A stretch of 64,000 nt of DNA, taken from a virus. Both the position numbers and the translations under genes were made by a program. A model generated the notes under the pieces. The model made no database searches and had not been told where the DNA came from. It worked only from the letters and a program-made list of their open reading frames with translations. The stretch lies in IMG/VR virus record IMGVR_UViG_3300045988_162434, positions 1-64,000 of that record; one strand, written 5' to 3'. Positions 1 to 64,000 of this stretch are shown here, piece after piece; within the stretch, counting starts at the first letter, position 1; each line of letters starts with the position of its first letter.

Positions 1-9339: not shown

Positions 9340-10253
9340 ACTTTTTCACTATTATTTAATATAAATATATTATTGCCTGCTATATATATTGGAATACTAT
9401 ATGCAGCAGCAGCTAATATGCCAACACCCCATGTTTGTGTAGATGGGCAACCAGTTAAAGAAATAGTTACTACAGTATTTGCTGGAATACCTTTTTTTAA
9501 TTGAATTTGTAATTTTAAATAAACTGTTTTATTACTTATATAAGAATTATTGTCAACCAAATGATCTACATATTCACTATCTAAAGAAATATTATCTAAT
9601 TTTATGTTTGATAATAAATTAGTTAATACTTTATTTTGCACAGGATTTGTACTTGTAGCACTTAAAGCATTATCAATAGGAGGCTGAAATTTAGTCCAAT
9701 CTTCATTAGTAATAGTTACAGATTGAAAAACATCAAATTCAATTTTAGTATCTTTTTTTAATGCATGTTGAAAAATAATGTTGCCTGTTGACATTATATT
9801 ATAATCAACTCCTTCAATTAAATGAACTCCATTTAAGTATATTGTTATTATAGCCGCATCAGCATAAGGGAATGGAATAACAAGAGTAGATGAACTATCT
9901 TTATCAACTGTATGCACATAAGACTTCTTTTGATAATAATTACTTAATTCTGATATTTTATCATTAAGCACTTTACCTTGATTGGCACTTAGGGATGAAT
10001 CAGTTGCAGTTGATGTCAAATTGTCAACAACTGGTCGCCAAGTATCTGTAAATTTAGCATTACTTGGTACATTAACGCCTACTGTATGACCACCAACAGT
10101 GTCTGCATTACCTCCATTAGCTGGCATACTTGTTGGGAAATTAGTTATATCAGCTTTAGTATGAGTATGTCCTATTTTTGAAAATACTTTAGCTATTTTA
10201 TCTGCAAAATTCTTAAATTGTGTAGAGAGATATGTTTTATTTACATAACCCAT
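9285..10253 (-). CDS. tail fiber protein
   Basis: 322 aa. The N-terminus MGYVNKTYLSTQFKNFADKIAKVF is shared with the next gene. It carries the motifs PANGGNADTV and PSNAKFTDT, which recur in other fiber genes. Confidence 0.5.
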   Translation of the reverse strand: MGYVNKTYLSTQFKNFADKIAKVFSKIGHTHTKADITNFPTSMPANGGNADTVGGHTVGVNVPSNAKFTDTWRPVVDNLTSTATDSSLSANQGKVLNDKISELSNYYQKKSYVHTVDKDSSSTLVIPFPYADAAIITIYLNGVHLIEGVDYNIMSTGNIIFQHALKKDTKIEFDVFQSVTITNEDWTKFQPPIDNALSATSTNPVQNKVLTNLLSNIKLDNISLDSEYVDHLVDNNSYISNKTVYLKLQIQLKKGIPANTVVTISLTGCPSTQTWGVGILAAAAYSIPIYIAGNNIFILNNSEKVWGASGWTPNIIGSYLSF

Positions 10254-10264
10254 ATATTACCTCC

Positions 10265-11287
10265 TTACCCAAAATAGGTTGAAAAGTCTATATTTGAATT
10301 TTCTACTGCTAAAAGGTCTGCGGATGTGCCATTGGTGTTCGCGGAAAGTGTCCCTGTGGATGCATTAACGCTAATACTTCTGACACCAGTGTTCGTAACT
10401 GTAATGGAACCAGAACTTGTGATTGGTCCTCCCGAAACGCCAATTCCGCCTCCCGCAGTTAAATTCACACTTGTAACAGTTCCGCTTGGTTCATCGCCAG
10501 ATGGAATATAAATCCATTCAGTTCCATTAGAAATAAACATATCTCCTACTTTAGCTGCGGCTCCCGCGTAGGTGCCAGCTGTGATAACCTTATATGCCCA
10601 ACCATCATTATCAGAAGATGCGGCTGGCAATTCAGTAATAGTACCATCTGTACCTAAACTACCTTGGAATGTCATAGGAGCCTTTGTCATTTTATCTAAT
10701 TTAGCTTTATCTTCTTTTGATAAAAGACCATCACTTGTAGAAGTAGCATTTTCATAAGTGGTGTCTGTAAACTTTGCATTTTGTGGAACAGATGTACCAA
10801 TAGTAAAACCACTATCTGCAACAGTATAACCATCTGCGCCCCATGTTACTACGTTTCCTGCGGTTGTGCCGCTTGGTAATCCTCTAACCTGAGCATCGTT
10901 TGTTACATTATCTAAACCTAAAGACTCTTTTGTAACCGAATCTATAGCTTCTTTTACGGCAGTACCAGATTGCGGGTTGCTAGACTTAGGATCGTAACTC
11001 TGGTCTGCTTGAAGACTAGACGAGCCCGCGCCAATATTTGCTCTAACTTGTGCTTTTTCTTCTTCTGTAAGAGATTGAGCTGTTGTTAAAACAACATTAT
11101 CAATATTTGCTTCTACGTCTGAAGCTGAGTTTGCACTAAATGAAGCGACTGTTGTTCCATTTTGCTTAAGTGTTAATTTACCTTCATTTACTGTAGGTAA
11201 ATCTGTTTTCTTTGCAAAGATTGTTGAAATTCTAGTTGCAAAATTTTTAAACTGAGTTTCAAGAAACTCTTTATTTATATAACCCAT
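10265..11287 (-). CDS. tail fiber protein
   Basis: 340 aa. Its N-terminus MGYINKEFLETQFKNFATRISTIF is paralogous to 9285-10253. Gly/Ser/Thr-rich, with motif PQNAKFTDT. Confidence 0.5.
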   Translation of the reverse strand: MGYINKEFLETQFKNFATRISTIFAKKTDLPTVNEGKLTLKQNGTTVASFSANSASDVEANIDNVVLTTAQSLTEEEKAQVRANIGAGSSSLQADQSYDPKSSNPQSGTAVKEAIDSVTKESLGLDNVTNDAQVRGLPSGTTAGNVVTWGADGYTVADSGFTIGTSVPQNAKFTDTTYENATSTSDGLLSKEDKAKLDKMTKAPMTFQGSLGTDGTITELPAASSDNDGWAYKVITAGTYAGAAAKVGDMFISNGTEWIYIPSGDEPSGTVTSVNLTAGGGIGVSGGPITSSGSITVTNTGVRSISVNASTGTLSANTNGTSADLLAVENSNIDFSTYFG

Positions 11288-11296
11288 TTTGACCTC

Positions 11297-11731
11297 CTAA
11301 TTAAAATATTCTGAAAAATCTATATCAATATTTTCTTTTTCATTTTCTGAAATGTAATTAGAATCATTATCTAATTCACTCACTTTCGTCGGTGTGATTA
11401 ACTCGATATCAGCATTAAGGTCTTGATTAAGGGAGAACGAACCGACGGCCGCGCCATTTTGGAAAACTGTGATTAAACCGTCTCCCACATGTGCTTGTGA
11501 AAAATTTAATAAATCATATTTTTTAGTTTGTGTATTCCATACATATAAATCTTTATTATTTATAACGTATAAAATAACTTTAGAGCCTATTGTTGGTAAT
11601 TCTCCTATACTATTTGCTCTATAAATTGCTTCTTTTGATAAGAAATTAGCAACTTCAACATTTAAGTTTTCACTTGTAGATAAATTCGTATCAAAAAGCA
11701 AATCTGGGCAAATCATTTCTACATCTAGCAT
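11297..11731 (-). CDS. hypothetical tail protein
   Basis: 144-aa ORF in the fiber cluster. Confidence 0.3.
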   Translation of the reverse strand: MLDVEMICPDLLFDTNLSTSENLNVEVANFLSKEAIYRANSIGELPTIGSKVILYVINNKDLYVWNTQTKKYDLLNFSQAHVGDGLITVFQNGAAVGSFSLNQDLNADIELITPTKVSELDNDSNYISENEKENIDIDFSEYFN

Positions 11732-12067
11732 TTAATCACCTACTTTTGTATCTTCCATCAGTTTTGGATTTAAAATATCATCAACAGAAACATCAAAAAT
11801 AGGAGAAGCACAAACAGTTCCATCTACAAGCAAGATTTTTAATTGTGCTTTAACTAGAGGCATAGAGAATTTTAAAGTCTCTTCTTGAGTAAACCCAGCT
11901 GAAATAGTCATTTTATCTTCATCTAAATCTACTTCTTTGTTTAAATAAGATTTATTTAATAAAGAACAATTTTTATTTTTAATTGAGATCCATACATCTT
12001 TAATTTCAGAAAAATCTTCTAAATTATTTATTTTGAAAATAATTCTAGGAGTTGTTCCTCTTATCAC
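11732..12067 (-). CDS. hypothetical tail protein
   Basis: 111-aa ORF contiguous with the neighbouring ORFs. Confidence 0.3.
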   Translation of the reverse strand: MIRGTTPRIIFKINNLEDFSEIKDVWISIKNKNCSLLNKSYLNKEVDLDEDKMTISAGFTQEETLKFSMPLVKAQLKILLVDGTVCASPIFDVSVDDILNPKLMEDTKVGD

Positions 12068-12127
12068 TCTTCCTTTACCTCCTTTTTTTTAAAATAGTGG
12101 AAGTGGTTGCCCACTTCCACTTAATAA

Positions 12128-14671
12128 TTAACTACTTGGCATTATCTGATATTTACTATTTTGATTTTGTTGATATAAAAATTCAAATCTAAAATAAGCT
12201 GCTTTAGAATTTGATGATTCAAAATCAGTTTTTACTAAATATACAGGTGGATTAATTCCTTTTATTGAAAGGAAATTTTTATCTTCATCATAAAGAAATA
12301 ATGCTCTTGTTTGTCCATCTGTAAATAAGTATTTAAGATTTCCAGCTATTGGAAGAAAATTCATTAAAATAACATTATCATCTGTTTTTTCTTCTTTACC
12401 TGTAGATTGATTTAATGTATAGTGTGTTTTATAATTATTATAATCTAACATAGATACCGTTTTTCCTTTTATAGCCACGTCCATATAAATTTTATCTTCT
12501 ACATAATTATTTAAAACATCTTGAACTGTTATTTCACCATCTATTTCTGGGAAACCATACTTCGCAAACTCTTCTGGATAAATTCCGCTTATATCTATTG
12601 CATTTCCTGTTGGGTAAATCATTAATTCTCCAGATTGTGACATAATAACTTGTTCACTTTCTAAACAATTATATTCTGTTAGTTCTCCTGAGCTAGATCT
12701 ATAGCTAATATATTTACCAAATGAGATAGTAGCACCTGTAGTTGTTTTAAGATATTCTAAATCTTGATCTGTTACAATAATAATTGCATCTGTATAAGAA
12801 GAAGTATAACTTGCATCGTTTGTTGCATAAACTGCTGTAGATGATGATACACCTGTAAATATATCATTTTTTCCTATACTGCCTACATTGGTATATTTTA
12901 ATACTTTTGGCTTGCTAACATATTTATCTGCAATTTTGGTTTTATTATCTATTAAAGTTGTTAAATTTGTTTCTGATGTTGTTATTGCTTGAGATGTGGC
13001 TGATATATCTTTCTTAATATTTGCCACATCATTATTTAGCTTACCCGTATCTCCTGTATATGGTACGAAGTCATCATAAGTAGCATCTAAATTAGTTGTA
13101 ATCATTGGCTTAACAATGAAATTATTAAGAGCTGTTTTCTCTGCAACTCGAATTTGCATGCTTAATGTCAAATCTGTTGTTGGTGTAATTATTGGTGTAG
13201 CGCCTCCATATGTACCATCACCAAAATTTATTCCATCATTGTCATAAACTCTTACATCTATACTTGTATCCGTAGAAGATTGTCCAATAAGCTTATAGCT
13301 TGTATTCGCTTTTAATGAGACAGTTCCTAATCGTAACCATATGGTATCAGTAGTTTTTGTACCGTTTAAGGTATAGGTACCATCTCCATTATTTGTACAA
13401 GTAATGCCATTACTTGTTGTGGTTTCAAGAATAGGATTTAATAAATTTACAGTAGTTCCTTTCTTTAAAGTATTTACATCTTCCTTTACTGCTGTATCAT
13501 CATAGACTGTATCAGTGAATACTGCATTTTCTGGTACATCTGATGCTACAGTGTGCATATTAACAGTATCGGCATTTCCACCATTGGCTGGTAATTCAGT
13601 TGGAATTTCACTCTTTTTAGCATAATCTGTTAAATCAACAGAAGTGTCACCAACACAAGCAACTTCTCCATCAATGAGCATATATTCTTTATATTTATCT
13701 GCACCAATAGCAGATTCAATTTTAAGCATGTAGATTACATTTTCTGCGGCGGTCTCGACTGTAGGAACCTCAGTCACGATTTCTCGCTTCAAATGGTCTG
13801 CTGCAGCAATCTGTTCACCCACGTATGTCTTTGTAGCATAATCTGTTTTAATTGTAGCGATATCCTCTTTGACTACACTATCATCATAGTTTTTAACTGT
13901 CGAGAGTCTAGTAATCTCGGAATCCGCGATTAAAGATTTACCTTCTTCTTTATCAACTTTTCCACTAATATCTTGATGTTCAGTTAAATATCCTTTTTTA
14001 TTTAATTCTGTTTCAGTAACAAAATTACTATCATTTGTTAATTCTGATACTTTAGTAGGAACATTTTGAACTACAGTGTTTACCCATTTATAGTTACCCT
14101 CTACTTGAACACATTCATAGAAATAATTATGAATATAATCTTCTGTTGTTATACCAATAAACTGAACAACTTTACCACCAAAAGCTTCGGTTGGAGTAGG
14201 TAAAACATCATACTGCGGGATTCGCTTATTTACTTCTTCAATAGTAGCAAAAGTTTTTGAAATTTTATCGCTTGAAAAGGTTTTTGTTAATCCTGTTTCA
14301 TTGTCATCAATAACTGCATCTGAACCATTGGAAACAGTATATTCAAAAGTCGTATTATCAGAAAAGCTAATTTGATATGTATCAATTAAACCTTCTGTTT
14401 TTATTTTTTCAATTTTTGTGATACTGACTCCTTGTGGTCCCGGATCACCAGCTGGACCTGGCTCTCCCGGAGCGCCGTCCGTGCCTTTCTTAATTTTAAC
14501 AACTGTTTCTTCAGAAGTTCCAAGATTATTTTCCCATCCTAAAGTAACATAAACATATTCATCATCTTCAGTCTGAGACTTAACAGTACATGGCGCGCCC
14601 TTTATTGTTCCAACACCTAAAAGAGCTTTATCAGTATAATTTTTTGCCAATGCATATGTTAAAATATCCAT
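12128..14671 (-). CDS. tail fiber protein with a collagen-like Gly-X-Y segment
   Basis: 847 aa. The N-terminus (GAPCTVKS) is shared with 18840-20591. Collagen-like run KGTDGAPGEPGPAGDPGPQG. Also carries LPANGGNADTV and PENAVFTDT. Confidence 0.6.
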   Translation of the reverse strand: MDILTYALAKNYTDKALLGVGTIKGAPCTVKSQTEDDEYVYVTLGWENNLGTSEETVVKIKKGTDGAPGEPGPAGDPGPQGVSITKIEKIKTEGLIDTYQISFSDNTTFEYTVSNGSDAVIDDNETGLTKTFSSDKISKTFATIEEVNKRIPQYDVLPTPTEAFGGKVVQFIGITTEDYIHNYFYECVQVEGNYKWVNTVVQNVPTKVSELTNDSNFVTETELNKKGYLTEHQDISGKVDKEEGKSLIADSEITRLSTVKNYDDSVVKEDIATIKTDYATKTYVGEQIAAADHLKREIVTEVPTVETAAENVIYMLKIESAIGADKYKEYMLIDGEVACVGDTSVDLTDYAKKSEIPTELPANGGNADTVNMHTVASDVPENAVFTDTVYDDTAVKEDVNTLKKGTTVNLLNPILETTTSNGITCTNNGDGTYTLNGTKTTDTIWLRLGTVSLKANTSYKLIGQSSTDTSIDVRVYDNDGINFGDGTYGGATPIITPTTDLTLSMQIRVAEKTALNNFIVKPMITTNLDATYDDFVPYTGDTGKLNNDVANIKKDISATSQAITTSETNLTTLIDNKTKIADKYVSKPKVLKYTNVGSIGKNDIFTGVSSSTAVYATNDASYTSSYTDAIIIVTDQDLEYLKTTTGATISFGKYISYRSSSGELTEYNCLESEQVIMSQSGELMIYPTGNAIDISGIYPEEFAKYGFPEIDGEITVQDVLNNYVEDKIYMDVAIKGKTVSMLDYNNYKTHYTLNQSTGKEEKTDDNVILMNFLPIAGNLKYLFTDGQTRALFLYDEDKNFLSIKGINPPVYLVKTDFESSNSKAAYFRFEFLYQQNQNSKYQIMPSS

Positions 14672-14687
14672 TTATTTTCTCCTTTCT

Positions 14688-14882
14688 TTAAATCTGTTTC
14701 CATTCTCCTTCAGAGTTTAGCATATAAACATTAGAAGTAGAAATATCAAGAATCGTACTTCCTGGACTTGCATAATTATACTCTTCAGCTACTTTAGCTA
14801 CATCAGAGGCAGAGTCCGCAATTAAAGAAAGTACGTTATATTCAACAGTATTACCTTGTTGTATTACACTTATCATATCCAA
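14688..14882 (-). CDS. hypothetical small protein
   Basis: 64-aa ORF. Confidence 0.25.
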   Translation of the reverse strand: MDMISVIQQGNTVEYNVLSLIADSASDVAKVAEEYNYASPGSTILDISTSNVYMLNSEGEWKQI

Positions 14883-14934
14883 TATCTCCTTTCATTCATT
14901 CCTAATTTACATAAAAAAAATAAGGTCAGGATTT

Positions 14935-16071
14935 TTATATCCTGACCTCATCAATAGTGTAAATATAGCCCTCATCGCCTAGCACACCAGATTTTTTATC
15001 TAATTCATTTACCCAATCTGGAAGTTCTTTTCTAATTGAATCAAATTCTTGTTTTCCTTTATAATCACTCCTTTTTATTTCATCCATAAAATCAAAGAAA
15101 GTAATTTTAGGAATAATACCTATCATATCTTGAGCATGAGCTGCATATTGAATAGTGTACATATCTTGAAGAACCTTTTCATCAATTTGATTTTCTATTT
15201 CCTTGTAACAAGAGAAATAAAACCTTTGTGCGTTAAAGAAATTCTGACGCGCGAAGAGCGGTTTTCGTTCCAAACACTGAACATATGTGAAATATTGACC
15301 TATCATCATTTCCACGGTAAATCTAGTTATGTTACCATTAAATGGATTGCGCTTTTTGCAGAATTTAATTGCATTTATAGACGCGGCGGTCGCGCCTACT
15401 TGGCACAGATCCCAGTTATAGAGTGGCTCACCATCATTCTCTTCTATTCCAATTCTAGTTATAGAATGCTCAGATCCAGTTCTCCAAAAATAAATTGGAT
15501 CATCTATAATGTTAATTCTAAATGGACTTCCTTCTACAGTCATTCGTATCTTCCAGTTAAACTCTCCATCTTCCATAGCTCTGAGTTCTGAGAACTCAAT
15601 ACCGTGCTCCCGCAAGAATTTGACATTATATAAACGCCCAAAGACCCACGGATGCGTGGCGTCATTGCGGGGAAGTAGTCTAATACCTTGCGGATTTGGG
15701 TCTTTTACTTCCTGAAAGAAAGGTCCTTGAACCTCAATACAGTTAGGAGTCACGCTATTAATCAACCGCTCTAGCGCGAGAGGTCCCATAAATACGTCAT
15801 CTGCATCTATAAAAGTAACCCAAGGAGTACTACATTTCGCAAGTCCTCGCTGCCTTGCAACGCCAGGTCCGCGATTCTTTTCACATTCTACTATTGTTAT
15901 ATCTAAATCTGGATAATTTGAAACAATATCAGAGTAATTATCTCCAGGATTATCTATAGAAATAATTACTGAGATATCATTTTTAATAGTTTGAATTTGA
16001 ATAGATGCAAGACAATCTGCTATATGCTTTTTTGCTTTATAAGCTGGAATTACAACAGTTATATCTTTCAT
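14935..16071 (-). CDS. family 2 glycosyltransferase
   Basis: 378 aa. N-terminus VVIPAYKAKKHIADCLASIQIQT, a DxD-type FIDADD motif, and ISIDNPGD. Confidence 0.8.
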   Translation of the reverse strand: MKDITVVIPAYKAKKHIADCLASIQIQTIKNDISVIISIDNPGDNYSDIVSNYPDLDITIVECEKNRGPGVARQRGLAKCSTPWVTFIDADDVFMGPLALERLINSVTPNCIEVQGPFFQEVKDPNPQGIRLLPRNDATHPWVFGRLYNVKFLREHGIEFSELRAMEDGEFNWKIRMTVEGSPFRINIIDDPIYFWRTGSEHSITRIGIEENDGEPLYNWDLCQVGATAASINAIKFCKKRNPFNGNITRFTVEMMIGQYFTYVQCLERKPLFARQNFFNAQRFYFSCYKEIENQIDEKVLQDMYTIQYAAHAQDMIGIIPKITFFDFMDEIKRSDYKGKQEFDSIRKELPDWVNELDKKSGVLGDEGYIYTIDEVRI

Positions 16072-16130
16072 TTATTTTTAAGCTCCTATTGTTTTTCTTT
16101 TATTATAGCAAATTTTTATAAAATTGTCAA

Positions 16131-18839
16131 TTAAACAGTGCAGTATAAATAAACATTATGCTCTAAATTATAACAATATCTAACTACACCAATATTTTCT
16201 CCTTCAACCTCTATTGTTGAATAATCTGGAGTTGTGCTATCATTTCCAAATATAGAATTGCAAATTATATTGCCATATTTTTTATAAGAGTTATATGCAT
16301 CTAAATAGTTTACTATAATATTTTGTCTTATGTCATAGTTTGTTCTGTAAAAAGAATTAAAAGAATAGCCATAAGATACTGAATTGTTTGGAATATAAAT
16401 AGTTTGTAATTTATCACATCCATAAAAACATCCATTCATATAATAAATATTTGAACCTAATTTAATAGAACCTGTTATATTACTACACCCATTATAAGCA
16501 TTTCTAAAAACGTTAACATTTTGACCACACACAGCTTTAATTAGATTAGTACATCCTGCATAACAATTTTCCATATCTGTAACTAAAGGTCCACATGCTG
16601 CAACTATTAAATTAAAACAATTTCTATATGCATTATCTAATGTAGCTACATTATTTCCACATACCGCATTTTTTAAATTATAACAATTTTCGTATGTATG
16701 ATTTAGATATTGAACATTATTTCCGCAAGCAGCATTTTTTAAATTATGGCATCCTAAGTATGTATATGTCATTGAAGTTACATTAGGTCCAGAAGCGGCC
16801 TCTTCAAGAGAAAAACAATTTCTATAAGCATTAACCATATTTTGTACTTGATTACCACAGGCCGCATTACCTGTGATATTAGAACATCCATAATATGATT
16901 GATACATATAATCTACATCATCTGGACAAAACGGTTCCCCATAAACATTTTGACAATTTTTAAAAGCATTCCAAAATTTATTTACTCTTGTCCAAGCAAA
17001 ACCGTTCCCATAAAATTCTGAAAGATTTAACGCTAAATTATAACAATTTAAAAACATATTATTACACGAATGAGACCACTTGTATTGTTTAGCATACATA
17101 TCTATATAATAATTAGTACCATCCCATCCACCAACAGCTGGTTCATATGAATCATTTGCAATATTGTTTCTATTTGGTAAATTTCCTCGAACTGTACTAT
17201 TTATAGTTATTGAAGTAGTATTTGAATTTGCCCAAGATAGGATTCTCATATTGACAGCGCCTGCGGCTTGATAAATATACATATTATACAGACTGTTATA
17301 ATAGCCACTTATAATTGGAGAGTCTGAATTATCTTCTATTGTTGCTGGTAATTCCTCATTTGGGATATCTTGATATGTAATTGCTTTTCCTAAAATAGAA
17401 TATGAACCCGTATTTCTTTTAAAAGTATTATCCCACACCCTATTTTTTAAAACAAAAAAGTTTAATCTATTATTTGTATTAAAATTATATAATGCATTAG
17501 CAAAAGATTGATAGCTACCTATCTGATTTTGCATTAAATAAACATTCCCACCAGATAGTTTTTGACAATTATAATAACAATTTTCTATTTGACTTAAATC
17601 ATAATTGTTGCTAAAAACAGGAGTTCCTGTTAAATTGGTGCAATTATAATAAGTTTGATACATATAGTTAATTTTTGGTGAGCTTGCAGGTTTACCTGTT
17701 AAATTTGTACAATTCCAATACGTCTCTTGTAATTGTGATACATTGGGACCTACTTTTGGACTACCAGAAATTTTTCGACAATCACAATATGTTTGATACA
17801 TATTAGTAACCTTATCTCCACATACGGGTTCACCTGTTAAATTATAACAACAATAATATGTATCAAACATATTTTTAACTTCAGGTCCACAAACAGGGTT
17901 GCCGGTAATATTATAACATCCCGAATATGTTCCACTCATGTTAGTAACTTTATCTCCACATGCTGGAGGTCCTGTTAAATTAGAGCAGTTTTGATAACAG
18001 TTCTCAAAATATAATACGTTAGGTCCACATACAGGATTACCAGACAATCTAGTGCAATTATTATAAGTATAAAAGAAATGAGTAGTATTTGGTCCACACA
18101 CAGGTTCACTATTTAAGTTAGAACAATAATTATAAGCATATTCCATTGTTATAACATTATTATTAACAACAGCATTTTTAATATTTCTACAATATGAAAA
18201 TGCATATCCCATATACTTTACATTTGGACCTACATAAGCCTCACTTAAGTTATGACAATCTGAATATGCATTATCATAATAAATAACTTTATTACCACAA
18301 GCAGCAGTACCACTTATATTATAACATAAATTATATGTATCTGTCATATCAACAATAGTATCACTACATTGCGGCTGTCCTTTTAAAGAAAAACATCTCT
18401 GATAAGCATTTCTCATATTTGTAATTGCATTGCTTGTATAAATTCCTTGTTCTAAACTACTGCAATCCCTAAAAGCGTTGTCCATGCTACCATAAAAAGA
18501 GTAATTACAATTTTTATCTGGATATATATAAAAATTATTTCCATTTTGATATGACCAGGCTCTTTCTCCACCTGGTAAACTGAATAATCTTTTTGAATTT
18601 TTTAATTCATTTGTTGGATCTTCAGATAAGAAAAATATATTTTCTATTTTATTTTCCATATTAAAACCTGAAGCTGGAAGTATGGCATAATCAATAGCAG
18701 AAGACCCTCCTTGAATACTGTTTATCGCGTTTGGCATTTCTGCTAACTTATATCTATTATCTGTGGATAATTTATATCTAATTGCATCCGCAATGTTTGT
18801 TAGTAAATGAGGATTTACTAAACCTCTATTTGTTGGCAT
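16131..18839 (-). CDS. BspA-type leucine-rich-repeat protein (probable receptor-binding protein)
   Basis: 902 aa dominated by about 23-aa repeats of the form N.YxxCxNLTGxPVCGxxVTNM, repeated more than 20 times (Treponema/Bacteroides BspA-like LRR). Confidence 0.6.
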   Translation of the reverse strand: MPTNRGLVNPHLLTNIADAIRYKLSTDNRYKLAEMPNAINSIQGGSSAIDYAILPASGFNMENKIENIFFLSEDPTNELKNSKRLFSLPGGERAWSYQNGNNFYIYPDKNCNYSFYGSMDNAFRDCSSLEQGIYTSNAITNMRNAYQRCFSLKGQPQCSDTIVDMTDTYNLCYNISGTAACGNKVIYYDNAYSDCHNLSEAYVGPNVKYMGYAFSYCRNIKNAVVNNNVITMEYAYNYCSNLNSEPVCGPNTTHFFYTYNNCTRLSGNPVCGPNVLYFENCYQNCSNLTGPPACGDKVTNMSGTYSGCYNITGNPVCGPEVKNMFDTYYCCYNLTGEPVCGDKVTNMYQTYCDCRKISGSPKVGPNVSQLQETYWNCTNLTGKPASSPKINYMYQTYYNCTNLTGTPVFSNNYDLSQIENCYYNCQKLSGGNVYLMQNQIGSYQSFANALYNFNTNNRLNFFVLKNRVWDNTFKRNTGSYSILGKAITYQDIPNEELPATIEDNSDSPIISGYYNSLYNMYIYQAAGAVNMRILSWANSNTTSITINSTVRGNLPNRNNIANDSYEPAVGGWDGTNYYIDMYAKQYKWSHSCNNMFLNCYNLALNLSEFYGNGFAWTRVNKFWNAFKNCQNVYGEPFCPDDVDYMYQSYYGCSNITGNAACGNQVQNMVNAYRNCFSLEEAASGPNVTSMTYTYLGCHNLKNAACGNNVQYLNHTYENCYNLKNAVCGNNVATLDNAYRNCFNLIVAACGPLVTDMENCYAGCTNLIKAVCGQNVNVFRNAYNGCSNITGSIKLGSNIYYMNGCFYGCDKLQTIYIPNNSVSYGYSFNSFYRTNYDIRQNIIVNYLDAYNSYKKYGNIICNSIFGNDSTTPDYSTIEVEGENIGVVRYCYNLEHNVYLYCTV

Positions 18840-20591
18840 TTAAAACTCCTCCTCATCTAATATAATTAAATTATTTAAAGCATTATAAACCGCGGAAGCC
18901 GCTATAGGATTCTTTGACCCAGCTGAGAGTTCCTCATCAACAGCCACGCTTAGTACTCCTTCATTGGTAATATTAAGATAATTTCCAACTTTAATTCCAC
19001 CTAAAGTTTCATTTGTTGCTATTGGTATTTCAGACACCCCTCCGCCTGAACCAAATTTAATACCATAAATTTGACTAATATAAAAGTTATCCGTTCCAAT
19101 ATTAGATCTAGTTATTTTTGTTTTGGATGTTATAGTAAAATCAGAATGATATATTATCATTGTTTCTGAATTATTGCCGGTAACAGTGCTCATATTTAAA
19201 ATATCTGTTCCATCATATTTTAAATTCATTGTCCCATATAGGTTACTAAAAATATGAGTAGTATCAAAAGTACCATATAATTGAAGTATATCATAATCTG
19301 AAATTTTTTCTGAAAGAGTTATTTCTTCTTCTATTGTTGTTCCTGTATATAATAAATCTATTTTACCAGAAACTCCTCCGCCTGACTGGTTTTGATTAAC
19401 CCATTTCTGGTTTATATCATCCCAAATAAGAATCTGATTTTTCTTCAAATCTATTAACTCAACATCTTTTAAGCTAGAAATTGCGGATGCTTGATCTGCC
19501 CAAGCCCAGCCTCCTTCACCATTTGCGGTTGGAACTTGATCTATTGTTGCAGTAGATGCATCTAAATCAGCTTTTATAACTTTTGAATCATAAACTAAGT
19601 TTCCCGTATCTGGATCTTCGCCTAATTTTTCAAGCACATTTTGATTTTCAAAGACATGACCAACTTGAGCATTTTTATATAAGAGTTCACCTGCGGTCCC
19701 CTCGCTTAGTTCTTCCAGTACTCCAGAGTTTGAGAATGTTTGACCGACGTCCGCGCCTTTATAAGTAAGTTTGCCATCTACATTTTCACTTATTCCATCA
19801 AGAATTGTTTTGTTAGAAAACTTTTCACCACTAACCTTAACTGTATTATAATATAAATTATTATCATTATCAGCAGATATCTTTGTTAATACATCTTTAT
19901 TACTAATATCGTTATCATACATAAGTTTATTATTATTATAAACCAAGTGTCCGTCCAATGATTCTGATAATTGTAATAAAACATTTTGATTCATAAATAT
20001 AAAATCAACAACTTGTCCATTGTAGGCTAACTTTCCATTAACAACAGAAAGTAATTTTAATACATCTGCATTATCAAATGTTAATATTTTTTTATCATAG
20101 TATATATTTCCAGATGCATCAGAAGTAAATTTATCTAATACATCCTTATTGCCAAATTCTTGTCCTTTAACTACTCTACCATTATATACCAAATCATCAT
20201 TAGCATCTGCTGATAATTTTTTAAGAACATCTGTATTATCAAAGCCTTCAGCTTTACCATCTTTAAGAATTGCAGTATGTTTACCATCTTTATCTTGAAT
20301 AACAATAGTAACAATACCTTTTTCCTCATCTCTAACCATCGCGGCAGTTGGTGAGTAGCCCTCAGGACCAGGATCTCCTTTCTCTCCAGGATCACCCTTC
20401 TCGCCGTCTTCAACCTGCATTGCCGCAGTTTTAGTAGTTCCATCTTTCATCTGCCACTCAAAAGTTACTGTATTAGTAGTTCCTTCTTTTGTTATACTTT
20501 TTATAGTACAAGGCGCGCCCGCGACAGAACCAGTTCCAGCCATAGATTGCTCTGTAAATTTCTTGGCTAGATTAAGAGTATCTAAATCCAT
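18840..20591 (-). CDS. tail fiber protein with a collagen-like segment and NDxL-repeat region
   Basis: 583 aa. Collagen-like run GEKGDPGEKGDPGPEG. Repeats of about 22 aa (NKDVLxKxSADxxxNLxYNGxxV). Its N-terminus is paralogous to 12128-14671. Confidence 0.6.
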   Translation of the reverse strand: MDLDTLNLAKKFTEQSMAGTGSVAGAPCTIKSITKEGTTNTVTFEWQMKDGTTKTAAMQVEDGEKGDPGEKGDPGPEGYSPTAAMVRDEEKGIVTIVIQDKDGKHTAILKDGKAEGFDNTDVLKKLSADANDDLVYNGRVVKGQEFGNKDVLDKFTSDASGNIYYDKKILTFDNADVLKLLSVVNGKLAYNGQVVDFIFMNQNVLLQLSESLDGHLVYNNNKLMYDNDISNKDVLTKISADNDNNLYYNTVKVSGEKFSNKTILDGISENVDGKLTYKGADVGQTFSNSGVLEELSEGTAGELLYKNAQVGHVFENQNVLEKLGEDPDTGNLVYDSKVIKADLDASTATIDQVPTANGEGGWAWADQASAISSLKDVELIDLKKNQILIWDDINQKWVNQNQSGGGVSGKIDLLYTGTTIEEEITLSEKISDYDILQLYGTFDTTHIFSNLYGTMNLKYDGTDILNMSTVTGNNSETMIIYHSDFTITSKTKITRSNIGTDNFYISQIYGIKFGSGGGVSEIPIATNETLGGIKVGNYLNITNEGVLSVAVDEELSAGSKNPIAASAVYNALNNLIILDEEEF

Positions 20592-20756
20592 TCCTTTACC
20601 TCCTTTATTTCAAATTCTTCTAAGAAAATTATGGACATAAAAATATAGGTAATTACCCAAACCTATTTTTGGATTAAAAAAGTTCAAACATCCATTTTGG
20701 TTCAGGTGTACGAGTGTCTGCGCTCCGAGTAGATTCTGCACTCTTGTTATCTAAAT

Positions 20757-20795
20757 AAAAAAAATGGAGTCTCTTAGTCAAAGAAACTCCATAAT
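20757..20795 (-). terminator. intrinsic terminator at the 3' end of the tRNA-array transcript
   Basis: Stem GGAGT...ACTCC followed on the minus strand by a T8 run. Confidence 0.6.
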
Positions 20796-20880
20796 AATAA
20801 AACAGCTTGTTCAAGAAATTGAGGAGGAGAGACTCGAACTCTCGGTCTTTCGCGTATAGTTGAATAATTGAGATTTGAAC

Positions 20881-21498
20881 TCAAATTTGAAGCCAATCCT
20901 CATCAGAAATAGTTTTAATAATAGAAACTTTACTTGGCAAATTATAAGCAATACACCATTTTCTTATAGCATTATCACTTACATTATACATTCTACCAAT
21001 TTGAAGAAAAGATGTTGTGCGAATTAGATTTTTTAATGTATCACGATCAGGTCTTTCTGTTATTCGTTGTTGCATCATAGCACAATTTTGACAATAAGTT
21101 GCTTTTGAAGTAATAGTCTTTCCACAATTAGGACAATATTTAATTTGATGTTGTCTTAATTGAATAATTCGATTTGTAATTTCTTGAGCCTTTTTATCAT
21201 TATAAGAAGATTCTAAATCAAAGTCTTCTAAATTACTATGAACTTCACGATGGCAATTTGCACAAAGTAAAATACTTTTCTTTAATTCATTACAAACTCG
21301 TTCCCAGCTACAAGAATTTGCTTTATTGAAACTAAGTTCTTTTTCTTCTGGATTAAGATGATGAAATTCTAAAGCATGAATATCCTTATGATATCCACAT
21401 AATTGACATTTTTCACCCATTACATAAACCATATCTAATTTACGTTGATCTCTACTGTTTTTTACATTTTCATATGACATTTTATACACCTCTTTCAT
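20881..21498 (-). CDS. HNH homing endonuclease
   Basis: 205 aa. HNH motif CQLCGY...LEFHHLNPEEKE...LLCANCHREVH, a C-terminal zinc ribbon (CPNCG...CQNC) and an HTH. It sits at the edge of the tRNA array. Confidence 0.8.
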   Translation of the reverse strand: MKEVYKMSYENVKNSRDQRKLDMVYVMGEKCQLCGYHKDIHALEFHHLNPEEKELSFNKANSCSWERVCNELKKSILLCANCHREVHSNLEDFDLESSYNDKKAQEITNRIIQLRQHQIKYCPNCGKTITSKATYCQNCAMMQQRITERPDRDTLKNLIRTTSFLQIGRMYNVSDNAIRKWCIAYNLPSKVSIIKTISDEDWLQI

Positions 21499-21603
21499 AT
21501 AAAATGTAAAATTGAACTATTCCTTTATCGAACTTTGACCTCTGTTTTTCATTAAACTATTATTCATTAGTCGAATGCTTTAGCCATCTAAGCTACTCCC
21601 CAG

Positions 21604-21688
21604 CGCTGCACACAGGATTCGAACCTGCAAAGCCTTTCAGCTCAACCGATTTCAAGTCGGCTCCCTCACCACCCGGACATACAGCATA
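21604..21688 (-). tRNA. tRNA-Ser (anticodon UGA), type II
   Basis: Anticodon arm GCCGA-CTTGAAA-TCGGT, long variable arm, T-arm GCAGG-TTCGAAT-CCTGT, acceptor GCTGTAT/GTGCAGC with G-U pairs. Confidence 0.6.
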
Positions 21689-22176
21689 CATTTTAGAATC
21701 AAAAATTTTATTTTAATTTCCTTACTTAACGCCTAGACATTGTTAAGGGGTCTGCGTTGCCACTCCATCTTCCTTTATTTCCCTCATTCCATAAAAATAA
21801 AATTTTAATTCTTCAACTCGGTACTTTTCATCTTAACTCTTGATTACCCAAGTAGTAACCGATTTTAATTATATCGCCTAAGATAGCGGATTCAATATTT
21901 TGTTCTCAATCGTTGGTAATAGCGTATTGAGGCAGAGGTGACGAAATCTCCGCATCTACATGTAGTCATCATAGCAGATTAAATATTACACTTGTATTTT
22001 AGCAGTAATCGCATCATCCTGAGTACTAACACCCATTAAATAAGAGCCTACACTGTTGTGACGATGTCCGCAATTTGCATACGGCTTCTCTGGCTAGTGA
22101 GTTATTATCATACTCTACTTTCGTTTTTCAGCTCTTAATCTCTATTATTTTTAGTCATTTGAGATTAACAGACTAG

Positions 22177-22224
22177 CGCCAGCACTAGGATTCGAACCTA
22201 GATACCCAGATGGATAGAAAGCTT
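22177..22224 (-). tRNA. tRNA-Ser (anticodon GCU), 3' half of a split gene
   Basis: Contains anticodon-loop AA, anticodon stem GCTTT, a 16-nt variable arm, T-arm CTAGG-TTCGAAT-CCTAG, acceptor TGCTGGC plus G73. It pairs with the 5' half at 22924-22958. Confidence 0.55.
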
Positions 22225-22923
22225 GCTCTTAAAAGATTTTATTCCTCTTCTTTTTCTACTTTCCATACAAAACCATATGCGGTGTTGCGTTTTCCATTAG
22301 CTGCTTGGCTAATATGAGAACCACCACGTTCAACATTTATTGCTCTTGAGGCATCAGCATAACTAGAATATGTATTTAAATACTCACCATTTAAAGAATA
22401 TTGTTTTATTTTAATCACTTCTTTCTTAAAAAGAATTTTGTTTAAATTTTCTTTTTGTTCTTTTTGCTCTCTTTCATCATAAGAGATTTTTGAAAGAGTT
22501 TTTAAAAGCGTGTAATCAGATAATAAATCTCCAGTTTGATTACAAGAATTTTTTTTAAACAACAATTTTTTAGAGCTAATTCCACATTGACCAACAGGAA
22601 TTAAATAACATTGATTATTGTAATAAGTAGCAAAAACATCTATATCTTTTTCTGAATAAGAATGTTGAACACTACCTTGAGCAGATAAATGAGTACTTTT
22701 TGTATTAAATACAATTCCATTATTTTCCTCTCTGCAAGTTTTTACTTGCACTCTTAATAATTTACCTTCAATATCAGCAATAAAATCATATCGACAATCT
22801 TCAGATAAAGGAACTGATACATTATATCCTAATTGCGTAAAACTTATTTGACATTGAAGTTCTGTGGTAAGTCCTTTAATTTTTGTTTCTTGTAGCATAG
22901 AATGTATATAATATCTTTATTAG
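22225..22923 (-). mobile_element. Intervening sequence (about 699 nt) splitting tRNA-Ser(GCU) between anticodon-loop positions 36 and 37; encodes an endonuclease
   Basis: The flanking halves reconstitute a canonical type II tRNA (acceptor GCCAGTA/TGCTGGC, loop TTGCT|AA). The insert ends ...TTTTAAGAGC. Confidence 0.55.
22239..22898 (-). CDS. PD-(D/E)xK-type homing endonuclease with a C-terminal NUMOD4-like DNA-binding domain
   Basis: 219 aa. The N-terminus GLTTELQCQISFTQLGYNVSVPL...YDFIADIEGKLLRVQVK (D...E.K) is paralogous to ORF 25912-26340. The C-terminus GEYLNTYSSYADASRAINVERGGSHISQAANGKRNTAYGFVW matches the NUMOD4 pattern (..F.S..EAA......I...L.GK.K.A.GF.W). Confidence 0.6.
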   Translation of the reverse strand: MLQETKIKGLTTELQCQISFTQLGYNVSVPLSEDCRYDFIADIEGKLLRVQVKTCREENNGIVFNTKSTHLSAQGSVQHSYSEKDIDVFATYYNNQCYLIPVGQCGISSKKLLFKKNSCNQTGDLLSDYTLLKTLSKISYDEREQKEQKENLNKILFKKEVIKIKQYSLNGEYLNTYSSYADASRAINVERGGSHISQAANGKRNTAYGFVWKVEKEEE

Positions 22924-22958
22924 AGCAAGCTTTTGCGATACCCTTACGCCATACTGGC
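22924..22958 (-). tRNA. tRNA-Ser (GCU), 5' half of a split gene
   Basis: Acceptor GCCAGTA, a 3-bp D-stem GCG/CGC with loop TAAGGGTAT (Ser-like), and anticodon stem AAAGC followed by TTGCT. Confidence 0.55.
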
Positions 22959-22962
22959 AAAA

Positions 22963-23034
22963 AGCCCATAATGGGAATCGAACCCATATCAGCTATTTGG
23001 AAGACAGCTATGTTAGCCATTACACCACATGGAC
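22963..23034 (-). tRNA. tRNA-Gly (anticodon UCC)
   Basis: Anticodon arm GCTGT-CTTCCAA-ATAGC, T-arm ATGGG-TTCGATT-CCCAT, D-stem GTGT/ACAT. Confidence 0.6.
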
Positions 23035-23038
23035 TTAA

Positions 23039-23110
23039 TGCGCCGCACGGGAGTTGAACCCGCCTAGACACGATTAAAAGTCGTGTGCACAACCGATATG
23101 CCAACGGCGC
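23039..23110 (-). tRNA. tRNA-Lys (anticodon UUU)
   Basis: Acceptor GCGCCGT/GCGGCGC, anticodon arm CACGA-CTTTTAA-TCGTG, T-arm GCGGG-TTCAACT-CCCGT. Confidence 0.65.
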
Positions 23111-23151
23111 TAATAATTAAAGTAATCTACTACTGAGCTACAGACGCTTAA

Positions 23152-23224
23152 TTCTTCAGGTGGGATTTGAACCCAACAGTTTTGGTTCCGTAGACCAATG
23201 TTTTATCCATTAAACTACTGAAGA
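23152..23224 (-). tRNA. tRNA-Arg (anticodon ACG)
   Basis: Acceptor TCTTCAG/CTGAAGA, D-stem GTTT/AAAC, anticodon arm TTGGT-CTACGGA-ACCAA. Confidence 0.65.
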
Positions 23225-23225
23225 A

Positions 23226-23296
23226 TATGTGTATTAGGATTCGAACCTAAACTTAAAGTTTAAAACTCTTTTGTGCTACCTTTACACTATACACAT
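23226..23296 (-). tRNA. tRNA with ambiguous anticodon: UUU (Lys) or UUA (ochre-suppressor reading), depending on the fold
   Basis: Acceptor ATGTGTA/TACACAT is perfect, with T-arm TTAGG-TTCGAAT-CCTAA. The anticodon region AAAGAGTTTTAAACTTTAAG folds two ways. The first, AAAGA-GTTTTAA-ACTTT, gives UUU. The second, AAGAG-TTTTAAA-CTTTA, gives UUA. Confidence 0.45.
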
Positions 23297-23438
23297 CCTC
23301 AATTATGACTTTTTCTGTATAATTGAAATAATTTAATTTAACACGCGCGTTCTGTCTATTAGGTCATTACATTAAAGCAGTTCTATGGTTGAACTTTTAC
23401 CAGAATGGGATTCCAAACCCTCGACTTTTTTGTAATGA

Positions 23439-23509
23439 AGCATGAAGTTGGAGTCGAACCAACCTATGAGGTTTTGCAGACCTCCTCCTAGCCGCCCGGA
23501 CCTCCATGC
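23439..23509 (-). tRNA. tRNA-Cys (anticodon GCA)
   Basis: Acceptor GCATGGA/TTCATGC, anticodon arm GAGGT-CTGCAAA-ACCTC, T-arm GTTGG-TTCGACT-CCAAC. Confidence 0.65.
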
Positions 23510-23587
23510 AAAATATAAACTAGACACTGACATTTAATAATTGACTTCACTCTCAATTCTTTAATAATTATTGCTGTGTGTGTCTAA

Positions 23588-23663
23588 ACACTCCCGACAG
23601 GACTCGAACCTGCAACAAAAGTCTTAGAAGGACCTTGCTCTGATTCCATTTGAGCTACGAGAG
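23588..23663 (-). tRNA. tRNA-Arg (anticodon UCU)
   Basis: D-stem GCTC/GAGC, anticodon arm AGGTC-CTTCTAA-GACTT, T-arm GCAGG-TTCGAGT-CCTGT, acceptor ACTCTCG/CGGGAGT. Confidence 0.6.
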
Positions 23664-23667
23664 TAAA

Positions 23668-23740
23668 GTACGGGTGGTGAGATTCGAACTCACACTTGAC
23701 GAGGCTTAAACTCGTTGTCTCTGCCGTTGGACTACACCCG
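23668..23740 (-). tRNA. tRNA with anticodon UAA (Leu UUA-reading) but a short, type I variable arm
   Basis: Acceptor GCGGGTG/CACCCGT, anticodon arm ACGAG-TTTAAGC-CTCGT (perfect), 5-nt variable loop, T-arm GTGAG-TTCGAAT-CTCAC. Confidence 0.5.
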
Positions 23741-24035
23741 CTTATCAGGCTAGCTGCAGTGGTATCGGGGAATTGCACCCCGGTTTCCTCTTTATAAGGA
23801 AGGCGACTTATCTAGTTAGTCGAATACCCTAGCCTATAAAATGACAGTTCACTCTTCTGCCGATTCAACCAGTTTCTTGCTTTTCCTGTGCAAGGCTTAA
23901 TTAAATGCTTTATTCTAGGTATTGTCGCGACACGTCACTAGAAAGAGTGTTATAATAAAGTTAAGCACATAAAATTTTAAAGTTACAATCTAAATCATCT
24001 TCTTTAAAATTGCAAAATTGCTGTTTGTGCTCAAA

Positions 24036-24121
24036 TGGGCGGAGAGGGAATTGAACCCACTCGGGACATAAAGCCTCCGGTTTTACAGACCGGTGTGTCT
24101 ACCTTATCACGCTACCCGCCC
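24036..24121 (-). tRNA. tRNA-Tyr (anticodon GUA), type II
   Basis: Acceptor GGGCGGG/TCCGCCC, anticodon arm CCGGT-CTGTAAA-ACCGG, long variable arm, T-loop TTCAATT. Confidence 0.6.
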
Positions 24122-24128
24122 TTAATAT

Positions 24129-24497
24129 CTATTTGTTTGCCCAATTAACAAGGACTTCATGGCTATTGCATAAATCTTCAAAAACTTTATCACTTACAAG
24201 AAAATTTCCTTGTGAAAATCCAGCTTCATCTAAACCAAGATTTGTACGAAATCCATCAATATAAATACCAGATAAAATACCATCATTATCAGTAATACAT
24301 CCATTACGAACATAATCAAGAAATTCTTTGCCTGATAACAAATCATAAGCTGGATGTATAAAAATATCAGCAATAGCTTCTTGAAAAACAGGTGAAACAG
24401 TTTTGACCATATCATCTATTGTAGTTATTTGATATACAAGCTCATAATTATTATCTAATTTAAAAAACATAAATCCTTTACTTTTATACTCATTCAT
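24129..24497 (-). CDS. hypothetical protein embedded in the tRNA array
   Basis: 122-aa ORF with no recognisable motif. Confidence 0.3.
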   Translation of the reverse strand: MNEYKSKGFMFFKLDNNYELVYQITTIDDMVKTVSPVFQEAIADIFIHPAYDLLSGKEFLDYVRNGCITDNDGILSGIYIDGFRTNLGLDEAGFSQGNFLVSDKVFEDLCNSHEVLVNWANK

Positions 24498-24578
24498 ATT
24501 ATCAATTCCTTTCTTAACTTTCTATAAATATTATAGCAAAAATATTTATAAAAATCAATTTGATATTTAAAGCGGCAA

Positions 24579-24600
24579 CCGGTTTGAGATCTCAAACCGG
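24579..24600. repeat. perfect 22-bp palindrome CCGGTTTGAGATCTCAAACCGG
   Basis: Read directly from the sequence; located between ORF 24129-24497 and tRNA-Met. Confidence 0.8.
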
Positions 24601-24698
24601 GCAACCGCGTTGCAAAGAAAGGTTTTATATGAACCAAGTTTTTAACAGAACTTGGAAAACTGGGAAAGGAAGGAAGGTCAATCATGAATCTGACCTAA

Positions 24699-24769
24699 TG
24701 GCGGAAGCAGGACTCGAACCTGCGTCTCTAGCCTATGAAGCTAGCAAGGAACCACTCCTCTATTCCGCG
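24699..24769 (-). tRNA. tRNA-Met/Ile2 (anticodon CAU)
   Basis: D-stem GAGG/CCTT, anticodon arm CTAGC-TTCATAG-GCTAG, T-arm GCAGG-TTCGAGT-CCTGC, acceptor CGCGGAA/TTCCGCC with a 1-72 mismatch. Confidence 0.55.
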
Positions 24770-25402
24770 ATATTTAATATTCTCAATAAAAACAAAATAG
24801 AATAGTCCTTCGACTTACTATAACATATCTTCAAAATTATTACTCTACATAGGAGATAGAGGCTGAGCAAGGCTAGCTAATTCCTTACTTCTCTACCCCA
24901 GCATAATTGCCATATCTATGACAGGATTGACTACCTGCACCTTTCACTTAAACCATTCAGCATATACTTTTATAATTAAGAATTTTCCTCATTCTTTAAT
25001 TCAAATTATCAACTACTTTGCATTAAGCTACTTAGAGTTGCATACAGTTCTTATATCAACATTTCTGTTGTTTCATTGCAAAACGGATTATTGGTATTTC
25101 CTAGGATTGCTACTGGGTACCACCCCGATTTAGCCTAACTAGGAGAGGGAGTGATTAAACTCCTTTTTATTGTTCCGCCGAACCGCATCCTGAGCTATTT
25201 TGCGATATATCTAGTGCCATGACTTTACTTTGGGTTTCCAACCTCTTCATTTCAGTATCACTACTTTCAATGCGGACCACTATCCACAAGTATCCTTGTT
25301 TCGTTCGTGCCGAGCTCTTTTCGCCATGCCTTAGCTGTGTGGTTAGTACATCTGCACTAAGATATTCATTTTTGTTTTTACTGAGAATATTAAATTTTTA
25401 AA

Positions 25403-25475
25403 TGCTGCCCCTAGGAGTCGAACCCAGTGTCATCGGATATAAGCCGATTCCCCAAAACCGTCGAGGACAAGCAGC
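25403..25475 (-). tRNA. tRNA-Ile (anticodon UAU, AUA-reading)
   Basis: Acceptor GCTGCTT/GGGCAGC, D-stem CCTC/GGGG, anticodon arm ATCGG-CTTATAT-CCGAT (perfect), T-arm CTGGG-TTCGACT-CCTAG. Confidence 0.55.
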
Positions 25476-25865
25476 TAGTTGCATTACTGCTCCATTACGC
25501 GCACCTGTCTACGCAACTTCCGCAGTACACCTGGACACTTGATATTCTTAGGATTTTCTTCAAGTGTTGCCAATCTATTCTTTAAAATTGCTAATTTCTG
25601 TTCTCTTGTCATAATATCCAATCCCTTTCTATTGTTATATAATAGATCCAATCCTGCTGGTTATTAGCAAGTAAACCTCGTTTACAAACCAGCTGGATCT
25701 ATACCACATTTTAGACAGTAGCCGACTGTACGCTTTACCACTCACGTATCTAGGAGAATTTTGTCTTTTGCTTTCAATCTAACAAAACAATTCTAAAACC
25801 AAAACAACTTTGCTTACTGTTTAAGTTGAATCAGAGGCTAATTTGATTAACTTGCATATAAGTAG

Positions 25866-25903
25866 CGGTTCTAGCGGGGCTCGAACCCGCGTTATTCTCC
25901 CGT
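25866..25903 (-). tRNA. tRNA-Asp (anticodon GUC), 3' half of a split gene
   Basis: Anticodon-loop AC, anticodon stem GGGAG, T-arm GCGGG-TTCGAGC-CCCGC, acceptor TAGAACC plus G73. Confidence 0.6.
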
Positions 25904-26389
25904 GACTTAAATCATAAGTTCAATAAAACTTTCTCAGCAATAAAATCTTCTGCAAATTTTTGAGTTGACATTTTAGGTTTTTTTAACCAAAATTTTGTTT
26001 CTGTAGTTCCAAAAATAGGAAAAATATAAAAATTTTTATTATATTCTGTCATAAAATAGTCACAATCATTTTTAGTATATTTTTCATGTTTTACTCTCTG
26101 AGATTTAGAAATATCTCTAACCTCATAGCGTGTTTTCACTAAAAAACTTCGACCATTATCTTGCATACTTGCATGTTTTACTTGAATTCTAGTAAACTTT
26201 CCATTTTTCTCAATAACCAAGTCATATTTTTGATGATTTCCCATGGGAATTAAAACATTATACCCTTGTTCAATTAGAAAAAGCTGACATTGCATTTCTG
26301 TTATAAGTCCAATTTGAGAAGGATTCATTTCTATTTTCATAAATAACTCTCCTTTCTCTAAGAAAGTTTTACTATTGCTTATTTTTCAA
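25904..26389 (-). mobile_element. Intervening sequence (486 nt) splitting tRNA-Asp(GUC) between anticodon-loop positions 36 and 37; almost entirely an endonuclease ORF
   Basis: The halves give a perfect 7-bp acceptor (GGTTCTA/TAGAACC), a perfect 5-bp anticodon stem (CTCCC/GGGAG) and the canonical Asp loop CUGUC|AC. The insert ends ...GATTTAAGTC, resembling the Ser insert end TTTTAAGAGC. Confidence 0.6.
25912..26340 (-). CDS. PD-(D/E)xK-type homing endonuclease
   Basis: 142 aa. GLITEMQCQLFLIEQGYNVLIPMGNHQKYDLVIEKNGKFTRIQVK (D..E.K) is paralogous to the N-terminal domain of ORF 22239-22898. An RBS GGAGAG precedes the ATG. Confidence 0.55.
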   Translation of the reverse strand: MKIEMNPSQIGLITEMQCQLFLIEQGYNVLIPMGNHQKYDLVIEKNGKFTRIQVKHASMQDNGRSFLVKTRYEVRDISKSQRVKHEKYTKNDCDYFMTEYNKNFYIFPIFGTTETKFWLKKPKMSTQKFAEDFIAEKVLLNL

Positions 26390-26426
26390 GACAGGGGAGT
26401 ACCATATCCAGCTAGGCGATAGAACC
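26390..26426 (-). tRNA. tRNA-Asp (GUC), 5' half of a split gene
   Basis: GGTTCTA-TC-GCC..(D-loop with GG)..GGT-A-CTCCC-CTGTC. Confidence 0.6.
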
Positions 26427-26623
26427 ATAAAAATAGCAATGGAGCGCTCAAGTTTGATGAAACGAACTATTTCTCTACATCGACCATCATTAAGTTACAT
26501 TGCTAAATTCATCTATCATATAAATAGATATAGTCCGTGTACTTAGGACTGCCATTTACTTCACATTCTAAATGGTCAAAACGCAACCGAGGCTTCTGGC
26601 GCGACCAGCGTGCTGTCGGTTAA

Positions 26624-26696
26624 TAGCTATAATTGGATTTGAACCAATAACCTTTCCCGTATGAAGAGAATGCTCTACCGATTAAGCTATATAGCT
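26624..26696 (-). tRNA. tRNA-Met (anticodon CAU), second copy
   Basis: Acceptor AGCTATA/TATAGCT perfect, D-stem GCTT/GAGC, anticodon arm TTCTC-TTCATAC-GGGAA, T-arm ATTGG-TTCAAAT-CCAAT. Confidence 0.6.
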
Positions 26697-26700
26697 AAAA

Positions 26701-26773
26701 GGTGACGTGTGGGATTTGAACCCACGACGTTCGGATCCACAATCCGACGTTCTACCAACTGAACTAACGCCAC
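26701..26773 (-). tRNA. tRNA-His (anticodon GUG) with no genomically encoded G-1
   Basis: Acceptor GTGGCGT/ACGTCAC, anticodon arm TCGGA-TTGTGGA-TCCGA, T-arm GTGGG-TTCAAAT-CCCAC. The base at position -1 is T, not G. Confidence 0.65.
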
Positions 26774-26775
26774 AG

Positions 26776-26849
26776 TGATCCCGGCGGGACTCGAACCCAA
26801 GCATCTCGACCTTGAAAGGGTCGTGTCCTTACCTTTAGACGACGGGACC
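26776..26849 (-). tRNA. tRNA-Glu (anticodon UUC)
   Basis: Acceptor GGTCCCG/CGGGATC, D-stem GTCT/GGAC, anticodon arm CGACC-CTTTCAA-GGTCG (perfect). Confidence 0.6.
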
Positions 26850-26852
26850 AGA

Positions 26853-26925
26853 TGACTCCAGATAGATTCGAACTATCATCCCCTGACTGAGAATCAGGAA
26901 TCCTGAACCATTAGACGATGGAGCC
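26853..26925 (-). tRNA. tRNA-Glu (anticodon CUC)
   Basis: Acceptor GGCTCCA/TGGAGTC, anticodon arm CCTGA-TTCTCAG-TCAGG (perfect), T-arm GATAG-TTCGAAT-CTATC. Confidence 0.5.
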
Positions 26926-27052
26926 TTGAATTAGGAATTTTGACAAGATTCCTTTAACTTGGAGTCCTTATCATCCTCGAACTCTAGGAGGTTTTTGTTA
27001 CTTTTTATTAACGAGAGTTAGAACAAATTTTCCTTTCGCAGTTTCTCTCAAA

Positions 27053-27124
27053 TGGGCTGTACTGGATTCGAACCAATGCGCACCGGGCTTCAACCGGTTG
27101 CTCTTCCAACTGAGCTAACAGCCC
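27053..27124 (-). tRNA. tRNA-Phe (anticodon GAA)
   Basis: Acceptor GGGCTGT/ACAGCCC, D-arm GCTC-AGTTGGAA-GAGC, anticodon arm ACCGG-TTGAAGC-CCGGT, T-arm ATTGG-TTCGAAT-CCAGT. Confidence 0.7.
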
Positions 27125-27394
27125 TCTTTAAAGTGATCAAAATCACTTTCCATAATTACATCTCCTTTTCATTTACTATAATAATTATATCAAAATTTTT
27201 TATGAAAATCAATTAAATTGCTTTTTCTATGTATCCAAGAAGCATAACTTAGAACACATAAGGTGAGCTAGTCACGTCAACTCCACATATCTCAATCTAA
27301 CGGCATATCTTAGACATCTTTATTCATCATTTTCGTATGATAGGAGTGAGGAAAAGCTATGCTCAGCAATCTCTCCTATAACGTCTTGATACTT

Positions 27395-27477
27395 ATACCC
27401 TCAAGCTAGGGTGAGGCGGCATCGAAAGACTCGAACTTTCAACCTTCCTTTCATACGGTTATGCTACCATTACACCA
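27395..27477 (-). pseudogene. degenerate tRNA-like element
   Basis: Good T-arm GAAAG-TTCGAGT-CTTTC and a pairable acceptor (CGGCATT/GATGCCG), but no anticodon stem-loop with a 7-nt loop could be folded. Confidence 0.3.
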
Positions 27478-27589
27478 ATGCCGCAAATGCACTTATTGCA
27501 GTAAGTACATCGAGTTATTTTGGCTTTTTCGTATAATATACTGCAATATACCATTAACTAATATCAACCAAACAAGTCCTTCAGTTGGC

Positions 27590-27640
27590 ACACCATGCGC
27601 TAGTAGGAGGGAATCGAACCCTAGCAACCTTCTCTTATAA
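27590..27640 (-). pseudogene. tRNA 3'-fragment-like element (T-arm only)
   Basis: The sequence GGAGGGAATCGAACCCTAG is the reverse complement of a T-arm. No complementary 5' acceptor was found nearby. Confidence 0.25.
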
Positions 27641-27799
27641 CTCTACCAAACTCCTCGTCGTTGGCAGACCACACTTACTTTTACACCAGAGGTTTAGTGA
27701 TGCCCCTCTATCATCAATGGCTAACTTTGTTTTTACATCGGAAGGTTCCGCCGCACCCACCATCAATACTCATTAACAGTAAAACCTGTTTAGAGTAAG

Positions 27800-27872
27800 C
27801 TCCCACAGCAGGGCTCGAACCTGCGACAGGCAGATTAACAATCTGCAACTCTACCAACTGAGCTATGTGGGA
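27800..27872 (-). tRNA. tRNA-Asn (anticodon GUU)
   Basis: Acceptor TCCCACA/TGTGGGA perfect, D-arm GCTC-AGTTGGTA-GAGT, anticodon arm GCAGA-TTGTTAA-TCTGC, T-arm GCAGG-TTCGAGC-CCTGC. Confidence 0.7.
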
Positions 27873-28099
27873 ATATTAAAGAGAGCAACCTCGAAGGGAA
27901 AATCTAGGAAGATTTCACACTCTCACGCGATAATTATTTCTCAGATTTTTTATATAGGCGATCACTGAGAAAAGAACAAATTATCAACGATTTTTATTTT
28001 TCGCCCTCTAAAAGACCGCGATTTGTTACTACAACTTATTGTCGCTTTTGCCCAGATAGGTTAGTAAGTTGCCACTACGCACATCCTATCAAACGTTAA

Positions 28100-28171
28100 T
28101 TCCGATTATGTGAATCGAACACATATTACCGGGTTACAAAGCCGGGGTTCTAGCCTTTGAACTAAATCGGA
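28100..28171 (-). tRNA. tRNA-Thr (anticodon UGU)
   Basis: Acceptor TCCGATT/AATCGGA perfect, D-stem GTTC/GAAC, anticodon loop TTTGTAA flanked by CCGG/CCGG, T-arm ATGTG-TTCGATT-CACAT. Confidence 0.6.
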
Positions 28172-28481
28172 TTATTTTCTCTATAAATATTATATCATAA
28201 ATTTTTTATTTTTTCAAGTAGGTATTTTATTATCAAAAAACTTTTATTTTCTTTAATAACTCCTTACCAACTTTCTATAATAATTATATCAAAAATTTTA
28301 TTATTTTTCAAATGATTTTATTTTGCTCCAATAGAACCATCTCTATACAAACGATATGTTAAAATATCTCCGCCTATACAGCCTACAATTTCAATATAGT
28401 CTGGAGTAAGATGCCTTTCAATCTCATAATCAAAGCGATTAAGAGAAAATTCGTTTGCATGAACTCTTAACTCTGCGTCTG

Positions 28482-28775
28482 TCATACTTCATAGTTAACC
28501 TCCCTTGCCTTAGCATTGATAAAATTCTTATATAATCTCATTTTTGCTTGAGATTTCCATGCCCAACCAACAAAAGAACCATCTTCTTTACCATAAACTT
28601 TATCTGGCTTAAATTCTGTAATTAAAAATTTAATAAACTCTGCTGGTGTCATATTTAATATGCGGGCTGGCACTACCCAGAGCTGAGTATCCCAATTATG
28701 TGAACCTGAATGTTCACAATACCACATGATACCATTTGTCCATTCTTCACATCTGTATAGTGCCATACCTTTCAC
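28482..28775 (-). CDS. hypothetical protein
   Basis: 97-aa ORF. Confidence 0.3.
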   Translation of the reverse strand: MKGMALYRCEEWTNGIMWYCEHSGSHNWDTQLWVVPARILNMTPAEFIKFLITEFKPDKVYGKEDGSFVGWAWKSQAKMRLYKNFINAKAREVNYEV

Positions 28776-28781
28776 TCCTTA

Positions 28782-29135
28782 CTACATTGTAATAGTAATT
28801 CCTAATTCACCAAGCAAATTTGCCACATCCTTCTGCTCTGTCGCGGAAGCCTGCGTTACTGGCACATCTGCCTTAGATACGCTTCCACCACTAGGCTGCG
28901 TTGCCGCGATCGTATCAAAAGCATTTGTTGGAAGAGCATCTTCATCACCACTTGTAACCGCAGTTTTTGCACATGTTAATGTCAACTTAATCTGTACTGG
29001 CTCACCATTCTCTACTGTATTTACTCTAACCTCTTTACCATCATTGTAGAGAAATGCATTATCGCCAAATGCTTCAATAATCTTTGCCGCTACTTCCAGC
29101 TTTGCAACTTGTCCCTTTGCCATTTTTCTTTCCAC
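28782..29135 (-). CDS. hypothetical protein
   Basis: 117-aa ORF; an RBS AAGGTGGAAAG precedes the ATG. Confidence 0.35.
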   Translation of the reverse strand: MERKMAKGQVAKLEVAAKIIEAFGDNAFLYNDGKEVRVNTVENGEPVQIKLTLTCAKTAVTSGDEDALPTNAFDTIAATQPSGGSVSKADVPVTQASATEQKDVANLLGELGITITM

Positions 29136-29156
29136 CTTTCTTAACTTTCTATAATA

Positions 29157-29165
29157 ATTATATCA
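29157..29165 (-). promoter_or_regulatory. extended -10 promoter (TGATATAAT) with no -35; an example of the middle/late promoter class
   Basis: The motif (A/T-rich)TTTTTGATATAATTATTATAGAAAG (reverse complement of plus-strand ...CTATAATAATTATATCAAAAAT) recurs upstream of many minus-strand genes. Examples lie near 7225, 7630, 8165, 27190, 28215, 28285, 29690, 34235, 35125, 36700, 38425, 42270 and 56270. Confidence 0.55.
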
Positions 29166-29186
29166 AAAATATTTATAAAAATCAAT

Positions 29187-29657
29187 TTAACAAATATGAT
29201 TTAACTTATAAAATCTCATAATTGCTTTCTGAAGTTCCTCCCAAAACTTTGCTAAAATAGCAGTATGGGATTCTGCATACTGCACCGCCCAACCGGTTGC
29301 CGCGCGTTCATCTGGACACTCATAGTAAAGCTCTTCAGATACGCCGCCGTTAGAGACAAAAAGTTTAATAATTTCAGAATCAGCTAAATCAGTATCAGAG
29401 AGTTCGTCTATTGTTTCATGGTGTCCAATTTCGTGCAAGATACTCCACAAAAAGATATCACACTTAACCCTAGGTTTGAAAAACTCAACCGACCGCATAA
29501 AATCAGCATTGTTCTTCTCTGAAACAACAAGAGAATAAGTAATTTTATTACTCAAGGGATAATATGCAAAATCGCCATCTTCTTCAATAGACAATTCTTC
29601 ATCTATTGTTTTAACAAAATCATTTAATAATTTAGTTATCTTTGACAAGCCTTTCAT
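29187..29657 (-). CDS. putative zinc metallopeptidase (HExxH)
   Basis: 156 aa with ILHEIGHHE. Confidence 0.35.
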   Translation of the reverse strand: MKGLSKITKLLNDFVKTIDEELSIEEDGDFAYYPLSNKITYSLVVSEKNNADFMRSVEFFKPRVKCDIFLWSILHEIGHHETIDELSDTDLADSEIIKLFVSNGGVSEELYYECPDERAATGWAVQYAESHTAILAKFWEELQKAIMRFYKLNHIC

Positions 29658-29720
29658 ATTTATCCCTTCCTCTCTTAACTTTCTATATATATTATATCAA
29701 AAAAATTAAAAATAATCAAT

Positions 29721-30578
29721 TTAATCAATATCTTCTTCGTGAAGTTTTTTACAAGAATGGCATACATTATATGTAAAAGGTATCTTTGTTGGTCCATATA
29801 TTGAAGTAATTTGATCATATTCTCCAGGATAGCATAATCTTCCGCAAGAGCATCTAATTATTCTATTATCTTTTGTTGCTGGAACATATATATAAGTATT
29901 GCTGTTTTTTGAACGTAAGATATTTATAACTTTAGTTATAGTATCATCTGCTTCAAAGAGATCCCAATATTCAGCTTTTGTATGCTCATTGTAATAACCA
30001 ACAGATAGATTTACTGCGGCAATATTCCAATTTTGACCTAAGATACAAATATCTGTAAAGCTGCCTTCTTCAAAAGTAAAACCAAAACTGCAAATATAAT
30101 CAATAAAAGAAAGATTCATACAATTATAGAATACTGCGTCTTCACTTCCGCACCTATCTAATTCAATCATAAAATCAATATTAAAAGGTACTTCATTATA
30201 ATCTTTTACTAATTTGTTTGCTCCAATGCCACCATGTTCTTCTCCTGTTGTAAAGATGAGATGTGGTCTATACCCCTCCGACAAAATTGATAAAATAAGA
30301 ATTACGCCAGCTCGATCGTCTGCGCCTAAACCTTGGGGTGACCACATGACCATTTCTTTTTCATCATAAAAAAACTGGAAAGGTTCTACTACATGAACAG
30401 TATCTAAGTGGGCAACAAGAGCAATAGGAACATCACCCTCCGCAATAAGATAATTTTTGTTATCCGTTATTTGGTTTTCATAACCAAATTGTGATAATAA
30501 CAATTTCAGATAAGCGAGTAAAGAGCTACCTTTTACAGGATAACTAAAAATATATTGCATAAAACCTTTATTTACCAT
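29721..30578 (-). CDS. M20/M28/M42-like metallopeptidase-domain protein with a C-terminal zinc ribbon
   Basis: 285 aa. LVAHLDTV, GADDRAGV and TTGEEHGG resemble the metal-ligand motifs of these aminopeptidase families. The C-terminus carries CSCGRLC...CHSCKK. Confidence 0.4.
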   Translation of the reverse strand: MVNKGFMQYIFSYPVKGSSLLAYLKLLLSQFGYENQITDNKNYLIAEGDVPIALVAHLDTVHVVEPFQFFYDEKEMVMWSPQGLGADDRAGVILILSILSEGYRPHLIFTTGEEHGGIGANKLVKDYNEVPFNIDFMIELDRCGSEDAVFYNCMNLSFIDYICSFGFTFEEGSFTDICILGQNWNIAAVNLSVGYYNEHTKAEYWDLFEADDTITKVINILRSKNSNTYIYVPATKDNRIIRCSCGRLCYPGEYDQITSIYGPTKIPFTYNVCHSCKKLHEEDID

Positions 30579-31386
30579 CAGGTGGCACCTCCTTTGTTGT
30601 AACCTTGATTCCAGATTTTTCTAACGTTTTAGCTAAAGTCATATAATGGTCACAAGAGTCACACAAGCCTAAATCGCAGCGTCTTTGACAATCAATTCTA
30701 AATTTTGCAAATGATGGAGCGATAGTAATATTGGAAACATCCTCTGTATATCCATCAATAATATCACTTAATTTACCTTCCCATTTACCACTATTATAAA
30801 TCTTATAAAGAACATTCTGTTTTTCTAATAATTCATAATAATCGTTCTTATAGAACTCAATGGTGTCAATATAATCCTCATAAATTGAGACATCTTCTGG
30901 TCTAATGAAGAACTTTTCATACGGTGGAATTGTATTATATTCATCCTCCTCAATATAATTAGCAATACATCTAATTTTAATATTTCTTTTATCACAATAA
31001 GTCTTTAATCTTTCAAGATCAAAACATAAATAATCTCTAATAAGAATCTCTGAAATACCCATTTTTGATAATTCTCTTACCTCATGCCAACTGGTTATAG
31101 GTCTTGCATATGAGAATTTTAATTTATTGCTATTTTTATAAATACATTCTATATCAGTTGTCTTAAAAAGAATATTTGGATGTATCGCGGCTGCCGCCTT
31201 AAAAATCTCCATCTCATCATCTGAAATCTCTTCATCAAGAATATTTACAACCAATTTCTGAGATTCCTTTAATACGTTTTTACAAAAATCCAACAACCGG
31301 TTATCTGATGTATACATAATTTCAATTTCAACATTATCGTTATCAAAATAACGAAACTTATTTGTATATTTGATACAATAGTTCAT
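30568..31386 (-). CDS. hypothetical protein
   Basis: 272-aa ORF with a C-terminal CDLGLCDSCDH. Confidence 0.3.
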   Translation of the reverse strand: MNYCIKYTNKFRYFDNDNVEIEIMYTSDNRLLDFCKNVLKESQKLVVNILDEEISDDEMEIFKAAAAIHPNILFKTTDIECIYKNSNKLKFSYARPITSWHEVRELSKMGISEILIRDYLCFDLERLKTYCDKRNIKIRCIANYIEEDEYNTIPPYEKFFIRPEDVSIYEDYIDTIEFYKNDYYELLEKQNVLYKIYNSGKWEGKLSDIIDGYTEDVSNITIAPSFAKFRIDCQRRCDLGLCDSCDHYMTLAKTLEKSGIKVTTKEVPPDGK

Positions 31387-31471
31387 AATTTAACAACTCC
31401 TTTTCTATTTTCTATTGTTATTATATCATAAAAAAAATAGGAAGTCAATTCGACTTCCTATTTTAGTCTAA

Positions 31472-31894
31472 TTACTCTGGTGAGCCATCCTCTGAAGACT
31501 CATCCTCATCTACTGTAGCCAAGCGGTATCCCTTAACCTTACGCTTCCCATCTTCAACATCATCCTTAATAGCAACTCCAGCCTTTACAAGCTGTGACAG
31601 TCTAGCCTGCACCTTTGCTCTTGTAATTTCTTCGCCCTCAATCTGAGAAGTGATAGCATCAATAGTCTGAAGCTCATCTGTGAGAACAGCCTCTACCTGG
31701 GCTCTGAGCTCGTCACCAGCCGCGCGCTTCTTTGCTGCGCTCTTCTTTGCGGACTCTGCTTTCTTATCCAGCTCCGCAATTCTTGCGTTAATGAACGCCT
31801 GAACATCAGCAACTGCAACTCCATCAACGGATTCCATTGATGCGATAGCGTTTGAAATTGCGTTAAAATAGTCTCTCTTAGTCATCTTTTCCAT
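31472..31894 (-). CDS. hypothetical protein, distant paralog of early proteins 43297-43695 and 45853-46224
   Basis: 140 aa. N-terminus ...DVQAFINARIAELDKKAESAKK, compare EERIAALDKKSANRKPSK. Confidence 0.3.
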   Translation of the reverse strand: MEKMTKRDYFNAISNAIASMESVDGVAVADVQAFINARIAELDKKAESAKKSAAKKRAAGDELRAQVEAVLTDELQTIDAITSQIEGEEITRAKVQARLSQLVKAGVAIKDDVEDGKRKVKGYRLATVDEDESSEDGSPE

Positions 31895-32042
31895 AGTATT
31901 TTTCTCCTTTTTTCTTTTTGTTTTGTTTTTATCTCTTTTGTATGTATATATTATACTACTATTTTTTTAGAAAATCAACTGTTTAATAACTAAACACGAA
32001 GAATTTTCTTAAAACTTTTTCTTGTTAGTGAATGTAGTTGCT

Positions 32043-33983
32043 TTATAAGATCCTTCTTAAAACTTTTGTTTGTTTTCCAAAAATGTTGGTAAATGTAGCT
32101 GCTTTATAAGACCCTTCTTTTCCTGGATATACTTCACTAAACTGAGATTCTGTTGTAAAGATAATTGGTGGTATGTTATAAAGATCTGACTTTTTTTTAA
32201 CAATGATAAATTTTTTATTTTCAAGAGCTTCTTCATAACAACTTTTGCAACAAGGAACAAAATAAAGATTGTCGTCCTCATAAATTTTTTCATCAATTAA
32301 AAGCCCATTAGGAGAATAATTATCTTTTTCAAATTTATCTTTTTCTTCTTCAAATGTTTTTATCTTATCATCTTTAATTACAAAGATTTTTAAACGATAG
32401 TATTTCCTTTTGCTTTTGTTATAATAGAAATCACATACTCGAAGTCCTTCTCTTTCTACATAATTTTTATTACAAATAGGACAAGAAATAATAGAGGAAC
32501 CACAATCTTTACAAAAAGTCTGTTCCTTTCCATCATATGTAATTTTTACAATATTTGTTCCTGCAAAAGAGCCACAGTTAGGACAAACAGCCAAGTCTTC
32601 ACATTCCTTACAAAGAGTAGAAGCTACATTTTTATAATTATGAAATCCTTCATCAAATCCTATGTACTTTAAGATATCTGTCTTCCCGCAGCACATACAC
32701 TCAGACTTGCCAGAATAAGAAATAAGCTTTTTAGTCTTAACTTTATTTCTATAACACCAATATTCATAATTATCTATATTGTGAAGCATGTCATTATACA
32801 TACCGTTTGATTTAAAGTAAATGTTTTTTCTTAAATCTTTACTTTTGTTTGCAATACTATTAGACACGTCATCTAAGTAACAATCTGTCATTATATGGTC
32901 CATATCTTTGTAAAGTTCTGGTCCAAACTCGTATGTATATCCCATGTTTTCTTTAGCCAACTCTTTGATTTTATCAATAACTGCAATATTAGTTTCTTTA
33001 CTACAATATGGATAAGCCTTGTTTGCTACAATAATCTCTTTAGTTGCCATAACGAGTCCGCGCCATTTTTTATCATTCCATTCATAATCGCCGAATGAAA
33101 AGCCTGTATCTTCTTTTTTTGAAGTATAGTAAACACAAAATACATTATTTGAGTTCATCATTTCAATAGTACCAATTCGATAGCACCCTTGTTCTTTCCA
33201 AGACATACAACTCTTCCACTTCGAGGCATTATCACTCATAGTCATAAAATCAAGAGGATGGATAGAAATAGTTAAATAACCTTTCTTCTTATCGTTTAAC
33301 CAAGTAGAATATAAAATACGGGCATCTTCAAACTCTTTATCTGTGACTGCATTTGGAAAAATCTGATGAAGCTTTTTTAAAGTTTTCCAAATTTTTTCTC
33401 CATTTTGAAACTGATACTTTTTGCCATCCGCTGTAATAGTAATTTTTTTGCAATAATCTATATCAAGAATCCCATTTACAAAATGGTGTTCTGAAAAGAT
33501 CAAGTCAATAAAACTTCTTAATTTATCTCTAACTTTTATTTCTTCAGTTGCTCTTGCACCGCTAAAACAATAACACCAAGAAGGTAAAGTAGATAAAGAC
33601 TCTTTATTTTCTTCTGCAACCTTTTGAAAATATTTATCTTTTCCATTAGATTCTTTATAGTATTCTCTAAATTTGTTATAGATATTGCGAAGAGCATTGT
33701 CATACTTAGGGTCATAAGTGTTATAACCACTAAAAGTTCTATATATTTTTTTTGAGATCTCTTCTCTAAGAATAGCTTCGTTTACAAAAGGAAACTGAAC
33801 TCGCAAAGAGTTACCCAACCAATGATATAACTTAGTCTTGTTCTTTGCCCAAACTGAGAGCAGCTCATCAACAGACTTTCTTTCCAAACCAAATGAGCCA
33901 TATAAATCAATATATGCGCCAATCTTTTCTTTATCTTCAGTTGTAAGTTCATCTAATAAATTCAACATTAAAATTCCCTCCAT
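32043..33983 (-). CDS. large hypothetical protein with C-terminal cysteine clusters
   Basis: 646-aa ORF. Confidence 0.3.
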   Translation of the reverse strand: MEGILMLNLLDELTTEDKEKIGAYIDLYGSFGLERKSVDELLSVWAKNKTKLYHWLGNSLRVQFPFVNEAILREEISKKIYRTFSGYNTYDPKYDNALRNIYNKFREYYKESNGKDKYFQKVAEENKESLSTLPSWCYCFSGARATEEIKVRDKLRSFIDLIFSEHHFVNGILDIDYCKKITITADGKKYQFQNGEKIWKTLKKLHQIFPNAVTDKEFEDARILYSTWLNDKKKGYLTISIHPLDFMTMSDNASKWKSCMSWKEQGCYRIGTIEMMNSNNVFCVYYTSKKEDTGFSFGDYEWNDKKWRGLVMATKEIIVANKAYPYCSKETNIAVIDKIKELAKENMGYTYEFGPELYKDMDHIMTDCYLDDVSNSIANKSKDLRKNIYFKSNGMYNDMLHNIDNYEYWCYRNKVKTKKLISYSGKSECMCCGKTDILKYIGFDEGFHNYKNVASTLCKECEDLAVCPNCGSFAGTNIVKITYDGKEQTFCKDCGSSIISCPICNKNYVEREGLRVCDFYYNKSKRKYYRLKIFVIKDDKIKTFEEEKDKFEKDNYSPNGLLIDEKIYEDDNLYFVPCCKSCYEEALENKKFIIVKKKSDLYNIPPIIFTTESQFSEVYPGKEGSYKAATFTNIFGKQTKVLRRIL

Positions 33984-34213
33984 TTGATTCTTCTACCGCA
34001 ATAAGGACAAATTGTTGGATTAGTCTTAATCACACGCGCGGAACAACATCCCGGTTCATACATATCTCCCCAGCTAGACCGCCATTCACAAAACTCTTTT
34101 TCCTTATCTTTTTCAGTCTGCATAATCATCGCATCCAAACCATTTAATCTACCATCATACTTTGGACTGGTGATAAATGAACTGCCAATATTCATATCAA
34201 ACATTATCATCAA
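33968..34213 (-). CDS. zinc-ribbon protein
   Basis: 81 aa with ICPYCGRRI. Confidence 0.3.
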   Translation of the reverse strand: MMIMFDMNIGSSFITSPKYDGRLNGLDAMIMQTEKDKEKEFCEWRSSWGDMYEPGCCSARVIKTNPTICPYCGRRIKWREF

Positions 34214-34304
34214 CTTCCTTTCCTTTTCATTTACTATAATAATTATATCAAAAATTTATATAAAAATAAAGCAACAGACTTAAAGCTAAGTCTGTTGCAT
34301 ATAT

Positions 34305-34958
34305 TTATGCTTCTTTTACGATGCATCTTGTTAAAAGCACCTGACAATTTCCATTATATTCATTATGTTCTTTAACTGTACCTATTAAAGTGACATAATC
34401 ATTTTTAATATCCAATTTTTTAGAAGTAAACCAAGTAAATAAATATTTGTCGTCTGCAACAAAAGAATAGATATATGAAGTACCATATCTACCGTTGAAT
34501 GAATTGGACTTTTCAAGTTTACACTTAATTTCAACGCGGTCGCCGCATTCGCAATCATAAAATTGGGTATATGTTTTAATATACTTTGACTTCAATTCCT
34601 TCATAAAGTCAATACAACCTGCCTTAAAACCATATCTAAGCTGCTGATAGTTCTTTGGTATTGTGCCGCCACAGGCAGCCCGCAACTCATCCAAAGTAGT
34701 CTCAACCGCAACATCATTAAATTCAACCTTGCAACAATGATACTCTTCTGGAAGTTCAACTAGAGTTGGTCCATGCCAACCAAGCACTTTATTGTATTTA
34801 TATCCCTGCGCTTTAAGTTCATCCTTGATTGAATAGGTGTTTTCTCCAATTATAACATATGTTTCTCTTGTTTTTGGATCAAAGCCATTCTTTTCAAACC
34901 AGTTGTTCTCCATATTATCTGACCTCCTCATCGCAACCATCTGCATCATAATATTCAA
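34305..34958 (-). CDS. hypothetical protein
   Basis: 217-aa ORF. Confidence 0.3.
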   Translation of the reverse strand: MNIMMQMVAMRRSDNMENNWFEKNGFDPKTRETYVIIGENTYSIKDELKAQGYKYNKVLGWHGPTLVELPEEYHCCKVEFNDVAVETTLDELRAACGGTIPKNYQQLRYGFKAGCIDFMKELKSKYIKTYTQFYDCECGDRVEIKCKLEKSNSFNGRYGTSYIYSFVADDKYLFTWFTSKKLDIKNDYVTLIGTVKEHNEYNGNCQVLLTRCIVKEA

Positions 34959-35178
34959 CTTCTTCGTTAATTATTACGCCAGGTCCATACCCTTCTACTG
35001 CAATGCAAGATCCAACCTCTCCAAGCATTGCTTCTGTGGTAATTTTCTTCATCATTTTGAAATCTGAAAGATAAACTGAATAAGTAAACATAAACATAAT
35101 TATCAACTTCCTTTCCTTATTTTCTATATATATTATATAATAATTTTTATAAAAAATAAAGAGAGTTATTACAACTCT

Positions 35179-35439
35179 CTATTGTTCATTATCAATTTTT
35201 ATTATTTCACATGCTTCATATAAAAGATAACTAGTAAATAACATAAATAAAGGAAAATCCAATGGCATAATAAAAAGAATATATAATAGAGTTGCTATCA
35301 TACCAAGATTATCATATTTGTGCATCATATCAAAATTTCTATTTCTACAATGTTCTGATGAAACAACAAAGCAAATAGAAACAAAAGCTCCTATGAAAAG
35401 CATCAGAAAAAAGTGTATTGATAAATACATATTATACAC
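35179..35439 (-). CDS. small membrane protein
   Basis: 86 aa with 2-3 hydrophobic helices. Confidence 0.3.
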   Translation of the reverse strand: MYNMYLSIHFFLMLFIGAFVSICFVVSSEHCRNRNFDMMHKYDNLGMIATLLYILFIMPLDFPLFMLFTSYLLYEACEIIKIDNEQ

Positions 35440-36048
35440 CTACCAATTCTGTTTAATTTTTACTATTGCATCACAACATCTTGTTGTATAAAACTGCGGC
35501 TGTTTAACAATTTTACCAGCTCGTGCGAATCCCTGAATAAACTTTCCGCACTTACTACAATAAGCTGTATATTTATATGCTTTATCTATGTCTTCTCCAA
35601 AGAACTCCTTTTGAGAGAAATGAACCTTGCCTGAACCACCAAGAGACAAGAAGATGTTCTTCCAAGTGTTATCATGTCCATGATTTTGCCCATCAAAAAG
35701 AAAAGCTAAGACATGCGCGAGTTCATGCTTGATGGTGTCCATGATTTCAGCATCGTTGTCGCTATCAAGCAAGACCGCCGCGAACTCAACCTTCTCTACC
35801 TTATTACTTAAATAGTTAACAGTTACTCGTCCAAAAGTATTCTTGAACCTGCTGTTAATAGAAATAGGAAGATCAACATCATATCCCTGTGAAACCATAA
35901 TCTTTTTACAAATATCTTTTACTTCAACTAAAGTTTTCATAGTCTTAATCCTCCCACCATCCAGAATAGTCAATAATACAAGGCGTACCATCCGATACTC
36001 GATATCCAATATTCTCATTATGTAAATCCATAGAGATACTTCTAGCAA
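35440..36048 (-). CDS. SprT-like zinc metalloprotease domain protein
   Basis: 202 aa. IKHELAHVLAFL...GHGHDNTWK matches the SprT/Spartan pattern HExxH...GH..W, with a C-terminal Zn ribbon CSKCGKF...CCD. Confidence 0.5.
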   Translation of the reverse strand: MLEVSLWIYIMRILDIEYRMVRLVLLTILDGGRIKTMKTLVEVKDICKKIMVSQGYDVDLPISINSRFKNTFGRVTVNYLSNKVEKVEFAAVLLDSDNDAEIMDTIKHELAHVLAFLFDGQNHGHDNTWKNIFLSLGGSGKVHFSQKEFFGEDIDKAYKYTAYCSKCGKFIQGFARAGKIVKQPQFYTTRCCDAIVKIKQNW

Positions 36049-36727
36049 TATCGGAATCGCTATCTAAAAAATCTAAAAAGCTAAATGTTCTATCTTCGCC
36101 ATAAGATTTAATTAAATCTAAGATAAAACGACTTGGAAAAAAATATTTTCCTTCAAGTCTATTCTTATATTTTTCAATATCTTTAGCAGTTTTTTCTTGA
36201 AAATTATCATCATAAGTATCATACTTGTTTCCATAAGTTTCGCATTTTTCCTGCACATAATGTAAATTATCAATTTCCTTAGTTTTAGCTAAGAAAATCT
36301 CATATCCATATCCCTCATCTATACACTCTTGATAAATGTCGGCTTCAATCTGACAGTAATTATCTAAAATATCTTCTTTCACATCTGGCAAATCTGGATT
36401 GTATGTAAGGTCATCGCCATTATTTGTATTATAATAAAAAGATGTATTGAAAGGAACCTTAACTACAACATCAAGGTCTGGATCAATAATAACCGCTTTT
36501 GAAACTCCATGTGTAACAATAGCTTCTTTATTGATGTCATATACTTCATTAGAGAAATCATCAAGTTCTCTTGAATTTTCGCCATCTTCCCAATAATATC
36601 CAAAATCATTTGGAACATCAATAGTTTTATAAATATTAAGTCTTTCTTCCTTTGATAGCATATTTATCAATTCCTTTCTTTTTTCATTTTCTATAATTAT
36701 TATAACAAAAAAACTATAAAAAAACAA
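35945..36727 (-). CDS. acidic hypothetical protein
   Basis: 260-aa ORF rich in Asp/Glu/Tyr; overlaps the previous ORF in another frame. Confidence 0.3.
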   Translation of the reverse strand: MFFYSFFVIIIIENEKRKELINMLSKEERLNIYKTIDVPNDFGYYWEDGENSRELDDFSNEVYDINKEAIVTHGVSKAVIIDPDLDVVVKVPFNTSFYYNTNNGDDLTYNPDLPDVKEDILDNYCQIEADIYQECIDEGYGYEIFLAKTKEIDNLHYVQEKCETYGNKYDTYDDNFQEKTAKDIEKYKNRLEGKYFFPSRFILDLIKSYGEDRTFSFLDFLDSDSDIARSISMDLHNENIGYRVSDGTPCIIDYSGWWED

Positions 36728-36776
36728 TATAAATAAACCAAAGCAGACTTTAACTCTGCTTTGGTTTATTTATATT

Positions 36777-37148
36777 TTACATACATCTGTTATTATGTAT
36801 GGCAAACATCCAGCTAAATTCTTTGATATCATCTGCACAATGAATTCCATTTGGACATATTTCATCAATGTTATCTTCATCCAAATTGATGCCATCAAAC
36901 TCATCATAAAATTCTTTTCTCCCATTATCATAAGATACATGATATTTAGGATATCTTACTTGTGCCATCAATCCAAGAATAAACTCATCTGCTTCTTTCT
37001 CGCCCAAAGCTGCTTCATCAGCAGCCTTTTTATTTTCCTTAATAAACCTCCATGCATCATAGCTACTTTCAGAACCTTCATATTTAATATCAAGCATATC
37101 GCATATCCATTTAATGCATTTTTTCTGTTTTTCAGACATTACTTTCAT
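36777..37148 (-). CDS. hypothetical protein
   Basis: 123-aa ORF. Confidence 0.3.
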   Translation of the reverse strand: MKVMSEKQKKCIKWICDMLDIKYEGSESSYDAWRFIKENKKAADEAALGEKEADEFILGLMAQVRYPKYHVSYDNGRKEFYDEFDGINLDEDNIDEICPNGIHCADDIKEFSWMFAIHNNRCM

Positions 37149-37211
37149 TTATTTCTCCTTTTTAAGGTATTTAATTAAAGCATAGCAAATAAAAGCTATG
37201 CTTTAATAATT

Positions 37212-37580
37212 TTAATGCCAATGTTTTGCATCTTTTGTTTTAATTAAATAAATTTGACCATCTGTGCCATCTGATTTCTCAATAATAGAATAATCTTTTA
37301 ATAGTTCTGTTTTTGCTTCATTATCAGTTAGAATAGATTCATTTACAGTATATGTTTGTATTTGATTAACATGAAAATAAATCAAAGAAGGAACTACCGA
37401 ACAAATAAAAACAATTCCAATACCAATAGTAGCTAACACCACTTCTTCATCACACGCACTTGCTATTACAAAAGAAATAAATAAAGCAAAAAGAATTGCT
37501 ATAACAACACATGCAAATACAATAATTCCATCATTAGCGCAATTAACTTTATCTGATAAAGCTAAAACATAATTACCCAT
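37212..37580 (-). CDS. membrane protein
   Basis: 122 aa with two transmembrane helices. Confidence 0.3.
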   Translation of the reverse strand: MGNYVLALSDKVNCANDGIIVFACVVIAILFALFISFVIASACDEEVVLATIGIGIVFICSVVPSLIYFHVNQIQTYTVNESILTDNEAKTELLKDYSIIEKSDGTDGQIYLIKTKDAKHWH

Positions 37581-37780
37581 TAGTAAACACCCCTCATTTC
37601 TCTTTTATTTATTTTTGCTAACTTCTGTGCGCGGTTGTCGGTTCTGCGAGGACGAGATCCAGGCTTAGGGTTATACTTATTGCAGGTCTGACAGGCTTTA
37701 TTAAACGTACCTTCTCTGCCTTTAAGACACTGTCCTTCGCATACATAATATGAACATACTCTTTCCCTATCCTTTGCCAT
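37580..37780 (-). CDS. Cys-rich small protein
   Basis: 66 aa with CSYYVCEGQC...CQTC. Confidence 0.3.
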   Translation of the reverse strand: MAKDRERVCSYYVCEGQCLKGREGTFNKACQTCNKYNPKPGSRPRRTDNRAQKLAKINKREMRGVY

Positions 37781-37784
37781 TTTT

Positions 37785-37997
37785 TTACTCCTCCTTTACA
37801 TAGATAGTAATTTTACTATTTTTAAGCATGCAGGCTTCACACTCTCTGTTATCGAGCCTAAAACCTACAAGCCAATATGGCATATCCCATACTTTACCTT
37901 CATAAAGAGTTTCTTCTTCTTCAGTTTTAGGATTCCACTCTATAATAGCAATTTCTTCATCAAAGTAAAAATTCTTAATAAATTTTCCAAGCTTCAT
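37785..37997 (-). CDS. hypothetical protein
   Basis: 70-aa ORF. Confidence 0.25.
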   Translation of the reverse strand: MKLGKFIKNFYFDEEIAIIEWNPKTEEEETLYEGKVWDMPYWLVGFRLDNRECEACMLKNSKITIYVKEE

Positions 37998-38148
37998 AGG
38001 CTATTCTCTCTTATAAATTCGCATCATGTCATACTCTTCTCCAACTGCTTTAGGCTCCTGCCACTGAGCGCCGCACTTAACGCACTTTACTGTATAGTGT
38101 TTATCTTTTGGATCACATGCAATAACACGATATTCTTTGTGTTTACAC

Positions 38149-38400
38149 TTAAATATTCCCATTTTGATGTTCTCCTTTCAATAAAATTCCATATGCTTCA
38201 GTTTCCATATCGCAGATTCCTTTTACATATCCAGCAATTTCATCATTATTTTCTGTGCTATCCCAACGATGAACTTTATTTCGGATCTGTCTAAAAGCTT
38301 CTGCTTGAAGAATAGTAGCAAAATCTATTGCGGGTTGCAGTAACTCATCATTTTGATTTTTTTTATCTGTAATATTAAACTTCTTATCCATAATATTCAT
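38149..38400 (-). CDS. hypothetical protein
   Basis: 83-aa ORF. Confidence 0.25.
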   Translation of the reverse strand: MNIMDKKFNITDKKNQNDELLQPAIDFATILQAEAFRQIRNKVHRWDSTENNDEIAGYVKGICDMETEAYGILLKGEHQNGNI

Positions 38401-38617
38401 AATATTGCACTTCCTTTCATGTTTTCTATATTTATTATATCAAAAATATTAAAGTTTTTCAAATTGATATTGCTATGACGACCACGACTTGACAAACAAA
38501 AATAAGTTTGTTATAATATTATTAGAAAATAAATAAAAATAAAACAAAAGCAGTTAATAAAAGGTTTGAAGAAGGACATGACGGATCGAATCTTTTCGGA
38601 TTGCGGAGGGAGATTAA

Positions 38618-38944
38618 ATGGATTATTTTAATAGATGTAATGATGAAGAGATGGGTGGGATCAGCTATTGTAGCTGTGATTTGACCTCAACCGGTCTTAC
38701 CACTAATCGAATATCGAATATTAAGTTTGGCGATTTAGCACTGGATAGAGGCAATATAACAATAGACAAATATGATACAGCAATAAATGACTTGTCTGAA
38801 CGATTAAAAAAGGTATCTGGTGATTATTATATTTTAACAGAAAAAATAAAAAACTTATTTAAACAAGAGAGAAGCAATGAATTAAGTGAGTGGCGGGAGT
38901 TTGACTTAGAGGCTGCTACAGGGAGAGAATTTGAGACACGATGA
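38618..38944 (+). CDS. hypothetical protein; first gene of the plus-strand island
   Basis: 108-aa ORF; an RBS GGAGGGAG precedes the ATG. Confidence 0.35.
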   Translation: MDYFNRCNDEEMGGISYCSCDLTSTGLTTNRISNIKFGDLALDRGNITIDKYDTAINDLSERLKKVSGDYYILTEKIKNLFKQERSNELSEWREFDLEAATGREFETR

Positions 38945-39144
38945 GTTGGGTTATTATTTTGATTTATATAGCGATAGCTATTGTTAGTTTGTATTTTGGA
39001 TTTCGTACGGGAGTTAAATTGATTGTCATGGCGATCCGCAAGAATCCAAATAAAATGTTGACAGCAATGGGAATAAGAGTAGTAAGGAGAGTTGAACATG
39101 AAGATACCACAAAGCGTGGCTCGCGCGATAATAAGAATACATGA
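38941..39144 (+). CDS. small membrane protein
   Basis: 67 aa with an N-terminal TM helix and basic tail; its start overlaps the upstream stop. Confidence 0.3.
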   Translation: MSWVIILIYIAIAIVSLYFGFRTGVKLIVMAIRKNPNKMLTAMGIRVVRRVEHEDTTKRGSRDNKNT

Positions 39145-39255
39145 TTTCATTATTTATAGAATTTGGACAAAATTCTAAACTATGTGTTGGGCAAAAGCCG
39201 ATAATTTGTTTGTAATTGTTTACAAATATAGTATAATGAAAGAGAAAGGAGGATT

Positions 39256-39423
39256 ATGGAATTGAATCTTCAAGAAACATGTCAGCGATTGAGGCTGAGT
39301 GAGTCGACTCTACGAGAGGCGTTTCCGCGCACTGTTAGAACTTTAGAAAAGCAAGGTATTAAATTGACTAAGGTTGGCAGAGGGCAAAATGCAGATTATA
39401 CTATTGAATATGTAAACAAGGAG
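39256..39423 (+). CDS. small HTH DNA-binding protein (Xis/MerR-like); below the ORF-track size cut-off
   Basis: Read by eye: 55 aa MELNLQETCQRLRLSESTLREAFPRTVRTLEKQGIKLTKVGRGQNADYTIEYVNKE. An AAGGAGG RBS lies 6 nt upstream. ...CQRLRLSESTLRE is a typical HTH. Confidence 0.4.
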
Positions 39424-39431
39424 TGATTTAA

Positions 39432-39614
39432 GTGCCAATAAGAACCAAATATAAAACCATTTATTCTTTAAGAGTAAGGATGCTTTTAAGGGATATGGGT
39501 TTTGAGCCTCTATTAGAGAAAGATAATATATATAGATCTGGATTGAAGTGCTGGATATATGAAGTTACAGATAATTTTAATAAAGCTCTTGATAAAATAT
39601 TAGGGGGTAATTAA
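39432..39614 (+). CDS. hypothetical protein
   Basis: 60-aa ORF. Confidence 0.25.
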   Translation: MPIRTKYKTIYSLRVRMLLRDMGFEPLLEKDNIYRSGLKCWIYEVTDNFNKALDKILGGN

Positions 39615-39615
39615 A

Positions 39616-39903
39616 ATGAAAGCTGTAACCACAGATAGACCAGTTAAGTATGAGCCGGGAGAATTTTTTCAAATTTCAAATAAAGGTTTGAAGGCAGCAG
39701 CTAGTCTTAATAATAATGGATTATTATTGTGGTTATATTTGTGTAAATTTAAGAATGGTACTAAGTGGAAGATAAGCCCGCAGGCTATTAGTAATGAACT
39801 GGGGATAACTTTAGATAAAGCTAAGAAGGTTTCAACTATTGGATACCAAGAATTAGTTGCAGCAAATTTTATTAGGGATGATGTGTTCTACGCGGACGGT
39901 TAA
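39616..39903 (+). CDS. hypothetical protein with a possible winged-helix motif, immediately upstream of the iteron array
   Basis: 95 aa containing ISNELGITLDKAKKVSTIGYQELV. Confidence 0.3.
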   Translation: MKAVTTDRPVKYEPGEFFQISNKGLKAAASLNNNGLLLWLYLCKFKNGTKWKISPQAISNELGITLDKAKKVSTIGYQELVAANFIRDDVFYADG

Positions 39904-39906
39904 ATA

Positions 39907-40066
39907 AAAGTGCTAAAATGGCACTTTTTAGATACAAGGAGTCTATTAAAAAGTGCTTAATCGGCACTTTTATATACAAGGAAAAGTGCTTATTAAGCAC
40001 TTTTTAATGAGCAGAAAGTGCTTAATTGGCACTTTTTTCTAAGGAAAAGTGCTTAATCGGCACTCT
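39907..40066. repeat. array of 5 palindromic 22-bp repeats AAAGTGCTTAATCGGCACTTTT (iteron/operator-like)
   Basis: Copies at 39907-39929, 39949-39971, 39983-40006, 40016-40039 and 40046-40066. Each is an inverted repeat (AAGTGC...GCACTT), spaced 30-42 bp. Confidence 0.75.
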
Positions 40067-40108
40067 AATATATAAATAGAGAATAAATACTAAATAAATA
40101 AATAGACG

Positions 40109-40266
40109 GTATAAATAATCTTTACGTAGTTCGCTTCGCTCACTACTCCAAGATTATTTATACCTTTAGGCGCGGCGTGGTGATGTAATGTTACAAAGGG
40201 GCCGGCGTAAAGAGATTAAAACCTTGAAATAATGAGCGAAGCGAATTATGGAATGGTTTTAATCTC
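40109..40266. repeat. nested inverted repeats (three interleaved IR pairs)
   Basis: IR-A GTATAAATAATCTT at 40109-40122 pairs with AAGATTATTTATAC at 40150-40163. IR-B TTCGCTTCGCTCA at 40130-40142 pairs with TGAGCGAAGCGAA at 40233-40245. IR-C GAGATTAAAACC at 40213-40224 pairs with GGTTTTAATCTC at 40255-40266. GC-rich islets lie between them. Confidence 0.7.
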
Positions 40267-40313
40267 GTTCCTATATTTAATAGGTTACTACTTTTTTAAC
40301 ATTTTTCTTAGAG

Positions 40314-41126
40314 TTGATTGCTCAATTAAGTTGGAGTAAAGGAGAAAAAAGAATGGATATTAGAAAGAATTATGCCTTTTGGTGTGATAAAGATGATGTA
40401 AAAGATGTGTGCAATAGAGTATATGATTTGTTAGATAAAGATGTCGTTGATGCAAAAAGTAATACTATGATAGTTTTTAAGAATAATGATTGTTGGTTCT
40501 TTTTAGATGTTGGTTTTAATTGTATGGATGGACTCTTTGATGTTAGTTTTGTTGAAGTTGGGTGTGAGAATAAAAAACAGCTTAGAATGATTAAGCGTAG
40601 TAATAAAAAATATCCTGTTGCACAAAAAGCTGTTTATAAGTTAGATTATAGTGATGATGATAAGCTGAAAAAAAGTATATTGATGCCTGAATATTTTGAG
40701 GAAATAAATAGAAAAGATATAGTAGGATATGGTGTAGTAAAGAGAGAATTAGCTGAAAGCTCAAATGTAAATAAATATCAAAGAAGTATATTAAGTAGAA
40801 ATATTGGTATAGGATGTATCAGTAAAGAAAATATGGATATAGTGAGAGAAGAGTTAGTTAATAGTTTAGATGTAGAATATTATTCAGAAGATGTTATTGT
40901 AACAACAGATGGATCTTTTATAAAAATTTTTCAATTAGGTAATGAGAATATTAGAGGGTATAGATTTGGAGAAGCATATATTGAAGAGGGGTATGATAAT
41001 ATGGATTTTATCATTGCTTGTGTAAGACCTAAGTTAATATATAATCCATATAATATTTATATATTAGATATTGATGATGTGGCGGAGAGTATTATGAGGC
41101 CGCAGCGGTTCAGTGGAAGATTTTAG
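40314..41126 (+). CDS. hypothetical protein
   Basis: 270-aa ORF; the likely true start is Met-14 (MDIRKNY), which follows the RBS GGAGTAAAGGAG. Confidence 0.35.
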   Translation: MIAQLSWSKGEKRMDIRKNYAFWCDKDDVKDVCNRVYDLLDKDVVDAKSNTMIVFKNNDCWFFLDVGFNCMDGLFDVSFVEVGCENKKQLRMIKRSNKKYPVAQKAVYKLDYSDDDKLKKSILMPEYFEEINRKDIVGYGVVKRELAESSNVNKYQRSILSRNIGIGCISKENMDIVREELVNSLDVEYYSEDVIVTTDGSFIKIFQLGNENIRGYRFGEAYIEEGYDNMDFIIACVRPKLIYNPYNIYILDIDDVAESIMRPQRFSGRF

Positions 41127-41189
41127 GGCTGGGTTAAAAGGGGTGCAGGGCAATGCCGCAGCTTCAGACATTAGTTTTGAAAAATGATC

Positions 41190-41219
41190 TGAAAATTCGA
41201 GGCTCTGCCTCGAGCTCCC
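41190..41219 (+). terminator. intrinsic terminator
   Basis: Hairpin CGAGGCTCTGCCTCG followed by CCCTTTTTGTT. Confidence 0.5.
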
Positions 41220-41269
41220 TTTTTGTTATATGTTTGGCTATTGTTTTATATTAGAGAGGAGAAATAGTT

Positions 41270-41590
41270 ATGTTTAATACAGAGATTGTTGCTAAGGATA
41301 TTGATGGTATAAAGATGCAGTTGAGGAAGGCATATGATGGTGATGTGCCGGCGGGTTTGGCTGTTTTTTATTGGTTAAAGAATAATGGTATAGGGATTAG
41401 AGATAGGAATGGTGAGATTGTTAGAGATGAGGATTTATATAGTTTTTGTATAAAATATGGTGCGAGTGTTGATAGGGCTATTGTTACAGCGAAATATGAA
41501 GGTGTTAGTAATGAAGCTGATAGGATGTTTAGAGAACAGGTAAGGAATTGGAGTTGGAATGAATATGCTAAGTTTGGTAATAATAAATAG
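41270..41590 (+). CDS. hypothetical protein
   Basis: 106-aa ORF; an RBS AGAGAGGAGAAA precedes the ATG. Confidence 0.35.
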   Translation: MFNTEIVAKDIDGIKMQLRKAYDGDVPAGLAVFYWLKNNGIGIRDRNGEIVRDEDLYSFCIKYGASVDRAIVTAKYEGVSNEADRMFREQVRNWSWNEYAKFGNNK

Positions 41591-41730
41591 CATAGCGTTT
41601 TGTGTCAAATAGTATAGTATCTTCGCTTATCTCTAGATAGCGTTGAATAGTATTTTGTGTTGAATGGCGCTGGATAGTGTTTTTATCTCTGGATAATGTC
41701 AGATAATGTCAGATAATGTTTTTATCTGGC
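41591..41730. repeat. cluster of short direct repeats
   Basis: GATAGCGTT occurs twice. GGATA(A/G)TG occurs several times. There is a tandem GATAATGTCA-GATAATGTCA-GATAATGT run, and TTTTTATCT(CT)GG occurs twice. Confidence 0.6.
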
Positions 41731-41823
41731 CGCACATACCCTGGATCATGTTCCCGTCACCGTTATCGTTTTAGTCTTTTTATTCTTCATTAAAGAGATT
41801 CCTAGACGAGAACCCGCGCAAAA

Positions 41824-41854
41824 AGTCCCTGTACACATTACATGTACAGGGACT
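41824..41854. terminator. bidirectional terminator between convergent genes
   Basis: Perfect 12-bp stem AGTCCCTGTACA-cattaca-TGTACAGGGACT with A/T-rich flanks. It separates plus-strand gene 41270-41590 from minus-strand gene 41867-42310. Confidence 0.6.
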
Positions 41855-41866
41855 AATTATTTTAGA

Positions 41867-42310
41867 CTAAAAGAGTCTGTAAAGATTAAACAAATCCGCC
41901 ATAGAATCCAGCTCTGGCTCTTTCTTTACCTTTACCTTAGGCTTACTCTCAGTCAAATCCATTGCCTTAATAAAAAGCTCGATAACCTTCATCTTATCAG
42001 TCAGGTCCTTTGTAATCTCATCTGCATCCTTCTCTGGAATGTCAATTCCAGTGATAGCTTCCACATAATCTAGCACATCAGCAATCAGATATTCTCTTAC
42101 TGCATCTACCTCTTCAGGATCAATCTTTCTCTTATTCTTGGCTGCGGCAACCGCATCGGCTTCCGCCTGTGCCATCTTGCTAATCTCCTCAACTGACTTG
42201 CCTTCTGCAATAAGTTCTGCTATTGTTTTACCCATAATCTTATAACCTCTTCTTTCTATTTCATTTTCTATATATATTATATAATAATTTTTCAGAAGTG
42301 TCAAAGGCAC
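41867..42310 (-). CDS. acidic hypothetical early protein
   Basis: 147-aa ORF. Confidence 0.3.
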   Translation of the reverse strand: MPLTLLKNYYIIYIENEIERRGYKIMGKTIAELIAEGKSVEEISKMAQAEADAVAAAKNKRKIDPEEVDAVREYLIADVLDYVEAITGIDIPEKDADEITKDLTDKMKVIELFIKAMDLTESKPKVKVKKEPELDSMADLFNLYRLF

Positions 42311-42674
42311 GAAAGCATATACCAGTAGTAAAACTGTAATTAGTTGTAGTTATGTCTTTTCTATTGTTGTGAGTATTTGTTCATTTTTATATGAGAATAA
42401 GAAAAAACGAAGCTAATTTGCCTCCCCTATATAATTATATCAAAAATACGAAAAAATGTCAAGAGAGATGCGCTGAGGCATTTATCAATAGAATCACTGT
42501 AATTCGATACAGTGAGTCATTTTTTATTCTGACGGATATTTTTACGTTTCAGATAGAAAACGAGCAAATTCACAACAAAAGTAAGTCAAACATCTAATTT
42601 CGGGATCCGTATGGCGGTTTTCAGATTTCAAACAACCAGGAAAAAAAGCCATATAGGGTCTGGTCGTGGGAACT

Positions 42675-42732
42675 CGGCGTTGCCCGGTGGTCAACGCCGC
42701 GACATTATACCACATTTTATGTGCTTTGTCAA
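42675..42732 (-). promoter_or_regulatory. sigma70 promoter (-35 TTGACA at 42727-42732, 17-bp spacer, extended -10 TGgTATAAT) with a GC hairpin at the transcription start site (TSS); cassette copy 1
   Basis: Reverse complement of plus-strand CATTATACCACA...TTTGTCAAG. The hairpin CGGCGTTG-cccggtggt-CAACGCCG at 42675-42699 begins about 5 nt after the -10. Confidence 0.6.
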
Positions 42733-42795
42733 GTAAAAAATAAAAAAAATAGAGGAAAATCCCTCATTCTTTAAGGAATTTTCCTCTAAAAACCT

Positions 42796-43188
42796 TTATT
42801 TCTTAGGTTTTCTCTGCTCAATTAAGTCGATTTTGAACTTGCGACCGTTGACTTCTAAAGAAATCAGCTTGTTTTCCTTAAGAATCTCAACCTTTTCGCC
42901 ATAAATACTTTGCAAATTGGTTAAAATATCATGAAAAACCGCCTTTTTTTCATCAGAGATTTTTACTGTCCTAGGCTTTGAATCCTTGCGCTTTTCCTGG
43001 GCGATTCCGTGGTCAACTCTCTGTCCTTTGGTTTTCTCTTCCAACTCGACAACCTCTTCCATTGTAAATCCTTCGGGACATTCTTCCAACTCTTCGCAAG
43101 GCTTATCCCACATTTCATGGCAAAGCATTTTCCCATTCTTACAGATAAGGTTTCCGCAATCTTCACACAACTTGATATTCATATTCAC
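42796..43188 (-). CDS. zinc-finger early protein
   Basis: 130 aa with CEDCGNLICKNGKMLCHEMWDKPCEELEECPEG. Confidence 0.3.
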   Translation of the reverse strand: MNMNIKLCEDCGNLICKNGKMLCHEMWDKPCEELEECPEGFTMEEVVELEEKTKGQRVDHGIAQEKRKDSKPRTVKISDEKKAVFHDILTNLQSIYGEKVEILKENKLISLEVNGRKFKIDLIEQRKPKK

Positions 43189-43296
43189 AACCCCTTTTCT
43201 TTTACTGTACTTATATTATATCACAAGAGGTTGAAAATGTCAACCTTTAATTGCGGTTTTCGGCGGGAGAACCCCACCGACCGCACATTGCTTTTA

Positions 43297-43695
43297 CTAA
43301 CCCTCAATACCCTCGGTATTAAGGGCGAAAGTCATTTTCTTACCATCTGGAATACGGCGAACAGGATATACCTTAGTAGCATCTCTGTTTTCATCCTTTG
43401 CTGGACCAGCAAGCTGAGTCATAAGTGCTACAATCTTGTTGAGTGAATACTCGCCATTAAAAGCGGTCATAATCTCTGTACAAGTCATAGGCTTAGAGTC
43501 CTCAAGTACATCAAGAATCTTCGCCTTGATTTCCTCGTTTGCGGTCTGATTCTTAGACGGCTTACGGTTAGCGTTCTTCTTCTCAAGGGTTGCAATCTCT
43601 CTTGCACAGAAGTCCTTGATGTCCTCGGACACACCCTCGATAGCCATAATCATTTCAAAATACTGCTTCTTTGTTGTCTTGTTTGTTGTTGTCAT
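43297..43695 (-). CDS. early protein of paralog family A
   Basis: 132 aa. Shares ANRKPSKNQTANEEIKAKIL...TCTEI...YSLNKIVALMTQL with 45853-46224. Confidence 0.35.
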   Translation of the reverse strand: MTTTNKTTKKQYFEMIMAIEGVSEDIKDFCAREIATLEKKNANRKPSKNQTANEEIKAKILDVLEDSKPMTCTEIMTAFNGEYSLNKIVALMTQLAGPAKDENRDATKVYPVRRIPDGKKMTFALNTEGIEG

Positions 43696-43980
43696 AAAAC
43701 ATACCCCTTTTCTTAATAAATTCTTAACTCTTTGTTACATATACATTATAACATATTTTATAAGGTTTGTCAAGCATTTTTTTATTATTTTCTTTTCGGT
43801 TTAGAACCTTTAATCTTCCTTGACCTTACATACTTATTATAACATATTTTTAAATGTTTGTCAATAGGTTTTTGAAAGTTTCAAAATTCGTTTTCCTCAC
43901 GACCGAGGTTGCTATTTTGTTTTCTTTCCTTACCTTGTAAATACATTATAACAAAATATTTATAGAAAATCAATATCGGA

Positions 43981-44029
43981 AAATTGCACAAAATTCGGGA
44001 TGCACAAGGTTAAAAAATTTGTGCAATTT
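43981..44029. repeat. operator-like inverted repeat AAATTGCACAAA...TTTGTGCAATTT flanking a CACAAAATTCGGGA core
   Basis: 12-bp perfect arms separated by 24 bp, immediately upstream of the plus-strand promoter -35 at 44035. Confidence 0.6.
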
Positions 44030-44034
44030 TCCTA

Positions 44035-44064
44035 TTGACAAATGCCAGAGCTATGTGGTATAAT
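44035..44064 (+). promoter_or_regulatory. plus-strand sigma70 promoter TTGACA-N17-TGgTATAAT (cassette copy 2)
   Basis: TTGACA at 44035-40 and TATAAT at 44059-64. The transcript would start at AGTTCGG and enter hairpin 44069-44093. Confidence 0.6.
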
Positions 44065-44068
44065 AGTT

Positions 44069-44093
44069 CGGCGAGCCCTGAGCGTGCTCGCCG
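44069..44093. ncRNA. GC-rich hairpin between convergent promoters (CGGCGAGC-cctgagcgt-GCTCGCCG)
   Basis: Homologous to hairpins at 42675, 45436, 47883 and 49562. Stems differ by compensatory changes. Confidence 0.5.
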
Positions 44094-44097
44094 CGAC

Positions 44098-44126
44098 ATT
44101 ATAGCATACTTTCTATTGTTTGTCAA
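44098..44126 (-). promoter_or_regulatory. minus-strand sigma70 promoter TTGACA-N17-TATAAT, convergent with the plus promoter at 44035
   Basis: Reverse complement of plus-strand ATTATA at 44098-44103 and TGTCAA at 44121-44126. Confidence 0.6.
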
Positions 44127-44135
44127 GTGTTTTAG

Positions 44136-44162
44136 ATAAAAAAAATAGGCATTTCTGCCTAT
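44136..44162 (-). terminator. intrinsic terminator of gene 44159-44350
   Basis: Hairpin AATAGGC-atttc-TGCCTATT preceded on the plus strand by an A8 run, which is a T-run on the minus strand. Confidence 0.55.
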
Positions 44163-44350
44163 TCTATATAAAAACAGTTTTCCATATTTCGGTATATCTT
44201 ATTAAGAATATTTGGATATTCGATGCCTTCACCGAGATAATCTTCTTCTATGTCTAACCTCTTAACTATTTTTTCTAAAACAAGATTAGCTTTTGTGAGA
44301 GTATCAATTTCTTCATTTGTTAAAATAAGTTCTTTTTTTATTTTTGCCAT
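44159..44350 (-). CDS. hypothetical small protein
   Basis: 63-aa ORF. Confidence 0.25.
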   Translation of the reverse strand: MAKIKKELILTNEEIDTLTKANLVLEKIVKRLDIEEDYLGEGIEYPNILNKIYRNMENCFYIE

Positions 44351-44400
44351 AACCTTTTTACCTCTCTTTCACTTTCTATACCTATTATATCACCGCTGAC

Positions 44401-64000: not shown

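Follow-up and report, generated by a model that had tools for sequence, protein, structure and literature searches.

An HNH endonuclease gene within a tRNA-shaped intervening sequence that splits a phage tRNA-Ile gene at its anticodon loop

The window, a 64,000-nt stretch of viral DNA, appears to contain at 20819-21602 (minus strand) a single tRNA-Ile gene, the anticodon loop of which is broken by a 710-nt mobile intervening sequence carrying an HNH homing endonuclease gene. The intervening sequence would be excised by the enzymes that mature tRNAs, together with a ligase. We place the probability of this reading at roughly 0.6. The evidence comes from the two exons, an empty site in a near relative, the predicted fold of the insert and related inserts in other phage tRNAs.

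ARAGORN, run in intron mode, called a tRNA-Ile at 20819-21602 with a 710-nt intron. The 5′ exon (21567-21602, minus strand), which aligns to positions 9691-9726 of the related contig L081, consists of the acceptor strand TGGGGAG (21602-21596) upstream of the HNH gene, a normal D arm (GCTT/AAGC), the anticodon-stem strand TTCGA and the loop nucleotides CTAA. It is directly abutted by tRNA-Ser(UGA) at 21603-21685, and an exact search of IMG/VR with this exon returned no match. The 3′ exon (20819-20856, minus strand), delimited by ARAGORN and by 37/37 identity to the corresponding half of the uninterrupted L081 gene, contains the loop nucleotides TAC, the anticodon-stem strand GCGAA, the variable loop AGACC, the T arm GAGAG-TTCGAGT-CTCTC (20843-20827), the acceptor strand CTCCTCA (20826-20820) and the discriminator A. 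Both halves are complete, and the outer acceptor strands form 7/7 pairs, one of them G·U. When the insert was removed after a structural scan, ARAGORN recognised the outer cloverleaf of the spliced construct as tRNA-Ile(aat). The predicted spliced loop is CUAAUAC with the anticodon AAU, which is unusual in bacteria. The window tRNA has an A31·G39 mismatch and A34, whereas its L081 counterpart has U31·G39 and G34. Judged by the AAU anticodon after splicing and this mismatch, the window copy may be poorly adapted.

The window phage and L081 are closely related (DNA identity 92-99%; a neighbouring protein 92% identical). At the same site, right after tRNA-Ser, L081 carries a tRNA-Ile(GAU) without interruption (TTCGTCTGATACGCGAA), which scores 65 bits on the Rfam tRNA model RF00005. 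The blastn alignments break between window 22014-21572, matching L081 9280-9721, and window 20857-19373, matching L081 9726-11219. Thus, the window carries a 710-nt insertion in the anticodon loop (20857-21566, minus strand; absent from L081), between CT(G/A)A and TAC. The insertion point lies between nucleotides 35/36 or 36/37, the junction being ambiguous by 1 nt. The HNH element is therefore seen as an occupied and an empty site at one precise position in close relatives, and the homologous phage without the HNH gene, a comparison proposed in the initial annotation, confirms the insertion. Between the 5′ exons of the two phages there are five differences, three of which keep or improve pairing.

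The ORF of the insert (205 aa; 20881-21498, minus strand) was identified as an HNH homing endonuclease by its translated motif and by tblastn matches to phage genes annotated as HNH endonuclease. The translation shows CQLCGY...HHLNP...N...CANCHREVH, the HNH beta-beta-alpha metal motif with flanking Cys pairs (CxxC...HH..N...CxxCH), along with a zinc ribbon and a C-terminal HTH-like domain. The Pfam HNH score by itself was 15.4 bits, below the cut-off of 21.4 bits. The true start is likely to be the second ATG at 21480; it is preceded by AGAGGTG, and the homologue alignments start at query residue 6-7. The stop codon TGA (20883-20881) falls within the 5′ strand of the insert T-arm hairpin. Nucleotide searches of GenBank phages gave weak matches to the HNH gene only.

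Since the ORF interrupts the fold, the window insert could not be scored directly as a tRNA. When the ORF was deleted, the minimum-free-energy fold of the element was a cloverleaf (-16.6 kcal/mol, z -2.66) with an acceptor, a D arm, an ORF-closing stem, a T arm and a 4-nt tail, and it is the oversized 'anticodon loop' of this cloverleaf that holds the ORF. The 5′ part of the fold (21544-21566, minus strand) is formed by the acceptor strand TGAATAA (21566-21560), TA, and the D arm GTTT-AATGAA-AAAC (21557-21544), the TAGTTTAA...AAAC motif of which recurs in related elements. At the position of a tRNA anticodon stem, the 8-bp ORF-closing stem pairs the 5′ strand GAGGTCAA (21535-21542, minus strand) with the 3′ strand TTGGCTTC (20889-20896, minus strand). 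The latter lies within codons for the conserved C-terminal ..DWLQI, and equivalent stems are visible in the sequences of L019 and L058. The 3′ part (20857-20884, minus strand), supported by the fold, the structural scan and acceptor/T-stem covariation over 24 related elements, comprises the T arm TTGAG-TTCAAAT-CTCAA (20884-20868), the acceptor strand TTATTCA (20867-20861) and the tail ACTA (20860-20857). The insert thus has the features of a tRNA-like element: its acceptor stem stacks on a T arm whose loop has 7 nt, and a D arm and an unpaired 3′ tail are also present.

In IMG/VR, about 26 related elements were found in anticodon loops of phage tRNAs, ranging from 44-nt minihelices up to complete tRNAs nested in other tRNAs. 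They begin at tRNA position +1 and mostly end N-CCA. All loci were put through a strict scan, in which a T arm had to be present, the acceptor had to pair 7/7 and the host anticodon stem 5/5, and the loop had to be restored to 7 nt; candidates were then spliced and checked with ARAGORN. The scan gave 25 hits (19 distinct) of 43-907 nt, each on the same strand as the tRNA. Although it accepted tails of 0-5 nt, 22 of the 25 hits had a 4-nt tail, reading N-CCA in 20 of these 22. The restored-loop rule is true of any clean DNA insertion; it fixes the element ends and is no proof of splicing. A relaxed structural scan of the window gave chimeric false positives, and the statistics are those of the strict scan only. 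Contigs with tRNA-shaped inserts include IMGVR_UViG_3300045988_151163, _171746, _171584 and _165223. In Bacillus phage SDFMU_Pbc, a brute-force junction search produced too many solutions accepted by ARAGORN to be interpreted.

Pairing in the acceptor and T stems reaches 99.3% over 24 elements, a figure that is partly circular as most rows of the alignment (A4) were pre-selected for pairing; in the same stems, 92 cells were changed on both sides, compared to 21 in shuffles. Fixed-length constructs were used for this purpose, as MAFFT/RNAalifold put the 5′ ends of full-length ORF-less inserts out of register and found no stem other than the T stem. ORF-less members score as tRNA on RF00005 (39.5-63.5 bits, above the gathering score). 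Reduced, ORF-less derivatives of 44-76 nt persist in anticodon loops with an intact acceptor/T minihelix and N-CCA. Complete nested tRNAs were found after ordinary tRNA calls had been removed and the sequences re-scanned: a tRNA-Asp inside a tRNA-Asn in L023, and a CUA suppressor tRNA inside a tRNA-Ile in L034. tRNA-Lys(UUU) is the commonest host of the tRNA-shaped inserts. The endonuclease cargo of the scaffold is HNH in the window and GIY-YIG elsewhere.

The 3′ end of the inserts follows that of the neighbouring tRNAs. Where these encode CCA, the insert ends N-CCA; in L069 (CCA encoded in 0/14 tRNAs) it ends right after the discriminator, and in L075 (1/6 tRNAs) one nucleotide past it. The window phage's own tRNAs are without encoded CCA, yet its insert keeps the 4-nt tail ACTA. 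Changes in the outer tRNAs were also compared. The introns of L019 and L022 are just 74% identical, and their outer tRNA-Arg shows four compensatory double substitutions, distributed over the acceptor, anticodon and T stems. In L059 (host tRNA-Glu) and L060, which have a 66-nt ORF-less insert, compensatory changes are seen in both the host anticodon stem and the insert acceptor stem. As far as these substitution patterns tell, the outer tRNAs with inserts stay under selection.

Two more tRNAs of the window array are split. The second split tRNA (22176-22958, minus strand; ARAGORN intron mode), present in L081 at 99.4% identity, is probably tRNA-Ser(GCU) by its long variable arm. Its 699-nt insert carries a PDDEXK_5 plus NUMOD1 ORF (22239-22898), and the insert ends form a long helix continuing the anticodon stem. 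The third, tRNA-Asp(GUC) (25865-26426, minus strand), has a 486-nt insert with a PDDEXK_5 ORF (25912-26340), and the site is empty in L081. Three endonuclease genes thus lie inside tRNA sequences within about 5.6 kb, in agreement with the three tRNA-associated genes remarked at the outset. Both PD-(D/E)XK inserts are devoid of tRNA-like arms, and at least these would therefore need some other removal route. No bulge-helix-bulge motif was seen in them upon junction inspection or in folded mini-constructs. RNase III was considered for the helix-only inserts and rejected on arithmetic grounds, because a 2-nt staggered cut in a regular helix cannot give a 7-nt loop. In the ORF-poor part of the window (37.5-56 kb), treating TAA, TAG or TGA as a sense codon gave no information, the DNA being AT-rich.

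In the proposed mechanism, the element would spread as DNA, its endonuclease driving homing into tRNA genes that have no intron, and would be removed at the RNA level by the enzymes maturing ordinary tRNAs and not by self-splicing. RNase P would cut the 5′ junction, which is position +1 of the mimic, and an RNase Z-type or similar endonuclease would cut the 3′ junction, past the mimic tail. These cuts would leave an anticodon-loop nick with 3′-OH and 5′-phosphate ends, the halves being held by the outer tRNA body, and the nick could then be sealed by an ATP-dependent RNA ligase of the T4 Rnl1 type. Splicing would join ...TTCGACTAA directly to TACGCGAAAG... at the junction. Known RNase Z cuts are made after the discriminator or, in Thermotoga, after the encoded CCA, and encoded CCA inhibits RNase Z in many bacteria (PMC7479834). 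Precise cleavage behind CCA would thus call for RNase E, a Thermotoga-type RNase Z or an enzyme of the phage. In the window copy, the 3′ exon would retain three extra bases if RNase Z cut behind the discriminator; to judge from its sequence, this copy fits the tRNA-processing model less well than its relatives. That the elements form an undescribed class of phage tRNA intron, with a tRNA or its mimic nested in the anticodon loop, freed by RNase P plus an RNase Z-type enzyme and resealed by an RNA ligase, is a tentative proposal to which we give slightly less than even odds. A speculative origin, suggested by element boundaries that coincide with those of a mature tRNA down to the CCA, is that a repair ligase joined a whole tRNA into a nuclease-cut anticodon loop.

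Genes for the sealing step were searched for. Neither an RNA ligase nor RtcB was detected in the 64-kb window (Pfam on about 40 ORFs; tblastn with phage RtcB and Rnl1 queries) or in L081 (tblastn). Among the first 81 loci, the tblastn ligase matches were the query sources themselves, RtcB in L048 and L050, and an Rnl1-family gene in L061. Neither L081 nor the flanks of loci with tRNA-shaped inserts showed an RNA ligase, RtcB or a splicing endonuclease, and IMG/VR scans for Rnl1 relatives showed no contig with a tRNA-shaped insert among the best 80 listed. Rnl1-family and RtcB ligase genes do adjoin tRNA arrays in other phage contigs of the same IMG/VR metagenome datasets.

Other readings of the locus were weighed against removal by tRNA-maturing enzymes. 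The initial annotation had described a tRNA-like unit at 20823-20905, a possible remnant at the array edge which the 3′ end of a free-standing HNH gene had eroded, or with which it had fused. The HNH ORF at 20881-21498 (minus strand) was as described, and so was the hairpin GAGAG-TTCGAGT-CTCTC followed by CTCCTCA (20843-20820), which is the real T arm and acceptor strand of tRNA-Ile. Taken as a whole, the unit is a chimera that joins the outer tRNA 3′ half to the T arm of the insert; ARAGORN made no default call there, and the 9-kb Rfam scan gave no tRNA match. Its supposed acceptor partner TGAGGAT (20903-20897) lies in the ORF (codons D-E-D-W), where 6/7 pairing is coincidental; the true partner is TGGGGAG. 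The second hairpin, TTGAG-TTCAAAT-CTCAA (20884-20868), is present, not as a relic of the outer tRNA but as the T arm of a recurrent tRNA-shaped intervening sequence. Likewise, an insertion does tie the HNH gene to a tRNA, but inside the anticodon loop and with both halves complete, not by erosion or fusion at the 3′ end of the gene. A decayed remnant could draw on the permissive, sub-threshold Rfam tRNA match at 20819-20905 (21.1 bits, E 0.13, against a gathering score of 29), on the many homologues of the window HNH protein that are free-standing between tRNA genes, and on the well-known free-standing homing endonuclease genes of phage tRNA clusters, such as T4 SegB (PMC2330249). The window gene, however, stands between two tRNA-Ile halves and not between intact genes as in SegB-type placement. 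The real 5′ half at 21567-21602 with its 7/7 pairing, the intact gene of L081 at this spot and the coding position of TGAGGAT refute the remnant reading, which we hold to be very improbable. A group I self-splicing intron with an HNH ORF, like those of T4, SPO1, Twort and cyanobacterial tRNAs, would agree with the anticodon-loop location and the encoded homing endonuclease, and the PDDEXK_5 family of the neighbouring inserts includes I-Ssp6803I of a tRNA-fMet group I intron. Against it, Rfam gave no match to RF00028 or any other group I or group II core in two scans (9 kb at E<=10; 921 nt with permissive filters). The insert outside the ORF amounts to about 110 nt (about 86 nt upstream of it and 24 nt downstream), compared to about 200 nt or more for group I, and the ORF-less relatives of 44-76 nt are far under any group I core. 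The insert ends ...ACTA and the exon ...CTAA (or both shifted by 1 nt), so the last exon base is A and the element end is not G, in place of the terminal G and the U before the 5′ splice site that mark group I. The chance of a group I intron is accordingly the slightest of all.

A selfish DNA element that is never removed from RNA is unlikely but deserves more serious consideration. An HNH cassette with its original tRNA-like gene would have transposed in and inactivated the tRNA-Ile, too recently for the halves to have lost their intact look. That the event is recent is indicated by the empty site in L081, which is 92-99% identical; the A31·G39 mismatch, the AAU anticodon and a non-CCA tail at odds with the local CCA-less tRNAs also agree with inactivation. 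The seven loop nucleotides survive any clean insertion, no ligase was found in the window, L081 or the insert-locus flanks, and the host supplies its own tRNA-Ile, so that the loss may be tolerated. On the other side, the 44-76 nt derivatives have kept the minihelix and N-CCA without an ORF, which implies RNA-level selection after mobility was lost. Compensatory stem substitutions in outer tRNAs with diverged inserts, the tracking of the local tRNA 3′-end convention by the insert end, and the three of five 5′-exon differences from L081 that keep or improve pairing also speak against an element left in the RNA. A different protein route, in which a structure-recognising endonuclease leaves 2′,3′-cyclic phosphate and 5′-OH ends that RtcB joins, as in archaeal and eukaryal tRNA splicing, seems quite improbable. 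RtcB is common in bacteria, its genes adjoin tRNA arrays in the related phage contigs L048 and L050, and two PD-(D/E)XK inserts of the same array are without tRNA-like arms. Inspection and folding of the HNH-insert junctions, however, revealed no bulge-helix-bulge (two 3-nt bulges, 4-bp helix); both junctions are found at the foot of an acceptor-like helix of 7-8 bp, the unpaired nucleotides being 4 on the 5′ side and, on the 3′ side, 3 along with the 4-nt tail. Pfam scans of about 40 window ORFs gave no EndA/Sen-type splicing endonuclease. RNase P and RNase Z recognise what these elements display, namely tRNA mimicry, genuine tRNAs in nested form and ends at N-CCA or the discriminator, and these enzymes leave 3′-OH/5′-phosphate ends, which RtcB cannot join.

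The element resembles several known systems in part. Bacterial tRNA group I introns (Synechocystis tRNA-fMet/I-Ssp6803I; Azoarcus tRNA-Ile; Patescibacteria, PMC13011429) likewise occupy the anticodon loop, carry a homing endonuclease gene and show presence/absence polymorphism in close relatives, and they share the PF11645 family with the neighbouring window inserts. The window insert differs in having no catalytic core or terminal G and far too little non-coding RNA, and its ends form a tRNA-like cloverleaf, not P1-P10 helices. Archaeal bulge-helix-bulge introns of tRNA and rRNA, some of which contain LAGLIDADG endonuclease genes or functional RNAs, are likewise ribozyme-free, need proteins and can carry an ORF or a functional RNA. 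The window insert is in a bacterial virus and is without the bulge-helix-bulge, and its predicted cutters are RNase P and RNase Z, giving 3′-OH/5′-phosphate ends instead of the cyclic phosphate/5′-OH ends of EndA. T4 SegB (PMC2330249) and the T5 HNH enzymes also represent HNH or GIY-YIG genes embedded in a phage tRNA array; the window gene is inside a tRNA gene and wrapped in a structured RNA element. In MALAT1 mascRNA, plant mitochondrial t-elements and mitochondrial tRNA punctuation, a tRNA mimic similarly sets both the RNase P and RNase Z cut sites. The flanks are not rejoined in those systems, whereas those of the window insert are halves of another tRNA and would need ligation. In T4 anticodon-loop repair (PrrC, then Pnkp and Rnl1), a phage RNA ligase seals a broken loop with 3′-OH and 5′-phosphate ends, and tRNA-Lys(UUU), the commonest host of the tRNA-shaped inserts, is shared. 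T4 repair answers a host attack and removes no sequence, and the window has yielded no Rnl1 gene. The halves of split and permuted tRNA genes (Nanoarchaeum, Cyanidioschyzon) are also joined after transcription, by BHB-type processing of separate or circularly permuted halves; in the window, the halves flank a tRNA-shaped insert in one transcript.

To our knowledge, the tRNA introns of bacteria and phages described so far are self-splicing group I and a few group II introns, and tRNA splicing by proteins has been held to belong to archaea and eukaryotes. Standard tRNA finders miss such split genes, as seen with 3 of the 24 tRNAs of the window array, or call them with wrong anticodons; several 'Gln', 'Thr' and 'Trp' calls become Lys(UUU) at the true junction. 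Missed and misassigned split tRNAs distort phage tRNA repertoires and the stop-codon recoding inferred from them. If the proposed removal is true, a tRNA-mimicking, ribozyme-free insert cut by RNase P and RNase Z would constitute a third tRNA-splicing route, and would provide a constitutive job for Rnl1-family phage RNA ligases. It would also show how a selfish endonuclease gene can sit harmlessly inside an essential RNA. The scaffold could be a working tRNA, e.g. an amber suppressor, and nested suppressor tRNAs could couple the maturation of two tRNAs.

The tRNA array runs on the minus strand from ~28171 to 20819, and all features of the locus lie on this strand. Directly after tRNA-Ser(UGA) (21603-21685), the sequence TGGGGAG-TA-GCTT-AGATGGCTA-AAGC-A-TTCGA-CTAA makes up the whole 5′ half of a tRNA, upstream of the HNH gene, and its acceptor strand TGGGGAG pairs with CTCCTCA at 7/7 positions. 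When introns were allowed, ARAGORN called a tRNA-Ile at 20819-21602 with a 710-nt intron. A homologue 92% identical to the protein encoded just downstream was found on IMG/VR contig 3300045988_151163 (L081; L-numbers denote phage loci collected for comparison), which carries the same tRNA array at 92–99% DNA identity to the window. Here an uninterrupted tRNA-Ile(GAU) comes directly after tRNA-Ser (L081:9691-9764; 65 bits with the Rfam tRNA model). The alignment is broken at window positions 21572 and 20857, and the window thus has 710 extra bases between CT(G/A)A and TAC. Compared with this empty site, the insert occupies 20857-21566, its ends being ambiguous by 1 nt owing to a T that recurs at each junction. 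The 3′ exon matches L081 at 37/37 positions and the 5′ exon differs at 5/34 (A3G, T11C, one D-loop base, T31A, G34A), a pattern that resembles co-conversion during homing. The locus is read as a tRNA-Ile gene split by a mobile HNH insert, with a probability of about 0.97.

The initial annotation had placed a tRNA-like remnant at about 20823-20905, overlapping the 3′ end of the HNH ORF. Its observation was confirmed in part and its interpretation was right in part: the arms stand and the unit does not. The hairpin GAGAG-TTCGAGT-CTCTC is present at 20843-20827, followed by CTCCTCA, and the hairpin TTGAG-TTCAAAT-CTCAA at 20884-20868, where it holds the stop codon of the ORF. As a tRNA unit, the region received no ARAGORN call and nothing from Rfam in a 9-kb scan; with permissive Rfam filters it reached 21.1 bits, under the gathering score of 29. 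TGAGGAT, taken as the acceptor strand, lies within the HNH coding sequence and its pairing is coincidental, and the hairpin taken as a second T arm of the remnant is actually the T arm of the insert. The homologous phage without the HNH gene that was sought is represented by L081, with its intact tRNA-Ile(GAU) at that site.

The HNH ORF (20881-21498, 205 aa; assigned from translation and motifs) is built of three parts: the motif CQLCGY...HHLNP...CANCHREVH, a zinc ribbon and, at the C terminus, a module resembling a helix-turn-helix. Annotated HNH endonucleases in many phages match it by tblastn. The start is probably the second ATG at 21480, with AGAGGTG ahead of it; homologue alignments open at residue 6–7. 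The closest homologue (L001:1308-2189, 51% identity) is free-standing and lies between an intact tRNA-Ile(GAU), which directly precedes it, and a downstream tRNA-Arg. As this gene adjoins an intact tRNA-Ile, nucleases of the lineage may be targeted to tRNA-Ile genes, whether in an insert or not.

Non-coding sequence in the insert amounts to only ~86 nt 5′ and 24 nt 3′ of the ORF. The insert opens with the seven bases TGAATAA, which are paired with TTATTCA close to the insert's 3′ end; TGAATAA, the acceptor 5′ strand, is followed by TA and a D arm, GTTT-AATGAA-AAAC. The ORF is closed off by an 8-bp stem, GAGGTCAA/TTGGCTTC, and the 3′ strand TTGGCTTC falls in the codons of a conserved C-terminal DWLQI. 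A 5-nt linker leads to the T arm (TTGAG-TTCAAAT-CTCAA); beyond this arm lie the 3′ strand of the acceptor and, as a 4-nt tail, ACTA. Minimum-free-energy folding with a short loop in place of the ORF gave precisely this cloverleaf (−16.6 kcal/mol, z −2.66).

Group I introns in tRNA genes have been described (e.g. PMC13011429), and the insert is like them in being mobile and endonuclease-bearing. It differs in failing the defining tests: group I and group II models gave no match in the 9-kb Rfam scan or in the permissive-filter scan, and the 3′ end is ...ACTA, not G. No bulge-helix-bulge was found at the insert junctions, so the insert differs from that class of intron as well, and both readings were rejected. 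Free-standing endonucleases have also been described, e.g. of the T4 SegB type (PMC2330249), from which the window HNH differs in not being free-standing. Among the nearest functional analogies of the tRNA-shaped insert is mascRNA, as a tRNA-like processing signal, and of the mechanism proposed below, T4 anticodon-loop repair.

With the HNH protein as query, 80 loci were obtained from IMG/VR, almost all in large-phage tRNA arrays. ARAGORN in intron mode placed many homologues within split tRNAs of varied identity and also detected short ORF-less 'introns'. A strict structural scan for a T arm and acceptor inside anticodon loops was then applied, requiring full pairing in the T stem (5/5), acceptor (7/7) and host anticodon stem (5/5) and a loop restored to 7 nt; tails of 0–5 nt were permitted, and candidates for which ARAGORN gave no normal tRNA over the spliced junction were discarded. 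The 25 hits (19 distinct, 43–907 nt long) are all on the array strand. In every case the insert starts at position +1 of the tRNA-shaped fold, mostly with G, and the insertion point follows loop nucleotide 3, 4 or 5 (tRNA positions 34/35, 35/36 or 36/37). The tail is 4 nt in 22/25 hits and N-CCA in 20/22 of those. Acceptor and T stems are 99.3% paired over 24 elements, but most of these rows were picked for pairing, so the percentage is not what counts and weight is placed on pair-type diversity and on the conserved loop and tail. In the same 24 elements, 92 cells were changed on both sides as against 21 in shuffles, and slid registers came nowhere near the true-register covariation. A search anchored only on D-arm/T-arm sequences added two cases in tRNA-Lys (L193 and L201), and ordinary AT-rich phage tRNAs share these motifs. 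Among 77 nucleases with the shared C-terminal domain, the T arm lies at a fixed offset from the stop codon in 11 and at a shifted offset in L008; the remainder are free-standing between tRNAs or within helix-only inserts. The window insert very likely belongs to this tRNA-shaped family.

The range of the family is wide. When each of 638 ordinary tRNA calls was cut out and the joined flanks were re-scanned, genuine tRNAs were found nested within anticodon loops of other tRNAs: a tRNA-Asp(GUC)+CCA in tRNA-Asn(GUU) (L023), a CUA (amber suppressor) tRNA in tRNA-Ile(UAU) (L034:3917-3992, 47.8 bits; also L035), and a third case in L055. As Rfam tRNAs, the inner elements score 63.5, 47.8, 41.2 and 39.5 bits. 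The smallest inserts, of 44–50 nt (L009/L010, L051, L059), are an acceptor stem, short linker, T arm and N-CCA, nothing more. L006:243-337 is an ORF-deleted copy retaining the nuclease's last codons (..DEEWLKI*), and L019 and L022 have the same scaffold with a GIY-YIG gene in place of HNH. The GIY-YIG ORFs (L019:2377-3282, L022:2388-3294) contain several in-frame TAG codons, e.g. YIG-TAG-S versus the usual YIGQS, which points to TAG being a sense codon in these phages. Once the true junction was used, the ARAGORN anticodon changed in many cases: several 'Gln', 'Thr' and 'Trp' calls became Lys(UUU) with the loop CUUUUAA, 'Arg(UCG)' became Arg(UCU), and the window 'Ile(UAU)' became AAU.

Two more split tRNAs were called by ARAGORN with introns in the window array, probably Ser(GCU) (22176-22958, 699-nt insert) and probably Asp(GUC) (25865-26426, 486-nt insert), both on the minus strand. 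Nearly all of each insert is a PD-(D/E)XK nuclease ORF of PF11645 (I-Ssp6803I-type). The 699-nt insert is common to the window and L081, and L081 has an intronless tRNA-Asp where the window holds the 486-nt insert; the two tRNA-Asp anticodon stems differ by compensatory changes, CTCGT/ACGAG against CTCCC/GGGAG. Neither tRNA-like arms nor a ribozyme was found in these two inserts. Their ends form a long helix that extends the anticodon stem (for Ser, 12 bp without a mismatch), and helix-only inserts of this kind are also seen in L008, L041, L047, L055, L056 and L073. Removal of the Ser and Asp inserts would need a route of another kind.

Other features of the window were noted, all on the minus strand. 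A full-length ROOL RNA (24785-25385; 275 bits, E 1e-62) lies inside the array between tRNA-Met and tRNA-Ile(UAU), and is conserved in the relative (L081:5320-5920) and also seen at L055:1-167. A tRNA with anticodon UUA (23226-23296; 61 bits, Rfam tRNA), kept at L081:7423-7493, would read the UAA stop. An odd 139-nt tRNA-like gene (45649-45787) adjoins tRNA-Trp; its acceptor stem, D arm and T arm are good, a short hairpin and ~70 extra nt replace the anticodon/variable region, and ARAGORN forced it into a 'tRNA-Stop(tta) with a 47-nt intron'. Extra Rfam tRNA matches without an ARAGORN call (23761-23828 and 27417-27482; L081:6881-6948) scored 32.3 bits, which exceeds the gathering score, and 26.7 bits; they are perhaps degenerate or atypical tRNAs of the array.

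The architecture of the inserts, their precise boundaries and their presence/absence polymorphism are established. At the DNA level, HNH-driven homing would move the element. At the RNA level, tRNA end-processing enzymes would remove the insert, and a 3′-OH/5′-phosphate nick in the anticodon loop would be sealed by an Rnl1-type ligase. The minimal substrate that RNase P and RNase Z accept is an acceptor/T minihelix with N-CCA at its 3′ end, and T4 Rnl1 seals the anticodon-loop nick following PrrC damage. Removal by the end-processing enzymes is suggested by this minimal substrate together with a 5′ junction at position +1, and also by the insert 3′ boundary, which matches the local tRNA 3′-end convention. 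Inserts end in N-CCA where CCA is encoded by neighbouring tRNAs; at L069, with CCA encoded in 0/14 tRNAs, the insert ends directly after the discriminator, and at L075 (1/6) one base beyond it. The cut made by RNase Z falls after the discriminator, with a 3′-OH left behind; in Thermotoga the enzyme cuts immediately downstream of an encoded CCA, and CCA ends can also be made by RNase E (PMC7479834). The L019 and L022 inserts are only 74% identical and their outer tRNA-Arg has four compensatory double substitutions; between L059 and L060 (66-nt ORF-less insert), compensatory changes are found in the host anticodon stem and the insert acceptor stem. These changes argue for continued function of the interrupted genes. 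Judged from such sequence patterns, the RNase P/RNase Z/ligase mechanism is put forward tentatively, at odds just short of even.

The seven-nucleotide rule defines the element and is not proof of splicing, since a clean DNA insertion keeps the loop nucleotides anyway. No ligase, RtcB or EndA genes were detected by Pfam and tblastn in the window, L081 or the short flanks of insert-bearing loci. Rnl1-family and RtcB genes adjoin tRNA arrays in other phage contigs of these metagenome datasets. For the RtcB and T4 Rnl1-family ligase genes at L048:4780-6030, L050:4615-5865 and L061:3798-4739, homologous nuclease genes and tRNA arrays are no more than 3 kb away. Rnl1 relatives are common among contigs of dataset 3300045988, and Rnl1 contigs and insert-bearing contigs did not overlap among the matches listed (best 80). 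The window has an RNA-biology-like gene cluster on the minus strand (1331-3823, 4318-5028, 5133-6593, 7639-8133, 54655-55545), made up of major-vault-protein shoulder/repeat, calcineurin-like phosphoesterase, DUF2828/DUF7788, NADAR and Thg1-like 3′-5′ nucleotidyltransferase genes; phosphoesterase and DUF2828 homologues are again beside tRNA arrays at other loci.

Within the family, the window copy is the weakest case. In the tRNAs of this phage CCA is absent and the next base is T, and the insert nonetheless carries ACTA as a 4-nt tail; if it were cut after the discriminator, CUA would stay attached to the 3′ exon. The exon beside the insert has A31·G39 and A34 (anticodon AAU), as against U31·G39 and G34 in L081. 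The window copy may have arrived recently and be spliced poorly or never.

In the full-text literature, as incompletely covered, no account of tRNA-shaped inserts or of tRNA-in-tRNA anticodon-loop nesting was found. In the cultured Bacillus subtilis phage SDFMU_Pbc (Agatevirus; L112, OQ884030.1 35611-39168), a homologous HNH gene at ~1373-2100 of the locus is flanked by tRNA-like halves, TGTCGTA-TA-ACTC..GAGT upstream and GTAGG-TTCGAGT-CCTAC-TACGACA downstream, and the ORF is closed by a 9-bp stem, CTTGATTAA/TTAATCAAG. By its layout, this resembles the ORF-bearing tRNA-like element in stand-alone form, and the phage is a possible experimental system. As the anticodon loop of tRNA-Ile(UAU) in L034 houses the CUA tRNA, maturation of this suppressor may be coupled to the cutting of another tRNA.

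Follow-up and report, generated by a model that had tools for sequence, protein, structure and literature searches.

A phage genome with a bacterial-type Thg1-like protein and a tRNA-His gene that lacks an encoded G-1: a plausible pairing

The 64-kb window (the whole stretch of phage DNA analysed here, 64,000 nucleotides) holds a tRNA-His gene without an encoded G-1 and, 27.9 kb apart from it, a gene that its sequence identifies as an intact bacterial-type Thg1-like protein (TLP) with all of the catalytic residues present. We regard the two as a plausible pairing and not as a new system. The TLP is best read as a tRNA-end maintenance enzyme that probably completes the phage tRNA-His as well, and the most defensible assignment counts it among the accessory genes with which large gut phages, probably infecting Firmicutes, maintain tRNA ends. 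Whether the enzyme adds G-1 to the phage's own tRNA-His in vivo is, in our judgement, evenly balanced between yes and no.

The window has a GC content of 33% and carries 21 tRNA genes, a sigma-like factor and phage structural and packaging genes; no near-identical DNA match to it was found among GenBank phages. Most of the tRNA genes lie in a single array on the minus strand, and all 18 genes of this array, including tRNA-His, are without an encoded CCA. The features needed to follow the tRNA-His gene and its surroundings are:

21603-28171, minus strand, array of 18 tRNA genes including tRNA-His (ARAGORN, Rfam)
26701-26773, minus strand, tRNA-His(GTG) (ARAGORN; Rfam tRNA, 69.4 bits, E=5.9e-14)
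26774-26775, minus strand, 2-nt spacer 5'-C,U-3' between tRNA-Glu and tRNA-His (sequence)
26776-26849, minus strand, tRNA-Glu(ttc), directly upstream of tRNA-His and forming the 5' leader of pre-tRNA-His (ARAGORN, Rfam)
58679-60418, large terminase subunit
60913-62514, portal protein

With its score of 69.4 bits, tRNA-His was one of the top two tRNAs in the scanned 21-29 kb region. Read 5' to 3', its acceptor stem consists of GTGGCGT paired with ACGTCAC (7 bp, G1-C72), with G+1 at position 26773 and the discriminator base C73 at position 26701. The -1 base is T (26774) and the -2 base is C. Of the canonical bacterial tRNA-His traits, the GUG anticodon and C73 are therefore present, and a genome-encoded G-1 pairing with C73 is absent, in agreement with the original prediction that this gene lacks an encoded G-1. 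Re-folding the tRNA one nucleotide further upstream yielded no G-1, and a hidden G-1 produced by a shift of register was ruled out, since the register is set by U8, the D-arm and the T-stem of 5 bp. The same 73-nt gene was found, without a single difference, in the independent contig IMGVR 3300045988_151163, where T again occupies -1 and the upstream neighbour differs from that of the window.

The TLP gene stands at the head of a series of small minus-strand genes, divergent from the sigma/terminase/portal block. Its position and those of its two direct neighbours are as follows:

54402-54653, minus strand, P-loop-like ORF, 83 aa, downstream of the TLP and translationally coupled to it (sequence, family searches)
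54655-55545, minus strand, Thg1-like protein (TLP), 296 aa, BtTLP type (Pfam, PDB matches, alignment)
55548-55805, minus strand, acidic ORF, 85 aa, directly upstream of the TLP (homologue search across TLP loci)

The membership of this ORF in the Thg1 family, as first proposed, was confirmed by a match to Pfam Thg1 (PF04446, E=1.1e-30; cut-off 29.2 bits) and by phmmer searches of the PDB, in which the closest solved relative was the Bacillus thuringiensis protein BtTLP (4KGK, E=6.5e-53), followed by archaeal MaTLP (5AXK, 5e-13) and human THG1 (3OTB, E=1.9e-8). A profile of 11 phage TLPs matched 4KGK over its whole length (E=1.6e-94) and 3OTB at E=3.3e-17. The Pfam Thg1C match was under the cut-off (E=0.0049), the profile alignment to BtTLP covered chain residues 2-239, and NCBIfam returned no match. 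The signature motifs read RLDGRAFH (residues 32-39), QSDE (77-80) and WRQLD (178-182); the first and last had been quoted correctly before, and the supposed GQSDE is in fact GYTQSDE. When the catalytic carboxylates of Thg1 were looked for by alignment, D34, D79 and E80 were found at the metal-binding positions D29, D76 and E77 of hTHG1. D79 corresponds to BtTLP D75, a metal ligand whose replacement in the D75A mutant dramatically lowers activity (PMC3701042). In HMMER alignments to 3OTB and 4KGK, the residues R32, K47 and S78 correspond to R27, K44 and S75 of hTHG1, which take part in activation and NTP binding, and their columns are conserved at 90% or more in the phage TLP alignment. Since the region that reads HINNLYN in the eukaryotic enzymes reads WRQLDAMRNS in the phage protein, as in BtTLP, we consider the protein a TLP and not a eukaryotic-type Thg1. 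Compared with BtTLP, it has an internal insert of ~33 aa (residues ~125-157) and a C-terminal insertion, both of which are common to its close phage relatives.

The reaction proposed for this enzyme is chemically well founded, since BtTLP, the closest characterised homologue, adds a templated G-1 opposite C73 efficiently; by analogy, this upholds the addition chemistry that was originally suggested. On C73-tRNA-His, BtTLP adds G-1 with a kcat/KM of 5500 M-1 s-1, equal to that of yeast Thg1, and does so ~50-fold better opposite C73 than opposite A73, after activating the 5'-monophosphate end with ATP or GTP (PMC3061083). It favours 5'-truncated tRNAs 5-160-fold over -1 addition and shows no anticodon dependence. 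It also adds several G residues on C73-CCA ends, so a clean G-1 may not result. The likeness of the phage protein to BtTLP (4KGK/4KGM) extends to full-length homology, the metal carboxylates, K43/K47 and the WRQxDAxxNS motif. On this basis the phage TLP would polymerise RNA in the 3'-5' direction, lengthening tRNA 5' ends along the 3' acceptor strand, which serves as template, with an expected activity that includes both G-1 addition opposite C73 and repair of truncated tRNAs. The two differ in that BtTLP is a bacterial protein without the phage insertions and its host encodes G-1, so that it has no obvious tRNA-His substrate, whereas the phage genome carries a G-1-less C73 tRNA-His.

Two further comparisons are instructive. 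In Dictyostelium, mitochondrial tRNA-His receives its G-1 opposite C73 from TLP2 (PMC6471195), and as in our proposal a TLP, not a eukaryotic Thg1, makes the templated addition to a tRNA-His of bacterial type that has C73 and no encoded G-1; it differs in being eukaryotic and organellar with a demonstrated role, while the phage role is deduced and, by comparison, phage TLPs have no fixed link to tRNA-His. Eukaryotic Thg1 (yeast, human THG1) shares the fold, the catalytic residues and the arrangement of a G-1-less tRNA-His gene with later addition. It adds a non-templated G opposite A73 and reads the GUG anticodon through HINNLYN, a motif that is absent from the phage TLP.

The anatomy of the genes, their family assignment, the conservation of the catalytic residues and the distribution among phages are direct observations of this study, and the pathway that they suggest would run as follows. 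The tRNA array would be transcribed as a polycistron, and host RNase P would be expected to cut pre-tRNA-His at +1, leaving 5'-p-G+1. RNase P site choice on pre-tRNA-His is established knowledge, summarised in PMC5499578, and because U-1 cannot pair with C73 the bacterial enzyme should cut at +1 and leave a 5'-monophosphate substrate. Following trimming of the 3' end and addition of CCA, the TLP would activate the 5' phosphate with ATP or GTP and presumably add one GTP opposite C73 in the infected cell. The resulting G-1:C73 pair would be the element read by bacterial HisRS; charging by the E. coli enzyme drops >100-fold without G-1 (PMC5499578), and we extrapolate the need of the phage's host for G-1 from those data. 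As the host is itself only a probable one, the requirement of its HisRS for G-1 is no firmer than that. The same TLP could rebuild 5'-truncated tRNAs of any identity, and it is probably this wider capacity, more than the maturation of tRNA-His, that keeps TLPs in phages. A phage with a BtTLP-type enzyme and a G-1-less C73 tRNA-His offers a simple natural test system for the role of bacterial-type TLPs in vivo. A more speculative and, we think, unlikely extension is that the phage tRNA-His is not charged before the phage's TLP has supplied the G-1 opposite C73, which would give the phage a switch on histidine decoding and would be the first natural case from the bacterial world of a TLP establishing tRNA-His identity; the G-1-less tRNA-His of other arrays (~40%) would then depend on a TLP or, in TLP-less phages, on another mechanism that adds or bypasses G-1.

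In order to place the gene among phage tRNA-His genes, a generic tRNA-His pattern scan of IMG/VR was used, which yielded 98 genes, and loci with at least 5 tRNAs were treated as phage arrays. Among the 62 tRNA-His genes in such arrays, 36 had the canonical G-1/C73 and 26 (42%) did not; the latter comprised 17 with U-1/C73 (27% of 62), four with G/A, three with C/A, one with U/A and one with U/U at positions -1/73. Loci below this limit of 5 tRNAs are mostly host-like; of their 36 tRNA-His genes, 34 were canonical. The description of a G-1-less phage tRNA-His as unusual can thus not be maintained. T is the usual leader base of phage tRNAs at -1, being found there in 71% of 722 non-His phage tRNAs, with G in 4%. 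In addition, U-1/C73 tRNA-His genes with an encoded CCA occur in Klebsiella phage KPV15 (T4-like), Serratia phage ChuuTotoro and Cronobacter phage CR3, the groups concerned being T4-like (Jiaodavirus) and rV5-like (Vequintavirinae) enterobacterial phages, and, judged by alignment starts, U-1/C73 is present in nearly all of the top 60 enterobacterial phage matches. These observations come from the IMG/VR loci L097-L216 together with NC_055715.1 81067-81139, ON287369.1 31122-31197 and NC_017974.1 147356-147428. Our literature search found no description or explanation of frequent G-1-less tRNA-His in phage arrays. This frequency bears on how phage tRNAs are charged and may be the more interesting lead.

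The enterobacterial genera Klebsiella, Serratia and Cronobacter were absent among the ten genera listed in our tally of TLP-carrying organisms, and we take their U-1/C73 phages to be TLP-less because Klebsiella alone would have ranked high in that tally if they carried one. Since U-1/C73 is common in TLP-less phages, a phage tRNA-His can persist without any known G-1-adding enzyme. The phage tRNA-His might work, or be tolerated, without G-1, either weakly charged, charged by a tolerant host HisRS or serving another role such as that of a decoy, while the TLP would act mainly on host tRNA-His or on non-tRNA RNAs. The share of U-1/C73 among array tRNA-His genes, many of them in TLP-less phages, speaks for this explanation, and so does the fact that many TLP phages infect alphaproteobacteria (Caulobacter, Brevundimonas, Rhizobium, Phaeobacter), some of which use tRNA-His without G-1. 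The known G-1-independent systems have A73, however, whereas C73 is kept here, the probable hosts are gut Firmicutes and not alphaproteobacteria, and the >100-fold loss seen with E. coli HisRS argues against tolerance. We therefore hold this explanation to be quite improbable.

Whether TLPs go together with G-1-less tRNA-His genes was assessed in seven independent TLP-carrying lineages with a readable tRNA-His, in which the -1/73 bases were:

This window and contig 151163: T/C
L299 group: T/C
L057/L064: T/A
Bacillus phage Bc431v3 group: C/A (with C1-G72)
Fusobacterium phage Fnu1: G/A
L301: G/C
L305: G/C

Non-canonical tRNA-His was thus found in five of seven TLP-carrying lineages versus 26 of 62 in the background, a difference that is not significant (Fisher two-sided p=0.23). 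Three of the seven (L057/L064, Fnu1 and Bc431v3) have A73, which counts against a pairing because a BtTLP-type enzyme adds G poorly opposite A73, and L301 and L305 encode the canonical G-1:C73. Among the lineages read, TLP and U-1/C73 were combined only in that of the window and in the L299 group (L299, L307, L313, L314, L317), an independent gut-phage lineage whose TLP is 45% identical to the window's and whose unrelated U-1/C73 tRNA-His lies ~9.6 kb from the TLP gene; this second case speaks for a pairing. In the relative 142128 (L222), the TLP is 80% identical and the tRNA array is syntenic, and tRNA-His is absent from that array; Vibrio phage vB_CoeS_P1 carries a TLP and lacks tRNA genes altogether, and an M. 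phlei prophage has a TLP with tRNAs only for Asn, Gln and Trp. In the 80 closest TLP contigs, tRNA-His was in range of the TLP only in L057 and L064, the tRNA arrays being >10 kb away, and the use of a neighbouring protein as an anchor for tRNA-His retrieval covered 2 contigs only. Conversely, no TLP gene was in range at the 136 tRNA-His loci obtained from pattern scans, and no tRNAs were found in Bc431v3 46-96 kb, PMBT8 38-88 kb or Vibrio phage 1.170.O 83-133 kb. Consistent co-occurrence of TLP and G-1-less tRNA-His across relatives fails, and the notion of a specific pairing has to be given up: U-1/C73 occurs without a TLP (KPV15, CR3, ChuuTotoro) and TLPs occur without tRNA-His (L222, vB_CoeS_P1, the M. 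phlei prophage). By this comparative evidence, maturing tRNA-His is not the dedicated task of phage TLPs, and a phage tRNA-His gene without G-1 does not depend on a TLP for its persistence.

The tRNA-His of Bc431v3 (L225:102-175; NC_020873.1 156701-156774) has C1-G72, A73 and C at -1, features that were read in Bc431v3 only. Similar tRNA-His genes occur in ~35 Bacillus phage records, including Tsamsa-like siphoviruses, with full-length conservation only within the Bc431v3 group.

Phage TLPs themselves are widespread and already annotated, contrary to the view that such a gene is unusual in a phage. By tblastn, TLP homologues were found in 164 GenBank phage records at 25-54% identity, the largest groups being Bacillus (46), Prevotella/Lak (15), Caulobacter (13) and Mycobacterium (11) phages; the closest isolated phage was Fusobacterium phage Fnu1 (44.6%), and an unannotated 4.2-kb fecal 'Bacteriophage sp.' record matched at 54.2%. 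IMG/VR contained 190 close relatives and >600 stretches that match two catalytic motifs, and a protein database search gave at least 8000 matches. Most of the GenBank phage TLPs carry the annotation 'tRNA-His guanylyltransferase'; those of Bc431v3 (gp143), Fnu1 (gp147), Pseudomonas phage 201phi2-1 and jumbo phages belong to the same family as the window's protein and are mostly accessory genes of large, tRNA-rich phages. They differ in the accompanying tRNA-His, which is G-1/A73 in Fnu1, C-1/A73 with C1-G72 in Bc431v3 and missing in some. Phage TLPs were noted in 2010, 2013 and 2021, with their role left between tRNA-His maturation and repair (PMC2904730, PMC7824862). In a GTDB scan, relatives of the TLP with 45-61% identity turned up in two isolates and on contigs of 100-180 kb that had been binned with MAGs of Clostridia, Lachnospiraceae and Ruminococcus. 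The host of the phage is probably a gut Firmicute, with which the CCA-less tRNA genes are consistent.

The genes around TLPs in other phages fit a general role in tRNA-end maintenance. Roughly a quarter of the loci or more have RlaP, CCA-adding or kinase/phosphatase/RNA-ligase genes no further than 10 kb from the TLP: 19-39 of an initial 80, the range reflecting alternative counts of a kinase-like cluster, and 22 of another 88. The recurrent neighbours are RlaP nucleotidyltransferases, CCA-adding enzymes, AAA_33 kinases and a trifunctional protein with AAA_33 kinase, Metallophos and T4-type RNA ligase domains. On the 854,779-bp contig k141_151512 (ENA ERZ27259514; L226:10001-15582), TLP, RlaP, HNH and CCA-enzyme genes stand in a row; further clusters of TLP and repair genes lie at L060:3866-6094 and L024:11879-12922, and the TLP of Vibrio phage 1.170.O has a COG0617 gene at a distance of 1.3 kb. 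Together, TLP, RlaP, CCA-adding enzyme and trifunctional protein would form a toolkit for repair of the tRNA acceptor end in related phages.

These neighbourhoods bring up the explanation that the TLP does repair only, acting as a polymerase for general repair or quality control of 5' ends, be they of tRNAs from host and phage or of other RNAs. It would counter RNA damage or defence nucleases together with kinase/phosphatase/ligase proteins, RlaP and a CCA-adding enzyme. The missing G-1 would then be unrelated to it and would represent a common state of phage-array tRNA-His genes. Such a role has already been proposed (PMC2904730, PMC7824862), and it accords with the TLPs of phages without tRNA-His or without any tRNAs, with the recurrence of tRNA-end and RNA-repair genes near TLPs (including the COG0617 gene of Vibrio phage 1.170.O), with the preference of BtTLP for truncated tRNAs irrespective of anticodon, and with the frequency of U-1/C73 tRNA-His in TLP-less phages. 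Nevertheless, our literature search found no anti-phage nuclease that removes 5'-terminal nucleotides of tRNAs, the 64-kb window contains no homologue of RNA ligase, polynucleotide kinase, RlaP or CCA-adding genes, and the phage tRNA-His would in any case be a substrate of an enzyme capable of G addition opposite C73 once the two met in one cell. Repair alone is therefore possible, if rather unlikely, and we prefer the reading in which a tRNA-end maintenance enzyme completes tRNA-His as well. A retron effector had also been considered as a candidate for trimming tRNA 5' ends and was dropped, since the papers on Septu/retron PtuAB report variable-loop cleavage instead.

The recurrent types of TLP neighbour are all absent from the window. 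The small Walker-A ORF that was first noted downstream of the TLP does exist: its likely start is the ATG at 54653, its Shine-Dalgarno sequence GAGGAGG sits inside the 3' end of the TLP gene, and it has Walker A (GSGKT) and Walker B (VCVDE) motifs. It is not a conserved partner of the TLP, since homologues were found in 6 of 80 related loci and just one of the six is located directly downstream of the TLP as in the window. The same rarity, the length of 83-88 aa and the weak family matches (Viral_helicase1, E=9e-4; phrog_1828, E=3.8e-5) led us to reject it as a polynucleotide-kinase-like partner. As for the acidic ORF upstream, an acidic domain of ~75 aa without any family match adjoins the TLP on the same strand, upstream or downstream, in ~20 of 196 loci (examples elsewhere are L048:10801-11319 and L001:9735-9998), and it is possibly a lineage-specific partner protein of TLPs.

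Another function known for TLPs is 5' editing as carried out on mitochondrial tRNAs by Dictyostelium TLP3, and by this precedent the phage TLP might rebuild the acceptor stems of phage tRNAs that are encoded with 5' mismatches. A survey of acceptor stems showed paired 7-bp stems in all 21 window tRNAs, and the sole 1:72 mismatch was in the initiator-like tRNA-Met (C1/C72), where a mismatch is the norm. With no suitable mismatches to act on, editing of this kind was ruled out as extremely improbable.

Besides tRNA genes, the array contains a ROOL RNA and two homing-endonuclease-like ORFs. The ROOL RNA is full-length (24785-25385, minus strand; RF03087, 275 bits, E=8.6e-63) and lies between tRNA-Met and tRNA-Ile(tat). 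Both ORFs (22239-22898 and 25912-26340, minus strand) belong to the PD-(D/E)XK_5 endonucleases, one of them with NUMOD1; they are probably homing endonucleases that reshuffle the array, and the tRNA content around them varies between relatives. A well-formed tRNA with the anticodon TTA (23226-23296, minus strand; Rfam tRNA, 61 bits) would read the UAA stop codon. It is kept in the relative 151163 (L221:17375), and in the relative 142128 the matching part of the array carries, in its place, a tRNA with the anticodon CTA, which would read amber (L222:16338). Stop-codon recoding by the TTA-anticodon tRNA was considered and set aside, as a comparison of ORF lengths in the window gave no signal. 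A weak tRNA-like Rfam match at 23761-23828 (minus strand, 32.3 bits), where ARAGORN makes no call, may be a degenerate array tRNA. Outside the array, three adjacent minus-strand genes at 1331-6593 adjoin tRNA-Gln and tRNA-Pro (7366-7596). One product (830 aa) has Major Vault Protein shoulder/repeat domains, another (236 aa) is a metallophosphoesterase, and the remaining one (486 aa) combines DUF2828 and DUF7788 (phrog_850, 'RNA-binding protein'); the set may represent an RNA-handling module.

Follow-up and report, generated by a model that had tools for sequence, protein, structure and literature searches.

A candidate iteron-type replication origin downstream of a winged-helix gene in a large phage of human gut Firmicutes

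In a phage of ~140 kb from human gut Firmicutes, the gene for a 95-amino acid protein with a predicted winged-helix fold is followed by an array of five dyad sites, an AT-rich tract and two hairpins. The layout of winged-helix gene, sites and AT tract looks most like a previously undescribed origin of replication equipped with its own mini-initiator, and an iteron-type origin with a minimal single-domain initiator is the explanation best supported by the sequence comparisons, to which we give about an even chance. An earlier note on this DNA had pointed at an iteron-containing origin. This suggestion is partly supported by the putatively cognate winged-helix gene, an architecture shared by eight lineages, co-variation of the sites and the AT tract. 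For uncultivated gut phages, the origin of replication is hardly ever known, and the module provides a precise, testable candidate. The phage, the host of which is probably a member of Clostridia, belongs to a lineage related to phAss-1 and the Enterococcus EF1 group, and the window, that is the whole stretch of 64 kb analyzed here, covers part of its genome. The features of the module are collected in Table 1.

Table 1. Features of the candidate origin module, with positions in the window.
Feature	Positions	Strand	Remarks
Promoter-like site	39210-39237	+	TTGTAA-16-TATAAT; promoter scan, 10/12 match
Small HTH protein, 56 aa	39256-39426	+	first operon gene; weak Pfam matches to MerR/HTH_17, E 0.01-0.07
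DUF5659-like protein, 60 aa	39432-39614	+	directly upstream of the winged-helix gene
Winged-helix protein, 95 aa	39616-39903	+	candidate origin-binding mini-initiator
Iteron 1	39906-39929		AAAAGTGCTAAAATGGCACTTTTT; core AGTGC-N7-GCACT 39909-39925; 3 bp past the winged-helix stop codon
Iteron 2	39949-39972		core 39952-39968; repeat and pattern search
Iteron 3	39982-40005		core 39985-40001; perfect 23-bp palindrome
Iteron 4	40014-40037		core 40017-40033; repeat and pattern search
Iteron 5	40045-40064		repeat unit called 40046-40068; core 40048-40064; adjoins the AT-rich tract
AT-rich tract	40066-40104		36/39 bp A/T (92%); top strand A-rich with repeated (A)TAAATA; candidate DNA-unwinding element
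Hairpin A	40108-40164	+	outer stem 40108-40122/40150-40164, inner stem 40126-40130/40142-40146
GC-rich islet	40165-40208		TTTAGGCGCGGCG...GGGGCCGGCG, between the hairpins; small third hairpin possible
Hairpin B	40209-40269	-	inverse paralogue of A; loop on the top strand reads GAGCGAAGCGA (40234-40244)

Genes of the Module and the Winged-Helix Protein

The module resides in a plus-strand island of 3 kb (38618-41590) within a minus-strand block; the main strand switch lies at about 56 kb. GC skew switches with the island; within the window the skew only tracks the coding strand. The -35 element of the promoter-like site is embedded in a 7-4-7 palindrome, TTTGTAA-TTGT-TTACAAA (39209-39226), the sequence of promoter and palindrome is identical in close relatives, and region 39209-39237 probably serves as promoter and operator of a three-gene operon. 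Two further open reading frames, encoding 257 and 106 amino acids, follow downstream of the array.

According to the earlier note, a small HTH gene and a putative winged-helix gene precede the array. The first is present as an open reading frame, the HTH assignment of which relies on weak profile matches (Table 1). This first position of the operon is exchangeable, as it is occupied by an RHH_1 gene in L014, L019, L020 and L021 and by a gene for a 193-residue protein combining HTH and GIY-YIG-like parts in L075. A homologue of the DUF5659-like protein is encoded upstream of the winged-helix gene in L011-L014, L019, L021, L022, L075 and L076; the match to PF18903 (DUF5659) is weak and was obtained for the proteins from L019 and L020. 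The winged-helix gene itself is corroborated by structure prediction: the model, built with a multiple sequence alignment, is a winged helix with a pLDDT of 82.8, compared with 46 for a single-sequence AF2 run.

The 95-residue protein consists of a single predicted winged-helix domain and lacks both an effector domain and the acidic tail, with GF(V)F at its end, of its relatives. None of the open reading frames of the island had a significant match in Pfam, PHROGs, NCBIfam or PADLOC, no match to the 95-residue protein was found in PDB with either single-sequence or profile searches, and a Foldseek comparison of the model with PDB and BFVD returned no significant match. Two of the eight family members weakly match phrog_345, annotated as 'replication initiation O-like', with an E value of 0.002. 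Taken as they are, the weak sequence and structural matches of the protein hint at replication initiators.

An Array of Five Dyad Sites

A repeat search of the window recovered the sequence AAAGTGC-N7-GCACTTT five times at 39906-40064, with repeat units called at 39907-39929, 39950-39972, 39983-40005, 40015-40037 and 40046-40068. Five palindromic repeats with an AAGTGC...GCACTT dyad, as described earlier, are therefore confirmed by the repeat search and by a shuffling control, in which none of 100 shuffled sequences equalled the dyad count of the window. Four of the copies are perfect matches to AAGTGC-N7-GCACTT, and the fifth deviates from it at one position; the same pattern with an N8 spacer misses all five copies, which the N7 pattern recovers. 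The right flank of iteron 5 is degenerate (GCACTCT), and the last site is likewise degenerate in all lineages. Measured from start to start, the repeats are spaced by 43, 33, 32 and 31 bp, which upholds a regular distance of about three to four helical turns and corrects the range of 33-42 bp given before. Tandem Repeats Finder (TRF) reports a period of 32, 3.6 copies and a score of 144. With five sites, the array has more than the three helix-phased repeats of about 17-22 bp by which iterons are recognized.

No further match to the dyad with up to one mismatch exists in the 64-kb window, and the array occurs once in each of two full-length relatives of 140 and 143 kb. A search for the repeat elsewhere, as the earlier note had proposed, hence shows the array to be unique, and this uniqueness speaks against a generic repeat family dispersed genome-wide. 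A CRISPR-like array was also considered and rejected, since the spacers amount to only 8-20 bp and cas genes are absent.

Co-variation of Sites and Protein and Distribution of the Family

Exhaustive HMMER and profile searches of several billion proteins with the 95-residue family, for which Pfam holds no model, yielded seven other lineages only, that is eight including the window. In all eight, four to 13 sites follow the stop codon of the winged-helix gene, and all share one geometry, RGTRY-N7-RYACY. The half-sites read AGTGC/GCACT in the window, L013, L021 and L022, GTGT/ACAC in L011, AGTAT/GAYAC in L012 and L019 and GGTGCC/GGCTC in L014. The putative recognition helix features (L/I)D.AKK in the AGTGC lineages versus EG.SK in the AGTAT lineages. 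In the sequences compared, the site bases co-vary with this putative recognition helix across the eight lineages. The type of site is independent of the first operon gene, because the window with its HTH gene and L021 with its RHH gene share one half-site. Judged from these alignments, the 95-residue protein probably binds the repeats.

Spacings between sites cluster at 21, 32-33, 43-44, 54 and 64 bp, corresponding to multiples of about 10.7 (Rayleigh p about 0.001-0.003 for 38 spacings that are not independent of each other), and such spacing by the helical repeat points to a constraint on double-stranded DNA. L012 has a period of 37 bp and is off the helical phase. The genes upstream of the array are conserved (DUF5659-like and small RHH/HTH), while those downstream differ in every lineage, with the next gene of L022 even located on the opposite strand. 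As, in addition, the promoter scan detected no sigma-70-like promoter in 39900-40350, we regard the array as a cis-acting element and not as an operator. The alternative of a multi-operator immunity region, also raised in the earlier note, is not upheld: besides the lack of a promoter in this interval and the variable downstream genes, the context shows neither a repressor nor an integrase.

A control function of another kind is conceivable. The winged-helix protein could accumulate and coat its sites at the 3' end of the operon as a transcriptional roadblock or insulator that stops or adjusts read-through, driven by the operon promoter, into the variable cargo genes for the 257- and 106-residue proteins and has no part in replication. 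The presumed binder is a generic winged-helix protein without an effector domain, no promoter-like site is present between the array and the gene for the 257-residue protein, and each site is also a weak hairpin with a T-run that could add pausing. In L007 and L075, the region from hairpin A to the next ribosome-binding site is deleted, such that the downstream genes must be transcribed through the array. On the other hand, the inverted orientation of the gene following the array in L022 is at odds with a roadblock, as are the at least 200 bp of additional non-coding repeats after the array in L012; up to 13 sites over 450 bp, as found in the same lineage, would be unusual for an operator. The conserved AT tract and the strand-symmetric hairpins would be left without a role, and the fold together with the weak sequence matches favors initiators over repressors. 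We consider a roadblock unlikely. Should the array nevertheless turn out to be a control element, it would be a clean case of a DNA-binding protein co-evolving with its site array.

The family has a narrow distribution. A nucleotide search with the island found no match among GenBank phages, and protein searches detected no member of the 95-residue family in GenBank phages, PLSDB plasmids or GTDB genomes. A scan of JGI/ENA metagenomes returned near-identical copies only. In IMG/VR, the family was detected in just two close relatives as opposed to at least 45 related contigs present there, a presence too sparse to call the family universal for this phage group. No tblastn match to the family was obtained at 45 loci surrounding the MVP-like gene, and searches for a distant syntenic region with the neighboring 147-residue and SprT-like proteins led to the two close relatives only. 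Pattern scans of IMG/VR added no further members: the matches to a two-site pattern (L003-L006) proved unrelated, and a generic three-site scan recovered the two close relatives and otherwise unrelated tandem repeats (L122-L124).

The AT-Rich Tract and Two Hairpins

The tract adjoining iteron 5 coincides with the 40-bp segment that has the highest AT content of the region (0.90). An equivalent tract with an AT content of 0.88-0.97 is located directly 3' of the last site in all eight lineages, which share the sequence CAC(T/A)(A)ATATATAAT..AATAAATA. Composition and conservation agree with an AT-rich unwinding element beside iterons, although richness in A and T as such is common in this genome of 33% GC, with 29 regions of at least 90% AT over 50 bp.

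Three interleaved inverted repeats had been described downstream of the array. They are real, and their arms are larger than the 14, 13 and 12 bp stated: I6 has arms of 23 nt (40108-40130/40142-40164, 87%), I5 of 25 nt (40209-40233/40245-40269, 80%) and I1 of 39 nt (40117-40155/40220-40258, 77%), the latter including a perfect 13-mer pair, TTCGCTTCGCTCA (40130-40142) and TGAGCGAAGCGAA (40233-40245). Rather than as nested repeats, they are better understood as a pair of paralogous hairpins, one per strand, that share an identical loop of 11 nt. This loop, TCGCTTCGCTC, is found at 40131-40141 in hairpin A and is displayed by the bottom strand of hairpin B. Both stems have diverged between the two hairpins with pairing retained. 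Folded as DNA, hairpin A reaches -13.4 kcal/mol (z -7.2) and the minus strand of hairpin B -10.7 kcal/mol (z -4.4). By analogy with IncQ plasmids, hairpin A is a candidate single-strand initiation (priming) signal for the top strand and hairpin B a candidate priming signal for the bottom strand. Hairpin A is kept in all close relatives; hairpin B is missing or truncated in L007, L018 and L075 and is thus dispensable in some natural variants.

Outside the clade of the window, to which the pair of hairpins A and B is confined, the picture is heterogeneous. L011 carries the loop TCGCTTCGCTC on an unrelated stem in a single hairpin (597-635), such that a loop-conserved hairpin occurs in two of the eight lineages only. 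L013, L019 and L022 fold into other structures without this loop, and the sequence from the AT tract to the next gene yields no stable fold in L014 and L021. TAG-G/C-rich boxes akin to the islet between the hairpins come after the AT tract in L011, L012, L013, L019 and L022.

The same structures could in principle act in RNA, the repeats as tandem weak terminators or protein-binding hairpins in the 3' UTR of the operon and A and B through a kissing loop that regulates the downstream gene. Each repeat has a predicted RNA folding energy between -6.5 and -11.5 kcal/mol and carries 4-6 U on its 3' side, one repeat was flagged as terminator-like on the minus strand, and the loops of A and B show perfect complementarity over 11-13 nt. 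As RNA, the inverted-repeat region folds with z -6.0 and -7.3 for the two strands, the former value applying to the RNA of 186 nt. However, the stems of the repeats are mostly A-U, with four or five pairs containing G or C, and the U-run is engaged in pairing with the A-run upstream, unlike the G+C-rich stem and unpaired U-tract of an intrinsic terminator; the terminator of the island (41824-41854) reaches -19.9 kcal/mol. In the relatives, sites spaced by 21 bp have no T-run and those of L014 are poor palindromes. The arms are invariant within a genome and do not co-vary, and spacing follows the helical repeat of DNA. In natural variants with a deleted hairpin B and in L011, which has none, any kissing interaction would be lost as well, yet the top-strand loop sequence is retained. 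Furthermore, no Rfam 15 family reached the gathering threshold in 39800-40420; below the threshold, only hairpin-type (miRNA-like) models appeared. An RNA element is accordingly very improbable.

A site for partition or other DNA handling, with the winged-helix protein as an adaptor, appears somewhat less remote and is still improbable. It could function as a centromere in partition of a plasmid-like prophage, comparable to sopC, parC or tubC, or in packaging. A dyad array directly 3' of the gene for a small DNA-binding protein resembles the layout of sopB-sopC in F, and the site, which acts in cis, occurs once per genome. Winged-helix precedents exist for either function: TubR, the centromere-binding protein of type III partition systems, is a winged-helix protein of ~100 residues, and gpNu1 of phage lambda is a winged-helix protein binding the repeated cosB sites. 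Against partition stands that neither the island nor the flanks in relatives encode a ParA-, ParM- or TubZ-like NTPase and that the window showed no genes for an integrase or for lysogeny. The genes for terminase and portal are 18 kb distant, which argues against a packaging site, and the conserved AT tract would remain unexplained by a centromere.

A Possible Mode of Initiation

If the module is an iteron-type origin, the stretch 39209-40269 would constitute a self-contained, origin-like replicon module encoding an exchangeable HTH/RHH regulator, a DUF5659-like protein and the 95-residue winged-helix protein. Dimers of the latter would bind the five AGTGC-N7-GCACT sites, which lie mostly on one face of the helix, three or four turns apart, and the resulting nucleoprotein complex would destabilize the adjoining tract of 39 bp and 92% AT. 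Unwinding could then allow hairpin A to extrude from the top strand and hairpin B from the bottom strand, each displaying the loop TCGCTTCGCTC, which may act as a priming or loading signal. With such signals on both strands, synthesis could start outwards both ways, leftwards from hairpin A and rightwards from hairpin B. In this scheme, binding by the winged-helix protein, melting of the tract, priming by the hairpins and the start of replication at the array are all inferred. A minimal replicon of exactly this composition (95-residue mini-initiator with DUF5659 partner, dyad iterons, AT tract and priming by TCGCTTCGCTC hairpins) is a tentative proposal that we consider on balance doubtful.

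A helicase, primase or polymerase was recognized neither in the window nor in the adjacent 10 kb on its left side. DnaA boxes (TTATCCACA) are absent from 39900-40350; the nearest one, with one mismatch, lies at 39800-39808 inside the winged-helix gene. Three perfect DnaA boxes are clustered at 49461-49507, and this cluster is a competing origin candidate on sequence grounds. Contig 159287 has a tandem DnaA-box 23-mer in common with the window and is otherwise without similarity to it.

Should the module prove to be an origin, it would represent a new initiator family and provide a role for DUF5659. It would also offer an ori cassette of ~1.1 kb for the engineering of phages and vectors in gut Firmicutes.

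Comparison With Known Origins

One parallel in overall layout may be drawn to phage lambda. The lambda origin contains several iterons of ~19 bp with an internal dyad, to which the winged-helix-type domain of the initiator binds as a dimer. Directly after the iterons comes an AT-rich region of ~40 bp, then a palindrome, and transcription crosses the origin. Dyad iterons, adjoining AT-rich region and subsequent palindrome thus recur in the window. There are differences as well: the lambda origin is situated inside the O gene, whereas the array in the window starts 3 bp past the stop codon, and lambda O has a C-terminal domain recruiting P/DnaB, whereas the protein encoded in the window is a bare domain of 95 residues. 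The similarity of the family to lambda O (phrog_345) is below the threshold, and the module is not assigned to the lambda type.

Initiators of the Rep_3 family (RepA of pPS10, RepE of F, Pi of R6K; oriR of P1) possess two winged-helix domains compared to one in the window protein, and their monomers bind direct repeats, in contrast to the dyad sites found here. In Rep_3 plasmid origins, the array is located upstream of the initiator gene and not downstream as in the window. The window protein has no Pfam Rep_3 match and is not counted among this family.

Another resemblance concerns position. In phage T4, oriE, oriF and oriG are found at switches of the transcription strand (PMC3016281), and this also holds for the module in the window. 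The oriE/repEA/repEB region of T4, like the window, combines a large phage genome, iterons next to small early genes and vicinity to a strand switch (PMC3016281), and oriE, like the module described here, is probably one of several initiation sites. The iterons of oriE are direct repeats of 12 nt without dyads, a requirement for which has never been demonstrated (PMC3016281), and the T4 proteins are not homologous to those of the window.

The hairpins find a counterpart in the IncQ plasmid RSF1010. The hairpin sequences of this plasmid are unrelated to A and B, and homologues of RepA, RepB' and RepC were found neither in the island nor among the larger open reading frames of the window. The arrangement in the clade of the window resembles that of oriV, with iterons, an AT-rich segment and two similar inverted hairpins, one per strand (PMC8567376). 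In RSF1010 oriV, the initiator binds and the DNA unwinds, upon which a dedicated primase recognizes the exposed hairpins ssiA and ssiB on the complementary strands (PMC8567376). If hairpins A and B were to function in the same manner, the module would be the first ssi-type arrangement in a tailed phage, and priming hairpins resembling those of IncQ plasmids would exist in phages.

Genomic setting of the repeat array

The source of the window is a large tailed phage with a GC content of about 33%, about 21 tRNAs and one ROOL RNA. Its portal protein shares 39.7% identity with the phAss-1 (human-gut phage) homologue and 32% with the portals of ~140-kb Enterococcus phages (PMC10607447). From 56 kb down to 1 kb the minus strand carries nearly all genes. 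The plus-strand island is bordered on its left by perfect divergent TTGACA-17-TATAAT promoters and on the other side by a strong terminator. Within it, a promoter-like site precedes three tightly packed ORFs encoding, in this order, proteins of 56 aa (weak HTH), 60 aa and 95 aa. Significant matches to Pfam, PHROG, NCBIfam or PADLOC were not found for any island ORF. An earlier note placed a small HTH gene and a putative winged-helix gene here; the AlphaFold2 model of the 95-aa protein bears out the winged helix, while the HTH in the 56-aa ORF is indicated by weak matches only.

Features of the window
Feature	Position	Strand	Remarks
830-aa ORF (MVP-like)	1331-3823	-	Major Vault Protein shoulder and Vault_3 repeat domains, Pfam E 3e-22
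486-aa ORF	5133-6593	-	neighbour of 830-aa ORF; DUF7788/DUF2828, phrog_850 'RNA-binding protein'
PD-(D/E)XK + NUMOD1 endonuclease gene	22239-22898	-	within tRNA cluster
Unusual tRNA calls	23226-23296, 25403-25475, 45650-45786	-
ROOL RNA	24785-25385	-	275 bits
Divergent promoters	about 38.45 kb		left island border
Plus-strand island	38618-41590	+	3 kb; holds operon, array, hairpins
Promoter-like site	39209-39237		-35 within palindrome
Stop codon, 95-aa ORF	39901-39903	+	first repeat 3 bp further
Repeats 1-5	39907-39929, 39950-39972, 39983-40005, 40015-40037, 40046-40068		AAAAGTGC-N7-GCACTTTT
AT tract	40066-40104		directly after array; 36/39 bp A/T
Hairpin A	40108-40164	top	resolved from interleaved inverted repeats
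GC-rich islet	40165-40208		between hairpins A and B
Hairpin B	40209-40269	bottom	resolved from interleaved inverted repeats
Terminator	41824-41854		other island border
Minus-strand consensus promoter	about 49425-49455	-
DnaA-box cluster	49459-49507		three boxes at 49461-49507; between divergent promoters
TTGACA-18-TATAAT promoter	49526-49555	+
GC-rich stretch	49526-49735		about 170 nt within this interval, which also includes promoter and terminator; apparently non-coding
Bidirectional terminator	about 49709-49735
Thg1-like tRNA-His guanylyltransferase gene	54655-55545	-
Terminase	58679-60418
Portal	60913-62514

A repeat search yielded five dyads with start-to-start distances of 43, 33, 32 and 31 bp (TRF period 32), confirming the five spaced palindromic repeats described in the earlier note and refining their spacer to 7 nt. 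Four copies match the N7 pattern perfectly and one with a single mismatch; a spacer of 8 nt is ruled out, the N8 pattern matching no copy. The earlier note had also asked for copies elsewhere: at up to one mismatch, the N7 dyad is unique to the array within the 64 kb, and the observed count was reached in none of 100 shuffles. The array is a real, conserved and non-random feature.

Conservation in eight lineages

Exhaustive HMMER searching with the 95-aa protein, complemented by a profile search, retrieved only seven further lineages (36-54% identity), all of them short metagenomic contigs without Pfam annotation for the protein. In every lineage the stop codon is directly followed by an array of 4-13 sites that share the geometry RGTRY-N7-RYACY and differ in their bases. 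The half-sites are AGTGC/GCACT in the window and in loci L013, L021 and L022, GTGT/ACAC in L011, AGTAT/GAYAC in L012 and L019, and GGTGCC/GGCTC in L014. Site type tracks the residues starting the putative recognition helix, (L/I)D.AKK versus EG.SK, and is independent of the fold of the first operon gene, as the window (HTH) and L021 (RHH) have the same half-site. We consider it highly probable that the winged-helix protein encoded next to the array is its cognate DNA-binding partner.

Site spacings fall mainly into classes of 21, 32-33, 43-44, 54 and 64 bp, the layout 43/44-33-32 being common to the window, L021 and L022; L012 has a spacing of 37 bp. For periods of 10.5-11 bp, a Rayleigh test on 38 non-independent spacings gave p of about 0.001-0.003. 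The last site is degenerate in all lineages and runs into an AT-rich tract that is partly conserved in sequence (CAC(T/A)(A)ATATATAAT...AATAAATA, 0.88-0.97 AT over 40 bp). A DUF5659-like gene lies upstream in every lineage, usually together with a small RHH or HTH gene, while downstream genes are unrelated between lineages and the next gene in L022 lies on the opposite strand. The conserved unit thus comprises the small regulator, the DUF5659-like gene, the winged-helix gene, the site array and the AT tract.

In L011, the database gene call P0002 (128 aa, 80-466) crosses an in-frame TGA into the iteron array and is marked as non-translating to the query; the protein probably ends at ...FYAEPLEKVSK, and the array would therefore overlap the 3' end of the gene in this lineage. 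The N-terminal part of the 95-aa protein has matches in two giant proteins, P0005 (2910 aa) and P0007 (2486 aa), at five to six separate stretches (E values in the representative library 8e-7 and 5e-4, respectively).

Dyads could also act as RNA hairpins or terminators. Folded as RNA, the repeats form stems composed mostly of A-U pairs and reach only -6.5 to -11.5 kcal/mol, compared with -19.9 kcal/mol for the real terminator of the island. The closely packed sites of relatives lack a T-run, those of L014 are poor palindromes, site arms within one genome are invariant without co-variation, and the repeat element has no Rfam family match. Weak folds, missing T-runs, invariant arms, the Rfam result and helical spacing together argue for function at the level of double-stranded DNA, and a role as RNA hairpins or terminators is very improbable. 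A sigma-70-like promoter is absent from 39900-40350 on either strand. Since the downstream genes are also unconserved, we conclude that the array works in cis, is linked to the upstream operon and is not an operator of downstream genes, contrary to the multi-operator alternative of the earlier note. Transcription from the operon promoter would pass through the element. A read-through roadblock or control array is conceivable, though we consider it unlikely.

AT tract and hairpins

Three interleaved inverted repeats (I6, I5 and I1) downstream of the AT tract, already seen in the earlier note, resolve into hairpin A, a GC-rich islet and hairpin B. Top-strand hairpin A is a copy of bottom-strand hairpin B, and their loops are exact complements, TCGCTTCGCTC and GAGCGAAGCGA. 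Each has an outer stem and an inner stem of 5 bp with a small internal loop between them, and both end in the same 11-nt loop, TCGCTTCGCTC, which does not recur in the window. The inner stems have diverged yet remain paired (GTAGT/ACTAC in A versus ATAAT/ATTAT in B), and the outer stems, unrelated in sequence, are still paired as well. Lying on opposite strands, the copies cannot both act in one transcript. L011, the closest distant lineage, has a single hairpin at the same position with loop TCGCTTCGCTC on a third, unrelated stem; the loop-conserved hairpin is missing in six of the eight lineages. Several of these have GGGG(Y)AT boxes instead, repeated every 18-23 bp or so. Direct repeats of a second class, (T/A)GGGG(G)(T/C)AT followed by an A/T run (period about 18-27 bp), occur 3' of the AT tract in L012 (1290-1426), L019 (3540-3640) and L013 (690-725), lineages without the TCGCTTCGCTC hairpin whose winged-helix protein has an acidic GF-tail; a second factor may bind them.

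Close relatives and natural variants

A nearly identical module is present in two full-length IMG/VR genomes (140 and 143 kb) and several human-gut metagenome contigs. Hairpin B is naturally dispensable: in L007, L018 and L075 it is deleted together with the sequence up to the next ribosome-binding site. L008 has lost most of the 257-aa downstream gene. In L075, a 193-aa gene (7538-8119) replaces the 56-aa HTH gene at the operon head; with an N-terminal HTH (weak HTH_36 and HTH_24 matches) and a C-terminal GIY-YIG-like motif in its product, it resembles an insertion or replacement of the homing-endonuclease type at the first position of the module. The same locus (8700-8745) has the 17-bp spacer of iterons 3/4 (window 40002-40018) exactly inverted at unchanged spacing, TTTTTAATGAGCAGAAA to TTTCTGCTCATTAAAAA, an outcome expected from recombination between adjacent palindromic sites. 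Array, AT tract and hairpin A are kept in all these variants. In the two full-length relatives, additional small genes amounting to about 2.4 kb (L073 14068-16494, L074 13213-15606) lie exactly at the divergent-promoter boundary left of the island (window ~38430); the insertion, absent from the window phage, encodes products of 97, 87, 243 and 116 aa, two of which look membrane-associated.

The winged-helix protein as candidate initiator

With a five-sequence alignment, AlphaFold2 predicted a winged helix for the 95-aa protein (pLDDT 82.8, pTM 0.75; two of five models confident). Foldseek returned nothing significant, the weak viral matches including several RepA-like, RepL and other replication proteins. 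Sequence-family comparison of eight members touched only phrog_270 (replication initiation protein; three members, best E 0.0035), phrog_345 (replication initiation O-like; two members, E 0.002), phrog_186 (DnaD-like helicase loader; one member) and Pfam HTH_36. These signals are individually weak and all point in the same direction. The window protein is the shortest of the family and lacks the acidic tail ending in GF(V)F present in most relatives.

The candidate initiator is tiny and without an effector domain, and no replication enzyme was recognized in the window or within 10 kb on its left side. The family is rare: in IMG/VR it was detected in the two close relatives only, although that collection has at least 45 contigs of related phages. 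The genome has many AT-rich tracts. A centromere or packaging-type site is a further reading of the array, which we regard as quite improbable.

A cluster of three perfect DnaA boxes (TTATCCACA) within 47 bp, arranged as tandem AGTTATCCACAA x2 plus one inverted copy, is an independent origin candidate. It is kept in both close relatives, and the plus-strand promoter next to it leads into the GC-rich stretch ending at the bidirectional terminator. It might act as an origin dependent on DnaA, as a promoter under DnaA control or as a gene for a small RNA. The earlier note proposed skew analysis of the complete genome; within the window, the cumulative-skew minimum falls, together with the main strand switch, at about 56 kb.

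Other genes and RNAs

At least 45 loci in IMG/VR phages of 130-190 kb are homologous to the MVP-like protein, which may, with the DUF7788/DUF2828 ORF and the ROOL RNA, form a phage-encoded RNP or cage system. The unusual tRNA calls comprise an ARAGORN tRNA with anticodon TTA, which would read the UAA stop codon and lies inside a cluster of about 20 tRNAs, a tRNA-Ile(TAT), also called by ARAGORN, and a 137-nt tRNA-like stretch beside tRNA-Trp with an Rfam match that may contain an intron. In the distant relative phAss-1, TAG and not TAA is recoded (PMC10607447). Besides the two tRNA/RNA-repair genes of the window, Thg1-like and endonuclease, locus L077 (13085-20818) just left of the window equivalent encodes an HNH endonuclease, an RNA ligase, an AAA_33 kinase-like protein, a phosphoesterase, PhoH-PIN and an amidase endolysin.

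Proposed origin model and known systems

The module is best read as an iteron origin whose minimal initiator represents a novel family; an iteron-type origin is the best-supported model, and we judge the chances of its being correct to be about even. Winged-helix dimers would bind the phased dyad sites, and the nucleoprotein complex would then destabilize the adjoining AT tract. In the window clade, the strand-symmetric hairpins might serve as priming or loading signals, with synthesis proceeding from A leftwards through the iterons and from B rightwards; this priming step is the weakest part of the model. The origin-like module is a directly testable candidate.

Several known origins are similar in part. 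Lambda ori likewise combines dyad iterons, an AT-rich region and a palindrome and is traversed by transcription. Rep_3-type plasmid origins share the binder fold and an operon headed by an RHH gene; the window protein, unlike that family, is single-domain and without a Rep_3 signature. In RSF1010 oriV, ssiA and ssiB, one per strand, become accessible to the plasmid primase once the initiator has bound and the DNA is unwound (PMC8567376); the paired hairpins of the window clade, as putative ssi-like signals, would recall this IncQ origin. T4 oriE, too, has its iteron cluster next to small early genes where the transcribed strand switches, and according to a review its iterons have never been linked to function (PMC3016281). 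The module belongs to none of these four families: its array lies outside the gene, and neither DnaA boxes in the module nor RepA/B/C homologues were found.
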